Below are positions 1 through 64,000 of a DNA stretch of 64,000 nucleotides, one piece after another. The translations under genes were made by a program, and so were the position numbers. Position 1 is the first letter of the stretch. Each line of letters begins with the position of its first letter. The notes below the pieces were generated by a model. It saw nothing but the letters and a program-made list of their open reading frames with translations. It was not told the origin of the DNA and searched no databases. The DNA is taken from the IMG/VR virus record IMGVR_UViG_3300001533_000699. One strand, given 5' to 3'. The DNA is from a virus.

Positions 1-372
1 TACCGTAAAGTACCATTTTCTAGACATAATGTGTTACGTAGGGATGGGTTTAGATGCCAATATTGTGGTAATAAATTTCCACCACAAGAGCTTTCGTTTG
101 ACCATGTTATTCCACGTAGCATGTGGAATGGGTCTACTACGCCTACATGTTGGCAAAATATTGTCACTGCATGTTTAAAGTGTAACAGAAAAAAATCGAA
201 CAGAACACCAGAACAAGCCGGTATGCCATTAATCAAATTGGTGCGTGGCACGTTCGTAGAATACAAAAAACCGAAGGTTCCGAACTCGCATGAGCTTTTG
301 TTGGGCGTGGCATACAAACATATTCCAGTAGAATGGGAACCATATATTGCATATTTGCGCGATAAGCATTGA
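1..372 (+). CDS. HNH endonuclease (McrA/HNH_5-like), 5' partial
   Basis: RD..CQYC..DHVIPRS..NIVTACLKCNRKK motif; the frame is open from base 1. Confidence 0.9.
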   Translation, partial: YRKVPFSRHNVLRRDGFRCQYCGNKFPPQELSFDHVIPRSMWNGSTTPTCWQNIVTACLKCNRKKSNRTPEQAGMPLIKLVRGTFVEYKKPKVPNSHELLLGVAYKHIPVEWEPYIAYLRDKH

Positions 373-378
373 TTTTAG

Positions 379-408
379 TTGCCAAAACATGGTAGTAAAG
401 GTTATAAT
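379..408 (+). promoter_or_regulatory. putative sigma70-type promoter
   Basis: TTGCCA-18 nt-TATAAT in the intergenic gap before 448. Confidence 0.5.
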
Positions 409-447
409 GTACTAGCGTTAATTATACCATAATATAAGGACGACACC

Positions 448-858
448 ATGATAACATACGTATATGAATGTACGAATTGCGGCAGTAATATAGAAATACA
501 GCAAAGCATAAAAGATGATGCGCTAGTCTTATGTCCAGAATGTAATACGAACTCTTTACGAAGAGTGATATTTAATCCAATGTATGTTCGTGTGATACAA
601 GAACCAACGACCCTTGGACAAATAGCTGAACGCAATGCCAAATCAATGTCTCGGGATGAAAAAAGCTTAAGGCTTGAGGATGACAAAACAAAGAAGACCA
701 TAAATAGAATACCAGAAGACATGCGTCCCAAAACTGTCGAACCGAAAGATTCTGGCCCACTACCAGATTGGATGGAAAAACCTCGCACAAAGACACATAC
801 AGAAATCAACAAGTTGTCGCCAGAAAATGTCGAGCGATATGTATATACCGGAGACTAA
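448..858 (+). CDS. FmdB-family zinc-ribbon protein
   Basis: Y-x-Y-E-C-x-x-C ... CPEC..LRRV N-terminus; AAGGA RBS. Confidence 0.8.
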   Translation: MITYVYECTNCGSNIEIQQSIKDDALVLCPECNTNSLRRVIFNPMYVRVIQEPTTLGQIAERNAKSMSRDEKSLRLEDDKTKKTINRIPEDMRPKTVEPKDSGPLPDWMEKPRTKTHTEINKLSPENVERYVYTGD

Positions 859-859
859 A

Positions 860-1225
860 ATGCCAGAACATAAAATAACAAAACCAAATAAAACAGAAGT
901 GGTTGAACGTGTTGCTGAAGTTGTGCCAGATTTGCAGAACGCATGTGAAGCAATAGTAACAACGCAAGTGATTATTTGTGAGCCTATGACTGATGGTACG
1001 TGGCGTCTAATTACATCATTTCAAGACAATTACAATATAGTGCTGGAAGAGCGCGACCCAGATAAAGCACGTAACGAAGTTACCAATAGATTGATGGAGA
1101 TAAAGAAAAAATGGCACAAAAAAGGTTTGATAATAGCGTTAGAGAATTTGCTAAACAAAGAGAGTCAAATATCCAAGATGGCAAACACAACAACATCTCC
1201 TGCTCAGCCTGTGGAGAGTCCTTAG
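860..1225 (+). CDS. hypothetical protein
   Basis: ATG at 860 after GGAG; fits the operon packing. Confidence 0.6.
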   Translation: MPEHKITKPNKTEVVERVAEVVPDLQNACEAIVTTQVIICEPMTDGTWRLITSFQDNYNIVLEERDPDKARNEVTNRLMEIKKKWHKKGLIIALENLLNKESQISKMANTTTSPAQPVESP

Positions 1226-1431
1226 TAGAAATATGGGTCATTAGACCAGAGGCTGAGGTCACTACAGACATCATTGTGGAATGCCCATTCTGTGGTGATG
1301 CATCTTTCCCGGTAAGAATTACTGGACAGTATTGTATAGGCTATGCAGAGGGCAGTAAAGCCAGAATGACCAACATGACAATCGATGGCGACACACTACA
1401 AAAAGTTCGTGTCCATACAGAAATGAGGTAA
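1111..1431 (+). CDS. zinc-ribbon hypothetical protein
   Basis: CSAC...CPFC pairs; GGAG upstream. Confidence 0.65.
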   Translation: MAQKRFDNSVREFAKQRESNIQDGKHNNISCSACGESLVEIWVIRPEAEVTTDIIVECPFCGDASFPVRITGQYCIGYAEGSKARMTNMTIDGDTLQKVRVHTEMR

Positions 1432-1433
1432 TT

Positions 1434-1874
1434 ATGAAAGAATTCGCAATTAGAAAAAATGAATCACAACGTAGTGGTTTTGTTGCAACTGTCACAAACT
1501 CCATTGGTTATGGATTAGAAATAGACAAAGACCCTAAGACTGGTACGTTGGGTTTAGTCCCAATTCCTGCTTTTATAGACAATGGATATGGCGGTCACGA
1601 TGATAACCCAGATTGTTACGCTAAAGCTATACAATATGACAATGAAGAAACTTGGGTATACTATTTACGTATGAATTCTATTGGTGACCTATCTGACCCC
1701 TGGGGATTATTTGCGGATAGCGCACAAAACGCTAGGGTTGCCAAACATAAAGGCATTCCTAAATGGTCGTTTAATCGTGTGACAGAAGAACAGTTTCTTG
1801 TATATTTACGATACTTATGTAGTCGCAACAAAGCATTGTTGCGTATATGCGAAAGGAGCATTAAGGATGCCTAG
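1434..1874 (+). CDS. hypothetical protein
   Basis: GAGG RBS, tight packing. Confidence 0.65.
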   Translation: MKEFAIRKNESQRSGFVATVTNSIGYGLEIDKDPKTGTLGLVPIPAFIDNGYGGHDDNPDCYAKAIQYDNEETWVYYLRMNSIGDLSDPWGLFADSAQNARVAKHKGIPKWSFNRVTEEQFLVYLRYLCSRNKALLRICERSIKDA

Positions 1875-2229
1875 ACAACTTAGCAAAGCAGAACAAGAGT
1901 ACATTGTTAACCACAGCAAAGACTTGACAGCAGCAGAAATCGCGTCTGATATGCCTGGGGTTGGTGCTAAAACAATACAAAAGTTCATTGACGAAAGCGT
2001 ATTAGAAGACCAACGTAGCGACGAAACGCAACAACAGCGACAAGCTACGTTACAAAAAAAAACAAAGCTGACCGCAGGCAAGTTAATGGGTAGAGACCCA
2101 TCAAGAGGTATAACTGTTATGACTGAAGCTGCATCAGAACTATCTGATTCTCGTAGACCAGTTCACCAAAAAACAGCTATTAGAAGTGAACGTATTCACG
2201 TTATTGACAAAAACAGAAAGTCTCCGTAA
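1867..2229 (+). CDS. hypothetical protein, possible N-terminal HTH
   Basis: ATG at 1867; LTAAEIASDM..GAKTIQKFI is HTH-like. Confidence 0.55.
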   Translation: MPRQLSKAEQEYIVNHSKDLTAAEIASDMPGVGAKTIQKFIDESVLEDQRSDETQQQRQATLQKKTKLTAGKLMGRDPSRGITVMTEAASELSDSRRPVHQKTAIRSERIHVIDKNRKSP

Positions 2230-2673
2230 ATGCAATCATACGATATATGTAGACATATAGATGAATACATTGAAGATAAATGTATATGGATAGCTACATT
2301 AAATGATGGTACCAAGGTATTTCAAGATGATGATAGAGAAGGAGCTTGGCATCCTAGTGCATGGATAAGGCTTGGTCGTTATATTAATGACCACGCCGGT
2401 AGTAAAATCATTGCAATGAGGCTTAAGTTTGGTACACATATTGTTGAGCTACCATCAAATAAAAAAGCCTATATGTATTCACATGGATTATTACAGGCGT
2501 TTAATCAAAAGTACGGCTTAAATTTTCATGTCGTTGGTTGGTCAATCAGTGATAAAACTATGTTATGCAGATGGTACAAATCTCCAGAACTAATAATTAC
2601 CAAAGAGTTTCGGAGAGAAATCGGTACCCTAAACGCCGAACAAATTATAGGAATGCGGGTTGACAAAACCTAA
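2230..2673 (+). CDS. hypothetical protein
   Basis: 147-aa ORF abutting the previous stop. Confidence 0.65.
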   Translation: MQSYDICRHIDEYIEDKCIWIATLNDGTKVFQDDDREGAWHPSAWIRLGRYINDHAGSKIIAMRLKFGTHIVELPSNKKAYMYSHGLLQAFNQKYGLNFHVVGWSISDKTMLCRWYKSPELIITKEFRREIGTLNAEQIIGMRVDKT

Positions 2674-2687
2674 TCTTGGGATATAAT
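2660..2687 (+). promoter_or_regulatory. consensus sigma70 promoter, probably leaderless transcript
   Basis: TTGACA (2660)-16 nt-TATAAT (2682); ATG at 2693 with no RBS. Confidence 0.75.
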
Positions 2688-2692
2688 TATCT

Positions 2693-3124
2693 ATGGCAAA
2701 GCAAAGAACTGATACCAGCCGTTATCCATCTAATTATGGTGGCGGCTGGATATCTGAATCCCAATATCTAACTGAATGCTTATGCGTATTGATAGCTAAG
2801 CAGGAAGGTAAGGGGTTGGAAGACAGATTCTGGCAAAAAGAGCCTTGGACACGCATATTCAGAAGACAGGTTCCACTAGCGTTGGCTCTTCTCAAAGAAT
2901 ATCCTTCTAAGGTCATTCTCAATGCTTTGCGTGATAGACGATGTTGGAAAATCAGGTCGTTTGGCGCAAAGTGGCTGTTGGAACCGTTACTTAAACAGTA
3001 TAAGAGAACTTATGATGCAGAAATAATGCAACAATCTAATAAGATTATGACTCGTACTTCTACGACACAAACGCCTAGAAGGTCACCCAACAAGAAGAAA
3101 TCATTATTTGAGCACTTGAAATGA
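2693..3124 (+). CDS. hypothetical protein
   Basis: 143-aa ORF, ATGA overlap with the recombinase. Confidence 0.7.
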   Translation: MAKQRTDTSRYPSNYGGGWISESQYLTECLCVLIAKQEGKGLEDRFWQKEPWTRIFRRQVPLALALLKEYPSKVILNALRDRRCWKIRSFGAKWLLEPLLKQYKRTYDAEIMQQSNKIMTRTSTTQTPRRSPNKKKSLFEHLK

Positions 3125-4161
3125 GCATTAGTAAAGACATGATTAAGCAATACGGCGCTGATGCATTTATCAGTGGCGATAATTTAGAAAAACATACCAA
3201 CGACTTAGTTCATGTGAGTCCAGCCATCGACCTTATACTAGGTGGTGGTATTCCTGGTGGTTCTATTGTTAGTTTATTGGGCGACCCAAAGTGTGGTAAG
3301 ACACTCCTATCTTTACACATTGCTGGTAAGGGACAACAATTAGGTAGAGAGGTATACTACCTCAATATTGAGGGAAGACTAAAGCCCCGTGACATTAATG
3401 GCATAAAATGCCTAGACTCTTCAAAGATGCAAATTATTCGGTCTTATCGTAATGATAATGGAGAAAGCAAAATTCTCAAAGCAGATGAATTCCTATCTAT
3501 TGCCGAACAAATTGCGCACAGTCGCCCTGGCTCAATCATTATTGTTGATTCTATATCACAATTAGTAACTAGTGGAGAAATGACAAATGAACTATCCGTT
3601 AGAGACCGTGCCCCAGGAGCAACTCTCATGGCAAAGTTTTGTCGTCGTCTATCAAACGTAGTGCCAGTTAATGACATTATTCTAATAGGAATTCTGCACT
3701 TTATATCCAATACTAGCGGATATGGTAAGTCTAAGGTAGCAAGTGGCGGTAATAAAATCAAGTATGCTGTAGATATTGGATTGGAATGTCGCAAATTTAA
3801 TCTAGTCCGTGAGAATGGTGCTGAAGATGGTCGTGTTATCGGACAAGAAGTAGAGTGGATAACAACATCTACTGCATTTGCACCACCAGGACAAATAGGT
3901 AAATCTATGATAACGTTTGGTGTTGGCATTGATGAACTATATGAGATGGTAGGTTTATCTGTAGAGCTTGGTCTAATACAACAATCGGCGTCATGGTATA
4001 AAATGAACTATATGGAAGACCATGTAGATGCGTCTGATTGGGATATTAAAAAATATCAAGCACAAGGCAAACCCAAACTTATACAACGTCTACATGACAA
4101 TGAACAAGAACGCAACTTATTGATGCAAGACTTTAACAACCTTATAGGGAGCGTGGCGTGA
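3121..4161 (+). CDS. recA: RecA/UvsX-like recombinase
   Basis: IDLILGGGIP, Walker A GDPKCGKT, Walker B IIVDS, SGG-K motif, IQQSASWY. Confidence 0.9.
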   Translation: MSISKDMIKQYGADAFISGDNLEKHTNDLVHVSPAIDLILGGGIPGGSIVSLLGDPKCGKTLLSLHIAGKGQQLGREVYYLNIEGRLKPRDINGIKCLDSSKMQIIRSYRNDNGESKILKADEFLSIAEQIAHSRPGSIIIVDSISQLVTSGEMTNELSVRDRAPGATLMAKFCRRLSNVVPVNDIILIGILHFISNTSGYGKSKVASGGNKIKYAVDIGLECRKFNLVRENGAEDGRVIGQEVEWITTSTAFAPPGQIGKSMITFGVGIDELYEMVGLSVELGLIQQSASWYKMNYMEDHVDASDWDIKKYQAQGKPKLIQRLHDNEQERNLLMQDFNNLIGSVA

Positions 4162-4565
4162 GTGTAGTAGATTTTGATGGTAGGACGCACTCGTGGCCAC
4201 CCAACGGGCATGAAGTAAGCCTAGACGATATTCGCCCCAGGTCTAGTCTACACATAAGATGTCGCGAATTGTTACGAAAAATGTATCCTACGCAGACAGT
4301 CTTAGAAGAAGTTCCTATTCCAGGTGAGCGTCTATTTTGTGACTTTTATTTGCCAATGCGTAAAGTAGTCATAGAATGCCAAGGTCAGCAACACGATGTA
4401 TTCACCCCTCACTTTCATAAGACCAAATCCGAATTTCGATTAGCGCGAAACAGAGACAGACGTAAGATAGATTGGTGTCACATGAATAATATACGTGTAG
4501 CAATATTACCACACACGGAGAACGATGATGAGTGGAGAGAACGCATCGAAAACGCAAACGATTGA
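4158..4565 (+). CDS. PD-(D/E)XK endonuclease (Vsr/DUF559-like)
   Basis: CDFYLP..VVIECQGQQH..RD..K..WC motif. Confidence 0.75.
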   Translation: MSVVDFDGRTHSWPPNGHEVSLDDIRPRSSLHIRCRELLRKMYPTQTVLEEVPIPGERLFCDFYLPMRKVVIECQGQQHDVFTPHFHKTKSEFRLARNRDRRKIDWCHMNNIRVAILPHTENDDEWRERIENAND

Positions 4566-5028
4566 TGAAAAGCACAGCAAATTACAACAACTGATTAAAG
4601 ACTACCCAACAGTCATAGGTATTGGTAAACTACAACCACCTAATGAAGTTAACCGTTTTCTTACTATAAGTATATCTGAAATCAGACGAATGGATGCAGA
4701 AGAGTGTGGGGAAGCCGCTGTTATACTCAATCAAGCGGCTACATACGTGCAACTTGAAGCCAACTCTATACAGGCAGACATACGTTGGTGTGAAGAATAT
4801 ATAGCATTTATTATAGCGGAAACCATATCTGGGTGCGGCACACAATACACACCATTTGAATATCGGCAAAAAATTGCTATCAAACAAAATGATGTAGCCA
4901 AACAATTGCAAGCTATCATTATGAATGCCAATGTAAGACTACAGCTATTGTCGTATGTGCCTAACCAACTTAGGGCAACAGCGACGGCGTTTTCCGATTT
5001 ACAACAAACAAAAAGGTCACAAAGATGA
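4525..5028 (+). CDS. helical hypothetical protein (possible UvsY-like mediator)
   Basis: coiled-coil character, lies next to recA; function is inferred only. Confidence 0.5.
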   Translation: MMSGENASKTQTIDEKHSKLQQLIKDYPTVIGIGKLQPPNEVNRFLTISISEIRRMDAEECGEAAVILNQAATYVQLEANSIQADIRWCEEYIAFIIAETISGCGTQYTPFEYRQKIAIKQNDVAKQLQAIIMNANVRLQLLSYVPNQLRATATAFSDLQQTKRSQR

Positions 5029-5624
5029 AGACAGTAAAAGATGTATTCTATGATGCAATTAAACATGGAAACTGGGATAATGTCTGTAGGGTATACGAAA
5101 AGATTACTGGAGAAGAGGCACCCCCCTTCCCTGCTCAGAATAACATCCTTGATACAGCAATGGTCGAATCTCAACCAACTAACATCATGGATGAATCCAT
5201 GGTAGAAGATGAACACGATATTGTAACTAGCACAACAGAAGACCCGCAGCAAAATGGCGATGTAGACTTCACTATGCCACAAAAGCCACGCACGCATACT
5301 GATGGCCAAACAAGACAATGTCGCCGTGAACCTATTGGAAAACCTAAAAACACTTGGGTAGACGACGGTACCGAACACGCAGATGAAAGCGTAAAGATTA
5401 GACCTGAGCTTGGTGTTCCGCACGTACGAAAGCGTGATGATAGCAGAGACCCAAATATTGGTATAGATACAGGTAAAAAAACACTAGTAATGTGCGCTTT
5501 GTGTGGTAGGGAAGAAGTAGTTTCATCAAGATTAGCTATTGGTTATAATCCAGACCCAGAAGAAAATACGTATCGTTGCAACAATTGTCTATCCCCAACA
5601 TCACGGACAATGAGGAATCGATAA
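5025..5624 (+). CDS. hypothetical protein with C-terminal zinc finger
   Basis: CALC...CNNC. Confidence 0.65.
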   Translation: MKTVKDVFYDAIKHGNWDNVCRVYEKITGEEAPPFPAQNNILDTAMVESQPTNIMDESMVEDEHDIVTSTTEDPQQNGDVDFTMPQKPRTHTDGQTRQCRREPIGKPKNTWVDDGTEHADESVKIRPELGVPHVRKRDDSRDPNIGIDTGKKTLVMCALCGREEVVSSRLAIGYNPDPEENTYRCNNCLSPTSRTMRNR

Positions 5625-5626
5625 TA

Positions 5627-8188
5627 ATGATAGAAGAACCTATTCATCCGTTTTTATTAAAAGATGAAAAGATGTCTGATAAAGCTGCTGAACGAGCAGT
5701 TTTGGTGGGGTTATTGCAATATGGTGAAGACGCATACTTAGACATTGCAGATTTTCTTGATACAGGTAGCTTTACTGACCCGGTTAATCAAGCAGTGTAT
5801 AAATGCATACGTCATCTATATGAAGAGCAAAACATCAAGCAATTCGACCAATCATCTTTGTTGGCGTGTGCTAATATGCTTGGGTATGGTGTGTTCTTCG
5901 AAAAGCCATCCGATATACAGCATTTGCGAAGCTTATTAAATGGTAGAGTATTGCTGGAAAATGTACGCACGTGGGCAGCGCAAATACGTAAGTTACAAGT
6001 TGGAAGACTATTGCGTGACCAATTGCAGCAAGCAGCCATAGATATTGAGGAAATAAGAGGCACGGAATCTATTGAGTCTATATTGGGTGTTGCAGAAAGC
6101 GTGGTGTTCGATTTCAGCAACTTGCTACACTCAAGCGAAACTTCTAATCCATCATCTATTGGCGATGGTGTAGATGAATACTTAGACAATATCGAAAGCA
6201 ATCCAGTAAGTATCGTTGGTATTAGTAGCGGCATGTCATATTACGACCAAGCGATTGGTGGTGGGTTTCGACGTAAGACTGTATCATTGATTGGGGCACG
6301 CCCCAAAGCATTGCGTTATGGGTCTTTGGTTTACACAATAAATGGACCAGTACCGATTGAAAAAATTCGCGTTGGTGATATGGTATCACATCCATTTGAT
6401 GGACCAAAAGTTGTTAGTGGTGTATACGACCACCCAAATACTAAAATATATCGAGTTCACTTCAAAGATGGTGACTATGTAGATTGTTGTGGTGACCACT
6501 TATGGGAAGTTTACAAAAGATATCCATATGGTTTTCTTAATAACAAAAAATCTGAACAGAAGACAACAAAAGAATTGATAAATAACTTAACTATTGGTAG
6601 TGGCCACGAATATAAATGGGACGTTCCACTTAGTTACCCATTGTATTTTTCTGCACAATCCATAGAACTTAATGCATATGTTCTTGGCTTGTTGATTGGA
6701 GATGGTTCATTCCGTAACGCTATAACATTTTCTACAGCAGATGTAGAACTAATAGAATGTATAAAATCATCATTACCAGGTTATAGTATCAAATTAGAAA
6801 TAGACACAGGAACATGTCAAACATATAGAATCAACGGTCTTCAAGATACAATTCGCTCACTAGGTTTATACAAACATAAAGCATGTGATAAGTTCATTCC
6901 AAAACACTATATCTACAACTCCGAACGGGTAAGATTAGATATACTACGTGGACTAATGGATACAGATGGCGATTGTACAATCAATCATAATAATGGTAGT
7001 TCTAGGTCTAGATTTTCTACAATATCAAAGCAATTGGCAATAGATGTAAAAACAATAGTGCAATCTTTAGGTGGGTTGTGTAGTATTACCATACAAAATG
7101 GAAACTACGATGGTAAACCACATAAGTCATATAGATGTGAAATAAGATTGCCATCAAACATAAATCCATTCAAGTTGCAGCGCAAAGCAAAAAGACACAA
7201 CTCACGACAACATGGTGAACTAAAAAGAACCATTGTTAAAATTGAAGACCTTAACATAACAGATAATGCAAGATGTATTACAATTGATTGTGAAGATGGA
7301 TTATTTATAACAGATAACTTCGTGGTTACCCACAACACCGGCAAGTCGATGCTATCAGTCAATATTGGTTTGCACATATCTAAAGAATTAGGTATACCAG
7401 TGTTGTATCTTGATACAGAAATGTCCAAAGAAGACCATTGGTCTCGTATGTTGTCGAATCTATGTCAAACTAAAGTAACAATCAATGATTTAGAAGCAGG
7501 TAAGTATGCTAGCAACAAACTATATAAACAGTCTGTTAGACAAGCCGCCGACATATTGAAGAAATTACCATTAGATTATCTCAATGTTTCTGGTAAACCA
7601 TTTGAGGAAATTATCTCTATTATGAGACGATGGGTAACGAAAAACGTTGGTTTTGATGAAACTGGCAAACGCAAAGACTGTGTCATTATATTTGATTACA
7701 TGAAGATGATGAGCGGAGAAGGTCTAAATGATAGCTTAAAAGAATACCAAGTTCTTGGCTTTATGATGACTGCGCTACATAACTTTGCGGTACGCTATGA
7801 TATGCCTATCGTTAGCTTTATACAACTAAATCGTGATGGAATAGACAAAGAGTCTACAGATGTCATAGCTGGTAGTGACAGGGTTTTGTGGCTGGTAACT
7901 AACTTCACGGTCTATAAGGCCAAGACCGCCGAAGAAATTGCAGACACAGGTCCGCAGCACGGCAATCGCAAATTAGTGCCTATTAGTGCTAGGCATGGTG
8001 AAGGATTAGAGCCTGGAGACTATATTAATGTTATGTTTACGGGTCAGTTTGGTAGAATAACTGAAGGAGAGACCAAACTTAATTTACAAAGAAAACATCA
8101 TGACGATATCGTAGATGATGTAAATGACGTACCGTTTAATGGAGACGCTGATGAAAATGAGTCAAGCGGTAGTCAACCAGATAACTAA
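5627..8188 (+). CDS. dnaB: replicative DNA helicase DnaB, intein-containing
   Basis: AERAVL N-domain; spliced Walker A GARPK/TGKS; LDTEMS, IFDY, QLNR; ATG 5627 after GAGGA. Confidence 0.93.
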   Translation: MIEEPIHPFLLKDEKMSDKAAERAVLVGLLQYGEDAYLDIADFLDTGSFTDPVNQAVYKCIRHLYEEQNIKQFDQSSLLACANMLGYGVFFEKPSDIQHLRSLLNGRVLLENVRTWAAQIRKLQVGRLLRDQLQQAAIDIEEIRGTESIESILGVAESVVFDFSNLLHSSETSNPSSIGDGVDEYLDNIESNPVSIVGISSGMSYYDQAIGGGFRRKTVSLIGARPKALRYGSLVYTINGPVPIEKIRVGDMVSHPFDGPKVVSGVYDHPNTKIYRVHFKDGDYVDCCGDHLWEVYKRYPYGFLNNKKSEQKTTKELINNLTIGSGHEYKWDVPLSYPLYFSAQSIELNAYVLGLLIGDGSFRNAITFSTADVELIECIKSSLPGYSIKLEIDTGTCQTYRINGLQDTIRSLGLYKHKACDKFIPKHYIYNSERVRLDILRGLMDTDGDCTINHNNGSSRSRFSTISKQLAIDVKTIVQSLGGLCSITIQNGNYDGKPHKSYRCEIRLPSNINPFKLQRKAKRHNSRQHGELKRTIVKIEDLNITDNARCITIDCEDGLFITDNFVVTHNTGKSMLSVNIGLHISKELGIPVLYLDTEMSKEDHWSRMLSNLCQTKVTINDLEAGKYASNKLYKQSVRQAADILKKLPLDYLNVSGKPFEEIISIMRRWVTKNVGFDETGKRKDCVIIFDYMKMMSGEGLNDSLKEYQVLGFMMTALHNFAVRYDMPIVSFIQLNRDGIDKESTDVIAGSDRVLWLVTNFTVYKAKTAEEIADTGPQHGNRKLVPISARHGEGLEPGDYINVMFTGQFGRITEGETKLNLQRKHHDDIVDDVNDVPFNGDADENESSGSQPDN
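6308..7336 (+). mobile_element. 343-aa class 3 intein with LAGLIDADG homing endonuclease, inserted in DnaB Walker A
   Basis: begins ALRYG, ends VVTHN before Thr; block B HLW, block F ARCITID; LGLLIGDG and LRGLMDTDG motifs. Confidence 0.9.
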
Positions 8189-9289
8189 TGAATGCTGCGA
8201 CAATATTGGGGATATGCTAGATACATTAGATGTTAAGTATACTCAAAGTCATCGACGCATATTTGGTCCATGTCCAATTCATGGTGGAGACAATCCAGTA
8301 GCCTGGAATCTGTATCCAGAAGGTGAGTCGGTACGTGGAATTTGGTATTGCTACACGCAAAACTGTCAAGAAAAATGGCGTAAAACACTTGTAGGGTTTG
8401 TTCATGCTTTATTGACCGTGAGAGGTAGCGAACCTAAGTCATGGCAAGATGCCGTATTATGGATGTCTGAATTTCTTGGATACAAGGATATTGCAGATGT
8501 AAAAACGCCCGACGCAGGAACATTAGAACGTCAAGGGTTCAATAATGTGATGCGTAGATTAAGTATTAAGCCTAACACTAACGTAGTACGCACATGGACA
8601 CCAAAATCATATCGCAAAGCGATGCAAATTCCGTCTCAATATTACATTGACCGAGGGTATAGCGCCGAAATATTGCAAAAGTATGATGTCGGGTATGCGC
8701 CGCGAACCAACAGGTCAGTAGTGCCGATATATGATGACTCGCATACAACAATTGTTGGTATGACAGGTAGAACGCATTGGCCACAATGTCCTCTGTGTAA
8801 ATACTATCATGCTGCCGATAAAGAATGTCCTACGACAACGGGTGACAAGATTAACTCGTGTAAATGGAAAAACTCGCCTGGGTTTGAAGCATCTAGTTAT
8901 TTATATAATTTTTGGTTTGCCAAACCACATATTGAAAGTACCGGCACCATTATATTGGTTGAAGGACCGGGCGATGTTTGGAGGCTAGAAGAAGCAGGAA
9001 TTAAAAACAGCGTGGCAATTTTTGGTACAGTACTGAATGAAGAGCAATTAGTTCTATTAGAGTCATCATGGGCAATGAACGCTGTTGTTTTGACAGACAA
9101 CGATAAGGGCGGGCAATTAGCCGCAATAGACATAAAAAAAAACTAGATAGAACACACAGATTATACTTCCCAAAGTTTCATACCAAAGATATCGGTGGAT
9201 TACAAACCGACCAAATCACCGACGATATACAACCAATACTACAACAAATCAATACCGTACATAAACAACAATTAGGAGCAAAGAAATGA
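8151..9289 (+). CDS. dnaG: DNA primase (zinc-binding domain + TOPRIM); frame 0 stops at 9146, -1 frame continues to 9289
   Basis: CPIH..CYTQNC, LVEGPGD, DND; -1 frame tail contains KDIGGL and ends in an ATGA overlap with the next gene. Confidence 0.85.
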
Positions 9290-10086
9290 CGTATATACTA
9301 GGGTTGTCAGGTAAAAAACAAAGTGGCAAAACCATGACAGCAAATTGGATTATAGGACAACAGATGTGTGCTATGAATATGGTGTCGTGGATAAAAATCA
9401 ATAGTAAGGGCAATCTTGTGGTTCCTGCTGTTGTCAACGATGAACTTATAGAGGGTGTATTTGACCCGCTAAGTCAAAACCCAGATGTACAAAACATGTT
9501 GTCTCAATATGTCTGGCCGGTTGTAAAGCTATATTCATTTGCTGAGATTCTGAAAATGTCAGTAGCGGCGATTTTTGGACTATCGTACGAGCAAGTAAAC
9601 GGTAGTAATGAAGATAAAAACCGACCGACAAAATTCACGTGGGAAATGTTTAAGCCATTCTTAACCGCAAATATTAAACGAGACATATCACAACAAAATG
9701 CGTGGTCAGAACATTTGTCTGGTCGTAATTTACTACAGATAGTCGGCACTGAAATATTTAGACGTATACACGGAGACATATGGGTTGACGCCTGTATGAA
9801 TGAAATAGCTAATGATAAACCTGGGCTTGCTATAATAACAGATTGTAGATTTCCGAATGAAGTAGATGGTGTGCATAATGCTGGCGGTAAAGTCATAAGA
9901 TTTACGCGCTCACCATTCACGGAACAAGACCAACACGAAAGCGAAACAGCGCTTGATGATTATAGTGCTTCACAGTTTGACTTCGTGCTGGACAATGCTA
10001 ATATGAGTATTGAAGAACACAATAAAGCGATTAACGAAAAGTTGACAGAATGGGGATACAATACTTGGAAATGGCGTATAGCATGA
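9286..10086 (+). CDS. deoxynucleoside monophosphate kinase
   Basis: GLSGKKQSGKT, SFA..LK, LQ..GTE, ITDCRFPNE, HESE motifs. Confidence 0.85.
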   Translation: MTYILGLSGKKQSGKTMTANWIIGQQMCAMNMVSWIKINSKGNLVVPAVVNDELIEGVFDPLSQNPDVQNMLSQYVWPVVKLYSFAEILKMSVAAIFGLSYEQVNGSNEDKNRPTKFTWEMFKPFLTANIKRDISQQNAWSEHLSGRNLLQIVGTEIFRRIHGDIWVDACMNEIANDKPGLAIITDCRFPNEVDGVHNAGGKVIRFTRSPFTEQDQHESETALDDYSASQFDFVLDNANMSIEEHNKAINEKLTEWGYNTWKWRIA

Positions 10087-10114
10087 AATTCAAAATTTCA
10101 AACAGGAATATATA

Positions 10115-11137
10115 ATGATAACAACCTACTTTCGTAGTTCCTCATATAACTGCTGGGGTCTATGTCAACAACAGTATCTGTTAACTTACGTTTTGGGTAT
10201 ACCAGCGCCATCTGGGAAAAAAGCAGAAATGGGAACTACGCTCCATAAGGTAATGGAGTGCCTAGCCAACTGCAAGCTATGTATCCAAAATGGTACGGCA
10301 TCGTTTGAAGATGATGCTTTGGGTACTGTACCAGTAACGCCCGACACGTTGACTGACCCGCGATTCGTAGAGAAGGTGTTTGATAAGGCATATGCCCACT
10401 ACACCTCTCCTGCTAAGAGCATTCACAAATATACTGAGGCAGATAAACGCGATATACGTCAGTGGTGTTGGGATGCGCTACAGTTTCAAAATGGCGCGTT
10501 TGACCCTCGTAAACTAACGATTGTAGCCACAGAACCGTTTTTCGACTTTCCAATAGATGAACCGTGGGCAAAATACAGCTATGTTTTACCTGACGGCAAA
10601 GAACTAACTGGACAATTGCGCGTTAAAGGTACGGTAGACCTTATTACAAAAGTAAGCGATACGCATTATGAAGTAATAGATTGGAAATCTGGAGAGTGTA
10701 AAGATTGGGGCACGGGAGCCGCCAAAGACTATGTTGACTTCTGTAAAGACCCTCAACTTAGAATCTACCACTGGGCTCTTAGTCAAATGTATAAAGAAGC
10801 GAAAACATTTGCTATGACTATCAACTATGTGCGTACTGCTGGGCCGTTCACAGTAGCATATTCTGACGATGATATCAAAGCTACAATGGCAATGTTACGC
10901 AAAAGGTTTGAGCATATTAAGTCAACGATTATACCAAAGCTTAAGTCACCAACCAATCAACATTGGTTTTGTAAGAGAGTGTGTTGGTATGGTAAAACCA
11001 TACACCCAAAAGATGGCACCAAAACTATATGTCAATACATTGCTGATAAAACTAGGCGATGTGGTTTGAACACGGTGATACTAGAAGAAACAGACCCAGG
11101 TCATACTGTTGGGTATTACCATAATCCAGGTAGTTAA
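10115..11137 (+). CDS. PD-(D/E)XK exonuclease (RecB/Cas4-like, possible Fe-S cluster)
   Basis: G..LH, GTVDLI, IDWKSG, QLRIY; N-terminal Cys plus C-terminal C-x3-C..C. Confidence 0.85.
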   Translation: MITTYFRSSSYNCWGLCQQQYLLTYVLGIPAPSGKKAEMGTTLHKVMECLANCKLCIQNGTASFEDDALGTVPVTPDTLTDPRFVEKVFDKAYAHYTSPAKSIHKYTEADKRDIRQWCWDALQFQNGAFDPRKLTIVATEPFFDFPIDEPWAKYSYVLPDGKELTGQLRVKGTVDLITKVSDTHYEVIDWKSGECKDWGTGAAKDYVDFCKDPQLRIYHWALSQMYKEAKTFAMTINYVRTAGPFTVAYSDDDIKATMAMLRKRFEHIKSTIIPKLKSPTNQHWFCKRVCWYGKTIHPKDGTKTICQYIADKTRRCGLNTVILEETDPGHTVGYYHNPGS

Positions 11138-11153
11138 ACAACGGAGAATACTG

Positions 11154-11570
11154 ATGCCAAAAGGTAAGAAGATTTGCCCACAATGCCAAGCTGAATTAGG
11201 TGTGCGTACTAAGGTCTGCGAATGCGGCCACGAGTTCGTGATTAAAAGTAGTAAGCAGGGAAGGGCTCATGGACCTCCCATTAAAACAAAGACTCACCCG
11301 TTAGCACAAACGTATGTTCCCACGCCGGGTTTGTGGGTGTTCGACCGTCCTCAGGATATGCCGAAGGTGCAGGCTCCCGGTCAACTACCAGATGGTCTTA
11401 TGACTAATCAGGAAATACATGAATATGTTACTTACAATGGTTTGGGTGATTGTATATTTGAATACATAATACCCGCTAAGATAGCAGACCCTAAACTGAG
11501 AAAAAAGTGGGAAAAAGCAAAGAAATATATAGAAGAAGCATGGGGTTATCTAATCAATGAAGACGATTAA
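11154..11570 (+). CDS. zinc-ribbon hypothetical protein
   Basis: CPQC..CECGHEF; GGAG RBS before ATG 11154. Confidence 0.7.
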   Translation: MPKGKKICPQCQAELGVRTKVCECGHEFVIKSSKQGRAHGPPIKTKTHPLAQTYVPTPGLWVFDRPQDMPKVQAPGQLPDGLMTNQEIHEYVTYNGLGDCIFEYIIPAKIADPKLRKKWEKAKKYIEEAWGYLINEDD

Positions 11571-11787
11571 TATAAATTTAAATAGAAAGCTAATGACACA
11601 TGCAATCATAGACCAATTACGTGATACAGCCAAATCGAACGATATGATAAGCGGAAGTGCTATTATTGATGTATTGAATGAGTATGATAGATTGCGTTAT
11701 TTAGTTGAGGGAATAACTACAGCATATATGCGTGGAGACGAACAAAAGATTAGACAGGTTCTAGACACATTTCAAATACTATTATGA
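11557..11787 (+). CDS. hypothetical protein
   Basis: overlapping operon packing. Confidence 0.55.
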   Translation: MKTININLNRKLMTHAIIDQLRDTAKSNDMISGSAIIDVLNEYDRLRYLVEGITTAYMRGDEQKIRQVLDTFQILL

Positions 11788-12152
11788 ATACATTCGACCA
11801 ATTAGTGTGGCAACAGGTCCAGACTGTGCGACCTTCATCTATCGTACTTGACAAATTACACGCTCGCGCTATAATACAGGATAGGGTGGACGCGCTACGT
11901 TCCGATAAAATGGACGTTTTAGATACGCTCGTACAAATTGCGGCGGCTGCGCAAATATGTGCAGAGCAACTATTATTGCTAAGACAGCAAGAAGAAGCTC
12001 CAAAACAAAGCGACTTACAGCATGAGTTGGAATCTATTGTGCAGCATATATTGGACAACATAACAGTAGCACAGCCTAAACAGCGCGGTGTATCTAGGCA
12101 GGTGTGTGAAATAGATACAGAGTTTTTGGAAAAATTGAAGGATATTGTATGA
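11784..12152 (+). CDS. hypothetical protein
   Basis: ATGA overlaps at both ends. Confidence 0.65.
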   Translation: MNTFDQLVWQQVQTVRPSSIVLDKLHARAIIQDRVDALRSDKMDVLDTLVQIAAAAQICAEQLLLLRQQEEAPKQSDLQHELESIVQHILDNITVAQPKQRGVSRQVCEIDTEFLEKLKDIV

Positions 12153-14122
12153 CGACATACTTTCCTCTGCATGTGCATTCTCATTACTCATTACTTGATG
12201 GATTAAGTAAACCATCACAAATAGCACGTAGATGTAAGGAACTAAATTTACCGGGCTCAGCTATTACTGACCATGGCAACATTTCTGGTGCTATTTCTTT
12301 TATGAAGGCTATGAAGGGACTTCAGCCAATTATTGGGTGTGAACTATACATAAGTCCAAACGATGCTACTATTAAAGATGGAGACCGTACTTTATACCAT
12401 CTTTGTGTTTTAGCAAAAAATATGGAAGGATGGCGCAGATTAGTACAAATCACAAGCGAATCCAATAAACCAGAGCACTTCTACTATAAACCGAGATTGG
12501 ATTTAGACCGATTAGCTAAATATGCAGATGGCAACTTAATTGCATTCAGCGGACACTTAGGCTCACATTTATCACACTGCATTTTTAAGGACATGGCGGT
12601 ACATGACTGTAAAACCGCCGAAGAAGCCAAAGCCCTTACGTACCCTGATTGGGTACAACGCACTACAGATGCGGCTATGCGTCTACGTGATATTTTTGGT
12701 AAAGATAATTTCTTTATAGAGATACAAGTTATTGATAGCAAGAATATGCCAGCGTGTGCCTTGCTTGCTACAGGTCTAAGGTATATCTCTAAAAAAACAG
12801 GCATTCCCTGCATAGCAACACCAGATGCGCATTATGCAAAACCAGAAGATGCGTACGACCAAAGAATATTGTTGTGTAATGCCATAAATACAAATTTCCA
12901 AACTATAGAAGAAAAGAAGGTAAGTGGTGAAAATATTGGAATGGGAGCGTTCTTTCGTTCACGCCAATATCATATACCATCTTACGAAACAATGATTCAG
13001 TATGGTAATACCGAAGAAGAACTTGCTAATACTATGGTCGTTGCTCAAATGTGTGAGTCTTATGACCTGACATCACCACCTAAACTACCTAAATTTCCAT
13101 GTCCCGATGGAATGACTTCGCGACAGTACCTAACGAAGTTATTACACCAAGGCTGGATAGACCGACAACCGCAAATTCAGAACACAATCAACAGAACACA
13201 TCATACTGAACAAGAATACAAAGACAGACTTAATGAAGAATATAAGATTCTAACAGATGTGGGTCTATCAGATTATTTTCTAATTGTTAATGATATTATC
13301 CAATGGGCACGTAGCCAAGGTCAGCTTACCGGCGCTGGTCGTGGTAGTGCTGCTGGTTCATTAATTCTATACATACTTGGCGTTACTCACGTGGACCCAA
13401 TTGAGTTTGACCTGTTGTTTTCAAGGTTTTATAACGCTGGTCGTAATACAGCCGAACGTATCTCTTTGCCGGATGTTGATATGGATTTTGAAATTCAACA
13501 ACGGTTTAAAATATTAGACTATATACGTCAAAGGTATGGGCGTGAACACGTTGCGCAAATGCTCACGTTTACCAGACTACAGGGGCGTGGTGCATTAAAA
13601 GATGTCATGCGTGCTCATTCTGCTATGTCATTTGAAGAAATGAATCGTGTGACAGCATTTATACCAGATGAAGCTGAAATCAGCGACCAATTACAAGCAG
13701 TTAAAGAGTTAGATAAGCAGGAAGGTGGGGATGGTGAAGCGTCTATTATACGCTGGGCATTAGAACATCACGCCGACGACCTTAAACAATGGGCGTATAT
13801 TGATGATGACGGCAACATACAAGGACCATACGCTAAGCTGTTTGAACAGGCTATTAGAATAGAAGGCACTAAAAAATCACAAAGCAAACACGCCGCTGGT
13901 ATTATTATCGCTCAAGATGTATTATCTGATATATGTCCAATGGTATATGACAAATCTTCTGGTGAGACAATATGTGGAATGGAAATGAATGACTTAGAAG
14001 ATATGGGCAATGTAAAGATAGATATATTGGGCGTAGCAATGTTGGATAAATGCCACGGAATACTCAATTTACTAAAATATGGAACTCTATGTAAGGAAAA
14101 TAATGAATCAACCAACAGTTGA
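12149..14122 (+). CDS. dnaE: DNA polymerase III alpha, N-terminal half (PHP + catalytic palm)
   Basis: HVHSHYSLLDG, TDHGN, DAHY, GRGSAAGSL, PDVDMDF, HAAG, KIDILG; stops shortly after KIDILG. Confidence 0.95.
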   Translation: MTTYFPLHVHSHYSLLDGLSKPSQIARRCKELNLPGSAITDHGNISGAISFMKAMKGLQPIIGCELYISPNDATIKDGDRTLYHLCVLAKNMEGWRRLVQITSESNKPEHFYYKPRLDLDRLAKYADGNLIAFSGHLGSHLSHCIFKDMAVHDCKTAEEAKALTYPDWVQRTTDAAMRLRDIFGKDNFFIEIQVIDSKNMPACALLATGLRYISKKTGIPCIATPDAHYAKPEDAYDQRILLCNAINTNFQTIEEKKVSGENIGMGAFFRSRQYHIPSYETMIQYGNTEEELANTMVVAQMCESYDLTSPPKLPKFPCPDGMTSRQYLTKLLHQGWIDRQPQIQNTINRTHHTEQEYKDRLNEEYKILTDVGLSDYFLIVNDIIQWARSQGQLTGAGRGSAAGSLILYILGVTHVDPIEFDLLFSRFYNAGRNTAERISLPDVDMDFEIQQRFKILDYIRQRYGREHVAQMLTFTRLQGRGALKDVMRAHSAMSFEEMNRVTAFIPDEAEISDQLQAVKELDKQEGGDGEASIIRWALEHHADDLKQWAYIDDDGNIQGPYAKLFEQAIRIEGTKKSQSKHAAGIIIAQDVLSDICPMVYDKSSGETICGMEMNDLEDMGNVKIDILGVAMLDKCHGILNLLKYGTLCKENNESTNS

Positions 14123-14288
14123 AGAAGTAGTTAATAAGCTTGGAGAACCAACGCGTGGATTGGTCACGAGAGCATTCGCATGGTTAGATAAGAAAGACAA
14201 GCATTTTCAAAATAAGTCACAAGTAGATAGATGGCAATTTATTGAGCGTTTGCTTGAGCAACATAGTACAGAACAGGAAACTTCATAA
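14103..14288 (+). CDS. small hypothetical protein
   Basis: AAGGA RBS, TAATG overlap with the next gene. Confidence 0.5.
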   Translation: MNQPTVEEVVNKLGEPTRGLVTRAFAWLDKKDKHFQNKSQVDRWQFIERLLEQHSTEQETS

Positions 14289-14962
14289 TGGACAACAGGC
14301 ACTTTTTATGTTTTGATTTTGAAACCGGCGGCAAATCTACGGAAACCGCCGAGGTACTACAAATAGGTGCGTGTGTAGTTCACCGTAACTCTCTTACTAT
14401 TGTAGATAGTTTTGAAAGCCTAATGAGGCCAAAAGACTTTGATGCACTAGAGGATGAGGCACTAGCTATCAATGGGCTCACACGTGAAGAACTTAGAGAA
14501 GCACCTGAACCAGATTTGGTATGGCCAACTTGGGCCAAATGGATTCAGAGATACAATATTAATAAGAATAAGAACTCGTTCGGTGCACCAATAGCCATGT
14601 ATTACAATGGCGATAATTTTGATATGGCTTTCATGAAAAGGTATTGCAAACAATATGGATACTGGGATAATAAATGGGACAACCAAACACTTGTCAACCC
14701 TATTCACACTTTCGATGTCATGAAGCATATATGGTTTTGGTTTAGGTCAGTATCAGATGGTCCTAGTAATCTCAAGCTTACTACTATATTAGAGTATATG
14801 GGTGTACCAAAATCAGAGATTGATAAAGGTGCCCACAATGCATTATGGGATGTTACCTGGACAGCTAAGATTGGTGTACGTCTATTGAATGTTGGTAGTT
14901 ATTTAACAACTCCTAACGATGATGGTAAGAGACGGCTGGAAATGAAAGACTGTTTTTGTTAA
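14288..14962 (+). CDS. DEDDh 3'-5' exonuclease (DnaQ/RNase T-like)
   Basis: DFETGG, YNGDNFD, HNALWD. Confidence 0.9.
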   Translation: MDNRHFLCFDFETGGKSTETAEVLQIGACVVHRNSLTIVDSFESLMRPKDFDALEDEALAINGLTREELREAPEPDLVWPTWAKWIQRYNINKNKNSFGAPIAMYYNGDNFDMAFMKRYCKQYGYWDNKWDNQTLVNPIHTFDVMKHIWFWFRSVSDGPSNLKLTTILEYMGVPKSEIDKGAHNALWDVTWTAKIGVRLLNVGSYLTTPNDDGKRRLEMKDCFC

Positions 14963-14975
14963 ATAGGACAACACA

Positions 14976-15314
14976 ATGAAATCAAACATAATAGAAAAAA
15001 TGCTGCGTGAAGCTGCGAACGTAAATAAAAACCACACAACGCAAGAAATAGCTGAGTTTATCGCAAAGGAAATACAACAACACACATTAATTTGTCACAA
15101 AATGCAGAACATAAGACATGCGCTAGTAGCAGAGGAAGATAGATATAAAAAAAATATAGACGCCATCAAGAAGGCAGCAATAAAAATTCGTACTGAAGAA
15201 TGTAAGCATTGGGATGTGGAATATTTTCCTGATGCATCTGGTGGTAATGACTCTGTTTATATCTGCAATGATTGCGGATTATCAAAAAAAACACCATTTG
15301 GAAAACAACAATGA
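14976..15314 (+). CDS. hypothetical protein
   Basis: coiled coil, then CxH..CxxC. Confidence 0.6.
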   Translation: MKSNIIEKMLREAANVNKNHTTQEIAEFIAKEIQQHTLICHKMQNIRHALVAEEDRYKKNIDAIKKAAIKIRTEECKHWDVEYFPDASGGNDSVYICNDCGLSKKTPFGKQQ

Positions 15315-15511
15315 AAACCTCTATGCTGATAAACAAGCTACAGAAACTACAATCATTATACGGTAACCTTGAGGTTGTTGTTGCTGGTGTGTTCACTGGC
15401 GGCGCACACAAGTTTGACGTATGTCCACCATCCGATTACTACGACCCACAGGAAGTGCTGATGATGAACGCAACGGATGTACAGGAAAAGTTTGTTATTG
15501 ACCAAGTATGA
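15311..15511 (+). CDS. small hypothetical protein
   Basis: ATGA overlaps at both ends. Confidence 0.5.
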   Translation: MKTSMLINKLQKLQSLYGNLEVVVAGVFTGGAHKFDVCPPSDYYDPQEVLMMNATDVQEKFVIDQV

Positions 15512-15783
15512 CTACCATATTTGAAGTCATTGGATGGATAGGTGCAATTCTATTCTGTCTTTGTGGAGTTCCACAAGCACTAAGAACATACCGCACAAAA
15601 AGCACCACAGATATTTCTTGGTGGTTTCTATGGATGTGGTATATAGGTGAGATACTAACGTTAATATACGTTATGTATACAAGTATTAGTAATGAATACT
15701 GGCAGGCTTCCCTGCTTACAAACTACATTTTCAACATTTGTATAATTACATATATCATTGCTATGAAATGGAGATATGAATAA
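15508..15783 (+). CDS. PQ-loop / SemiSWEET-like three-helix membrane protein
   Basis: IGWIG..PQ..RTYRTKSTTDIS and three hydrophobic segments. Confidence 0.8.
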   Translation: MTTIFEVIGWIGAILFCLCGVPQALRTYRTKSTTDISWWFLWMWYIGEILTLIYVMYTSISNEYWQASLLTNYIFNICIITYIIAMKWRYE

Positions 15784-16262
15784 TGTATGAATTGACCAAT
15801 GACTTTTGGGCTGAAGCAGAACAAAGTGATGTATGTGCAATAGTTTGTACTATTAATACTGTCTGTAAAAAAGACGGCACGTTAGTAATGGGTGCTGGTA
15901 TAGCAAAAGACTTTGCTGAGCGCATTGAATGGCTGCCAGAAAGATGGGGTGTGCGCACAGCACGAATGTCCAATGGTCCTACTTATCCATTCGTGGAAAT
16001 TATGCAGGGAAACCATCCTGATATTGTAGGCATCCACACAAAACTTGATTGGCGAGACCCCTCTCCTTTGAATCTGGTTGACAGAAGCATTAAACAGTTG
16101 TATATTGTGTCTATGGCTCTTGAATGGCGGTGGGGTGCACAAAAACGCATTTTGATGACTAGACCGGGCTGCGGTCATGGAGGGTTGTCGTGGTCTAAGC
16201 AAATTAAGCCTTTGATGGATAAAATTCTGGACGATAGATTTGTGGTTATAAATCAACAATAA
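15783..16262 (+). CDS. macrodomain (ADP-ribose-processing, DarG/TARG1-like) protein
   Basis: TIN..G.LVMGAGIAK, TK..WR..S, PGCGHGGLSW. Confidence 0.8.
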   Translation: MYELTNDFWAEAEQSDVCAIVCTINTVCKKDGTLVMGAGIAKDFAERIEWLPERWGVRTARMSNGPTYPFVEIMQGNHPDIVGIHTKLDWRDPSPLNLVDRSIKQLYIVSMALEWRWGAQKRILMTRPGCGHGGLSWSKQIKPLMDKILDDRFVVINQQ

Positions 16263-16278
16263 CTTTCAGGTAAAAATT

Positions 16279-16665
16279 ATGAATATTGATGAAGCTCGTG
16301 AGACTATGAAATGTGTACAACAGCATTTATCGGCAGGTCGTTGTGTAGATAGACACATTACACAATGTCTAACGGACGTAATTGTTTTTTTATTGTATCA
16401 ATTACATGAAACACCTGAACAACCCAGCAAAGATAACGATATACACCAACCAGCAACCAGGATTCTGTTGACTGAATATATTGGAGACGCACCAGGGCGA
16501 CCTATATCTATTAACCCTGAAGAAATCTCATGTATCCGTTCGTATTCTTATCATTCATTTCGTCCATATATTGGTGAAGTTATTCTGTCTAATGGTGTCA
16601 AAATTCGTACGTGGGAAACAGCCGAAGATATAGATAAGTTAGTACAACGCTCTACAGAAAGTTGA
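16279..16665 (+). CDS. hypothetical protein
   Basis: 128-aa ORF within the operon. Confidence 0.55.
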   Translation: MNIDEARETMKCVQQHLSAGRCVDRHITQCLTDVIVFLLYQLHETPEQPSKDNDIHQPATRILLTEYIGDAPGRPISINPEEISCIRSYSYHSFRPYIGEVILSNGVKIRTWETAEDIDKLVQRSTES

Positions 16666-16669
16666 GATT

Positions 16670-18775
16670 ATGAGTAAGTTAGTGTTTGGATGTGGTTGTG
16701 AATTTCCAATTGCGAACTGTGAACAAGACATATATGCTGACCATCATACTGGCCCACTCCCGTTAGGCATTGATGTGGATATTTACAATATTTCACACAC
16801 ATGTCCAAGAACGTGGGCGTTATTTTCCGAAGGTCACACAAAGGGGGTATTTCAGTTAGAGGGTAACTTAGGTAGAACGTGGGCACGTAAGATACAACCA
16901 GAAAACTTAGAAGAGTTGTCTGCATTAATTGCACTTATAAGACCAGGATGTCTCAAGGCATTATCCGGTAACCCACCTAAATCTATGACTCAAAGATTTA
17001 AGGACCGCAAACATAAACTAGAAGATATAGAATATATGCATCCTGCGCTTGAGTCAGTGCTTGATACAACGTACGGGGTTCTGGTATACCAAGAACAAAG
17101 TATGAAACTAGCCGTGACTCTTGCGGGTTTTGATTTGCAACAAGCAGATGTGCTTAGAAAAAGTATAGGCAAGAAAAAAGCTGACATCATGATTAAAGTT
17201 CGTGATGAATTTATAGGTGGTTGTACCACAACAGAAATTGTGACCAAAGAACAAGCAGAAGAGATATTCGGCTGGATACAAGAAAGCCAAAAATACAGTT
17301 TTAACAAGTGCTTATCACCAACAACCGTGGTAGAAACTATTGATGGCAAATACTACACATTAGAAGACGTAGATATTGGAACACAAATTACTTCACCAAA
17401 TGGTCCAACAACCATTATTAACAAATATGATAATGGAATACAGGATGTATTTGAAATTACTCTTGAGTCTGGTAAGACAATTCAATGTACTATGTCACAT
17501 GAGTTTTTATGTAAAGACGGTCTAAAACACACGCTATCCGAAATTTTGGAACACGAACTTAAGATTGTGTGTCAAGACCAAGCATTATCTCAAGCAGCAC
17601 AACGGCGCATCATTCATGGCCATACTGGATGTAGTCATTCAACTGAAAAAGTAATTTCAGTACGAAAAATTGGTAAAATGCGCACGGTAGATATTGAGGT
17701 TGACAATCCATCTCATGTGTTTTATGCCAATGGTGGTGTCGCAACTTCCAATTCACACGCCGTATCCTATGCAGAAGGGGGATACTGGACCGCCTATCTC
17801 AAGGCACACTTCCCTGCTCAATTCTATTGCTCATTTCTACACGGCGCACAATGGAAACAAGATACTAGTGAAGAAGTATATGAATTGGTGAATGATGCCA
17901 AACTGAATGATATAGTTGTACGAGTACCAGATTTTAGAGACCAGCAAACAGTACCATATCTCAACGGTACCGAGGTGTGTTTTGGTATTGGTGATATCAA
18001 AAATATTGGTAAGGCCGCTCTACAAAAACTTTACGTCGCTATAAACGACATTGATAAGCCCGTACGAGAGTGGTCGTGGATGGACTACATTGCACTATTC
18101 TCTAGTCGTGTATCAAGTACAGTCAATGAGGCATTGGTATGTTGTGGTGCTTTGGATTATTACGGCAAGCCTCGTACTACCATGATGTATGAGATAAACT
18201 TATGGAAAGAGTTGACCAATAAAGAAAAAGAGTGGATAGTAGAACACATGCCGTATGCAGACATGATAACGGCGCTGCGTGAATGTGCTCATACAAAGAA
18301 AGAAGGCGGTGGATGTCACTCAGTTAAAAGGGTGCAGGCAGTAGAAAACATTATTGCCATGATAGAAAAACCACCGCACTCTCTTTATGATACGGCAGAC
18401 TTTATAGCGTGGTGTGAAGATAAATATCTAGGTGCATCTCTAACATGTAGCCGTGTAGATGGCTGTATTAAAGCTGTTGAAGCTAATGTTACATGTAAAG
18501 ACGTTGTAAAAGGTTATACTGGATATACAGTTATAGCTGTTGAGGTTACTAGAATAAAACAAGTGAAGACTAAAAAGGGCAAAACACCAGGACAAAACAT
18601 GGCGTTTATGAGTGTAGCGGATAGCTCATGCTCATTAGATGATGTAGTAGTGTTTCCAGATAAGTGGCGTGAATACAAAGACATACTATATGAGGGTAAT
18701 ACAGTTTTGATGCAAGGAGAACCATCACATAAAAAGGGTGGCGGTTTTACTGCGAAAAAGTTTTGGCAGATTTGA
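16670..18775 (+). CDS. dnaE: DNA polymerase III alpha, C-terminal half (fingers, HhH, OB), with mini-intein
   Basis: GVFQLE, ALIRPG, TYGVLVYQEQ, YSFNK/SHAVSY, AYLKAHFP, MAF..V.D OB fold. Confidence 0.95.
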   Translation: MSKLVFGCGCEFPIANCEQDIYADHHTGPLPLGIDVDIYNISHTCPRTWALFSEGHTKGVFQLEGNLGRTWARKIQPENLEELSALIALIRPGCLKALSGNPPKSMTQRFKDRKHKLEDIEYMHPALESVLDTTYGVLVYQEQSMKLAVTLAGFDLQQADVLRKSIGKKKADIMIKVRDEFIGGCTTTEIVTKEQAEEIFGWIQESQKYSFNKCLSPTTVVETIDGKYYTLEDVDIGTQITSPNGPTTIINKYDNGIQDVFEITLESGKTIQCTMSHEFLCKDGLKHTLSEILEHELKIVCQDQALSQAAQRRIIHGHTGCSHSTEKVISVRKIGKMRTVDIEVDNPSHVFYANGGVATSNSHAVSYAEGGYWTAYLKAHFPAQFYCSFLHGAQWKQDTSEEVYELVNDAKLNDIVVRVPDFRDQQTVPYLNGTEVCFGIGDIKNIGKAALQKLYVAINDIDKPVREWSWMDYIALFSSRVSSTVNEALVCCGALDYYGKPRTTMMYEINLWKELTNKEKEWIVEHMPYADMITALRECAHTKKEGGGCHSVKRVQAVENIIAMIEKPPHSLYDTADFIAWCEDKYLGASLTCSRVDGCIKAVEANVTCKDVVKGYTGYTVIAVEVTRIKQVKTKKGKTPGQNMAFMSVADSSCSLDDVVVFPDKWREYKDILYEGNTVLMQGEPSHKKGGGFTAKKFWQI
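17309..17752 (+). mobile_element. 148-aa mini-intein lacking an endonuclease
   Basis: CLSPTT start, block B TMSH, VDIEV..HVFYANG, ends TSN before Ser; interrupts FNK/SH. Confidence 0.9.
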
Positions 18776-18776
18776 C

Positions 18777-18806
18777 TTGACAACTAGCAGGTTTGGAAGT
18801 TATAAT
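18777..18806 (+). promoter_or_regulatory. consensus sigma70 promoter
   Basis: TTGACA-18 nt-TATAAT, ATG at 18811. Confidence 0.65.
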
Positions 18807-18810
18807 AGGT

Positions 18811-19338
18811 ATGAATTCAGACATCAAAAAACTATTAGATAAATTAGATTATCGTGTGGTAGCATGCGCTACGAATAATGGTTGTGTGGTTTCTTTTCCT
18901 AATCGCAAACAAGAACCATTGCTCATGACATCACTCATATCTATGCAGTACACAAGTGAAGGAGTGCATGTACAACATGTAGATGATACTAGTGTTGAGA
19001 TATATTCTACAACGTACAGATGCCCGCCATATGCACAAAGACTATTGTTGAATTTTTATATTATGTATATGTGTATAACCATACAATATTCGTTACATTA
19101 CATTAAATTTACTGATAGTCAAGACATAGAAATTACTGAACAGGAATTCTTTGAGGCAGTAAATAGTCCAAATATAACAAGTGGCATGATTGACAAAGAA
19201 AACATATTAGGACAAATTCTAATGCCTTGTGTTGCAATAGGATTCAATGAAAAATATAAGCAATTGGCAAAAAGCAATAATGTACTAGACGGATTCTTAG
19301 CTATACAAAATGCATTAGGTGGTGATAATGAAAAATAA
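18811..19338 (+). CDS. hypothetical protein
   Basis: ATG 18811 just downstream of the promoter. Confidence 0.6.
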   Translation: MNSDIKKLLDKLDYRVVACATNNGCVVSFPNRKQEPLLMTSLISMQYTSEGVHVQHVDDTSVEIYSTTYRCPPYAQRLLLNFYIMYMCITIQYSLHYIKFTDSQDIEITEQEFFEAVNSPNITSGMIDKENILGQILMPCVAIGFNEKYKQLAKSNNVLDGFLAIQNALGGDNEK

Positions 19339-21007
19339 AATTAAGATATTGTGGATGGGAGAAGCAACGTTCCTAAATACAGGCTACGGTGTATACGGCA
19401 AAGAATTACTGACAAGACTACATCAAACTGGAAAGTATGATATTGCTGAACTAGGAGGGTATGGTAAATGCAACGATGCGCACAGCTTAGATATACCGTG
19501 GACATACTACGGATGTATGCCCGATGACGAAACACAAAACGCTGAGTATAGTAAAGAAATCGCAAACCAATGGGGTATGTGGAGATTTGAAGAAATATGC
19601 TTAGACTTTCAACCTGATGTAGTACTGGATATTCGCGATATATGGATGTCTGATTTTGTTGGTAGGTCTCCTTATCGTAGATTGTTCTCATGGATTTTGA
19701 TGCCAACGATAGATAGCGCGCCACAAATGGAACAATGGCTAGATACATATATAAATGCTGATGCAGTACTTACATACTCAGAGTTTGGTAGAGATATGCT
19801 ACTCAAGGAAACCGGTGGACAGATAGAATTTATGGGTATCGCTTCACCAGCAGCAGACTATACATTATTTAAGCCAGTCTCCAATAAACAAGCACACAAA
19901 TCTAGCATGGGTTTAGATGAAGATACGCTAATAGTTGGTACTGTGATGCGTAACCAAAAACGTAAATTATACCCAGACCTCATTAGTGGATTTAAGTCTT
20001 ACTTAGAGCAGCACACACGCCTTGCTGACAAAACCTTCTTGTATATACACACTGGATATCCTGATATCGGATGGGATTTGCCTCGCTTGATTCGTGAGTC
20101 TGGCATAGGGCACAAGATACTATGTACGTATATGTGCGTATCTTGCCATAATGTATTTCCATCTTTCTTTCAGGACGCTCGTAGGACATGTCCTAAGTGT
20201 GGGGCTCCACACGCTAAAATGCCGTCTGGAACAATGGGGGTTACTACGGCAAATTTGGCAGATATTATGAACACATTTGATGTGTATGTTCAATACTCTA
20301 CTTGCGAAGGTTTTGGAATGCCGCAAATAGAAGCTGCCGCATGTGGCGTTCCAATTATGTCTGTTGATTATTCAGCTATGTCATCCGTAGTAAAAAACTT
20401 AGGAGGCACCCCAATTAAGGTGCAACGTCTGTTTCGAGAGGCTGAAACTCACGCATATCGCGCATATCCAGACAATAAAGACTTTGCTAATAAATTAGGT
20501 AAAATTCTTAGTAAATCCAATGCTGAAAGAAAAAAAATAGCTAGAGACACATATTTGGCGTGTCGTAAGCATTATGATTGGGAAAGAGCAACTAATATAT
20601 GGATTAATGCACTAGATATTGTACAACCCAGTGACTGGAATGTACCGCCACGATTAACACAACCTAACCTCAATATACCACAGGGCATGTCTGACCAATC
20701 ATTTGTTAATTGGTGCATAGCAAATATATGGGGTGAGCCCGATAAGATAAATTCATATTTTGCGTTACGTATGGCGAGAGACCTACATTACGGCGAAGCT
20801 ATCAGTGGATATGGCGGTGTTTATTACTCAGAAGATAGCCTACTTATAGACAAGCCTAAGTACCGGACTTTTAATCGCGGCGACGTAATTGAAGCAATGA
20901 TAGAGTTAAATAAGCACAGAAATTATTGGGAGCAACGTCGTGCTGGTATCTTAGATGTTGAAACGCCAATGTATATTCAATTAGCAAGACATAGGAGAAG
21001 CACATGA
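19328..21007 (+). CDS. GT-B (GT4-like) glycosyltransferase with zinc-ribbon insert
   Basis: TGYG, RNQKRK, EGFGMPQIEAAACGVP; CVSC..CPKC insert. Confidence 0.88.
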   Translation: MKNKIKILWMGEATFLNTGYGVYGKELLTRLHQTGKYDIAELGGYGKCNDAHSLDIPWTYYGCMPDDETQNAEYSKEIANQWGMWRFEEICLDFQPDVVLDIRDIWMSDFVGRSPYRRLFSWILMPTIDSAPQMEQWLDTYINADAVLTYSEFGRDMLLKETGGQIEFMGIASPAADYTLFKPVSNKQAHKSSMGLDEDTLIVGTVMRNQKRKLYPDLISGFKSYLEQHTRLADKTFLYIHTGYPDIGWDLPRLIRESGIGHKILCTYMCVSCHNVFPSFFQDARRTCPKCGAPHAKMPSGTMGVTTANLADIMNTFDVYVQYSTCEGFGMPQIEAAACGVPIMSVDYSAMSSVVKNLGGTPIKVQRLFREAETHAYRAYPDNKDFANKLGKILSKSNAERKKIARDTYLACRKHYDWERATNIWINALDIVQPSDWNVPPRLTQPNLNIPQGMSDQSFVNWCIANIWGEPDKINSYFALRMARDLHYGEAISGYGGVYYSEDSLLIDKPKYRTFNRGDVIEAMIELNKHRNYWEQRRAGILDVETPMYIQLARHRRST

Positions 21008-21462
21008 ATGACCTAAACCACAAATTACAAGAAATACTTTGGGGAGTTGGATGTGGCAATACAGAAACAATATCACAGCTTACTGAAGTAATTCGTGATG
21101 TCATACATCACATACTTAGACAACACGTAACATACACAGCCATTGATGATAACGCACAATTACCACAAAACACAAAAACACATGTTATATATCACAGTGT
21201 TGAGGCCGCACGGAGACATTTCAAAGATTCTCGTGTAGACATAATAACTCGCATGGTCTCATTATTGGAAAACAATATAATTAAAGACCTAAGTAGCTTA
21301 AACGAAACAAATGAAACTCTATTAAATGAATTTCATATAGAGATAGCCGATGACTATACGCCAGCTAACGAGAACCACGCACAAGCCCAAGACCTCATAC
21401 AAATTAAGTGCTCAGTCGATATTACAGTATTGCCAAGGACCAATGATGACACCGTGGCATAG
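21004..21462 (+). CDS. hypothetical protein
   Basis: 152-aa ORF, ATGA overlap. Confidence 0.55.
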   Translation: MNDLNHKLQEILWGVGCGNTETISQLTEVIRDVIHHILRQHVTYTAIDDNAQLPQNTKTHVIYHSVEAARRHFKDSRVDIITRMVSLLENNIIKDLSSLNETNETLLNEFHIEIADDYTPANENHAQAQDLIQIKCSVDITVLPRTNDDTVA

Positions 21463-22105
21463 TCCTAATTCTGACAATTTAGTATTGTCGTTTGAAAGAA
21501 GCGGACTAAATTGGTTTATGCATTGTGTAGAAGTGCTAACAGGTTATCCAACACCAAGCGGTAAATTTCACCCAGAAAGATATGTGACTAATAGACTAGC
21601 ATTCTTACGTTGTCATAAGATATTTAAACTAAATAGTCCAGGTGAATTAGCACGCAACAATATATGGCCAGACAATAATAACGGATGCTGGAAACGCGTA
21701 CTTTTAATATTACGAGACTATAAAGATAGTTACAATAGAAGTGGAGTACCGTTGCAGTTTCGCGGATATGCACATAATATTATGTATTTTGAGCAACTCA
21801 CTATACCAAAACTGGTTGTATATTACGACGACATAATCAACTCACTAACAATGGTAGGACACGCACTCAAATTTTTGCGACTACCATGCTTACAACATAG
21901 ATTAAAGGGGTTCGTATGGTATATTGAAAAAGCAAAATCAATAAAACAATATCATACGATATGGAGAAAACCAACAGACGAAGGCACTGGAAAGATATAT
22001 CCGTGTGATAATGCTAGTAGAGACATAGCGAAGAATGAATTGTTAAATACACTACCAATATCATTGTATGAAAAATACCTAAGTAGATACGAGAACGCAG
22101 AATGA
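21443..22105 (+). CDS. sulfotransferase-like protein
   Basis: SFERSGLNW (5'-PSB-like), LRDYKDS (3'-PB-like), YYDDI. Confidence 0.6.
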   Translation: MMTPWHSPNSDNLVLSFERSGLNWFMHCVEVLTGYPTPSGKFHPERYVTNRLAFLRCHKIFKLNSPGELARNNIWPDNNNGCWKRVLLILRDYKDSYNRSGVPLQFRGYAHNIMYFEQLTIPKLVVYYDDIINSLTMVGHALKFLRLPCLQHRLKGFVWYIEKAKSIKQYHTIWRKPTDEGTGKIYPCDNASRDIAKNELLNTLPISLYEKYLSRYENAE

Positions 22106-23235
22106 AAGTATTGTTTATAGGAGTTTGGAAAGACGGGTCTGGGTGGGGCAACGCTACTCAAAACTACATACTCGCTTTAGATAGCGTTGGTATAGAAGTA
22201 GTCCCTCGCGCCATTAAGCTAAATGACGTAGAAGCAGAAGTACCAGAACGTATTCTAGAACTTGAGCAAAACAACGAACGCAATTGTGATGCATGCATAC
22301 AGCATATACTTCCGCATATGATGACGTATGATAGTCGCGTAGGAGTAAATGTCGGTGTGTTTGACTATGAAACCACTAATTTTCGACGCACTAATTGGGC
22401 AACGTATCTAAATACCATGGACCAAGTTTGGGTTCCAAATAATGCTATGGTACAGTATACTACAGATAGCTACGTTAACAAACCGATACATGTAGTGCCA
22501 CACTGTACAGACATATCGAAATACAGCCAAAGATACGAGCCATATCCTATACCTGAAGTAAATGACAACTTTACCTTCTATACAATATCTACATTAATGC
22601 GTAGAAAGAATCTACCTGCTTTAATAAAAGCTTTTCATTTAGAATTTCAGCCACATGAACCAGTGAAGTTGATGCTCAAGGTAAGTGGTGCGCGTACTCA
22701 TATCGTACAACAAATAAAAGAAATGACCATGGAAATCAAACGTGGGCTAAGACTATATCCAAATTTATCAGACTATAATTCAGAAATAATCATAACACAA
22801 TGGATGAACAATAATGAAATAATGAGACTACATCAAACTGGCGATTGTTTTGTATTGCCGTCATATGGTGAAGCATGGTGTATTCCAGGGTTCGACGCGA
22901 TGGCGTTAGGTAATCCTGTGATTCTTACGCGGGAAGGTGGGCCAAAAGATTACATTAGAGATAATGAAAACGGTATATTGGTAGACTGTCGTTTAGAACC
23001 AGCGTTTATAAGACCGGAAGAAGTACCCATAGAAAACATATGGACAGGACACGAAAATTGGCACGCTGTTGATATTGACGACCTACGAAAGAAAATGCGC
23101 ATGGTATATGAAGACAAGGCCTTACGTACAAAGCTAAGCAACAACGGCATAGATTCCTCATATGACTATCATCATAATGTAATCGGTAAAAGGATGGTGT
23201 CGCTCATTGAACAACAAATTTCTGGAGAACAATAA
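22102..23235 (+). CDS. GT4-like glycosyltransferase
   Basis: SGWG, RRKN, LPSYGEAWCIPGFDAMALGNPVI. Confidence 0.88.
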   Translation: MKVLFIGVWKDGSGWGNATQNYILALDSVGIEVVPRAIKLNDVEAEVPERILELEQNNERNCDACIQHILPHMMTYDSRVGVNVGVFDYETTNFRRTNWATYLNTMDQVWVPNNAMVQYTTDSYVNKPIHVVPHCTDISKYSQRYEPYPIPEVNDNFTFYTISTLMRRKNLPALIKAFHLEFQPHEPVKLMLKVSGARTHIVQQIKEMTMEIKRGLRLYPNLSDYNSEIIITQWMNNNEIMRLHQTGDCFVLPSYGEAWCIPGFDAMALGNPVILTREGGPKDYIRDNENGILVDCRLEPAFIRPEEVPIENIWTGHENWHAVDIDDLRKKMRMVYEDKALRTKLSNNGIDSSYDYHHNVIGKRMVSLIEQQISGEQ

Positions 23236-24251
23236 TGTCGTCCGCAATACAAAGTATTATCAGAAGAGCCACAAGAAATCCAAATAGCCCATGGAATATT
23301 CTCACGTTTCCAACCCACGAAAGATATGAAACTTCATTAGCTGCTACTGGACACAACTTCTACGGTATTAGAAGGCCAAACAGTAAAGAATGGAAGACGC
23401 ACTATGCTCCAGTGCCAGATAACTATCATTTATTACCTGTGAGCGAAGGTCTTGAATTGCCACCATGGGTAGATTTTGATATGATATTAAGCCAAAATAA
23501 GGTGTCACAATTTCGAATAGCGCAAATAGTTGCACATCAATTACATATACCGCTAATTAATTTAGAGCACACCCTACCGCCTAATGAATGGACGCCGGGT
23601 AAAATAGCTAACTTTAGAAGTTTGCAGGGAAGCATCAATGTGTTTGTTTCTGAATATCAAAAACAAATGTGGGGAATAGACGGCATAGTCAACCCAACCG
23701 GCATAGACACAGATGTGTTTTGTCCACCTACTACGCCAGAGCGCGAACCGTGGGCATTATCTGTTGTTAACGATTGGATAAATAGAGACTGGTGTTGTGG
23801 ATTTTCTTTATGGAGAGAAGTAACAGGATTTCCTAGTCCCGCCCCACTAATCCCTTGTAAGGTTTTGGGCGATACTCCTGGTTTGTCTCAATCAGCGCCT
23901 GATATTCCAACTTTGGTGAAGTTTTATCAAACTGCCGGTGTTTACCTAAATACGACCCTGGTATCATCATTACCGACCGTGATACTAGAGGCTATGGCGT
24001 GTGGTTGTCCTGTTGTAAGTACTGATACTTGCTTAATTCCAAAAAATATTATTGAACATGGTGTGAATGGGTTTGTAGGTAGTAATGTAGATGAACTTAA
24101 AGGCTACACCCTGGAAATACTGAATAATCCAACACTTGCTAAACAAATAGGGGATGCGGGGCGACAGACAATACTTGAAAAATTCTCAAAACAAATATTT
24201 ACAGACCAGTGGAATAACATATTCAAACAGGCGACGGAGATTCATATATGA
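23235..24251 (+). CDS. GT4-like glycosyltransferase
   Basis: GIDTDVF, LEAMACGCPVVS, IEHGVNG. Confidence 0.88.
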   Translation: MSSAIQSIIRRATRNPNSPWNILTFPTHERYETSLAATGHNFYGIRRPNSKEWKTHYAPVPDNYHLLPVSEGLELPPWVDFDMILSQNKVSQFRIAQIVAHQLHIPLINLEHTLPPNEWTPGKIANFRSLQGSINVFVSEYQKQMWGIDGIVNPTGIDTDVFCPPTTPEREPWALSVVNDWINRDWCCGFSLWREVTGFPSPAPLIPCKVLGDTPGLSQSAPDIPTLVKFYQTAGVYLNTTLVSSLPTVILEAMACGCPVVSTDTCLIPKNIIEHGVNGFVGSNVDELKGYTLEILNNPTLAKQIGDAGRQTILEKFSKQIFTDQWNNIFKQATEIHI

Positions 24252-24694
24252 ATATATATATCAGTGCTAATAAAGACACACAAGATAATGGTTATGTCAA
24301 TATCAACTTCAATAATGGCATAAACAACTGGAAAGAAACATTAGATGTTACAGTAAGTGATGCTGAAGCAACAGTAATTATCATAGATGGATTGCTATCA
24401 TGTCTGCCTATGGAAGAAGCTATTTTGTTTCTACGCACTGTATCGACTAAATTAAGACATGGCGGTACTCTCATTATACATAGCGTGAATATATATGAAG
24501 TAGCCAAAGATTTCTATCAGTATAAGCTAACCGTTCAACAATTCAATGAATTAATATACGGCGTGCAAAGTAACCACAAATTTGGCATTACGTTAGCTGC
24601 ATTAGAAAAATTCTGCTCAGCAGAACTTGGTCTAAATGTTGTAAGAAAGACAATTAATAACTATCATTATGTACTGGAGGTACAAAGACCATGA
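24248..24694 (+). CDS. truncated or degenerate SAM methyltransferase-like fold
   Basis: FLRTVSTKLRHGGTLII resembles the L-x-P-GG motif; no GxG motif I. Confidence 0.45.
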   Translation: MNIYISANKDTQDNGYVNINFNNGINNWKETLDVTVSDAEATVIIIDGLLSCLPMEEAILFLRTVSTKLRHGGTLIIHSVNIYEVAKDFYQYKLTVQQFNELIYGVQSNHKFGITLAALEKFCSAELGLNVVRKTINNYHYVLEVQRP

Positions 24695-25302
24695 ATCGTT
24701 CTGTAGACACTATATGTTTAGGGTGTTGTTTTGCACAAGGACAAAGCAAAGATGGATTATTTGAACAAAAACACAACGGATGTAGTTTACGTATTCTAGA
24801 TAAATTACGCAAACTAGATGCTAACATTGAGTACGTATACGACGAAAACGATAATCAGTTTCATGTAATATATGGTAGACTATGTCCTTTCCACAGACCA
24901 AATCGCTGGCTACAAAAAGATGAATCTGTTGATGAAAGCCACAAACGAGTTAGAAAAGAAATTAAGTTACAACCAGATGTTGTTATATATTGTAATGAAG
25001 AAACTAGCATTGATGACTTAAGCGCAACTCTAGATAGCTTACAAAACGGTAGTACTAAACCTGTATGCATCTATGTGATAAACCATATGACCAAGATTAA
25101 GCCTAGTGAATTCATAGCATTAATGAAACGATATCCATTTCAATGGCGTCTTGAAAGCATATTAGAAGAATGTGATACTAATCGCACATTAGATATCGTT
25201 ACAAAAAAATGTAAAGGTATCTTCGTATCGTATTTTCGTGCGGGTTTTCACGTACCGCAAGAATTTTTCACTAATATAGATGAAGTATTACAGTGGAAAT
25301 AA
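24691..25302 (+). CDS. hypothetical protein (Cys-rich N-terminus, degenerate GT-A-like C-terminus)
   Basis: CLGCCF..C..CPF; LSATLDSL..P..IYVI. Confidence 0.5.
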   Translation: MNRSVDTICLGCCFAQGQSKDGLFEQKHNGCSLRILDKLRKLDANIEYVYDENDNQFHVIYGRLCPFHRPNRWLQKDESVDESHKRVRKEIKLQPDVVIYCNEETSIDDLSATLDSLQNGSTKPVCIYVINHMTKIKPSEFIALMKRYPFQWRLESILEECDTNRTLDIVTKKCKGIFVSYFRAGFHVPQEFFTNIDEVLQWK

Positions 25303-25350
25303 AAACACAAATATTATAGAAAAAGCAAAACATATAAGTAAGGAACAAGA

Positions 25351-26187
25351 ATGTCCAAATCTAGTACAACCAGTAACGCAACTAGTTCCCCAGTTGTTGC
25401 AGTAATTATACCATGCCACAATCATGCGTGTTATCTACCTCGCGCCATGGCTAGTGTATCACAACAAGACTATGAAAACAAAATGATAGTGATTGTAGAT
25501 GATGGCTCGGATGATAATTCGTTCGAAGTGGCAAAATCATCTATGACACATATTTCAGAAGAAAGTTTAGATAAATCTAACGATACACACCTATTATTTG
25601 GTGTATACAATGATACACCTGTTATTATTAGCAGTTACCCAATATCAAAAAAACAAGCCCATGCCAGAAACATTGCTATACAATTAGCGTGGCAACATGC
25701 AGAATTGTTTTGTCAATTAGATGCTGATGACTTGTATCTACCTAAAAAGTTAAGTATGTCTGTTGACACATGGAAACAGAACCCAAACTTCATAGGATTA
25801 GTATATAGCGACGCATTAATATATGATGAGCGTGACCAAACAACCATACATGAATTTAGACCCCCATACGATAGAGACTTATTAGAACAGCGCAACATAA
25901 TATCTAACGCGCCGCTTATCAGTAAGATGGCTTTAGGATACAGTGGTTTGTATGATGTGGAGTTGCCGCCGTGTGAAGACTGGGATTTATGGCTAAGAAT
26001 CACCGAGAATTTTTTGGCCGTGCATATTCCAGAACCGCTACAACAATATACTGTTACTGGTCAAAATTGTACTTTTACCGTTTCTAATGAACACTGGCAA
26101 AAACAGTGGTCAAGAGTACAAGAAAAATTGCAACTAAGAAAAAGGGATAGATATGGCCAAAGCGCAACGACACATAGCTCCAGCTAA
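25351..26187 (+). CDS. GT2 glycosyltransferase
   Basis: VIIPCHN, VDDGSDD, ARN, LDADD, EDWDLWLR. Confidence 0.92.
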   Translation: MSKSSTTSNATSSPVVAVIIPCHNHACYLPRAMASVSQQDYENKMIVIVDDGSDDNSFEVAKSSMTHISEESLDKSNDTHLLFGVYNDTPVIISSYPISKKQAHARNIAIQLAWQHAELFCQLDADDLYLPKKLSMSVDTWKQNPNFIGLVYSDALIYDERDQTTIHEFRPPYDRDLLEQRNIISNAPLISKMALGYSGLYDVELPPCEDWDLWLRITENFLAVHIPEPLQQYTVTGQNCTFTVSNEHWQKQWSRVQEKLQLRKRDRYGQSATTHSSS

Positions 26188-26875
26188 ACAGATAAGTAAT
26201 GACGACTTGCTTAATGTGATTATAACAGCGGCTGGTATCGGTCGTAGAATGAAATCTCACGGACCAAAAAGTCTACTAAAGTTATATCGTGGTATGACTT
26301 TAATCGAACACCAAGTTCGCACGATACTATCGGTATATCCAAACGCAAATATACTCGTCGTATGTGGGTTTAAGGGCTGTAAAATCAGAGATGAACTATA
26401 TGGACAATTTCCAGTCAGGTTTGTTTATAATAACGAATATGAAACCAGCAATATAGTACATAGTATATCGTTGGGTATGGATGCATGTTTACCCGGTAAT
26501 ACACTTATCATACATGGAGACATACTATTTAATCAATACGCTATCAAAATGACAGATAAGTCAAGCATATTAGTAGCACAACCAGGACAAATAGACAAAA
26601 ATAAAGTTGGTCTCATAACACAAAATCAAAATGTCACGATGTTATCCTATGGTTTAGAAACTCAATGGGGGCAAATTGTATACTTAACTGATAAAGAAAG
26701 AAAAATACTAAGAGACATAACCATACAAAAGAAAATAACAAAACAGTGGTTCTTGTATGAAGCCCTAAACTATATACTGCATATGGGTGGTAGTTTTATC
26801 GGTTATAATGACAATAGAACTTATGTGTTCGAAATCAATAAACCAAACGACATTAAAAAGGCTATAACAAAATGA
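26153..26875 (+). CDS. NTP transferase (LicC / sugar-phosphate nucleotidyltransferase-like)
   Basis: AAGIGRRM..GPKSL, HGDILF, EIN..D. Confidence 0.85.
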   Translation: MAKAQRHIAPAKQISNDDLLNVIITAAGIGRRMKSHGPKSLLKLYRGMTLIEHQVRTILSVYPNANILVVCGFKGCKIRDELYGQFPVRFVYNNEYETSNIVHSISLGMDACLPGNTLIIHGDILFNQYAIKMTDKSSILVAQPGQIDKNKVGLITQNQNVTMLSYGLETQWGQIVYLTDKERKILRDITIQKKITKQWFLYEALNYILHMGGSFIGYNDNRTYVFEINKPNDIKKAITK

Positions 26876-27594
26876 AAATTTTAGCACAGGCAATACCAAA
26901 TAATACAATTAGTGGGTTCGCAAAAGCTGCCGTAGAATTAGGTCATGACTGGATTTGGTGGGAAGAGTCTCATGTACCAGCATTTGACGCGTTTGATGAA
27001 CTAAAGCCAGACATGTTTATTGGTATGCAAATAACACTAGCTCTAGCTAAATGTTTACAAACAGCTCAAATTCCCATAGTGATTGGCTCAGTAGACAAAC
27101 CATTTGTATTTAAACTTACGACACAATCTAAAACACAAGAGTTTGACTTCAAATACTTAGTAGACCACCATAACTTTTATGTTGATGATATGGATGATGC
27201 CCTGCGATGCGACTTCGGAATTGTATGCGGACCATGTCCAGAGGGATTGAATATATGTAGAGAACCACTGAATGTAAAAATCCTAAGTGAGCTACCTTGG
27301 TCCGTGTCTCAATATCTTGGTGTTGGTTCATTAAACGATAAACGGCGACTTTATTGTTCTACTAAGAAAGTGTTGGTAGATAACATTATAGAGGTTCTAC
27401 GTGTTATAGCATGTGGTAGTATGCCAATATATTGTGGTGAAGATGACAAACTGCCAACCCCATGGAATAAATTCCATAATACATGTATACCAGAAGAACA
27501 ATACGCAACAGTGATACAAGAACACCAAGAGCTATTACATAATCATACCTATGAAAACGCCCTCAAAAAAATTATCTCACAAACGGACAATTAA
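26872..27594 (+). CDS. hypothetical protein, possibly degenerate GT-B
   Basis: FDELKPDMFI and HTYEN resemble CgeB-like GT elements; cluster context. Confidence 0.45.
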   Translation: MKILAQAIPNNTISGFAKAAVELGHDWIWWEESHVPAFDAFDELKPDMFIGMQITLALAKCLQTAQIPIVIGSVDKPFVFKLTTQSKTQEFDFKYLVDHHNFYVDDMDDALRCDFGIVCGPCPEGLNICREPLNVKILSELPWSVSQYLGVGSLNDKRRLYCSTKKVLVDNIIEVLRVIACGSMPIYCGEDDKLPTPWNKFHNTCIPEEQYATVIQEHQELLHNHTYENALKKIISQTDN

Positions 27595-27627
27595 AAATTC
27601 GCGTAAAAAAGTGATAGGATAAACACA

Positions 27628-28113
27628 ATGACAATTCCAGTGAACTTTTTAGTTAATCATGTCGGCGCTAGTCAAATGATGTTCTACTTGATTGAGCAAG
27701 CCAACGAAATAAATAAGCAGGGAAGCCTGCATGCCTCTCTCTTTTATTCCGACCTACATAGACCATGTCGCCAGCTAGAACTACCAACGTTTTTAATGAT
27801 AGAGGCTTGGGCGCAGCCTGGGGTGTCTATTTCAACCTCTATCCCAACCACCCTTTCCCTGCTTAGATTTCCTGGTCCTAACGTACGTATGTTTTATGTT
27901 TGGGATATGTCTTGGATGGATAATCCAAAAAGATATGGAGTGATGACATCATTATTTAGACATCCGTCATTACATATAATAGCGCGTTGTAATCACCACG
28001 CACAAATCATAAGCAATAACTTCAACATAGAAGTTAAGCATATCGTAGAGAATTTTCAACATCAAAACCTATCAGAGGTAATACATCATGAGTATTCATT
28101 ACTTAAAAAATAG
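27628..28113 (+). CDS. hypothetical protein, possible GT-B N-terminal half
   Basis: FYVWD motif, cluster context. Confidence 0.45.
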   Translation: MTIPVNFLVNHVGASQMMFYLIEQANEINKQGSLHASLFYSDLHRPCRQLELPTFLMIEAWAQPGVSISTSIPTTLSLLRFPGPNVRMFYVWDMSWMDNPKRYGVMTSLFRHPSLHIIARCNHHAQIISNNFNIEVKHIVENFQHQNLSEVIHHEYSLLKK

Positions 28114-28873
28114 AGATTGGCTATTGGAGCAATACAGTGAAAAAAATCGTTCAATGCAAGATATTGCTAATGAGCTAAATACCAACAGACAACGTATACG
28201 CAGAGCATTAATCAGATTAGGCATTCCTCCGCGAGATAAATCAGAAGCACAAAAAGCAGCCCTAGAGGCAGGGCGCTCACAACATCCAACATTAGGACAA
28301 GCGAGGTCAGACACAGTTAAGCAACGTATTGCTGAAAGCGTAGAAAAAAGCTGGGCCGAAGCATCCGAAGCAACCTTGTTGGCCCGCTCCCAAAAGGCAA
28401 AAGAACAATGGGAACGTATGACTCCACAGGCCAAATCTAATTTGTTAAAGAAGGCACAGGACGCCGTGCGTGTCGCTTCTCGCGAGGGCTCGAAATTAGA
28501 GCGTTATATGCGTGACGAATTGACAAAAGCCGGTTATGAGTTAAGATACCACGTAATGGATGTGATTCCAAATCAAAAACTGGAAGTAGACTTGCTAATC
28601 CCATCACTGTCGGTTGCGATAGAAATTGATGGACCGTCGCATTTTCTTCCTATCTGGGGCGATGACAATTTACAGCGTAATATAAGGTCAGACCTAGAAA
28701 AAAACGGATTGTTGCTGGGACACGGATTTGTTGTCATTCGTATCAAGCAAATGAATAATCACGTATCTAAGCTAAAGCAACGCAAAATATTGGCGCAAAC
28801 CATCAAAGCGCTGGAAAGTGTACAAACAGAATTTCCAAAAAAGAATGACAGATTAATTGAAATTGAGGTATAA
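28088..28873 (+). CDS. HTH + Vsr/DUF559-like endonuclease (homing-endonuclease-like)
   Basis: SMQDIANEL HTH; SKLE..VDLLIP..AIEIDGPSH. Confidence 0.75.
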   Translation: MSIHYLKNRDWLLEQYSEKNRSMQDIANELNTNRQRIRRALIRLGIPPRDKSEAQKAALEAGRSQHPTLGQARSDTVKQRIAESVEKSWAEASEATLLARSQKAKEQWERMTPQAKSNLLKKAQDAVRVASREGSKLERYMRDELTKAGYELRYHVMDVIPNQKLEVDLLIPSLSVAIEIDGPSHFLPIWGDDNLQRNIRSDLEKNGLLLGHGFVVIRIKQMNNHVSKLKQRKILAQTIKALESVQTEFPKKNDRLIEIEV

Positions 28874-28874
28874 T

Positions 28875-29771
28875 ATGGCGACTGGATATGAACAAACGAG
28901 CATTGAAGAAGTACGGAATATATTACGTAATGAGCACGGATTTACAGATGAAGAGTTCATGAAAAATACAAAGACGGTATTGGTGCAAAAATTGGTAGAA
29001 TTAAACGATAAGAAAGCTCAAGAACTATCCGATACTTTGGACGCCGCCGAAGAAGAACCAGATAAGTCCATGGTACCATATTCGGAAGAAGAAGCAATGG
29101 AATCACTACCAGCTTATGGTTCTGAATTATGGCACGAATTTGTTATGAAACATTTTCGTGATGATGAACTGATGGATGGTGCACCAACATGTGATGGGTG
29201 CCGCCGTGTTATAGAAGTAGTCTTGGGTCCAATTATTGCGTCAGAAATAACGCACATAACACCACCAAGCGTTAATAATAACGGTACTGCTACAGTTGGA
29301 GTTCAATTACGAATTCTTATACAAAATGCCGACCATCCGCTGTGCCGTCAAGTGGTGCAATGTGCTGAAGTGGCAGATGTGAATAAGGACAACTGTGACC
29401 ACCCATACCATAAATATGCGTCAGCCACCGCTGCTTCTCGTGCTGAAGGACGAGCTTTGAGAAAACTATTGCGACTTCGTAATATCGTAACTGCTGAAGA
29501 AGTAAGCGAAAAGGCAGAAGTCACAGATAGTGAGTGCGAATGGCATGTTGACGAGCCTATCTCTGATGCACAAATCAATGTCATAGATACAATGTGTAAG
29601 AGATTAAATATCTCTGTATTAGACTTTGTTAACTCTGGAAAGCGCATATATACTGAAATAGAAAGTATCACGAAAAGTGTTGCGCAACGCATGTTGCAAG
29701 AACTTAATAAGATACAACGTGGTGTAAAACCAAAACCAACAACCGTAGGCAACTATAAGCAATGGAGATAA
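28875..29771 (+). CDS. possible Rad52/Sak-like single-strand annealing protein
   Basis: ATAASRAEGRALRK..TAEE motif; ISDAQ C-terminal module; ATG 28875 after GAGG. Confidence 0.45.
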   Translation: MATGYEQTSIEEVRNILRNEHGFTDEEFMKNTKTVLVQKLVELNDKKAQELSDTLDAAEEEPDKSMVPYSEEEAMESLPAYGSELWHEFVMKHFRDDELMDGAPTCDGCRRVIEVVLGPIIASEITHITPPSVNNNGTATVGVQLRILIQNADHPLCRQVVQCAEVADVNKDNCDHPYHKYASATAASRAEGRALRKLLRLRNIVTAEEVSEKAEVTDSECEWHVDEPISDAQINVIDTMCKRLNISVLDFVNSGKRIYTEIESITKSVAQRMLQELNKIQRGVKPKPTTVGNYKQWR

Positions 29772-29775
29772 TTAA

Positions 29776-30153
29776 ATGAAAGTACAGATTAGAATATCAC
29801 CCAAGGTATTTATTGAAGGACAGGGAGACACACACACATCCGTTTTTGAAGAACTAGCTGCTTTGCAGGAAGTGTTCGGTGAATTTCACAAATGCAGGAA
29901 ATGTGGTTGTGAAGAACTAAGACTGATAGTTAGAACTGATAAGGACGACAATAAGTATTATGAAATTCATTGTCAAAATCGTAGCTGTAGAGCAAAGCTT
30001 AGCTATGGTCAGCAAAAGAAGGGCGGTGGACTGTATCCTAGACGCAAAGAAACGGACAAGCAAAGCGTTATGGGAGGGGTTTTAGAATCTGGTGCTTATC
30101 TGCCTGACGGTGGTTGGGTTAGATGGAATAAAGAAAAGAAAGCAACCGAATAA
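29776..30153 (+). CDS. zinc-binding hypothetical protein
   Basis: CRKC..CQNRSC; GGAG RBS. Confidence 0.65.
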   Translation: MKVQIRISPKVFIEGQGDTHTSVFEELAALQEVFGEFHKCRKCGCEELRLIVRTDKDDNKYYEIHCQNRSCRAKLSYGQQKKGGGLYPRRKETDKQSVMGGVLESGAYLPDGGWVRWNKEKKATE

Positions 30154-30159
30154 TATCTG

Positions 30160-31758
30160 TCAAACGTTGTACACAAATCGTTTTTTACCACAATCCCAAA
30201 TACGCGCATACCCATGCTGTAAACACCATTCTTTTTCAGTGATGTTACTAGGGCACCCAGTCTTAGACTTCATCATAGATTGCTTACTAATCCTTTGACG
30301 GGGTTGGCTAATCTTTACATAAGAATAGTCAGCCCCTATTTCTTTATCTAAAACAAATCCCATTTTGTGATACACAGTTCCAGATGACCATCTGTTATCA
30401 GACCACGTAGTAATTTTATGAATGCTGTTTTGCTTACACCATTGTATGGCATACTTCAATAGTTTGGACGCGCCACCAAGCACAGACACACCACGAACAA
30501 ACGCTAATCTATCCAATACTATATCTTCAGTCATCCTATGATGATTATTGAGAGACAGCACACCACATAATTCATCCTGGTAGTATAATCCAAAATATAC
30601 AAGAGCAGCTCTACGACATCCTTGTATATGGAATTGCTGTATAAAATTTTTACCAATACTTGAATCAATTATATCTACGTAGCACTTTCTACCATAAACA
30701 GACTTATTTTTGTGTAGGACTGCGTCTAAGTAACCTTGTACCTGCGGCTGACGTAATAACCACTCGTCTGAAAAAATAGTTATCAAGCGGATATCTTGTT
30801 CTAGACATTGTTTATATTTATCATAATGATAGTTTCTTAATCTTGGTTCTAGCGAAAGTTCATGATGCCAATGTAGTCCGCAGTATTCAATACCTAATCG
30901 TAAATCGTCATCATAGAAGTCTATTTCTTTACCATTTAGGATGGTTCGATTAGGTTGAAAAGAGTCTCCTAAAAATACGCCTAGACTATCCTGTTCAACA
31001 AAAGAAGACATATGATATGATTCAGCACCATACCTTTCCATACACGTTTGAATAGCTTTGTTTTTAATAGCTTGGTCTTGTAGTGTACATGAAACACCAT
31101 ATTTCTTTAAGCACGTTTCACGTATTCTGTTTTGTACTTTAGGTGATTTTGCAGCATATTCAAAACCATATCGTTGCAAATTTGTGTCCCTAATCTTTTG
31201 TTTAACTTCTTCTGATTGAGATGGGTGACTAGTGCCATATTTATTAATAGACGTAGCCTTTACTCTGGCTTTATGTTCGTCGGATTGTGTGTAAGACTCT
31301 ACTCCATACTTTTTCAAACAAGTCGCTCTACGTTTAGCAATGTTTTGGTTTATCTTAGGGCGTTGACCCCAATAACAGTTAGCAGGAGAACAGGGGGCGG
31401 TATTATCTCGTCTACGTAACACCAAGCCCTTACTCCATCCGTTTTGAATAGACCAATCATAAAAAGCTTGATAATCACTAGACCATTCTTTGGAAGCTAT
31501 CCTACGAGTCTTCATGGATTTCCAACTATTATAGACTGGGTGTTTAATTGGCGCAGTATACTTATCATTATACCTATGCATTCTTTGACTAGCGGCTTTG
31601 CGATTATAACACCCACAACTTTTAGTTCTGCCAGAAGTTACACTAGTTGTTCTTATGCTTTTGACAGTACCACAATCACATTTGCATGACACCTTACCAT
31701 TACATGGTAATTCTAATACAGTTAGGTAGTTAAACTTTTGTCCGATATGAATTTTCAT
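30160..31758 (-). CDS. Hef-like free-standing homing endonuclease
   Basis: CKCDCG..SCGC N-terminus, T-C-x-x-K-Y-G repeats, EIDFY..IEYCGLHWH nuclease motif, IWDCGK tail; ATG 31758 after GAGGAGG. Confidence 0.75.
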   Translation of the reverse strand: MKIHIGQKFNYLTVLELPCNGKVSCKCDCGTVKSIRTTSVTSGRTKSCGCYNRKAASQRMHRYNDKYTAPIKHPVYNSWKSMKTRRIASKEWSSDYQAFYDWSIQNGWSKGLVLRRRDNTAPCSPANCYWGQRPKINQNIAKRRATCLKKYGVESYTQSDEHKARVKATSINKYGTSHPSQSEEVKQKIRDTNLQRYGFEYAAKSPKVQNRIRETCLKKYGVSCTLQDQAIKNKAIQTCMERYGAESYHMSSFVEQDSLGVFLGDSFQPNRTILNGKEIDFYDDDLRLGIEYCGLHWHHELSLEPRLRNYHYDKYKQCLEQDIRLITIFSDEWLLRQPQVQGYLDAVLHKNKSVYGRKCYVDIIDSSIGKNFIQQFHIQGCRRAALVYFGLYYQDELCGVLSLNNHHRMTEDIVLDRLAFVRGVSVLGGASKLLKYAIQWCKQNSIHKITTWSDNRWSSGTVYHKMGFVLDKEIGADYSYVKISQPRQRISKQSMMKSKTGCPSNITEKEWCLQHGYARIWDCGKKRFVYNV

Positions 31759-31810
31759 AAAAAAAACCTCCTCATGTGATATATTATACACCACATGGGA
31801 GGTTTGTCAA
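31759..31810 (-). terminator. hairpin + U8 terminator overlapping a sigma70 promoter and the RBS of the endonuclease gene
   Basis: minus strand TTGACAAACCTCCCATGTG-GTGTATAATATAT-CACATGAGGAGGTTTTTTTT-ATG. Confidence 0.75.
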
Positions 31811-31836
31811 TGTCTTCATCTGACTTAACTTATAAA

Positions 31837-32475
31837 TCAAAGATATTCAAGAGCAAAATACAAGCCAAACTGAGTTTTGGAACCTATGGAGTCGGGTCGA
31901 GCAGACAAACACACATACCAATCGTGTCTGTCGTCTTGTCTAGTAGAGCTGCCACCGTTCCCTGCATACAATCCAGATTCTCCTGGTGACTGTGCTAAAC
32001 TCAAGGTAACGCCAGACCCTGCTGGAGTTGTCCAAGAAGTTTCACCGGAGCCTAAAAGCCCAGATTGTACAGCGGATGGATGCAAGGTTTCGTATGCCTT
32101 GGTAGTAACGCCAGACGCACCAACATCAGTGCTAACGCGGTCGTAAATACGCATTTCTACGTTTTGAACTTGCACAGCAGAACTGTGAGTAAAACGAGGA
32201 TTTAAAGTGGCATTACCATTAGGAATATCTCGTAGGTATAGGTTGGTTGCACCAGAGAGTTCACCACTATTAGCGTGTGTCCATTTCACATTATTAGATT
32301 GTGGGCCTTGTACGGCACCAGCACCGTCAGTAATATAAGTGTTCTCTTGGTAGGCACCAACCGCAACAGATGCACCAAATCCACCAGAGCCAAAAAAACC
32401 AAGCCCTGAACCTGCCATGTCAACACTAAAAGCACCGCCTAAACCATTGGCGGCATAAAATTTGATTTCTGCCAT
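31837..32475 (-). CDS. putative virion structural protein
   Basis: Gly/Ser-rich, beta-rich; last gene of the structural arm; AGGAG RBS. Confidence 0.55.
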   Translation of the reverse strand: MAEIKFYAANGLGGAFSVDMAGSGLGFFGSGGFGASVAVGAYQENTYITDGAGAVQGPQSNNVKWTHANSGELSGATNLYLRDIPNGNATLNPRFTHSSAVQVQNVEMRIYDRVSTDVGASGVTTKAYETLHPSAVQSGLLGSGETSWTTPAGSGVTLSLAQSPGESGLYAGNGGSSTRQDDRHDWYVCLSARPDSIGSKTQFGLYFALEYL

Positions 32476-32519
32476 GTTTTTAAATCTCCTGTAATAGGGT
32501 CATTGGTATATACACCAAT

Positions 32520-32822
32520 TCATTGTTTTGGCCATAGGTTCATTGGACAGTCTTCAGACGCCCACCACGCTTTCTTATCTAGAAAACACCCACAGTCTTC
32601 ATGTGTACATCTATTCTTCACTCTCATACCACACTTATTGGTATTACATATACGTAAGCGTTCTACATATTCATCTATTTCAACTTTCTTTAAACCGTCA
32701 GCTACATGCTTTACTAATGCTTTGGTAAGGTTTTTTACTAGCGATGTTTTTGAAGGAAGAGGTCGTGAATTACTAATAATCTCATCCCTCTCTTGTGGTG
32801 AAATATCTCCCCTTGGTTTCAT
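32520..32822 (-). CDS. small Cys-rich protein
   Basis: R..IC..C..C..CGCFL..K....CP..W. Confidence 0.7.
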   Translation of the reverse strand: MKPRGDISPQERDEIISNSRPLPSKTSLVKNLTKALVKHVADGLKKVEIDEYVERLRICNTNKCGMRVKNRCTHEDCGCFLDKKAWWASEDCPMNLWPKQ

Positions 32823-32834
32823 AGTATGCTCCTT

Positions 32835-35800
32835 TTATGGCGATGCAATATGGTCTGCCGCATCATCTGCTATAAAGTTAAAAATTCCTAATTCATAATC
32901 TCTGAGAAATGGTTTCCAATCTAAGTAACCATCAGGACAATATGAGGTGAGGTCGCCTGGGTTTACACTCTGCCATGCTCTGTCACCAGCATCTTCTTCG
33001 CCACCCAATTTACTAATTGTGGCACCATTACACGTAACGCAACAATCGCTCAAAGATATAGATTCGCATTGTGCAGATGCACTAACTGCGCCTGGGTTGT
33101 GTTCCACGCAATTGGTCTCAGTATTAAGCAATGTAGTGTCAGTATCAAAACCAAACCAACTAACATCTTCACCATACGCTAAACTATATTGATTACGTTC
33201 AGCTACAGGACAATCATAAGTTGGTTCATCGCATGTAATATCTGCGCAATCAGTACTACATGGTGGTGTAGTATTTAACGCAGTTGATGCTGGACCCATC
33301 TCGCCTTGATGCCACAATGCTCTAGTACCAACGCATAATGCGTACCAATAATATTCCCAGAAATTTTTATTTAGTACAGCAACACGTAATGTACAATACC
33401 CAGGGATAAATTTAGTATCGATATCTAAATCAAAGCTCGCGTCAGAATTCACGCACGCTTCTTTACAAGGAATCTCTACTGTGTGCTTGTGTGTATTTGT
33501 ATCTGTAACAGCACTGATATTAACAGAATCAGTAAACGAAGCTGCAAACGGGTGTTGATGATTAAGGGTGATTTCACTGACAAAACTGTATGACGATATC
33601 TCAGCAGAAAATGGGTGGGTGTGTTCACACAACTCACCAGATACTATTACAGTACCACTATTATAATAAACAGTCATATCAATCAAACTAAGTATATCCG
33701 TAGAATTGATATTGACAGTTCCACCAGATAAAGTAACATCACATTCACAGTAGCAATTACTACCACTGCAATTTACAGTACCAGTCATATCAGTAACAGA
33801 TTTATCAACACCGATACCATCATCAATTCCAAGTAGATAACCAGTTATAGTAGGTGGTGTTCCAGTAGATTCTATTACGCAAGAAGTATTTACGTCAGTT
33901 TCGCCAATAATGACACGAGAAGGTAAGTCAATCTCTATCGTTACTGTGTCGGTAGTCGTATCTGTGACTCCGCTAATCTCACCACTAATCTCTACTGTAT
34001 CGGTGATAATGTGAGAGTGCGACACTTCATTTGTGTCTACTGTAAAACTCGGCACACAACTGACCGTGTCCATATTAAAACACCAATCCCATGCCACATC
34101 TACGTCGCCCTGAGACCACAATTCTATATCTTCTTCGTCGCACGAAACATCATAGCCCCAACAATAATACTCTAATAGCTCTACATGTGTTACGACACAA
34201 TCAGGGTGGAATTCGGCTTGTACGATAACCCCTTTTGCTTTCTTAATTTTTTGACATTTATGTTCACAATCATCAAGAGTCTTACTTGATTCGTCTTCGC
34301 CGCCATCCTCACACTCAAATCCACAAATCCATACTAGGGCTTTACGAGGGGCACAAATTGGTTGATTCATAGGGTTTTGTAAATCAATAGGCATTCCAGT
34401 AAGTGAGCCACATGGGTCCAACGAGCAGTCTCCAGCAGGACCGACAATAACAGCACCGTCAACTAAATCTTCATCACAACGCATATCTTGTAAAATGTTA
34501 ACTTCAACCAACGGCAATGGGTCGTGATTAATCATTTCGTATCTATTAAGCGTAGTATCATAATGCGCCATAATACGCCAACCCTTAGGGACAGCATACA
34601 TAGCCTCACTAAATACAGTAACTTCATACCCACTCTTACGACAAGCAACAACCTCATCAATAGGTGTACCGTCTTTATCATACTGGCGTTGGTCGTCATA
34701 GATTATGGCTTTAGCACATTTTTGTGGACATAAGTCAGCGGCCAACTCCATCTTCACAATCTTCATAGGAGAAGGAGCAACCCACACATGTCGCTTATAA
34801 TCCCAGCGCAAGTCTACTGGACCACACACCCACTTCTGAGGTTTTCTTAGCCAATCCTGTTCAAACTCCATTTTAGGAGAATTAGGATATTCTGTAGAGG
34901 CATTAGGAACTGGCTTATTGTCAATATCAAATCCCCAACCCGCTAATACCAATGGTCCTTTCAACGCCATGGCGCGATACCAATGGTTTTCGCTATAACC
35001 ACCTACTCTTACGCTTAAATGAGTAGGATAAACACCGTCTCTAGCAATGTATGAAATGTCGTGACCAACTGATGATTTGCTAGTAAGTGGTGCGCCACCG
35101 CCACCCCAACCATCGCTGCCTTTAGTCAACGAGCCACCACTGTCTAAAAATGGAGATAGCGTTGTGATATTGATAGGAAGATGGTCTTCTAAACAGAACA
35201 ATGGAGGAACTTGGTCGTGTGAGAAAAACGAAACATTGCGCTTAGACTTTGATGAAGTACCGCCAGATGACATAAACCACTGTGAGCTTTCGTCACCAAA
35301 TTTTGGATGTAGTAAATCTCCGTTTTGAGACAAATCACGATTAATCTCATTACGCCAGTGAGGTAAAAAATATGCATCGTCCTTATCGGCTTTTTGAGTA
35401 TGTGGCAAAGTAGAGAAACCGCGAAACATACCGATAGTATCCATATACGCTCTACGTCTCCAAAAATGCGGATTATCAGCACGCATACCACGTAATTCTT
35501 TACGCCCCTCAGTAATACCCATAACGCTTTCACCGTGCGGCTCGTCTGCTTGGCTAGTTTCTTCATATCTTTGAGCCACGTGTGTCGTCAATGTTTCAGA
35601 AGGCTTCATATGATAGGTTTGGATTGTAGTTCCGGTATTATATTCAAGTCCTGGCCCATCAAAATCTATACCTGCTTGAGCAGACATAAAATCGTGTGAT
35701 GAACTACCAGATTCGCCCTTACTGGTAGTCCACGCCAATATCTCTTGGTCTAGCTTATTATCCCATTCATTACGTAACCGTTCAAGAGTATATTTGCGGA

Positions 35801-38411
35801 ACATGCGCTCTGCTTTAATAGCAACCTGTGCATTATGACGCATTTGGTCAATACGCTGCTTAGCCATCTGACCCATCTGTGGTGTATGGGTGCGCATTCT
35901 ATATGTAGTCAACACAGCACCATCACCACGACCAATTTGTACATCAATATTCGATACCGCTGGACCACCAGCATCAATAAGACTACCTAAGGAGCCAACA
36001 GGAGCACCTGGGAATGTAATATCGCCCATCTCCAAAACATACTTATCGCCCAGCATGGCACTCGCCGTATTATATGCGGCCCAATCCATAAGAGCCCAAC
36101 TGCCAAAGTTCCATGGTGCAAAACCTGCTTCTCTCTGATATTCTGTGCGACCGTTATCACTGCCGCTAAACAATGAGCCACCGCCAAAGAAGTTGAATCC
36201 AGTAAAGTCAGACTTCTTAGCAAACCAAGGGCCATATACTAAACGTGTACTCTGTAGTGGTATAGCAGCAGCAACAGGCATAAGAAATGGGTCTAACATA
36301 CCTAAGGCAAACTTATCATTAGTGACACTCTTCATCAATGTCATGAACGCCTTTTTGTCGTTATTATGCAAAGCACTGGTTATAGCAAAACCCAATAGCC
36401 ACTCTGGTTTGATATCGTGCTTATTATATTGTTGAATTGGACCACTCAAAGTAACTACAGCACGTGCGTCATTAGGACCAACCCACACAATTCCATCGTC
36501 ACACGACCCAGACACAAACACAGTATACATGTCACAAGCAAAATAATCTTTGCGACTAAGATTATCAAGCATCATAGGTCGTTCACTTACAAACTTCATA
36601 AAACAACGAATCTTGCCATCATCAGCACGAAACTGGTCTAATATCCAATGTTGATTAGGAATACCCAACACAGGCCACTCTGTCCAACCACTATCTGTAG
36701 TTTCCCAGTTGGTTTGAATTGTCCATGGTGTATCCGTATTATACCTCTTACATAAGAACGGAAGCCGTACCATAAACTTTCTACCATAAAATTCCTGAGC
36801 AAACTTACGTACGAAATCAAAGAGCTTTGCATTTTTACGTAGCTGTTCGTCGTCTGGCGCACCAAGATTCTCAACATTTTCCTTCCACATATTAACGAAA
36901 TCTTTGGCGTTTAATACCGCACCTTCCGCATTGCCTGCTTGTGCGTCAGCTAACTTCTGCTTGATTGTGTTAGCCATAGCCATGCCCAAAGCATGTGTTT
37001 TGTCTAAGAGTTTATCGTTCTGTTCATTCTCACCAGAAATTTTCGCATATTTCTCCTTTTCGTAAAACGCAAGCCATGCTTCCCAACTGTGTTGACTCAC
37101 TAAAGCAGCGTGAAGTTCATGTAATGTTACTTCCCATTCTTCAACACCTACCCCAAGATGGTCTGTTTTAATCACAAAAGTGTGACCTTCATTTAATTCG
37201 TCTGGAGCAGACGGCAAATCTAAGCTAGAACATCCCTTACCTAATATCACTGTTCCATCTGGATTTTTTCCCCAATATGGCCATATTGTCGCCATGCCTT
37301 CACATGCATCTTCGCCTTCTTCGTCTTCATACTGAGTCTGCCAAATTTCTTGACGAAACTCACCTGTTAGAAACGCGTTTGTTACATCAGAACGTAGTTC
37401 AAGACCTCGACCATATCGAGTAATACACGTAGATGCTCCAATAGCATGACTAATAGTTCCTAAACTTAATCGCGCATCAATTTGCGAACTACAAGCACTA
37501 TCTACAAGCTGAGCAGATTGGTCAAAGGCTTGCCACGAACCAGAGCTAGTGCGTACTTTGATGATGCTTAGTGTACTACCACCACACGTAGCACCAGTTG
37601 TGTATAAATCATAGAAGTAGTCTACTCCACCCAAAGCACAAACTCTAGCTATTAAAGCTTCTAAAGACATGTTCTCACCACCAATACGAATCTCCGCATT
37701 AATGGGCGGCAAGTCAGATATATCTACAATATACTCATGCCCACGAAACTTTAGTCTTCCACCATATGCGCCTCCACCAGTACCTAATAATGTACTAAGG
37801 GCTCGTTTGATAAGTTGCCATTGAATACCGACTTCATTATTGAAAGCACCGCCAAAACCTGGGGCTGGAGGATACGTCAAATTAGAACTAAATCTTGGTG
37901 TCTCAACGGTTGCAGAACGCACTTCTTTGCACGGTGTATCATCATCGTCTGTAGAATCATTGTCTTCGTCTTCTATAACGCTACCTGTAAAACCAACTTC
38001 TCCACATAAACTACCATAGTTTGCCTCTAACCAACCATATACATTAACTAGATTAGGTACACCAAAAGTTGGGCCGTTATAGCTACTGAGAATTATCTGA
38101 CAGCCATCTATAATATCACGAGGACTCATAACATTAACTGTATAGTGTTTAGGCCCATCCGATGCGTCATTTTGTTTCCAGTTTTGCAGAATACCACCAT
38201 GAGTAAAGCCACCCATTCTAAAAAATACGGGCATACCAACTCCAGGTGGTTCAAACGAATCACCATTGCATGGGTCTTCAACTAACTCTACCTGCATACC
38301 GCCACCAGTTCCATTCCAGTCTACCTGGGCAGAAAATCTAGTAATACTAGCACCTAAGAATGTAGTCTGTATAAATGGTGTTCCACTACTTCCACAGCAT
38401 AATGCCATCAT
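32835..38411 (-). CDS. large tail-tip/hub protein with Cys-rich C-terminal third
   Basis: 1858 aa downstream of the tape measure; hub-like N-terminus, GPVDLRWD, Cys-dense C-terminus. Confidence 0.65.
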   Translation of the reverse strand: MMALCCGSSGTPFIQTTFLGASITRFSAQVDWNGTGGGMQVELVEDPCNGDSFEPPGVGMPVFFRMGGFTHGGILQNWKQNDASDGPKHYTVNVMSPRDIIDGCQIILSSYNGPTFGVPNLVNVYGWLEANYGSLCGEVGFTGSVIEDEDNDSTDDDDTPCKEVRSATVETPRFSSNLTYPPAPGFGGAFNNEVGIQWQLIKRALSTLLGTGGGAYGGRLKFRGHEYIVDISDLPPINAEIRIGGENMSLEALIARVCALGGVDYFYDLYTTGATCGGSTLSIIKVRTSSGSWQAFDQSAQLVDSACSSQIDARLSLGTISHAIGASTCITRYGRGLELRSDVTNAFLTGEFRQEIWQTQYEDEEGEDACEGMATIWPYWGKNPDGTVILGKGCSSLDLPSAPDELNEGHTFVIKTDHLGVGVEEWEVTLHELHAALVSQHSWEAWLAFYEKEKYAKISGENEQNDKLLDKTHALGMAMANTIKQKLADAQAGNAEGAVLNAKDFVNMWKENVENLGAPDDEQLRKNAKLFDFVRKFAQEFYGRKFMVRLPFLCKRYNTDTPWTIQTNWETTDSGWTEWPVLGIPNQHWILDQFRADDGKIRCFMKFVSERPMMLDNLSRKDYFACDMYTVFVSGSCDDGIVWVGPNDARAVVTLSGPIQQYNKHDIKPEWLLGFAITSALHNNDKKAFMTLMKSVTNDKFALGMLDPFLMPVAAAIPLQSTRLVYGPWFAKKSDFTGFNFFGGGSLFSGSDNGRTEYQREAGFAPWNFGSWALMDWAAYNTASAMLGDKYVLEMGDITFPGAPVGSLGSLIDAGGPAVSNIDVQIGRGDGAVLTTYRMRTHTPQMGQMAKQRIDQMRHNAQVAIKAERMFRKYTLERLRNEWDNKLDQEILAWTTSKGESGSSSHDFMSAQAGIDFDGPGLEYNTGTTIQTYHMKPSETLTTHVAQRYEETSQADEPHGESVMGITEGRKELRGMRADNPHFWRRRAYMDTIGMFRGFSTLPHTQKADKDDAYFLPHWRNEINRDLSQNGDLLHPKFGDESSQWFMSSGGTSSKSKRNVSFFSHDQVPPLFCLEDHLPINITTLSPFLDSGGSLTKGSDGWGGGGAPLTSKSSVGHDISYIARDGVYPTHLSVRVGGYSENHWYRAMALKGPLVLAGWGFDIDNKPVPNASTEYPNSPKMEFEQDWLRKPQKWVCGPVDLRWDYKRHVWVAPSPMKIVKMELAADLCPQKCAKAIIYDDQRQYDKDGTPIDEVVACRKSGYEVTVFSEAMYAVPKGWRIMAHYDTTLNRYEMINHDPLPLVEVNILQDMRCDEDLVDGAVIVGPAGDCSLDPCGSLTGMPIDLQNPMNQPICAPRKALVWICGFECEDGGEDESSKTLDDCEHKCQKIKKAKGVIVQAEFHPDCVVTHVELLEYYCWGYDVSCDEEDIELWSQGDVDVAWDWCFNMDTVSCVPSFTVDTNEVSHSHIITDTVEISGEISGVTDTTTDTVTIEIDLPSRVIIGETDVNTSCVIESTGTPPTITGYLLGIDDGIGVDKSVTDMTGTVNCSGSNCYCECDVTLSGGTVNINSTDILSLIDMTVYYNSGTVIVSGELCEHTHPFSAEISSYSFVSEITLNHQHPFAASFTDSVNISAVTDTNTHKHTVEIPCKEACVNSDASFDLDIDTKFIPGYCTLRVAVLNKNFWEYYWYALCVGTRALWHQGEMGPASTALNTTPPCSTDCADITCDEPTYDCPVAERNQYSLAYGEDVSWFGFDTDTTLLNTETNCVEHNPGAVSASAQCESISLSDCCVTCNGATISKLGGEEDAGDRAWQSVNPGDLTSYCPDGYLDWKPFLRDYELGIFNFIADDAADHIASP

Positions 38412-38417
38412 AATCTC

Positions 38418-41400
38418 CTAACAATATTCGCATACAAATGTTACATCTCTAGTATATCGTCCTGTCGAAGGATTCCAAGACTCGCGGTCGCTTTCCACAT
38501 AAGTATTCAGAGCGCTACCACTACAACTAACCCCACTAATTATATCCTCAACCTCAGTGGTAATGCCACTAGGTTTTGAAGTCAGCACACCACACTCTTT
38601 AGGAAAAGTTGCTTGTATACTAACTGAAAATTTCTCGGCTGTTTTTGTGCCCTTATCTTGAATTAATGGACCATTAGCTCGACCAAGAATTGGTACTATG
38701 GCAATGACATCAGCGCCATATTCACGACTAATAGTTATTGACTCATCAAATACACCGGACAAAATAGTATCACAACACTTATAAGTATAGGTATAAGTCA
38801 ATTGACCATTATACTTATTAGCTGTTACTTGTGTACCAGATAATCTAATAGTTTCACTACACAAACCAGATGCAGTACTAGATAAAGATGCTGCAATAGT
38901 AGACCACGCAGCTTCAGTAACTGCAATCTGACCAGCTCTACCAGTAGATGCATCACAATATGGAGTAATAGTTCCAGAAACAACTATTTCTGAACAGCAA
39001 CCTTGTTCATCATGGCGTACCGACACAGTTTGCTCATGCTTATAACCACTTGTACAATCCTTAAAGTCATATGTAAAATTAATAATACCATTTCGTTCAT
39101 TTTTTACCACACGAGAAGATACCATGCACCCATATGAAGAATAAGCACTGACTCCATGACTACCAAAAAGAGATTCAGCAGCAGCAAATGCTCCGCCAGT
39201 AGCAAAACACAAACCTTGTATTTGACCTTCTATATTGTATTGAGCCTCGCCACATTCTTCAGTGGTATAGGACTCTGTAATAGTTAAGTCAAGAGTCGCA
39301 TCACATTCCGTACTAAAGGTATATGTTTTAGTAATCGAACCACGAGTTAAATTTTCGCGTACTTGTGTAGAAGTTTGACACGAACCACTTGGCGCATAAT
39401 CTGAAGCGTCTAGACTACTCAAAGCACCTCTAGCATTAGCTATCATAGTGTTGCTATCACAACCAGTGCCAGTTACAGAAAACTCTACCGTAGTATTAGT
39501 AACATCACAATTGTCAGGACCAACCGATGTATCGACTGTAATTTCAACCAAACCAAGTCCAGTATCACCGTCCCAATCATATTGCCATGAAATATGTTTT
39601 TTATCTGCGTCACTAGTAACAGAACGCGAGGTCAATACAGCATCAAAACCATAGGTAGATGGAGCGGGCGCTGATGGCATAGCTCCATCACAAGTGCCCT
39701 GAATACTACCAGATACACTATATTTAGTTTTACTTGTGCCGTCAGAAGCTAGGTCTCCACAAGACCACGACTCTGTAATCGTTTCTTCTTGTACATCAGT
39801 ATCTTCACGAAAATCATACGTAAAAGAAATGGTCCCACTCTTCTCATTGCGTGATATACGTGAAGACGCTAAAGACCCATATGTTGCATAAGCGCCAACA
39901 CCATAATTAGCAAACTCAGCCTCAGCAGCAACCATCGCTCCACCACTAGCAAAGCAATTACCAACGATATTGCCTTCAACAGTAGTAGATTCACGCTCAT
40001 CACAATATTGATTATCTATAGCGGTAGTAATAGTGATATCAACAGAAGCATCACATTCAGTGGTAAAACCATATGTTTCTTCAATAGTGCCTTGTGTGCG
40101 ATTTGTTGATATGTTGTGGTATGTTTGACAAGACCCTGGTTCAGCATACAAACTAGCACTTAGACTACCAATAGCTGATTGTGCATTTGCCAGCTTACTA
40201 ACACTATCACAACCATTACCTTCTACAGAAAATGACACCTTTGTTTCTATAACATCACAGTTTTCAGGTCCGCTAGACTTTTCAACTACGATATCAACCA
40301 AACCAAGACCGGTATCGTCATCCCACTCATACTGCCACGATACTGTACGATTCTCTTCATCTGTCGTAACCGACGTACTACGTAATGTAGCATCAAAACC
40401 ATAAGAGGCTGGAGTCGGTGCTTCAGGTATGTCTACATCAGAGCAATATGCTTGAATACTGCCATCAACTGAATACTTGTATTTGCTTTCACCGTCAGAC
40501 CCTAACTCACCACAAGTCCAACTAATGGTTGTTTTCTCTTCTCTTAAACCATCCTCAGTACCACGGTCACTGAATTCACAAGAGAATTCGATAATTCCAT
40601 CAGTAACGTTCTGTGTATATGAGCTAGATGTTTTGATTAATGTACCACTACCAGAATATGCAGAAGTGGCTTCATCGTCACAATTTATATTATTATATGC
40701 TAATTGTGCTTGTTCAAACTTAGTCAGGTCACAACCACATGCATGACCTTGAATATTACCATTGATTACGACAGTAGTATTGCAATCACCAATTAAACTA
40801 GTTTGTACATTAGTGGTCAAAGAAATATCAGCAGGAGAGGCAGCATCGCTAAACTCATATGAAAATTTCACCACACGAGACGCTTGCCCAAACGCCGTGT
40901 CTGCCCCTCTTAGTTCTGTAGTAGTAGTAATAGACCGCGATACAGGACAACTGCTTAAAGTAAGACATCCATGGCTTGCATATGCTGTGTTGGCAAGACT
41001 ATACGCTGAATTTGCTGCATCCCATGAGTTGAATGCTGTTAGAGCTGCGTTGGCGTTTGTTGGGTCGGTTTCAGTATCAGAAACACGGTTAAGAAAAGAA
41101 CGAAATTCTCCTTCGATAGATACTGTAGTATCACCGTCACGAACCTGATTTAGTGTAGTAGTCCATATCTTGAACACTGGGTCTTTGGCTAAAGTCCATG
41201 TCTCTGAAATAGAATATGTTCCACCGATTTCATCAATTGAACGTTCTACAGTATAATCATATGCCGTATAATCAACAAGATTAAGACCAGTACTACCAAA
41301 CACTATGTCATTATTTATGGTGCTTGGGACATTTCCGGTATAATCAGAACCAGCTAATCTAGTGTCAACCCATGTTTTAGCGACTTGCCATCCAGCATGT

Positions 41401-41969
41401 ACATTGCCATAGTCTTCGGCAAATTCTTGTGCTTGGGCAGATAATGTGTGCGTTAAACGATAAACGCCACCTTCTTCTTCTTCAAACTTTACAGACCAGT
41501 TTTCGCTATGTTCAAGTTGTAAACTGTCGTCTTCTATTACAAGAGCATCCTGAAGTTCTAATTGTATGCTATATTGTGAAGTATGTGTCCAACGACCCGC
41601 TGGAAAATTCACACTAGTAACACGAGCACGCCATTTACGCACAACGCCGCTACAACCAACTACTTCAAACCAATGATAGTCTTGTCCAATAGCAAATAAT
41701 TCCCTCATCCTATCTTGCATAGCCACAAGATTACTAAATGAATCACCACCAGTATCATCAGACGGATAGTCACTGCCTGTATAAAAATCTGGAGAAGAAC
41801 TAAAGTCCCATCCTTTGGTGCCAACTAAAGTTCCGCTTAAAGTAACTGTATGAGATGAGCCAATAATAGAGCCATCAGCCGAACGAATAAAGCTCTTACC
41901 GAAATCTAATTCGGGCGCTGGAATAATTCGTTTGCCATTATATAGAATTGCTGTTTGTGCTGCCATCAT
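38418..41969 (-). CDS. tail protein with internal 250-aa duplication
   Basis: Ser/Thr/Cys-rich beta repeats; YGFDA and DTGLGLV each occur twice, 750 bp apart. Confidence 0.65.
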   Translation of the reverse strand: MMAAQTAILYNGKRIIPAPELDFGKSFIRSADGSIIGSSHTVTLSGTLVGTKGWDFSSSPDFYTGSDYPSDDTGGDSFSNLVAMQDRMRELFAIGQDYHWFEVVGCSGVVRKWRARVTSVNFPAGRWTHTSQYSIQLELQDALVIEDDSLQLEHSENWSVKFEEEEGGVYRLTHTLSAQAQEFAEDYGNVHAGWQVAKTWVDTRLAGSDYTGNVPSTINNDIVFGSTGLNLVDYTAYDYTVERSIDEIGGTYSISETWTLAKDPVFKIWTTTLNQVRDGDTTVSIEGEFRSFLNRVSDTETDPTNANAALTAFNSWDAANSAYSLANTAYASHGCLTLSSCPVSRSITTTTELRGADTAFGQASRVVKFSYEFSDAASPADISLTTNVQTSLIGDCNTTVVINGNIQGHACGCDLTKFEQAQLAYNNINCDDEATSAYSGSGTLIKTSSSYTQNVTDGIIEFSCEFSDRGTEDGLREEKTTISWTCGELGSDGESKYKYSVDGSIQAYCSDVDIPEAPTPASYGFDATLRSTSVTTDEENRTVSWQYEWDDDTGLGLVDIVVEKSSGPENCDVIETKVSFSVEGNGCDSVSKLANAQSAIGSLSASLYAEPGSCQTYHNISTNRTQGTIEETYGFTTECDASVDITITTAIDNQYCDERESTTVEGNIVGNCFASGGAMVAAEAEFANYGVGAYATYGSLASSRISRNEKSGTISFTYDFREDTDVQEETITESWSCGDLASDGTSKTKYSVSGSIQGTCDGAMPSAPAPSTYGFDAVLTSRSVTSDADKKHISWQYDWDGDTGLGLVEITVDTSVGPDNCDVTNTTVEFSVTGTGCDSNTMIANARGALSSLDASDYAPSGSCQTSTQVRENLTRGSITKTYTFSTECDATLDLTITESYTTEECGEAQYNIEGQIQGLCFATGGAFAAAESLFGSHGVSAYSSYGCMVSSRVVKNERNGIINFTYDFKDCTSGYKHEQTVSVRHDEQGCCSEIVVSGTITPYCDASTGRAGQIAVTEAAWSTIAASLSSTASGLCSETIRLSGTQVTANKYNGQLTYTYTYKCCDTILSGVFDESITISREYGADVIAIVPILGRANGPLIQDKGTKTAEKFSVSIQATFPKECGVLTSKPSGITTEVEDIISGVSCSGSALNTYVESDRESWNPSTGRYTRDVTFVCEYC

Positions 41970-41982
41970 AAACCCCTATGTC

Positions 41983-43086
41983 TTACCATCCAAAAACATA
42001 TAGTGCAGTTACGCCACTATCATAATCAATAGTATCAGGTATTGTCAATGTACAATTTGTAGATTCCACATATGCCCCAGATATATATAGAGATGCATAT
42101 GTATTAAGCAATGCATTGTTCTGTTGCATATACAACGGTATGCTATCTGATGCATCATATATTCCATTAATATATAGGTCTAGCTGTTCAGTGTCTAAAT
42201 ACATGCCTTTGATATACAGGTTGGCATAAGTATTTACTGAACCTATATTTGGATTCATTACTAATGTCAATATGTCAGAAGTATCACCAACAGAAAGAGT
42301 ATATAAAATAGATGAATTATCATCTGATATCATTCCATTGATATAACAACTAGCAAAAGTATTAGCAGGGAAGGTTGTGTGGGGAATCACTAAAGTCAAA
42401 GACTCGTTAATATCAACCGTACTTAGAGTATACAGCGATATAAAAGTATTTAATTCACTTTTTCCACCAACAAATAAAGTACTATGAATATCTACACCGT
42501 CTTGCTGCAAATACATAGGCATCGCTTGGCCGTACGGAACAAACCCACTCCAAAAACCAGGGGCCTTTACATATAGCGTTAAGCTCTCTGCTATTTGCTC
42601 ATTGAAAATAAGTAGGTCTAAATGACCGCTCAAACGATTCATGCGCCCGTTCATAAAAAGCGTGTGCACACCGCTAAACGGAGCGGATGTTTGCGTGTTC
42701 ATTAAAAACAGGGGCATCTCCTGCTCATATGATGGCGGTCCCATATACAGCGGTATGGATGACTGAACACCAAAAGTACCAGCGGTTCCAGTTTGCAAAA
42801 ATAATGTAGCATAAGTATTGACTGCATTCACATGACCATGTATATAAAGCAAACAACTATTATTATGTATGCCTATACCATCTACATACAGAGACATAGA
42901 CTCATTTATTGGTACTATTCCCTGCATATATAATGACATGAAAGAATTAAGTGCGCAGTGTGTTGCTATATACAAAGGTATGTCTTCAGAACTACCTGGA
43001 GACACCTGAATATACAAAGACATACTGTCATTGCATGAGTCTACACCAGATAGATATAGATTAAGTACATCGTTAATGTCTGCCAT
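41983..43086 (-). CDS. repeat-rich structural protein
   Basis: many ~14-aa [ML]-x-L-[YF]-[IM]-x-G units. Confidence 0.6.
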   Translation of the reverse strand: MADINDVLNLYLSGVDSCNDSMSLYIQVSPGSSEDIPLYIATHCALNSFMSLYMQGIVPINESMSLYVDGIGIHNNSCLLYIHGHVNAVNTYATLFLQTGTAGTFGVQSSIPLYMGPPSYEQEMPLFLMNTQTSAPFSGVHTLFMNGRMNRLSGHLDLLIFNEQIAESLTLYVKAPGFWSGFVPYGQAMPMYLQQDGVDIHSTLFVGGKSELNTFISLYTLSTVDINESLTLVIPHTTFPANTFASCYINGMISDDNSSILYTLSVGDTSDILTLVMNPNIGSVNTYANLYIKGMYLDTEQLDLYINGIYDASDSIPLYMQQNNALLNTYASLYISGAYVESTNCTLTIPDTIDYDSGVTALYVFGW

Positions 43087-43094
43087 GTGTTTTC

Positions 43095-46000
43095 CTATGC
43101 TATACCAAAACCAGTATCTCTAATTCTGTCACGTAAACGGTCAATCTCAGGACCAACAACTCCCATAACCATTTCACTAAATGCATCACCGCTTTGTGTC
43201 AAGGTTTCGCCACCTTCTACCACAACAGTCACAGGTTGGTGAGTATGTGTTACTGAAATACGCACTTCTTGAGCCAACGCGTCACGAATTTCTATGGCAG
43301 CACCACGCATTCTATCAGCAGCAACAGCAAATTCTGCCACAACCGTTGCAAGTTGAGTTGCACTTTGACCAAAGGAGGTTGCAGCGCTATTGAAATCACT
43401 CATTGCACCACTTAATGCGTTGGCAGACTCTATCATACCAGTGTTTGCAGTTCCGAAAGCGGCACTGATGTTTTCTGGCAAAGCTTCCGAACTAGCACTA
43501 AACTCTGACATGGTTTGTTGTAATGCGCCAACATTAGTAGCAAAATCAGATGAAAACTTGCTCAACATACTATTGACATCGGCAGTGTTCAGACTAAATT
43601 CAGTAGGCATACCACTAGTAGCAGTTTCCCATCGTGATATTGCATCATCTAAGGATGAAGTTAGGGCGTTTAAGTCAGCATCTAGTTTGATTTCTGTTGG
43701 GATAGTACTGATTGAATCTTCAAGTCTAGTAACCACACCATCAAAATTATCAGGAAAGGCTTCTAGTCGTTGTGCAGCATCGCTGAAGTCGTTTACGGTC
43801 TTCGTAAACTCTTGAGTAAAGTTCTTCATCGCGCTCTGAGCATCATCTGCCAGTAATAATGAGTATGAGCCACCCGCGCTTGTAGTATTGCTTTGGGCTA
43901 CTCCACCGTCTTGATATCCTTGTACAACGCCACCTTTAGCAAGAGCTTGTACAACTGACCGAGACAATACAAATTCACCACCTTGCAGTACTGCTGGTTG
44001 GTTACCAGAACCAGAAACAAGGCCACCGGAATGGAACGTTTTTGCGTCTTTAGGAAGAAGTTCTTCAGAACGCATAATTTTAAAAAGTTGCTCTTGTAAT
44101 GGCTTTAGGCTTGACGTATGACTACTAAAAATATTAGCCAGAATTTCTTTGGGTCTTAGTGAATGAGCTGTTGGCTTACCATCACCACCGCTCATACTCT
44201 TACTGTAAGCATCAAGAACAGCAGGATTATTCAAAAAACTTTGTATAGCTTGATTGTCAGATACATGCATTGCGTTGTCTATTCCATGACCAAGTTCATG
44301 GCCAACAAAACGTCGCATTCCATTTTCAAATTGTTTTCTTGTTATTTGCCCATTCACCCATTGTTGATGTTTTTTATGTAAGAAATCACCAAGTCCAATT
44401 TGTTTCTTAGCGTCCATCCATACAGCAGCAACTTTTTTTAAGTCATAGGCTTCCTGCGTACGTTTTAACTCTTCCGGCGGAATATTACCAACAGTCACGC
44501 CAAACACAAAGTCTTGCATATTTAAAGATTCGCCAATATGTTGTAGCTGAGCATTTGCTACATCAAATATGGAGTCTGGTGTATTCAATTTCTGTCCAAG
44601 GTTTTCTTTTTTGGTAACCCAAGGTACATGCTCAAACATCTTATTTGGTTGGTATGCCTTACGTTTACGTTGCTCTTCTTTTAATAATTCTTGTGAACGA
44701 ATCCAGTCATCAATATCGTTGATTTCTGTTTTCAACTTAGGATTACCATATTGTTTATACAATTCATCGTATGTTGGTAGACTATTAGGGTCGGCAACCT
44801 TTTGAGTATATGTATGCTTATATTTAGCATAACCCTCTCTACTACTATGGAAAGCACTACGCTTATTTCTATCATATGCATCCTGTAAAGCCGCTCTTCT
44901 GTTTAGTGCTTCTCGTACCACATCCTCTGAATAAATTTTTGGTTGTCCCATGGTGGCACGACCCTCTTCCATAACGCGTTGCACTTCATCATATGTTTGC
45001 GGACGACGCTCAGATACCATACGCCCCATTTCTTCTGCAAAATGAGCTTGTGCTGTATCTGAAATGTTGATTGGCTGAGTACTACGAGCGGTATTACCAA
45101 TGAGCGTCTCACCACCAATACTTCCCGGCGGTAAGATTTCTCTTGAAGAAGGAATAGGAAGTGGGCCAACAGGACTTAGTTGAGGACTCATATCTCCCTG
45201 ATTACGTTGCGGCATGCGAGTATCTTTACGTAAATCTTGTATACGTCCACGCATCACCGGAGCATGAATATCTGCTTCTCTATTCAGTTCGAATACATTA
45301 TGGGCATTACGTCTTATTCGTTCGGCGTATTTACTATTTAATGATAAATCATGCGCTTCTTTAGATAGCGTAGGCGATGTATGAGTACCAATATTGGTCG
45401 CAAGATTATGATGTAATTCTCTAGGTTGGCTACCTAACAATTCACGCTGTCTACGATTCAACTTTCCTTGAGTATGCGCAATCACAGCTTGTTGGTCATA
45501 TTCTTTACTCTTACGTTGCTCTTCTTTTAATAATTCTTGTTGATATTCTGCTTCTAATAAATCTCTAATAGTCTTTTGTGAAACTTCATGTCCTTGAGAT
45601 TTTAATTTATTAGATATAATACCTTGTGCCATATTCATAAAAGAAGCACTGGTGCCAACGCCAAGCTGGGCAGGTATATCTTTCCATACTTCAGTATCAT
45701 CGAAAAAATCTGGTTCATAACGTAAAATTAAATCACGCAAACCAGTAGCAGACTGTCTATTTTGTCTAGGTATATAATGTCCAAAATCCTGCACCATATT
45801 ATGCATATCAGTTTTTAATGCAATATTACGTTGCAACTGCTCCCAAGCTTTCGCTGCTTCTTCTGGAGTTGCATCTCTACTGATAACACCATTTTCTGCT
45901 AAGATATTCATTCGTTGCATTGTGCGCGTACGATTATCATACTCTGCTCTAAGTCTTTGGTCTGTACTACGACCAGCTAACATCTCTGCGTTTTGAGCCT

Positions 46001-49000
46001 CTCGTCTACGCATTTGATGCGCTTGTAAATCAGCCATAGACTCAAATTTTGGCGTATGTGTCTCAACCGGAGGTCTATCGAACCCTAGAGGTTGTCTAGT
46101 ACGCGCTGGCGGCTTAGCATTAGCATCATACGCACCAGTACCACGTGTTGTTGGTGTAGTAGCAGTAACCGGCTTCTTCGAGCCATAAAGTAAGGCTTCT
46201 CTTTGAGCATCAAAAGACTTTATGCGTGAACGCATAGCGTCAAATCTAGATTGAGCTTGTGCTACAGAATCACCACCAACAATGCGCATAAGATTATCTT
46301 TGCGCTTTGCTTCTAACGTTGCTGCGTTATATTGTCTGCGGTGCTCCAAGTTTCTAGTGTAGTCTTGTTCAAAATCTTGTTCTAATTCCGCTCGTTGTGT
46401 GTGAATTGTCTCCATGCGAGCTTGTGATTCTGCACGAAGTTGATGCAAAGGTTTTTGTGGTGTATAGCCACGGGAACGAAAACGCGCATCGGTACCGGGT
46501 GGATAACGAGGCGTACTGATTTGAATGTTTGGTTGTTCTGCTATTGGAGGCTGAGCAGGGAAGGCTTCAGGGGTGATAGTAGAAAATGCTGTTGGTGTAG
46601 TAGGCAACGCAGCTTTACCAGAACCCTGTTCATAAGGTTTACCATTTACATATATCTCACCAGGAGTACGACCACTTGGTATGTCGTTCAATGGAGTTGG
46701 TTTTCTGGTACGTAAACGTTGTCTAATGCGCTCTCTCTCAGCAAGTTCTTCATCTCGTTTATTAGCCCAATAGGCTTCCTTGCTTATTGGCTTTGATTGT
46801 GTAGAATCATTTGTAATAGCTCTATCAGCATATTCTCTACGTTGATTTTCGTCTGGAAATGCTATTGCCATCGCACGAGCGCGAGCACGGTCTCTTTGGG
46901 CTTGTTCTTCTTCTCTCTTCTTAGTCCAATACGCTCTTCTATCTACTACGCCACCTTGAGCAGCATACATCGGCGTATCACCACTATTTATAGCCCGTAA
47001 AAGCTCCATGTTCTTTTGCGCCGCGCTTCTCTTAACAACAAACTCACCAGGAGTAAGCATAGCTGGAACTGTATCTGTACCACGACTTCTAAAAATAGGA
47101 CCGCCAGTGGCATGAGCTTCAGCTTCGCCGCCTACAGCACCGAGTTTTGTAAGCTCAATGTTAATTTCCTCAAGTCTAGTTGTGAAATTAGCCAAGTTGC
47201 TATTTAGTCTCTCAAGTTTGACATTATCCAATTCTTTTAGTGAAGAAGATAGTCCTAAAATATCTTTGCTATTGTTTATCAAAAGCTCTCGAAAAACACC
47301 AAAATTATTTTTATCATCACCAATAGTACCGCTTTGCATCGCTGCTATGTCTGTGTTGGCAGCTTTTCGTAAAGCATCACTAATCATTGCAGAAATTTCT
47401 TGGAACGCTTCTCTTGGTGCGATATCTAGGCGCTCTCTTAGGTCTTTGGCATATTGGTTATCGAATACATATGCCCCTTTGTCGTCTTTTTGGTAAATAT
47501 CGTCCTGACCATGTCTCTCAGCTCTATATTTTTCGTCTTGAATAGCTTTATAATCATCTCCATATTTTTGTAGTTTTTCAGCTATAGCTAAACGAAGATT
47601 TTTGATAACATCATCGCTAAGTAATCCTTCTTTATCCATTTTACCAAGAAAATCTTGGTTAGTATCACCCATTTTAGTCTTCAACACAGTAGCAAAATCC
47701 ATTTCGGGCGATTCCTTGGCGCGTTGCCATGCCTCATATGCAGTACTCATAAATCGCTTAGGATTAATTCCAGTAGCTATAATGTCTTCTGGTGTAGCAC
47801 CCTCACGAGTAATACTATAGCGGCTTTGTAGCTGGTCAAATGATACAGCACGACTATATCTATTTTTCGCATTATCAATAACGTCACTCTTTTTTGATAC
47901 AATCAATGCTATGTCCATTGCTGCTTTATCACTAATATTTAGACCAACACTGTCAGCCATTTCTCGTATGGAAGCAACAGACTCTTTTTGTTTATTGATA
48001 TCGCCAATACGAGACTTCAACACAAACTGCTCTCGTTTAAGAGTATCTACCTCGGCTTTCGCAAAACTATCAACTAATACTTTAGTGAAGTTTGTAAATT
48101 CACTACCCATTAGAGTAATAAATCTAGTATGCTCATCTTTCATTAAAGCCAAATTAGCTAATTCAGCCTGATGTTTTTCGGCATGCAGTCTCTTTAGATT
48201 GTCAAGCAAAGGCTTTTGTTCATCTGTAATAGTGCCTGGGGCTATTTCGGCGGCTCTTTCACCAAGAGTGGCACCAAGAAATGGCCGCAGCATAGCTGGC
48301 ATATTAACGCCATTACTAAACTTTAACGCTTCGTTTGTATTGAATATATTACCAGTCAATCCTTGACCTTGCTCGTCTACACCAAACATAAGCGCACGGA
48401 TATTGCGAAAATCACCCATAGATAAAGACCCAAGTGCTTGGCGACGTTCATCTGGTAATTTTTGGATATCTATGCCTCCATATGACACCGCAAGCGCATC
48501 ATAGATACTTGTCAGTATCTTTTGTTGACCTTCGTCACTCTCAAACATATATCGTTCCAAAAGGCCAAACTGACCTTTCTTTTCTTCTTCCAGTCTGTTC
48601 AGAGTTTGGCGAATTTGTGTTGCTTCATCTGTGGTGTTGGCTAATACGCCTAGCGCCATTTGCAATTTTTGTGCTTCTGTATTCAGAGCACCAAGCTGTG
48701 TTGTAGTCTCAAATGATGCTTTACGATTGGAGTCGTCTACGACTTTCATAGTCTGTCGTTTTTGGCTAAGTTCATTAATTTCTTCATTGACTCTAGATAA
48801 TGCACCACCTATAAGTTCTACGTCAAACGGGTCTGCGCCCGCTACTCGTGTCCCTTGCAGAACATCGGATATTTGGTTGCCTCGTGCTGCACGTACGCGA
48901 CCTGCTCCAAATTCATCTGTTGGCCATTGCTTCGTCAGTTCAAATATCTCTTGTCTGTTGCTAAGCTCTTGTCTAGCTAAATCTAATTGTTTGCGAGTCA

Positions 49001-52000
49001 TATCGGTTTCTAAACTGATGCGTGTCTTCACAGCCTTATCTAAGGCTTGCATCGCGTCTGTTTGACTATTAGCAATACCATCCCACTGCTTAAAGATTGG
49101 CTCAAACTCTTTTAAGCCCAATTCACGCAATACACCTGCTTCGTCGGTGCGCATTTGATTAATAAGTTTACCAACCCCAGCTTCAGAACCTTGCTTACCT
49201 ATCATATCTGTAATGCCGCCCATGATAGTATGCATTACCATTTCTTGAGCGCGCGTAATTTGCATTTTACCTGTGTCGTCTTTTGTTCCTAAAAGATTCT
49301 CAAATTCATCTTGAAATTGTCCAGACAATTGTTCTGGTGATAACGCAGTAGCACCACCAGCAACGACATTTCTAATCACTTGAGGAAGTTTATCTATAGT
49401 TCTAGCAATATCAAGTGTACTATTTAACATGTAGTTATCTGATGTAGAGCCAAAACCGCCACCAACTTGTCTCAAAGCGTCTTCGAATTGTTTAATATCA
49501 AACACGCCACCTTCTGTTATGCTCGCAAAGTTGCCGAACCCAGGCATACCCTTAAATTCTGGCATCACCACATCTCCGCGAGCCAAACCGGCAATACCAT
49601 CTAAAGCGTCACCAGCACGCTGTAGTCTCTGTACGGTTTCAGTCATAGCCGCATTAAACTGATTCAAAGTAGTTATCAAGGAGACAGCGCGCTCTCTCGC
49701 GCGTGTTTCTTTTTCCATAGACGCTCTAGCTTTGTTTCGTTCAGTAATTTCCTTTTGGATTTCCTGACGTATAGCGTATGTGCTGCTAGTTTTTTGTGAA
49801 GCCATATATGTAATGATTTGAGCACCTGCGGAAGTACGATTCTCAAAGTCGTCCAAGCTAGCCGCACTACTTATTAGCTCATCTTTGACAACTTGAACTT
49901 GCGGTGCCATACCACGTAATTCACGAGTAATAGACAATGCTGCATCAGTGTCTTTATCCGCTTCTGCTTGAAACTGTGCTGCGCGTAATGATTCAAGTGA
50001 TTTGCCTAATGTTAGCAATTCTTTAGAACCACGCGCGTCTACATTACCAGCAGCCAGACGGTCTAATGCGTTTCTAATATCATCTGACGATTCTTGAACA
50101 CGGGATTCACGATTGATTTTGCGAAGCTCTTTGATTTCGGCTTCCATACTACCAAACATACCATATAAACCACCTAGAGCACCACCGATACCAGCACCAA
50201 CAGCAGCACCAACAGCATTACCAATTACTGGGAATATAGAACCAACAATAAAACCAATACCGCCACCAGCAGCAGCCCCCCAACCAGCGCTAGACAAACC
50301 TCGCCCTGTTCTACGCTTATCTATGGCGTCTTGCATCTGCGCACTTGTGCGAGCATCTTTAGCCATCTCATGAGACTCTTTGCGCGACTGTTCGCCAAGA
50401 TAAATAAGAATACCCGATAATGCAGCTATGGCTGATGCAGTACCTAAAGCAGCAAGATTCAATCCGGTTAAATTCTTAGATAATGCATCAACATGACCAT
50501 ATCTAGTCAGAGACTTGACACCCATACCCATAGGGGTCGCTACTTGACGAAATGCGTGTGGTGAACCCATAACACTCTTTGGGCTAAACATACCTCGTAA
50601 GTGTGTAGACGCAACGCCTGCTTGTGCACCTGTTTTAGCAAAATTAGATAATTGACTAGTCAATCCCTGTACAACACCAAGAGACATTCGCATAGCATTG
50701 AAAGTGATAATCATCGTTGTGGCGCTTTGAATCCATTTTTGAGCAGCACTATCAGCATCTACCATTGTACTAGCAAAATTACCCAACATCATCGTCATAA
50801 ACATTGCTTGTTGTGCAGCTTGTCCAGCGTTGCCACTTGAAGCAACCTCCTGACCAGCGTTCACTGGTATTGGTGAACGGGCATATTGTGTGTTTGGAGT
50901 AGCAGCAGACATTCTACCCCAATGAGCAGCAGAACCGCTCTGAACTGCATATTTATCAGCAATCGGTTTAGCAACACTATACGGCAATCCATGGGCAGCA
51001 ATAGGCGGCATATTAGGTGGCATGCGTAATCCATCAGGACGCACTATGTCGCCTTGAGCATATTTATTAATGCGACGAAGATTTTCAACACCAAAAGCAT
51101 CTACAGCGCTCTTTTGTATTACAAATTCACCGGATTCTAGTAACGCGGGAACAGTATCTCCACTACCAACACCAGGAACAACACCGCCTCTAGCATATCC
51201 TTGTATTTTACCACGCCCCTCCATAATCTTTGCTATACGAACCTGTTCAGCTTTGGCTTGGGGTGCTACATTCTCACCGCCGAAAATATCTTTAGATAAA
51301 AAGTCACGACGAAGTCTACGCAAATCAGGGGAACTTCCAGCCATCATTCTAGCGAAATATTCAGAATCTGGTTGGTCCGATAAAAACCGACCAGCTTGCA
51401 AACTCATGCTTTTATATATAGACTTTTTAATAAAATCCACTTTGTCGGCTGTACTAGGTAATGCGTCATAAAAACTGCGCGAACCAATACCAGCTATTAA
51501 TTCATTAGGATTAGAAGCGAATGTTTGTATTAAATCATTGTCAGATTTTCCTTGAATGTACGGCAACATCATACGACGAGCTAAATGTTTGGTCAAAGCA
51601 TCAAACAAACGTTGTTTATTTTTCGTAATCCATAGATGCCACATATCCCCGCTTCGGTCAGAAGCATATCCAAGATTACCTCCAGCTTGTGCATCTGCTC
51701 GATGCGATAATTCGTGAAATACCGTGTCTTTTAATTTAGCATTATTTTTTATTAATTGCAAGTTAAGTGCAATCTCACCGCGAGGCTGATTAAATCCGCG
51801 TCTTGATGTCATGAGTCTGCGCATATCGTGCACATTAGTATTTCTAAAATAACCATATGCGCTGGCTTCATCCATATAATCATCTTTGTCAAACTCACGA
51901 ATATGAGGTAATCTATCCATCTCCTGTTTAAGCCCAAATTTTTTCTTATATTGCTTGGCATACTTATACGCAAGACGAATACGTGGGTCTGGTACCATAC

Positions 52001-54293
52001 CGCCACGAGCAAACCCAAGCACATGTTGTAGGCTTGGGTCATACATCACATTCTCTGGGTCTCTAAAAGCGCTGTAGTCAGGTGGTCGAAACTCTCTAGG
52101 AGCAATAGTCTCGTGACCAAAGATGTTGTGTAGTCCGTATAGAGATGGTTTAATCGATTGATGTGGATAGCGACGGATATCATCCAACATCATTTGAATT
52201 CTATCTTTGTTGTACCGAATCTTATTCATTCCATGAATTTCAGTAAGTCTTTTCCAAAAACCATTCTTATCACCATGGGCCATACCCAAAGCACTTCTTG
52301 CTATATTTGATGGCGCAATAACAGTGGCAGACACACCAGGTTTTTTACCGGATAAGAGAGTACGTCCAAGCACAGAGGAACCCATACCACGACCAGATAC
52401 AGATGAACCAATAACTCTACCACCACTGCTCATCTGATTAATGTCGCGCAGATTATTATATCCAAAACTGCGAGCAGCATTCTTGTTAATCACGAATTCA
52501 CCGGGCGTTAACATTGCTGGAACAGTGTCTTGATTACCAGCTCCCGGTACTGAACCACCTGTTGCCATTTTTCTGGCAAATCCAGGCATCATAGTAATAG
52601 TCTTATTCAATAGCACGATACTAGAAGTAAGCTTAGACAACTCTACGTTGTTCAATCTCAACGCATCGGCATAAACCTTAGCTGTGGTTGTTTCTGTTTG
52701 TTGTGATACTGTATTTTTTTCAAGTGCTTGAGTATTTTGTTGTTGTACAGCAACCACTTGTTGTTGTAAGGCTTCAGATTCTTTTCTAGCTACTGGAAAT
52801 AGACCTTGAGAAAAACCACGGCCAAAACGACCAACCATTCTACCACCCTGAATCACACCCAATGCACCTAACAGCGGCATTAATGGCGATAGTTGACGAA
52901 CTACATCCGTAAGATTATCAGCAAATTTTAATGCGTATTCCGCTAGACTTTTGAACAGCTTACTGTCACCAATCTCACGAAATAGCTTTTTGTATTCTTC
53001 GGCAACCTGACCTATTTGTACAGCCAACGCACGTTGAGCAATCTCAGCATCTTCTGTAACAGATTCAGAACCAGCCAAAGAAGCAATCATAGCTTGTTGT
53101 GCTATGGTGAATTGTTGAATCAAAGGAATGGCCTTAGATACTTGACGGAAACCACCCAACTCTTCTATAATACGAGAGAATCGAATATCTCTAGGGTCTA
53201 AGTCTTTCAAAGCCATATGTAGTTTACGTACAGCATTATAAGGTCCAACAAAGTGGCCCTCTGTGTTTTGAAGCTCAATACCAAATTCTTTTAAGAACTG
53301 AATAGTACGCGGTCTTTGCATACGAGTGAAAATAGTACGGAAACCAGTAGCAATAGAATCGGCGCTTTCACGTGTAGTAGCACGTACAGATGTGAATAGA
53401 GCAATAAGTTCATTAAGGTCACCACCAGCAGCCTTGAACGCACCACCAGTACGTCGTATAGCCGAGATGATATCAGAGCTTTCTACAGCAAAACTACTAG
53501 CGACTGCGTTGATTGAACCTAGTGCTGACTCTATATCTTTACCCTGGATTTTGAACTGGCGCATAGCAGCAATAACGCCTTCTGTGGTCTGCTTCATGTT
53601 TTCGAATGTTGGCGACAAGTCAGACTTAGCAATCGCAGACATAGCTGCCTGAGTGTCTTTGGCGGCAAGACCAGCCTGAGATAAAATTCTCGTAACTTCA
53701 GCCAATTCATTAGATGACACACCATACGCAGTACTCATATCTCCGATAGCGTCTGTCAAACTACGAAGACCAGATACTGTTTTTCCTGTAACCTGTTGTA
53801 CACGAACAATTTCACGCTCAAAATCTATAGCCGCTTTGATGCCTTGACGAATCTGTACCACCATACCAATCATTATACCGGCAGTAAGACTAAAACCAAC
53901 GAAACGCCGTAAAGCCAAAGCAGATATACGTCCAAATTCACCAATCTCAGTTGCAGCTAATTCCGATGCGTTTGCTGTGGCAAGCATGTTTCTAGATGTC
54001 TGTTGAGTAGATTGAGCAACTTTATTAATTTTTTGTTGCGCGCCAGAAACGCTAGTCTTTACAGCGGCTAAAGCCGTAGAGGCAGCATTCGCGCTAGCTG
54101 TAATATCTTTAAGATGTACGTTTGTACTAGACAAAGACTTATTGAAATTAGTCAATGCGGTATTAGTCCCAGACGGAATGTTCAATGCAACATTCACACT
54201 CACACTTTGTAGCTGAGACTGAATGCGATTAACTATCTGTCTAACATTAGCTGGACCTTGGAGCTTCAAACGCGCCACTAAATTAAAAGCCAT
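43095..54293 (-). CDS. tape measure protein with inserted cargo domains (two HExxH zincins)
   Basis: TP901-type core (FRTIFTRM), Ala/Gln helical runs, Gly-zipper TM segment, repeated DTVPAxLxxGEFV modules; ATG 54293 after GAGG. Confidence 0.9.
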   Translation of the reverse strand: MAFNLVARLKLQGPANVRQIVNRIQSQLQSVSVNVALNIPSGTNTALTNFNKSLSSTNVHLKDITASANAASTALAAVKTSVSGAQQKINKVAQSTQQTSRNMLATANASELAATEIGEFGRISALALRRFVGFSLTAGIMIGMVVQIRQGIKAAIDFEREIVRVQQVTGKTVSGLRSLTDAIGDMSTAYGVSSNELAEVTRILSQAGLAAKDTQAAMSAIAKSDLSPTFENMKQTTEGVIAAMRQFKIQGKDIESALGSINAVASSFAVESSDIISAIRRTGGAFKAAGGDLNELIALFTSVRATTRESADSIATGFRTIFTRMQRPRTIQFLKEFGIELQNTEGHFVGPYNAVRKLHMALKDLDPRDIRFSRIIEELGGFRQVSKAIPLIQQFTIAQQAMIASLAGSESVTEDAEIAQRALAVQIGQVAEEYKKLFREIGDSKLFKSLAEYALKFADNLTDVVRQLSPLMPLLGALGVIQGGRMVGRFGRGFSQGLFPVARKESEALQQQVVAVQQQNTQALEKNTVSQQTETTTAKVYADALRLNNVELSKLTSSIVLLNKTITMMPGFARKMATGGSVPGAGNQDTVPAMLTPGEFVINKNAARSFGYNNLRDINQMSSGGRVIGSSVSGRGMGSSVLGRTLLSGKKPGVSATVIAPSNIARSALGMAHGDKNGFWKRLTEIHGMNKIRYNKDRIQMMLDDIRRYPHQSIKPSLYGLHNIFGHETIAPREFRPPDYSAFRDPENVMYDPSLQHVLGFARGGMVPDPRIRLAYKYAKQYKKKFGLKQEMDRLPHIREFDKDDYMDEASAYGYFRNTNVHDMRRLMTSRRGFNQPRGEIALNLQLIKNNAKLKDTVFHELSHRADAQAGGNLGYASDRSGDMWHLWITKNKQRLFDALTKHLARRMMLPYIQGKSDNDLIQTFASNPNELIAGIGSRSFYDALPSTADKVDFIKKSIYKSMSLQAGRFLSDQPDSEYFARMMAGSSPDLRRLRRDFLSKDIFGGENVAPQAKAEQVRIAKIMEGRGKIQGYARGGVVPGVGSGDTVPALLESGEFVIQKSAVDAFGVENLRRINKYAQGDIVRPDGLRMPPNMPPIAAHGLPYSVAKPIADKYAVQSGSAAHWGRMSAATPNTQYARSPIPVNAGQEVASSGNAGQAAQQAMFMTMMLGNFASTMVDADSAAQKWIQSATTMIITFNAMRMSLGVVQGLTSQLSNFAKTGAQAGVASTHLRGMFSPKSVMGSPHAFRQVATPMGMGVKSLTRYGHVDALSKNLTGLNLAALGTASAIAALSGILIYLGEQSRKESHEMAKDARTSAQMQDAIDKRRTGRGLSSAGWGAAAGGGIGFIVGSIFPVIGNAVGAAVGAGIGGALGGLYGMFGSMEAEIKELRKINRESRVQESSDDIRNALDRLAAGNVDARGSKELLTLGKSLESLRAAQFQAEADKDTDAALSITRELRGMAPQVQVVKDELISSAASLDDFENRTSAGAQIITYMASQKTSSTYAIRQEIQKEITERNKARASMEKETRARERAVSLITTLNQFNAAMTETVQRLQRAGDALDGIAGLARGDVVMPEFKGMPGFGNFASITEGGVFDIKQFEDALRQVGGGFGSTSDNYMLNSTLDIARTIDKLPQVIRNVVAGGATALSPEQLSGQFQDEFENLLGTKDDTGKMQITRAQEMVMHTIMGGITDMIGKQGSEAGVGKLINQMRTDEAGVLRELGLKEFEPIFKQWDGIANSQTDAMQALDKAVKTRISLETDMTRKQLDLARQELSNRQEIFELTKQWPTDEFGAGRVRAARGNQISDVLQGTRVAGADPFDVELIGGALSRVNEEINELSQKRQTMKVVDDSNRKASFETTTQLGALNTEAQKLQMALGVLANTTDEATQIRQTLNRLEEEKKGQFGLLERYMFESDEGQQKILTSIYDALAVSYGGIDIQKLPDERRQALGSLSMGDFRNIRALMFGVDEQGQGLTGNIFNTNEALKFSNGVNMPAMLRPFLGATLGERAAEIAPGTITDEQKPLLDNLKRLHAEKHQAELANLALMKDEHTRFITLMGSEFTNFTKVLVDSFAKAEVDTLKREQFVLKSRIGDINKQKESVASIREMADSVGLNISDKAAMDIALIVSKKSDVIDNAKNRYSRAVSFDQLQSRYSITREGATPEDIIATGINPKRFMSTAYEAWQRAKESPEMDFATVLKTKMGDTNQDFLGKMDKEGLLSDDVIKNLRLAIAEKLQKYGDDYKAIQDEKYRAERHGQDDIYQKDDKGAYVFDNQYAKDLRERLDIAPREAFQEISAMISDALRKAANTDIAAMQSGTIGDDKNNFGVFRELLINNSKDILGLSSSLKELDNVKLERLNSNLANFTTRLEEINIELTKLGAVGGEAEAHATGGPIFRSRGTDTVPAMLTPGEFVVKRSAAQKNMELLRAINSGDTPMYAAQGGVVDRRAYWTKKREEEQAQRDRARARAMAIAFPDENQRREYADRAITNDSTQSKPISKEAYWANKRDEELAERERIRQRLRTRKPTPLNDIPSGRTPGEIYVNGKPYEQGSGKAALPTTPTAFSTITPEAFPAQPPIAEQPNIQISTPRYPPGTDARFRSRGYTPQKPLHQLRAESQARMETIHTQRAELEQDFEQDYTRNLEHRRQYNAATLEAKRKDNLMRIVGGDSVAQAQSRFDAMRSRIKSFDAQREALLYGSKKPVTATTPTTRGTGAYDANAKPPARTRQPLGFDRPPVETHTPKFESMADLQAHQMRRREAQNAEMLAGRSTDQRLRAEYDNRTRTMQRMNILAENGVISRDATPEEAAKAWEQLQRNIALKTDMHNMVQDFGHYIPRQNRQSATGLRDLILRYEPDFFDDTEVWKDIPAQLGVGTSASFMNMAQGIISNKLKSQGHEVSQKTIRDLLEAEYQQELLKEEQRKSKEYDQQAVIAHTQGKLNRRQRELLGSQPRELHHNLATNIGTHTSPTLSKEAHDLSLNSKYAERIRRNAHNVFELNREADIHAPVMRGRIQDLRKDTRMPQRNQGDMSPQLSPVGPLPIPSSREILPPGSIGGETLIGNTARSTQPINISDTAQAHFAEEMGRMVSERRPQTYDEVQRVMEEGRATMGQPKIYSEDVVREALNRRAALQDAYDRNKRSAFHSSREGYAKYKHTYTQKVADPNSLPTYDELYKQYGNPKLKTEINDIDDWIRSQELLKEEQRKRKAYQPNKMFEHVPWVTKKENLGQKLNTPDSIFDVANAQLQHIGESLNMQDFVFGVTVGNIPPEELKRTQEAYDLKKVAAVWMDAKKQIGLGDFLHKKHQQWVNGQITRKQFENGMRRFVGHELGHGIDNAMHVSDNQAIQSFLNNPAVLDAYSKSMSGGDGKPTAHSLRPKEILANIFSSHTSSLKPLQEQLFKIMRSEELLPKDAKTFHSGGLVSGSGNQPAVLQGGEFVLSRSVVQALAKGGVVQGYQDGGVAQSNTTSAGGSYSLLLADDAQSAMKNFTQEFTKTVNDFSDAAQRLEAFPDNFDGVVTRLEDSISTIPTEIKLDADLNALTSSLDDAISRWETATSGMPTEFSLNTADVNSMLSKFSSDFATNVGALQQTMSEFSASSEALPENISAAFGTANTGMIESANALSGAMSDFNSAATSFGQSATQLATVVAEFAVAADRMRGAAIEIRDALAQEVRISVTHTHQPVTVVVEGGETLTQSGDAFSEMVMGVVGPEIDRLRDRIRDTGFGIA
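44665..45540. repeat. 30-bp exact direct repeat (44665-44694 and 45511-45540)
   Basis: TTACGTTGCTCTTCTTTTAATAATTCTTGT twice, 846 bp apart, in frame (QELLKEEQRK). Confidence 0.9.
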
Positions 54294-54310
54294 GTCATAC
54301 CTCATATATA

Positions 54311-54368
54311 AAGAAAAAAGCCATATTGTCAGTATCGAGATTCACACTCGCCTTACCGACAACATGGC
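54311..54368 (-). terminator. long hairpin plus U-tract upstream of the tape measure gene
   Basis: minus strand GCCATGTTGTCGGTA..CGAG-TGTGAAT-CTCG..TACTGACAATATGGC-TTTTTTCTT. Confidence 0.7.
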
Positions 54369-54386
54369 CCTATCCGCGTATTATAA

Positions 54387-55184
54387 TCACTCTGGGTCAG
54401 GTAAAGGTTGGCCGTCATCATCTAAGAACGGCTGCGACTCTACTTGATAATTACCGATTTCATCGACTGGATTACCGTTGACATCTACAAGATTACCTTG
54501 CTCATCTACATAATGACCTTTATCATTAATGAGACGACCTTCTGTATCAACTAAGTGTCCATCTTTGTTTACTAAGCGTAGTTCTTCATCAACAAAACGC
54601 CACTTAGAAAGAAACTTGTTCTCTGGTAAAGATGCTTCATGATTTTTATCAAGAGCATACATCATCTGAGCCAAAGTTTGAGCACCAGTAAATGCCTCTT
54701 CAGTATCTGCGTTAGTAAGATAGTCATCCACATCGCTGTATACGGGTTTACCCGTATCATTATACACCAAACACGAAGCTACAAGAGCATTAAATCTAGC
54801 GTTCTCAGCTTGACCTTCGACAGTATTTACGTCAAGCTCATTACGTTGGGCAATAAGATTACGTAATTGAAAACGCACTTTACGAATATCGAGAGCTAGA
54901 CGGCGCGCCTCAGACAACTTAATACCACCACGCTGTAGGTTTAACTCATGTTCATTGAGGTTGTTTAGCAGTTCTCTTTGCTGCTTTTCTTTCTCATCAT
55001 TCCATAAACCTTGGTCACGCATATAGTCTCCAAGACGTTGACGCAACAAACCGCCTGCCTTTAGAGCCTCAGCAAAAGTCGCATTGTAAACACGCTGAGC
55101 TGCACGTTGGTCCTTCGGCATTGGCTTTAGTACAGCATATTCTGTGTCATTGACCTTAAAAACTTCCTTCTTCTTTTCACTCAT
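54387..55184 (-). CDS. probable tail assembly chaperone with C-terminal DxxG heptad repeats
   Basis: immediately upstream of the tape measure gene; VDTEGRL/INDKGHY/VDEQGNL repeats. Confidence 0.55.
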   Translation of the reverse strand: MSEKKKEVFKVNDTEYAVLKPMPKDQRAAQRVYNATFAEALKAGGLLRQRLGDYMRDQGLWNDEKEKQQRELLNNLNEHELNLQRGGIKLSEARRLALDIRKVRFQLRNLIAQRNELDVNTVEGQAENARFNALVASCLVYNDTGKPVYSDVDDYLTNADTEEAFTGAQTLAQMMYALDKNHEASLPENKFLSKWRFVDEELRLVNKDGHLVDTEGRLINDKGHYVDEQGNLVDVNGNPVDEIGNYQVESQPFLDDDGQPLPDPE

Positions 55185-55576
55185 AGTTTTTTCTCCTGTT
55201 TTTGTACTTGAAATTCCATATGATATCTATTCCACTTGATAACATGATTAGCAATTTCACTTTTGACTGCACGTAATTGTGTATTGCCATTATCTAATAC
55301 AATAGTACGAACATTTTTCCATAACTCCAACATACTCTGTTGTTCAACTGTTAGTTGGTCTTCTGGTAGGTCGTGACCCCACAAAAAACCAAACTCGTCT
55401 TCAAACGCCGCCAACGCACCAATAAATGTTGTGCGAACCTTCGTAGACACAATCTTATCGAGACGCTTACGAGAATGTTCAATAAATTTCTCGTCTTTAG
55501 CTTGACGCATTCGTTCAACCAATGCCTTCATCTGACCATGGCTAAGAACGCATGTATCTTCCATTTTATCGTCCAT
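55181..55576 (-). CDS. hypothetical protein (tail region)
   Basis: AGGAG RBS, ATGA overlap. Confidence 0.65.
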   Translation of the reverse strand: MDDKMEDTCVLSHGQMKALVERMRQAKDEKFIEHSRKRLDKIVSTKVRTTFIGALAAFEDEFGFLWGHDLPEDQLTVEQQSMLELWKNVRTIVLDNGNTQLRAVKSEIANHVIKWNRYHMEFQVQKQEKKL

Positions 55577-55604
55577 ATTAATGGCTCCTTTTATAAGACC
55601 CTAT

Positions 55605-56645
55605 TTACTTACTTTTCATCCTGTTCCTAAACTGTTGAGCGGACTGCATCGCCATTTTCTGTTGGGAATCAGGCATGTTTTGTTCACCAACAACCTTACG
55701 TTTTTGTAACACGGCCATACGCTGCTTCTTAGTAAAACGCGCACCTGTTGCATTCATGTCATCAACCCTTTTAGCGTCCGAAGCAGAATCAACAGGAATA
55801 AATACCTCTTGTGCACCACCAAGACCAGCTTTGTGGCCCTCACCTTCCTGCTTACTTTTTTCACGCTTTTTCTGTTCTAGTATGACCCAACCATCCAATA
55901 GGTCATCATCTTCCAGTACTTCCTTTGGTGGTGGGTCTGGATGTTCTTGTATACTGTCATATAGCTTCGACCACGCAATAAGTGCTTGTTGTTCATCTGT
56001 CAGCCATACGGATGGAACGCCAAACACTCTACCTTCTTGCCTGCCGCTTGACCATATCATACGCCAACGATGATTTTGTGAGAGGGAACGCAAATCTGAC
56101 TCTGTTGGTTTAGCCTGAAGATATATGTCAATAAGAGCACGCATTAAAGAATCGGATACCTCTTCTAAATTCACTAATTGTTCTTTATCATCTATAGTGT
56201 TTCTAGCTAATAAGTATTGTAGCTTAGCGCTTTCAGCTAAGCCTTCTGCTGTATACAAATCATATGTATGACGCCGAGACGATAACCCATACTGACGCTC
56301 ACGCGCCTTTGCTAATAACTTACGTATTTGGTCAACTCTTCTACTCTTGAATGCAATATAACCCTGATACATCTCAACCTTTAAGGCGTCTAACCTAGAC
56401 GGCATTGTAGTTAATTCATTCTCTTCATCCATAGACCATAACCCATGCTCTATGATTAATTCAAGCATTTCGCTTGAGTTTACTACACCAAAAAATGAAC
56501 ACTCATTTAGTGTTTCGCGATATACAAACTCAGCCTCAAGCCTATTAGCAGGAGAGGGTGGGCATACATAATATACGTCAGGTATTATCTGACAACGTAC
56601 CCTGCCGCTCACTACCTGATGTAACAGAAGTTCTTGCTCGTCCAT
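55605..56645 (-). CDS. hypothetical protein (possible tail chaperone)
   Basis: between tail tube and tape measure; YD..EHPDPP..DD..LDGW. Confidence 0.55.
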   Translation of the reverse strand: MDEQELLLHQVVSGRVRCQIIPDVYYVCPPSPANRLEAEFVYRETLNECSFFGVVNSSEMLELIIEHGLWSMDEENELTTMPSRLDALKVEMYQGYIAFKSRRVDQIRKLLAKARERQYGLSSRRHTYDLYTAEGLAESAKLQYLLARNTIDDKEQLVNLEEVSDSLMRALIDIYLQAKPTESDLRSLSQNHRWRMIWSSGRQEGRVFGVPSVWLTDEQQALIAWSKLYDSIQEHPDPPPKEVLEDDDLLDGWVILEQKKREKSKQEGEGHKAGLGGAQEVFIPVDSASDAKRVDDMNATGARFTKKQRMAVLQKRKVVGEQNMPDSQQKMAMQSAQQFRNRMKSK

Positions 56646-56907
56646 CTAATTCTCTTCTGGTTATTCCTAGTTCTTTGTTTAAGGCATCAATTTGCTTACG
56701 CATACCTTCAGCTTCATTCTGTAAACGTAGAATCTCTTTCTTATATTCTTCGCTTACAGAGCGAAATTGTTCTTCACGGGTACGCATAGAATGATGAGAG
56801 TCTAAATAGAGACTACCAACTATAGTAGCAAGCTCATCGTATGACCAACCTCTTTCACGAGGCATTTGGTCGGCGTCAACAGACTGTACAGGAATAGCAC
56901 GTTCCAT
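56578..56907 (-). CDS. coiled-coil hypothetical protein
   Basis: AGGAG RBS, heptad pattern. Confidence 0.6.
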   Translation of the reverse strand: MERAIPVQSVDADQMPRERGWSYDELATIVGSLYLDSHHSMRTREEQFRSVSEEYKKEILRLQNEAEGMRKQIDALNKELGITRRELDGRARTSVTSGSERQGTLSDNT

Positions 56908-56943
56908 AATTAATCTCCTAACCTAAAATAAAAATCCTAAAGA

Positions 56944-56975
56944 TGAAGGTGCGGGCACGATTGCCCGCACGTTCA
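56944..56975 (-). terminator. GC-rich stem-loop downstream of the tail tube gene
   Basis: GTGCGGGCA-CGAT-TGCCCGCAC, 9-bp stem; weak U-tract. Confidence 0.55.
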
Positions 56976-56997
56976 CCGTCCACCTACAAAATCAAAC

Positions 56998-58131
56998 TCA
57001 CGGACGCAATGCAACAACCTTGTCATTAGGATGCTTTACGTCAAAGTCGTTGAAGTTACTATAGCTATAAGTGACTTCAACATTACCACCGCCAGCGTCA
57101 CCACCACTATGACCAACGCTTGACAACTTATTCTTGGTACCACAATCGATTTGCAGACCTTCGCAAAGTACAAGCTTAATATTTTGGTCTACCAAATTAT
57201 AGCGAGTGCCGCAAGGACCACCAGTACCATCATCATAAATACCGTCTTCAGTTGCAGAAATCATATCACCAGAAATGCTGATGACAGTAATTTCGTTTGT
57301 AACTTCAACAGGGAAGTTAATGAAGCGATAATAAGTACCACGACGGCCAAGTTCAAAAAGTTCTTCACGGTTAAAGTCTGTACTGATATTCCAGCTTTGC
57401 ACGTGCACACCATATTCACCGCCAGAAAGCATATTAACACCAGAACCACCACCAGCATTTATAACGCCGGGCATATTCAAAGGCAGCAATGAAACATTTG
57501 CACCACTACCAAACATAACATCTTCGCGTCTGTTGACACCGCCAGAACCGGTAATAGACTTCGGGTCAGTGTCACCAGAAGACCACGGTGTAGAAGGAAT
57601 CCATGTAGCTGTAGTTAAATCATAACCAGTAAAGCTAGTGGTATCGCCACCAATAACCCACACTTTGTTTTGTCCAACCAAAGACACGGATTCTGTAGCG
57701 TTTCCATCTACACTTACTTCATAACCAACAGAAGATACATAAAGACCACTCATATGGACTTCAGCTCCAGGTGTACCTTCTGCATAGTCATTGGTTTCAT
57801 CATATACAGCCAAAGCAACCTTACAAACGCCTTGTGAACGTGCAACCAAAGTAGAACCAGAAGGAGCATCACCATTTTCATCAGCCGCAGTAGCCAGCAG
57901 ATAAACAGGACAATAACCATCTAGTACTTTCGCTGTTTCCACTTGTACCTCAGGCACGCCTTCAACGTTTTCATATAACGCCAACTGACCAATCTCGAAA
58001 ATTTGTTCAAGATTAAAGGTGGTGGTCATACCAAGGGTCTGTAAACCGCGAATAACTTCAAAGTTGTTGGATGTTACCGGTGCAACACCAGCACGTTGAC
58101 AAGCATAAAAAATTCTTTTATTTTTAGCCAC
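56998..58131 (-). CDS. major tail tube protein (putative)
   Basis: position; two related halves with EQIFEIGQ and EELFELGR; strong AGGAGG RBS. Confidence 0.65.
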   Translation of the reverse strand: MAKNKRIFYACQRAGVAPVTSNNFEVIRGLQTLGMTTTFNLEQIFEIGQLALYENVEGVPEVQVETAKVLDGYCPVYLLATAADENGDAPSGSTLVARSQGVCKVALAVYDETNDYAEGTPGAEVHMSGLYVSSVGYEVSVDGNATESVSLVGQNKVWVIGGDTTSFTGYDLTTATWIPSTPWSSGDTDPKSITGSGGVNRREDVMFGSGANVSLLPLNMPGVINAGGGSGVNMLSGGEYGVHVQSWNISTDFNREELFELGRRGTYYRFINFPVEVTNEITVISISGDMISATEDGIYDDGTGGPCGTRYNLVDQNIKLVLCEGLQIDCGTKNKLSSVGHSGGDAGGGNVEVTYSYSNFNDFDVKHPNDKVVALRP

Positions 58132-58191
58132 TTTATAGCCTCCTAAATAGTTATTGTCTTAAAGTGTGGACTACCGATTTATACACCAAAT

Positions 58192-59160
58192 CTAGATGTT
58201 CTCGAATATAGCCTCACATGTTAAACGTAATGTACCTCTATATAACCAATTGTTGGTTGTTTGCATGTTTTCAGTATTAGCATACTTTAACATAATGTGT
58301 GTCCATGCAAAACCACCACTAGCTACATCAGCAACTATTTGTGGATACTGCATCGGATTTGTTATTGGACGACCCATAATATCAATATCTACAGGAAAAG
58401 TTCCGCTAGATTTCATCAGACCCCTATCTGGTAATATGATTACCTTGTCACTCTGATTACCTAAGATATTTACTAGTTTATCTCGCTCGTCTTTTGTTTC
58501 TGAAAGAACATAAAAAAGTATATCTTGCAACACAAATTGTCCACCCCCTAATTGATATGGGCGATAGCCACCACGACTAGAAAGCTCAATTGCAATTGTT
58601 GGCATTCTACGTCTGGCTTCTGAAAGTCGATTTGTGTTCAGATAATCTGCTTGATGAACATCTAAAGACCCATACATAAGTTCTTGTAGCCAAGGTTCTT
58701 TAGCTGGCCCAATCGTAGGCACCCTAAAGGCATAATCACATCTAACATCACTAGAGGTACTAATTGGTGAATCAAAAACAACTCTTCCGCGAGGAAAATC
58801 TACATAGTGGGCATAGTCACCGACAGTCGTATTCGTATTATAAAACGTATCATTTACAGCTACGCCACTACAAGCCTGTGGTTGAACTCCATAAGATATG
58901 CCTGTTTCCCACACCCAGTCCGAACGCAAAGATTCCCAAACCTGACCAGATTGATAATTAGGGTCATCTACTAAATGTAAAATTGCTGGATGACCACCAT
59001 ATAAACCACTGGCTTGACTACGCTCAACGTTCTCAAATCCACCTACTTGAAGCATCGCCCAACGCATCCATTCCGTAATACCATATTGCAAGTTATCATT
59101 AAAACCGTCTTTACGCCAATTAGTGACGCCTTTGAATGTTTCATAAGCATGTAGTGTCAT
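58192..59160 (-). CDS. tail completion/terminator-like protein
   Basis: upstream of the tube gene; DFPRGRVVF, PTIAIE, YQLGG. Confidence 0.5.
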   Translation of the reverse strand: MTLHAYETFKGVTNWRKDGFNDNLQYGITEWMRWAMLQVGGFENVERSQASGLYGGHPAILHLVDDPNYQSGQVWESLRSDWVWETGISYGVQPQACSGVAVNDTFYNTNTTVGDYAHYVDFPRGRVVFDSPISTSSDVRCDYAFRVPTIGPAKEPWLQELMYGSLDVHQADYLNTNRLSEARRRMPTIAIELSSRGGYRPYQLGGGQFVLQDILFYVLSETKDERDKLVNILGNQSDKVIILPDRGLMKSSGTFPVDIDIMGRPITNPMQYPQIVADVASGGFAWTHIMLKYANTENMQTTNNWLYRGTLRLTCEAIFENI

Positions 59161-59162
59161 AA

Positions 59163-59849
59163 CTATACCCTTCGAAAAACTTCGGCTTTAATCATATTCA
59201 AAATATCTGGCATGGCATTCGCAACGGCTTGGGTTGCAAAATTATTGTCAGAAACACCAGCATACTCTTCTGGTATACCCCAGCCCCGACCATGTGTCTT
59301 CACCATGATAACATTAGTATCGGTTCGTGAAGCCTTAGTATAGTTTTTCACTTTCTTTGATACATATCCCAAAACCAAAATCTCTTGTCCATGTAACAAC
59401 AACCATTCCAACCACGGTATTTGAGTTCCTTTATCAGTCATATAAGAAGACCATGCTTCTTGTAAAACATCCTTGTAGCTTGCATCAATAGCACGAATAA
59501 CCACAGCAGTTCCAGATATTTGCTTACCTACTAATTTAGGTGCTCTTAGAGTAACCGTCGTGGACCCTATCCAAGTCCGAACCAACGACTCCATAGCAGA
59601 TATGCTGTCTGCAATACCTAATTGACTTCTAAGTTTACCGTCTTCATTAAACATATCTATAAACGTAGGGTGTTTACGTAAACTAGTCTCAAGTATCTTC
59701 TTAGTTCCACGCCGTAGTGATGTTTTAAAGGCTTGGCTTTGTAATTTCTTACTAAGTACCTTGTACATCTCTTTAACGATTCTATCAGCAAATACTTCAG
59801 GTGGTGTTACCATCTGAATACCCATTGACATTCCACCAACATTAACCAC
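59163..59849 (-). CDS. neck/tail-joining protein (putative)
   Basis: PWLEWLL..G motif, position. Confidence 0.5.
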   Translation of the reverse strand: MVNVGGMSMGIQMVTPPEVFADRIVKEMYKVLSKKLQSQAFKTSLRRGTKKILETSLRKHPTFIDMFNEDGKLRSQLGIADSISAMESLVRTWIGSTTVTLRAPKLVGKQISGTAVVIRAIDASYKDVLQEAWSSYMTDKGTQIPWLEWLLLHGQEILVLGYVSKKVKNYTKASRTDTNVIMVKTHGRGWGIPEEYAGVSDNNFATQAVANAMPDILNMIKAEVFRRV

Positions 59850-60381
59850 CGGATTGCCTCGTCAACATTTGTCTAAAATATCTATCACGCCTAAAACCCC
59901 ACGGTTGCGCCTCGCCCATTCTCGTACATTTATAGTTGCGAATGCCTCGTAACTCATCATTAACAATTATAAACTGAGCTTTCTCTAGGTCGGGCAAATC
60001 AGTCATATACCCTATCACCATACATAGACCTTGTGGGTCTGCAATCGTTACTCCGATATCACGCCATGCCTTGGGTTCCCAATATACTCTCAGGCGAATA
60101 GTCTCTGTAACCGACACAGACAGAAGACCACGACCCTGGCAACGAGGACAAAGACTATGATTAGTGAAAGGAATGGGACCGCCTGTCTTATATATATTGG
60201 AAGACCTACGACTATAGGGGTCATATACACAGTTATCACATTCCTGAGACTTAGCAGGGAAGGTTAGTGTGCATGTAGACCCTAGTTCACCATCTATTAG
60301 TGCATCAGACATCCACTCATGACGGTCAACTACGTCTGATGGAATCACAAAGTCGCCAAAAGCAGGAATTTTATTTGACAT
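59842..60381 (-). CDS. head closure/adaptor protein (putative)
   Basis: CDNC..CPRC zinc insert, PWGF..RYF; position. Confidence 0.5.
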   Translation of the reverse strand: MSNKIPAFGDFVIPSDVVDRHEWMSDALIDGELGSTCTLTFPAKSQECDNCVYDPYSRRSSNIYKTGGPIPFTNHSLCPRCQGRGLLSVSVTETIRLRVYWEPKAWRDIGVTIADPQGLCMVIGYMTDLPDLEKAQFIIVNDELRGIRNYKCTRMGEAQPWGFRRDRYFRQMLTRQSGG

Positions 60382-60390
60382 ATTCTATGC

Positions 60391-60585
60391 TCATTCTTCA
60401 ACAGTAACTGCTATTGCGGCACTAAAATCAAATCTATCACCCCAACGAGTATTAAGCGCAGCCGCGCCTTCATTTGCCACACTACTATCATAGCTATATG
60501 CCGTACCCTGTGGACTTACACCGACAATACGTGTACCAGTATGATAATCATTAGCGTTAACAGCTTTAGTTACAATGACTGACAT
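60391..60585 (-). CDS. small hypothetical protein
   Basis: GAGG RBS. Confidence 0.55.
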   Translation of the reverse strand: MSVIVTKAVNANDYHTGTRIVGVSPQGTAYSYDSSVANEGAAALNTRWGDRFDFSAAIAVTVEE

Positions 60586-60606
60586 ATTTTACCTCAATTC
60601 TTTCTA

Positions 60607-61242
60607 TTATATATCGCGTCCCAATAAATTATCTAATGCAATAGTACCAGTAGCGCTAGCAGGTATAAGAACAGACTGCCAAAATGTACTTGCGCCACGC
60701 CTAATATTATATGTAGCACCAGGAACTAACTTAGTAAAATACACCATCCCATCGGTATCACTATATTCCGTGCGAAATTCAGTGTTGAAACTTAACCCAC
60801 CATTGCCTGGAGGTTTGGACATTTGTAGTTGAATCGGAATATTAACAGCGAACAAACCAGACTCATCATAACACTGTAAGTAACCAGTGGCAAAACCTAT
60901 GGGACTTGGCGGTATAACCACCTCTTCTCGTGTCGCCTCATCTCCTAAAATATTTGCTAATACAATCGCATTAGCGGTAACGCCACTTACCGTAGCAGTA
61001 GCAAGAAAATGGATAGAGTCACCGCGCTCCCACGTGTCTGGTATAGTAGCAGTAAGTGAATATATGCCAGTAGCACCATCTTGCTTTTCTACCGTAACAG
61101 TTACATCAGTATTGACGGAATTACGCACCAATATTGCTGTAGGCAATACGTCTGCATCAGCTTCGGCACCTGTCGAAGCATTATGTGTAGTAATCTCTGT
61201 GGTAAATACATCACCTGGATATAACATAACATCACACTCCAA
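60607..61242 (-). CDS. Ig-like/beta-sandwich virion protein (putative)
   Basis: TG..ADAD..P, TGIYS; TDGMVYFTKLVPGATY. Confidence 0.5.
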   Translation of the reverse strand: MECDVMLYPGDVFTTEITTHNASTGAEADADVLPTAILVRNSVNTDVTVTVEKQDGATGIYSLTATIPDTWERGDSIHFLATATVSGVTANAIVLANILGDEATREEVVIPPSPIGFATGYLQCYDESGLFAVNIPIQLQMSKPPGNGGLSFNTEFRTEYSDTDGMVYFTKLVPGATYNIRRGASTFWQSVLIPASATGTIALDNLLGRDI

Positions 61243-61255
61243 TTAGCAGGGAAGC

Positions 61256-61648
61256 TTATGCTGTGATTGTTTGACCGGCGTTATATGAATAGCTGTCAAC
61301 ACTTACTGTTTGCCCAGAGTTGATACTAGTATTATCTATGTCCATATCGGAACCACTTGTTGCAACAACGCCACGAAATACTTCTGTCCCAGCCTTGTTT
61401 TTGAACTTAAATAGGTTCGCTGTTCCAGTGGCGATTGCTTCGGCACTTAAACCATCTCCAATATTTAACGCAGCATCAGCAGATGCATCAGCACTACCAA
61501 ATGCTGGGTCGCCAAGGTCTATGCTGACTAATACGGTTGTGTCTTCTAAGATTTCTAGTGTACCGTTAGTTCCAGCCCCACCATCGACCAAATCAACAAC
61601 GGCATCAGTTGCTGCTTGTGCTACGGCCTGTGTATGTGAAATAGACAT
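61256..61648 (-). CDS. putative tail/fibre-associated protein
   Basis: GTA..F, G.V..SG.DM..DNTSI.SGQTV; AGGAG RBS. Confidence 0.55.
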   Translation of the reverse strand: MSISHTQAVAQAATDAVVDLVDGGAGTNGTLEILEDTTVLVSIDLGDPAFGSADASADAALNIGDGLSAEAIATGTANLFKFKNKAGTEVFRGVVATSGSDMDIDNTSINSGQTVSVDSYSYNAGQTITA

Positions 61649-61667
61649 GTTTGCTCCTTATATCTTA

Positions 61668-62921
61668 CTAAACAAAAATTTTTGAATTAAAAATTGGCGA
61701 GTGGAAAATACGTATCGCATATGTTCTATGTATTATACCATTGCCAACGCCATTACTACCTACGCTTACTCCAGTCATAGTTACTTGTGTATGTAATTCG
61801 CCACCACCAACGGCATTGCTATCAACTACACTACCACTCAACACAACACTAGTTGAAGCATCACCACTTGTATATGCTAATCCTCCAACACTACTACCAC
61901 CTAACTGTATATCAGTATTTACTACACCAGTACTTTGCCCATTATTAGCGACACCACGACCAAAAATCGCTCTATCGTCATAAAACAGGCCAATATTTCC
62001 TGTGCTATTAGCATTGTTCGCCAAACCACTACCATTAAGACCAACAACGGCCCTCGCCATACTACTACTTACACCGTTGTTAGCGACACTAGAACCAAAA
62101 GCTCGCACTGTTGATGAAGCACTACCTGAGCTATTAGCGTTATTACCAATACTTGAAGCAGAAAGTTGGTTTTGAACACTTGTATAACCAGATGATATAC
62201 TATTGTTGGTGGTACCTTTTCCGCTTAATGAAGTAATAGTATGTAATGCTCCAACACTATCAGCATTATTAGACGAACTAATGCCCCCAATCGTTGCTAT
62301 AGATTTTACAGCACCAGACCCAACACTATTTTGGCATGTACTACTACCATTAATTAGAACAGATACGCCTATGTTACCGGAACCTGTGCCGTTTTGGCAT
62401 GTTGAGCCACCACCAATGGAGGTTGTTGTTGTAGTTGAACCAACACTAGTGCCGTTTTGACAGGTGGCACCACCACCAATTGACGCGCCAACACTCACAG
62501 CGCCACTATCTGACGCGTTTGCACCACCACCATTTCCACCCAAAGATAAATCAACGCCTAATGAACCATGACTAATAGCGTTTGTGCCACACCCCTCCCC
62601 TGCTAATATTCGCACAGGAAATGACGTAGACACACTGCCTGTACTTACAGCATTGCTATCAATACTATTACCACTCACAGACACTGTGATTTGTATAGTG
62701 CTAGTACTAGTGGCATTAGTCGCTGTACCAGAGCCATCTACTGATATACTAATACTTAGTGAGCCCGACCCATTAGCATTGGTACCTACCCCATTGCCAC
62801 TTATTATAAGAGGGTCTAAGACTACACCAGTGGTCTCAATAATCGTACCCCATCGTGACGGGTAAATCATTAGACCTGTTTCGACTAGTGTGGTGCCATC
62901 AGGCAAGAGATATTGTGACAT
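61668..62921 (-). CDS. Gly/Ser/Thr-rich ~22-aa repeat protein (fibre-like)
   Basis: repeated G-x-x-x-x-x-N-[AG]-x-S-x-G units. Confidence 0.65.
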   Translation of the reverse strand: MSQYLLPDGTTLVETGLMIYPSRWGTIIETTGVVLDPLIISGNGVGTNANGSGSLSISISVDGSGTATNATSTSTIQITVSVSGNSIDSNAVSTGSVSTSFPVRILAGEGCGTNAISHGSLGVDLSLGGNGGGANASDSGAVSVGASIGGGATCQNGTSVGSTTTTTSIGGGSTCQNGTGSGNIGVSVLINGSSTCQNSVGSGAVKSIATIGGISSSNNADSVGALHTITSLSGKGTTNNSISSGYTSVQNQLSASSIGNNANSSGSASSTVRAFGSSVANNGVSSSMARAVVGLNGSGLANNANSTGNIGLFYDDRAIFGRGVANNGQSTGVVNTDIQLGGSSVGGLAYTSGDASTSVVLSGSVVDSNAVGGGELHTQVTMTGVSVGSNGVGNGIIHRTYAIRIFHSPIFNSKIFV

Positions 62922-64000
62922 CAGCTCACCGTAATATCAGGGTCAACATAAACCGTAGTGCTAGGTTTAGCTAAAAAAGCGGTCACTTCAATTGGTCCAC
63001 TTGTTTGTGGTGTGAAAGTCACTTCGGCGTATTGTTTCGTTGGGCTAGAAAGGTCCGTTGTTGTCCAGCCTTCGCTGCTGGTCGAGAGGTTTGCTGCCGT
63101 GGCGAGGATGTCGGCCTTTGCGGACGATTCGATACTGCCTAGCGGATAACTTGCATTTCCAAGGTAGTTCGCTTCAATCCAGAAGTCGCCGTCAGTGAGC
63201 GTTACGCCATCGGTCAGAACCTCGACGCGCACCGTAATGGCCGACCCTTCAGTGGCGTTGTAGCGGGCAACCGGGAAGGACCGCAGCGGCGAATAGAACT
63301 TCGACCGCAGCGGCGAATAGAACTTCGTGTACGCACTCGAAACGAGCTTGTGGCTGTAGCTGGAATCGCTGTTGTCGCGAACGCGAACGGTGTCCTCGGT
63401 GACGGTGCCCTCAAAGCTCTGGTGTGCGTGCCGTATGAAGTTGGTGCCATGGTCGCACTCAACCAGCGTGGCCTTCTTGCCTGCAATAGGAGGCTCAAAA
63501 TTAAACACAGACACCCCGCTCCCAAGGCGACAACGATGGAAGAGAACATCCATCGTACGCACATACGACACAGCACCTAATAACGACTTCCCCGTACCAT
63601 AGATAGACAAGTCAACATTGACAATTTTGAAATGTGTGAGATGGCCAACCAGATTTGAGTGAATAGGAAACGCAATTGGGGAGGGTGAGCCAGTAATGCT
63701 GCCACCCATCCAAGTGAACTCGCAGCACATGACAAAGACCCCACTGTAACCCATAAGGTCCGTTCTGGGATTGGTTAGGGCGACCTCCACATTACGAAAG
63801 ATTACCCGTGTGTCATCCGAAGCATATGTATAGCCTACCATCACAGAGTAGACGTAGACCTCAAAGAGACACGACTCAAAGGTCAGGTCGTGCGTCTTGG
63901 AGTTATCTTCTGCGATCTTAAAAGTTGAATATTGCCCGTTTGAGGTGAACTGTACCCCATAAATATACCCAGTGCCCTGGATGTATAGAGTGGAAGTGCT
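62921..64000 (-). CDS. tail spike/beta-helix-like protein, 5' partial
   Basis: frame is open to the window end; C-terminal FTP..G..V..LAKPSTTVYVDP. Confidence 0.55.
   Translation of the reverse strand, partial: STSTLYIQGTGYIYGVQFTSNGQYSTFKIAEDNSKTHDLTFESCLFEVYVYSVMVGYTYASDDTRVIFRNVEVALTNPRTDLMGYSGVFVMCCEFTWMGGSITGSPSPIAFPIHSNLVGHLTHFKIVNVDLSIYGTGKSLLGAVSYVRTMDVLFHRCRLGSGVSVFNFEPPIAGKKATLVECDHGTNFIRHAHQSFEGTVTEDTVRVRDNSDSSYSHKLVSSAYTKFYSPLRSKFYSPLRSFPVARYNATEGSAITVRVEVLTDGVTLTDGDFWIEANYLGNASYPLGSIESSAKADILATAANLSTSSEGWTTTDLSSPTKQYAEVTFTPQTSGPIEVTAFLAKPSTTVYVDPDITVS
63279..63326. repeat. 24-bp perfect tandem duplication
   Basis: GACCGCAGCGGCGAATAGAACTTC x2, encoding KFYSPLRS x2. Confidence 0.92.

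What the first reader, a model, noticed from the sequence alone, without database searches (positions are those of the whole stretch)
43899..52568. Tape measure protein built as a cassette polyprotein: repeated xxxGGxV / DTVPA..GEFV modules bracket cargo domains
Seen: ten related short motifs (MATGGSV, MSSGGRV, FARGGMV, YARGGVV, YAQGDIV, HATGGPI, AAQGGVV, FHSGGLV, LAKGGVV, YQDGGVA). They form four ~50-aa modules at 52413-52568, 51042-51197, 46944-47114 and 43899-44036, plus a lone motif at 51993-52013. Segments that do not look like tape measure sit exactly between the motifs: ~135 aa, ~270 aa and ~970 aa. Known: this module commonly occurs once near tape measure C-termini, and tape measures are ejected into the host and often processed. 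Inference: the motifs are processing or sorting signals and/or recombination junctions, making the protein a modular carrier of swappable effectors delivered at infection. This is my top candidate for an undescribed system.
Basis: partly seen in the sequence, partly recalled or inferred. Interest (0 to 1): 0.85.

Follow-up and report, generated by a model that had tools for sequence, protein, structure and literature searches.

The report
Giant tape measure with swappable inserts
The tail-length "ruler" protein of this uncultured phage is a 3,736-residue giant in which a conserved ~55-residue joint, found once in phage lambda's ruler beside its cutting site, recurs four times and marks where related phages exchange inserted enzyme-like segments; whether the joints are actually cut is untested.

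Summary
Window 43095-54305 (-) is one ORF, a TP901-type tape measure protein (TMP). It has four full copies of a ~55-aa module (HMM i-E 1e-21 to 1e-35) plus a lone half-motif, at the stated coordinates.

The module has no Pfam or NCBIfam model. It matches lambda gpH 733-784, just downstream of the gpH-to-gpH* cut, and the TMPs of Douge, JBD30 and T1. It occurs in at least 4,474 protein clusters, nearly all PF10145 TMPs, usually three times. Copies group by position, so the plan is ancestral. Module conservation is protein-level selection, because synonymous sites are as diverged as in the flanks.

The cassette idea is supported. Against a close relative (neighbouring genes 67-90% identical), identity collapses right after FARGGMV and after AAQGGVV, and resumes at FHSGGLV. 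Other pairs with 94-98% identical flanks carry unrelated inserts between aromatic-x-x-G-G junctions.

Inserts here include two HExxH zincin-like segments with no detectable homologues. Relatives carry an ADP-ribosyltransferase, SLT or glucosaminidase.

Cleavage or sorting at the joints is only an analogy (lambda, T5) and is untested. This scan has reached the same reading on several other genomes. TMP-borne enzymes and TMP cleavage are published, so this is a new variant of a known kind.

The parts
43095..54305 (-). Tape measure protein gene, 3,736 aa (probably 3,732 aa from Met5 at 54293)
   Evidence: ORF list and translation. PF10145 95 bits against a cut-off of 33.2. TIGR01760 111 bits against 28.8. 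PHROG tape-measure families.
53190..53753 (-). PF10145 (PhageMin_Tail / TP901) core, aa 185-372
   Evidence: 85-97% identical to relative P0002.
52407..52577 (-). Joint module M1, aa 577-633 (MATGGSV ... DTVPAMLTPGEFV ... MSSGGRV)
   Evidence: HMM i-E 3e-30. Coordinates checked.
52014..52406 (-). Segment A, aa 634-764; unknown function, conserved with P0002 (60-70% identity)
   Evidence: No Pfam match.
51993..52013 (-). Lone half-joint FARGGMV, aa 765-771; homology with P0002 collapses immediately after it
51198..51992 (-). Insert 1, aa 772-1036: zincin-like segment with HELSH (aa 864-868, nt 51702-51716) and a downstream S-E-Y-F-A motif
   Evidence: Sub-threshold SprT-like, YgjP-like and M90 Pfam matches. 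HExxH is invariant in an alignment with six related TMP inserts. Only 10-27% identical to P0002. No hit among 1.84 billion representative proteins. AF2 model not usable, pLDDT 48.
51033..51197 (-). Joint module M2, aa 1037-1091 (YARGGVV ... DTVPALLESGEFV ... YAQGDIV)
   Evidence: HMM i-E 1e-29. 82% identical to P0002 while the insert before it is about 20%.
50181..50462 (-). Two hydrophobic, glycine-zipper membrane-type segments, aa 1282-1304 and 1343-1375
   Evidence: Hydropathy scan. Weak Gly-zipper Pfam matches.
47124..50045 (-). Long acidic helical 'ruler' stretch, aa 1421-2394. Its last ~300 aa evolve fast but stay collinear with P0002.
46935..47123 (-). Joint module M3, aa 2395-2457 (HATGGPI ... 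DTVPAMLTPGEFV ... AAQGGVV)
   Evidence: HMM i-E 2e-35. 100% identical to P0002 over aa 2400-2439; homology ends right after GGVV.
44046..46934 (-). Insert 2, aa 2458-3420. It is a basic, Pro/Arg/Glu-rich part with one island shared with P0002 (aa 2579-2767), followed by a second zincin-like segment (about aa 3190-3420; HELGH at aa 3336-3340, nt 44286-44300) that P0002 lacks.
   Evidence: ESM Atlas nearest clusters for aa 3100-3423 are 'metalloprotease' at 0.95. No stand-alone homologues of aa 3170-3423. No Atlas lead for aa 2458-3189.
43893..44045 (-). Joint module M4, aa 3421-3471; a degenerate terminal module (FHSGGLV ... GGEFV ... LAKGGVV, YQDGGVA)
   Evidence: HMM i-E 4e-21. Homology with P0002 resumes at FHSGGLV.
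43098..43892 (-). Acidic C-terminal region, aa 3472-3736. By analogy this is the part that plugs the tail-tip hub. The last ~130 aa are 79% identical to P0002.
   Evidence: The C-termini of other TMPs sit in the hub.

Best explanation
The gene encodes the tape measure protein of an uncultured, large, probably long-tailed phage. The IMG/VR record is a fragment estimated 55% complete.

The protein follows a plan that is ancestral to a very large group of TP901-type TMPs: N-terminal core, joint 1, variable insert, joint 2, two membrane-type helices, long helical ruler, terminal joint, C-terminal hub plug. Here the plan is enlarged by one extra internal joint (M3), a second large insert and a lone half-joint.

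A joint consists of an aromatic-x-x-G-G-x-V motif, then the near-invariant D-T-V-P-A-x-L-x-x-G-E-F-V stretch, then an amphipathic helix ending in N, then a second G-G-x-V motif.

Shown: the joints are kept by selection on the protein. They are position-specific and old. They are the borders at which related phages carry unrelated inserts. Inserts can be real enzymes.

Inferred: the joints are flexible, partner-dependent linear elements. They let foreign domains be spliced into the ruler without disturbing tail assembly. They are the places where the protein is cut during tail maturation or after ejection, as lambda gpH and T5 pb2 are cut next to the equivalent motif. The inserts, here two zincin-type metallopeptidase-like domains, would then be released in the host envelope or cytoplasm ahead of the DNA.
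For: - Module copies are real.
- The module profile matches lambda gpH 733-784 (E 2e-3 against all PDB sequences; 8e-8 on gpH alone), Douge gp16 twice (E 2.5e-14), and the JBD30 and T1 TMPs.
- At least 4,474 clusters match the profile, almost all with PF10145. Of the 120 best, 107 have three modules.
- The nearest module in another protein has the same position in 77/85, 79/85 and 76/85 cases. Median identity is 0.60 for the same position against 0.47 within one protein.
- Purifying selection: modules are 79-87% identical in protein, while 47-59% of their identical-residue codons differ, the same as in the flanks.
- Borders.
- Survey of 99 TMPs: for pairs with a core at least 90% identical, 25 of 43 have homologous inserts against 43 of 43 for the stretch after joint 2. 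In the 80-90% band the figures are 19 of 103 against 80 of 103. 4 of 13 core clusters at 90% or more, and 5 of 16 at 80% or more, hold two to five unrelated insert families.
- The relative's neighbouring genes are 67-90% identical, while the inserts are 10-27% identical or unalignable.
- Enzymes in the slots: ADP-ribosyltransferase (E 8e-20), SLT, and a glucosaminidase that starts 2 aa after a joint.
- Cleavage precedent: lambda gpH loses about 14 kDa from a glycine-rich C-terminal region, and the exact site and the protease are unknown (PMC12617516). 14 kDa corresponds to a cut near residues 710-725, and the module starts at 733.
- T5 pb2 is cut after R1127, which frees a zinc-peptidase fragment kept in the tail (PMC10038345). 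The sequence there is P-R | A-E-G-G-M-M-Y-P-G.
- The AF2 model of the module has a confident core (pLDDT 72-85) with a single helix and floppy GG flanks. This fits a linear, partner-dependent element.
Against: - No data on cleavage exist for this protein or for any multi-joint TMP.
- A 55-aa element with invariant L, G, E and V is far more than a protease site needs.
- T5 pb2 does not match the module profile. Its cut follows Arg, whereas the joints have an aromatic residue at that place.
- The lambda cut site is only a gel estimate.
- The one studied giant enzyme-bearing TMP, P23-45 gp96, is proposed to work uncut, and it has no joints.
- Deleting the embedded hydrolase motif of TM4 shortens the tail as if the insert were part of the ruler (PMC1796659). 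Inserts are therefore not simply extra baggage.
- Some homology breaks are not at motifs: aa 2097-2394, and the island edges at 2579 and 2767.
- Both zincin assignments are below curated thresholds, and one of them (aa 772-1036, the only one folded) folds poorly.
Confidence: 0.55

Rival explanations
1. The joints are never cut. They are structural staples or docking strands, for the tail tube lumen, the assembly chaperones, or neighbouring TMP chains. They keep the multi-chain ruler in register on either side of bulky inserts, and the whole protein is ejected and works as one chain.
For: The module is long and strongly conserved, well beyond a cleavage site. The AF2 model suggests an extended stretch plus helix that needs a partner. 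P23-45 gp96 is proposed to act while fused to the TMP. The TM4 insert counts towards tail length. In every solved tail the module region is unresolved rather than absent.
Against: In lambda the cut falls next to the module. T5 releases its enzyme by a cut just before an A-x-G-G motif.
Confidence: 0.3
2. The inserts are mainly length filler. They are fast-evolving ruler material used to tune tail length, and the zincin-like motifs are relics without a role in infection.
For: Insert 2a (aa 2458-3100) is basic, Pro/Arg/Glu-rich, and has no recognisable family or Atlas lead. The inserts have no homologues. TM4 tail length follows insert length. P23-45's roughly 800-nm tail scales with all 5,002 residues.
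Against: HExxH is invariant across seven inserts that are only 17-32% identical. Relatives carry Pfam-significant ADP-ribosyltransferase, SLT and glucosaminidase domains in the same slots. Unrelated inserts of similar length replace one another, which length tuning alone does not need.
Confidence: 0.12
3. The modules matter only as DNA: conserved sequence that serves as homology arms for recombination between TMP genes, with no function in the protein.
For: Breakpoints of replaced inserts lie at the modules.
Against: Module DNA is as diverged at synonymous sites as the flanks (47-59% of identical-residue codons differ), while the protein is 79-87% identical, up to 100% over aa 2400-2439 of M3. 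The module is conserved from lambda to actinophages and cyanomyophages.
Confidence: 0.03

Closest known systems
Phage lambda tape measure gpH and its maturation to gpH* plus gpHC (PMC12617516; Tsui and Hendrix 1983, as cited there)
   Same: gpH 733-784 is a recognisable copy of the module: F-A-T-G-G ... G-E-F-V ... helix ... Y-A-T-G-G-Y-V. It lies about 70 aa before the hub-bound C-terminus and 10-25 aa after the estimated cut, next to a glycine-rich membrane-type stretch.
   Different: Lambda has one copy and no inserted domains. The window has four copies plus a half-copy, and about 1,370 aa of inserts. The lambda cut site and its protease are unknown.
Phage T5 tape measure pb2, cut after R1127 into pb2* and the zinc-peptidase fragment pb2C (PMC10038345)
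   Same: A TMP is cut during tail assembly to free an enzymatic zinc-peptidase piece that stays in the tail and is released at infection. The cut lies directly before A-E-G-G-M-M-Y-P-G, which resembles the A-x-G-G-x-V-P-G start of a joint.
   Different: pb2 does not match the module profile. T5 has one cut and one cargo. In the window the zincin-like parts lie upstream of a joint, not downstream.
Enzyme motifs embedded in mycobacteriophage tape measures (TM4 gp17 motif 3; PMC1796659)
   Same: A cell-wall hydrolase motif sits inside the ruler. TM4 gp17 has the module at 703-766, and motif 3 (114 aa, includes W853) lies downstream of it.
   Different: The published work does not describe a bracketing joint or cassette exchange. 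TM4 has one insert, and deleting it shortens the tail.
Thermus phage P23-45 gp96, a 5,002-aa TMP fused to a virion RNA polymerase (PMC10770324)
   Same: A giant TMP that carries a working enzyme into the host. A metallopeptidase and membrane domains are also noted in it.
   Different: It has no module and no short GG motif. The enzyme is at the N-terminus and is proposed to act while still fused.
Polyvalent proteins of phages and conjugative elements (Iyer et al. 2017, PMC5512222)
   Same: Large proteins delivered with the DNA that string together exchangeable effector domains. A zincin-like HExxH-plus-Glu peptidase is their commonest domain, is often interspersed, and is predicted to process the chain.
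   Different: That study never mentions tape measures ('tape measure' occurs 0 times), and no conserved joint was described. Here most family members have joints but no zincin.
Sle1-type effectors of actinobacterial contractile injection systems (PMC13277306)
   Same: A TMP-related carrier with an exchangeable functional domain.
   Different: A cellular injection device rather than a phage tail. The variable domain is C-terminal. No link to the joint module was tested.

Membership tests
TP901-type phage tail tape measure protein (PF10145 / TIGR01760) | Curated core-domain match above threshold | tested here: met
   PF10145 95.1 bits (cut-off 33.2), aa 185-372. TIGR01760 111.1 bits (cut-off 28.8), aa 146-482.
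TP901-type phage tail tape measure protein (PF10145 / TIGR01760) | Membrane-type segments and a long helical stretch | tested here: met
   Hydrophobic segments at 132-153, 1282-1304 and 1343-1375. A 974-aa acidic, proline-poor stretch.
TP901-type phage tail tape measure protein (PF10145 / TIGR01760) | Gene sits between tail-chaperone or tube genes and distal tail genes | tested here: inconclusive
   The flanking genes are co-oriented and conserved in the relative, but none matches a PHROG or Pfam family.
TP901-type phage tail tape measure protein (PF10145 / TIGR01760) | Protein length sets tail length | not testable with these tools
   No virion images. The prediction is about 560 nm if all 3,732 aa count at 0.15 nm each, and about 355 nm without the roughly 1,370 aa of inserts.
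Lambda-gpH-type joint module (uncatalogued) | Significant profile match between the window's modules and gpH 733-784 | tested here: met
   E 2.3e-3 against 177,635 PDB sequences; 7.8e-8 on gpH alone.
Lambda-gpH-type joint module (uncatalogued) | A copy close to the C-terminal hub-binding region | tested here: met
   M4 lies 265 aa before the C-terminus. In the family, 'last' modules form their own subtype, 76 of 85.
Lambda-gpH-type joint module (uncatalogued) | Maturation cleavage next to the module | not testable with these tools
   Needs virion mass spectrometry.
T5 pb2-type processed tape measure | Sequence relationship to the pb2 cleavage region | tested here: not met
   The module HMM finds nothing significant in pb2. 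Only the short A-E-G-G-M-M-Y-P-G stretch resembles a joint start.
Zincin-like metallopeptidase (as in polyvalent proteins) | HExxH in a conserved helix context | tested here: met
   HELSH at aa 864 and HELGH at aa 3336. H, E and H are invariant in a 7-sequence alignment of TMP inserts.
Zincin-like metallopeptidase (as in polyvalent proteins) | Curated family match or a confident fold | tested here: not met
   Best Pfam matches are SprT-like 19.2 bits (cut-off 25.6), YgjP-like and M90, all sub-threshold. The PDB profile search gives only E 0.5-2 motif-level hits. AF2 pLDDT is 48. ESM Atlas 'metalloprotease' at 0.95 is a lead only.
Zincin-like metallopeptidase (as in polyvalent proteins) | Third zinc ligand (Glu on a later helix) | tested here: inconclusive
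   S-E-Y-F-A (P0001) and S-E-L-F-A-E (P0002) align, but the column is not conserved in all seven sequences.
Polyvalent proteins (Iyer et al. 2017) | Two or more distinct effector domains in one virion-delivered polypeptide | tested here: inconclusive
   The window has only two zincin-like segments plus unknown segments. Relatives add ADP-ribosyltransferase, SLT or glucosaminidase. Delivery follows from established knowledge that TMPs are ejected; it was not tested.

The most novel reading that the evidence does not exclude
The joint is a universal maturation or release signal of long-tailed phages. Every copy is cut, by a still unidentified phage or host protease or by a partner-assisted self-reaction. 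Thousands of TP901-type tape measures would then be true polyproteins that lay a train of exchangeable effectors (peptidases, ADP-ribosyltransferases, wall hydrolases) into the host ahead of the DNA. The same signal would explain the 40-year-old unexplained lambda gpH-to-gpH* cleavage.
Probability: 0.3. Interest if true: 0.85.

Novelty: new variant of a known kind. Interest (0 to 1): 0.6.

Why it matters
First, it defines an uncatalogued but very widespread protein element, in at least 4,474 clusters. It gives a precise sequence landmark for the unmapped lambda gpH cleavage and for the unresolved part of the TMP in every published tail structure.

Second, it shows that the ruler of many uncultured phages has fixed slots where inserts are exchanged between close relatives. 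These inserts include toxin-type ADP-ribosyltransferases and wall hydrolases. The tail lumen would then be a delivery route for early-acting proteins, alongside head-packaged polyvalent proteins.

Third, the joints would be natural insertion points for engineering cargo into phage tails in laboratory phage-host systems.

Tried and rejected
- Complex prediction with three copies of the module gave no support and no verdict. It is not used as evidence either way.
- AF2 on insert 1 with a 7-row alignment gave pLDDT 48, unusable, so no fold search was run.
- AF2 on the module gave pLDDT 65. It was used only for the statement that the core is confident and the flanks are not.
- phmmer of insert 1 against 1.84 billion representatives gave 0 hits.
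- A word-indexed search for stand-alone relatives of insert 2b gave none.
- ESM Atlas on insert 2a gave no usable hit.
- A PDB profile search with the zincin alignment gave only non-significant HExxH-level hits.
- Megablast of the gene against 50,697 phage records found no match. tblastn found only the modules.
- PHROG and Pfam on ten neighbouring genes found nothing except an HNH endonuclease. No lambda gpK-like JAB or NlpC peptidase was found that could be proposed as a GG-specific protease.
- I considered that an in-cis zincin cuts the joints. This is rejected as a general mechanism, because only 6 of 21 family members examined have any HExxH while all have joints.
- I considered recent DNA exchange at the modules. 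It is not supported.
- I considered self-cleavage at the conserved D-T. It is unlikely, because T is replaced by S, N or G in some copies and lambda lacks it.
- P23-45 gp96 and T5 pb2 were scanned for the module and have none.
- Searches of about 8.4 million papers for the motif strings (PGEFV, GEFVI, GEFVV, DTVPA) found no phage paper.
- A split TMP (P0061 plus P0071, adjacent genes) is not split at a joint, so it says nothing about processing.
Full report
**What is there.**
- Window 43095-54305 on the minus strand is one open frame of 3,736 codons.
- Its N-terminal part is a curated tape measure core: PF10145 at 95 bits, TIGR01760 at 111 bits, plus several PHROG tape-measure families.
- The record is an IMG/VR virus fragment estimated 55% complete.
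- No phage in a 50,697-record collection resembles the gene at DNA level.
- Ten neighbouring genes match no PHROG or Pfam family, apart from an HNH endonuclease.
- The real start is probably Met5. The closest relative begins there and a GAGG lies 7 nt upstream.

**Checking the observation.**
- An HMM built from the four copies recovers exactly these four, with independent E-values between 4e-21 and 2e-35.
- The strict short motif occurs 7 times against 0.29 expected.
- Each module has four parts in order: an aromatic-x-x-G-G-x-V motif; the near-invariant D-T-V-P-A-x-L-x-x-G-E-F-V stretch; an amphipathic helix ending in L-x-x-x-N; and a second G-G-x-V motif.
- The lone FARGGMV at aa 765 is a half-module. 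M4 is a degenerate copy.

**What the module is.**
- It has no Pfam or NCBIfam model.
- A profile of 37 copies, searched against all PDB sequences, finds only tape measure proteins:
  - mycobacteriophage Douge gp16, twice (E 2.5e-14);
  - lambda gpH 733-784 (E 2.3e-3; 7.8e-8 when gpH is searched alone);
  - JBD30 TMP;
  - weakly, T1 TMP.
- In none of these structures is the module resolved. Only the last 30-40 residues, sitting in the hub, are seen.
- It also occurs once in the Nitrincola phage TMP, in TM4 gp17, twice in Wildcat gp38, and in the protein at the gp29 position of T4-like cyanophages.
- A profile search of 5.8 billion proteins returned at least 4,474 clusters at E of 1e-5 or better among only 8,000 candidates. 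Almost all carry PF10145. Of the 120 best, 107 have three modules.
- Modules group by position, not by protein. The nearest module in another protein has the same position in 77/85 (first), 79/85 (second) and 76/85 (last) cases. The three-joint plan is therefore ancestral. The window's protein is an enlarged version with an extra internal joint.

**Are the inserts cassettes?**
- The closest relative, P0002 (3,581 aa), comes from an independent sample. Its neighbouring structural genes are 67-90% identical to the window's.
- Along the TMP:
  - Identity is 60-97% up to aa 764.
  - It collapses to 10-27% immediately after FARGGMV.
  - It begins to recover about 45 aa before YARGGVV.
  - It is 100% across M3 (aa 2400-2439) and ends right after AAQGGVV.
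  - It resumes at FHSGGLV.
- A second pair, P0005 and P0006, shows the same pattern: over 90% identity up to the trailing GG of joint 1, then 10-32%, then 92% from the leading GG of joint 2, and again from the last joint onward.
- Survey of 99 TMPs:

| Core identity of the pair | Inserts homologous | Stretch after joint 2 homologous |
|---|---|---|
| at least 90% | 25 of 43 | 43 of 43 |
| 80-90% | 19 of 103 | 80 of 103 |

- Pairs are not independent, so I also counted by cluster. 4 of 13 core clusters at 90% or more, and 5 of 16 at 80% or more, contain two to five unrelated insert families. There are 19 families among the 99 proteins.
- Alignments of three such pairs show near-identical flanks and unrelated inserts, with breakpoints at Y-x-x-G-G and F/M-A-x-G-G.
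- In P0008, two tandem zincin-like units are each fenced by a lone half-joint.
- The exchange is not a recent DNA event in the window's lineage. Synonymous differences in the modules (47-59% of identical-residue codons) equal those in the flanks. Module conservation is therefore selection on the protein.
- Not all variation is at joints. aa 2097-2394 is fast-evolving but collinear, and the large insert is itself a mosaic with an island (2579-2767) whose edges carry no motif.

**What the inserts are.**
- Segment A (aa 634-764) is conserved with P0002 and has no known family.
- Insert 1 (aa 772-1036) and the end of insert 2 (about aa 3190-3420) each carry HExxH. This motif is invariant across seven related TMP inserts that are only 17-32% identical.
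- The family evidence is sub-threshold:
  - SprT-like, YgjP-like and M90 matches lie below their cut-offs.
  - The ESM Atlas gives 'metalloprotease' at 0.95 for aa 3100-3423.
  - No significant PDB match was found.
  - The AF2 model of insert 1 is unusable.
- Insert 1 has no hit among 1.84 billion representative proteins, and insert 2b has no stand-alone homologue.
- Insert 2a is basic, Pro/Arg/Glu-rich, and gave no lead.
- In relatives the same slots hold Pfam-significant domains:
  - an ADP-ribosyltransferase exoenzyme domain (E 8e-20);
  - an SLT transglycosylase;
  - a glucosaminidase that begins 2 aa after a joint.
- One relative (P0004) has a weak J-domain-like match.
- Only 6 of 21 family members have any HExxH. 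The zincin is therefore cargo, not the general enzyme acting on joints.

**How it most likely works.**
- Shown: the joints are selected protein elements that mark the borders of exchangeable inserts.
- Inferred: they are flexible, partner-dependent elements. AF2 gives a confident core with one helix and low-confidence GG flanks.
- The cleavage idea rests on two precedents.
  - Lambda gpH loses a fragment of about 14 kDa from a glycine-rich C-terminal region, and both the site and the protease are unknown. By mass, that puts the cut near residues 710-725, just before the module at 733.
  - T5 pb2 is cut after R1127, which frees a zinc-peptidase fragment that stays in the tail. The sequence at the cut is P-R | A-E-G-G-M-M-Y-P-G, resembling a joint start. 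However, pb2 as a whole does not match the module profile.
- Against cleavage being the whole story:
  - The module is much longer and better conserved than a protease site needs.
  - P23-45 gp96 is proposed to act uncut, and it has no joints.
  - Deleting TM4's embedded hydrolase motif shortens the tail as if the insert were ruler.
- My estimates: about 0.9 that the joints delimit exchangeable inserts, about 0.35-0.4 that they are cut, and about 0.5 that the inserts act as delivered effectors.

**Comparison with what is known, and novelty.** The following are already published:
- enzymes embedded in TMPs (TM4);
- TMP maturation cleavage (lambda, T5);
- a TMP-fused polymerase (P23-45);
- polyvalent injected proteins with interspersed zincin peptidases (PMC5512222, which never mentions tape measures);
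- TMP-like modular effectors of injection systems (PMC13277306).

What I could not find in any model library or in the searchable literature is the repeated joint itself and insert exchange at it. This scan has reached the same reading on several other genomes. From those notes I took two leads and tested them:
It is only adjacent to a similar short motif.
- P23-45 gp96 carries no joints.

I rate the finding a new variant of a known kind, of moderate-to-high interest.

Noticed in passing
window 54293-54305 (-): The annotated ATG at 54305 is probably not the start. The relative P0002 begins at the residue aligned with Met5, and a GAGG lies 7 nt before that ATG, giving 3,732 aa.
   Followed up: partly
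window 30160-31794 (-): [quoted passage not shown] It is the only neighbour of ten tested with any family match.
   Followed up: no
window 41983-43086 (-): The gene directly after the TMP (367 aa) is only 32-38% identical to its 242-aa counterpart in the relative, while other neighbours are 67-90% identical. The counterpart matches it in two overlapping places, which suggests an internal duplication or insertion in this distal tail gene.
   Followed up: no
window 47124-48017 (-), aa 2097-2394 of the TMP: A ~300-aa stretch just before M3 is only 20-30% identical to the relative but stays collinear, with no motif at its upstream edge. It is a fast-evolving part of the ruler, not a swapped cassette.
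   Followed up: partly
L017:1140-10162 (+): In one metagenomic phage the tape measure is two adjacent same-strand genes (1,570 aa and 1,375 aa, 183 nt apart), each with three modules. The split is not at a module. It could be a real split, a frameshift or an excised element.
   Followed up: partly
P0019 aa 1015-1164 (a TMP relative, not in the window): A 1,619-aa TMP carries an ADP-ribosyltransferase exoenzyme domain (PF03496, E 8e-20) between its second and third modules. This is a toxin-type enzyme inside a tail ruler.
   Followed up: partly
P0004 aa ~877-909 (a 6,532-aa TMP relative): The first insert contains a J-domain-like stretch with an H-P-D motif (Pfam DnaJ E 0.03, below cut-off). 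If real, it would point to cargo acting on host DnaK in the cytoplasm.
   Followed up: no
P0008 aa 724-1146 (a 3,441-aa TMP relative): Two tandem zincin-like units (HELTH, HELGH) are each closed by a lone F-x-x-G-G-x-V half-joint, so the half-motif alone can serve as a delimiter.
   Followed up: partly
L003:4005-6305 (+), Synechococcus phage S-SM2: The protein in the gp29 (tape measure) position of T4-like cyanomyophages, annotated 'transmembrane protein', carries one strong copy of the module (i-E 9e-22). The element is therefore not limited to non-contractile tails.
   Followed up: partly
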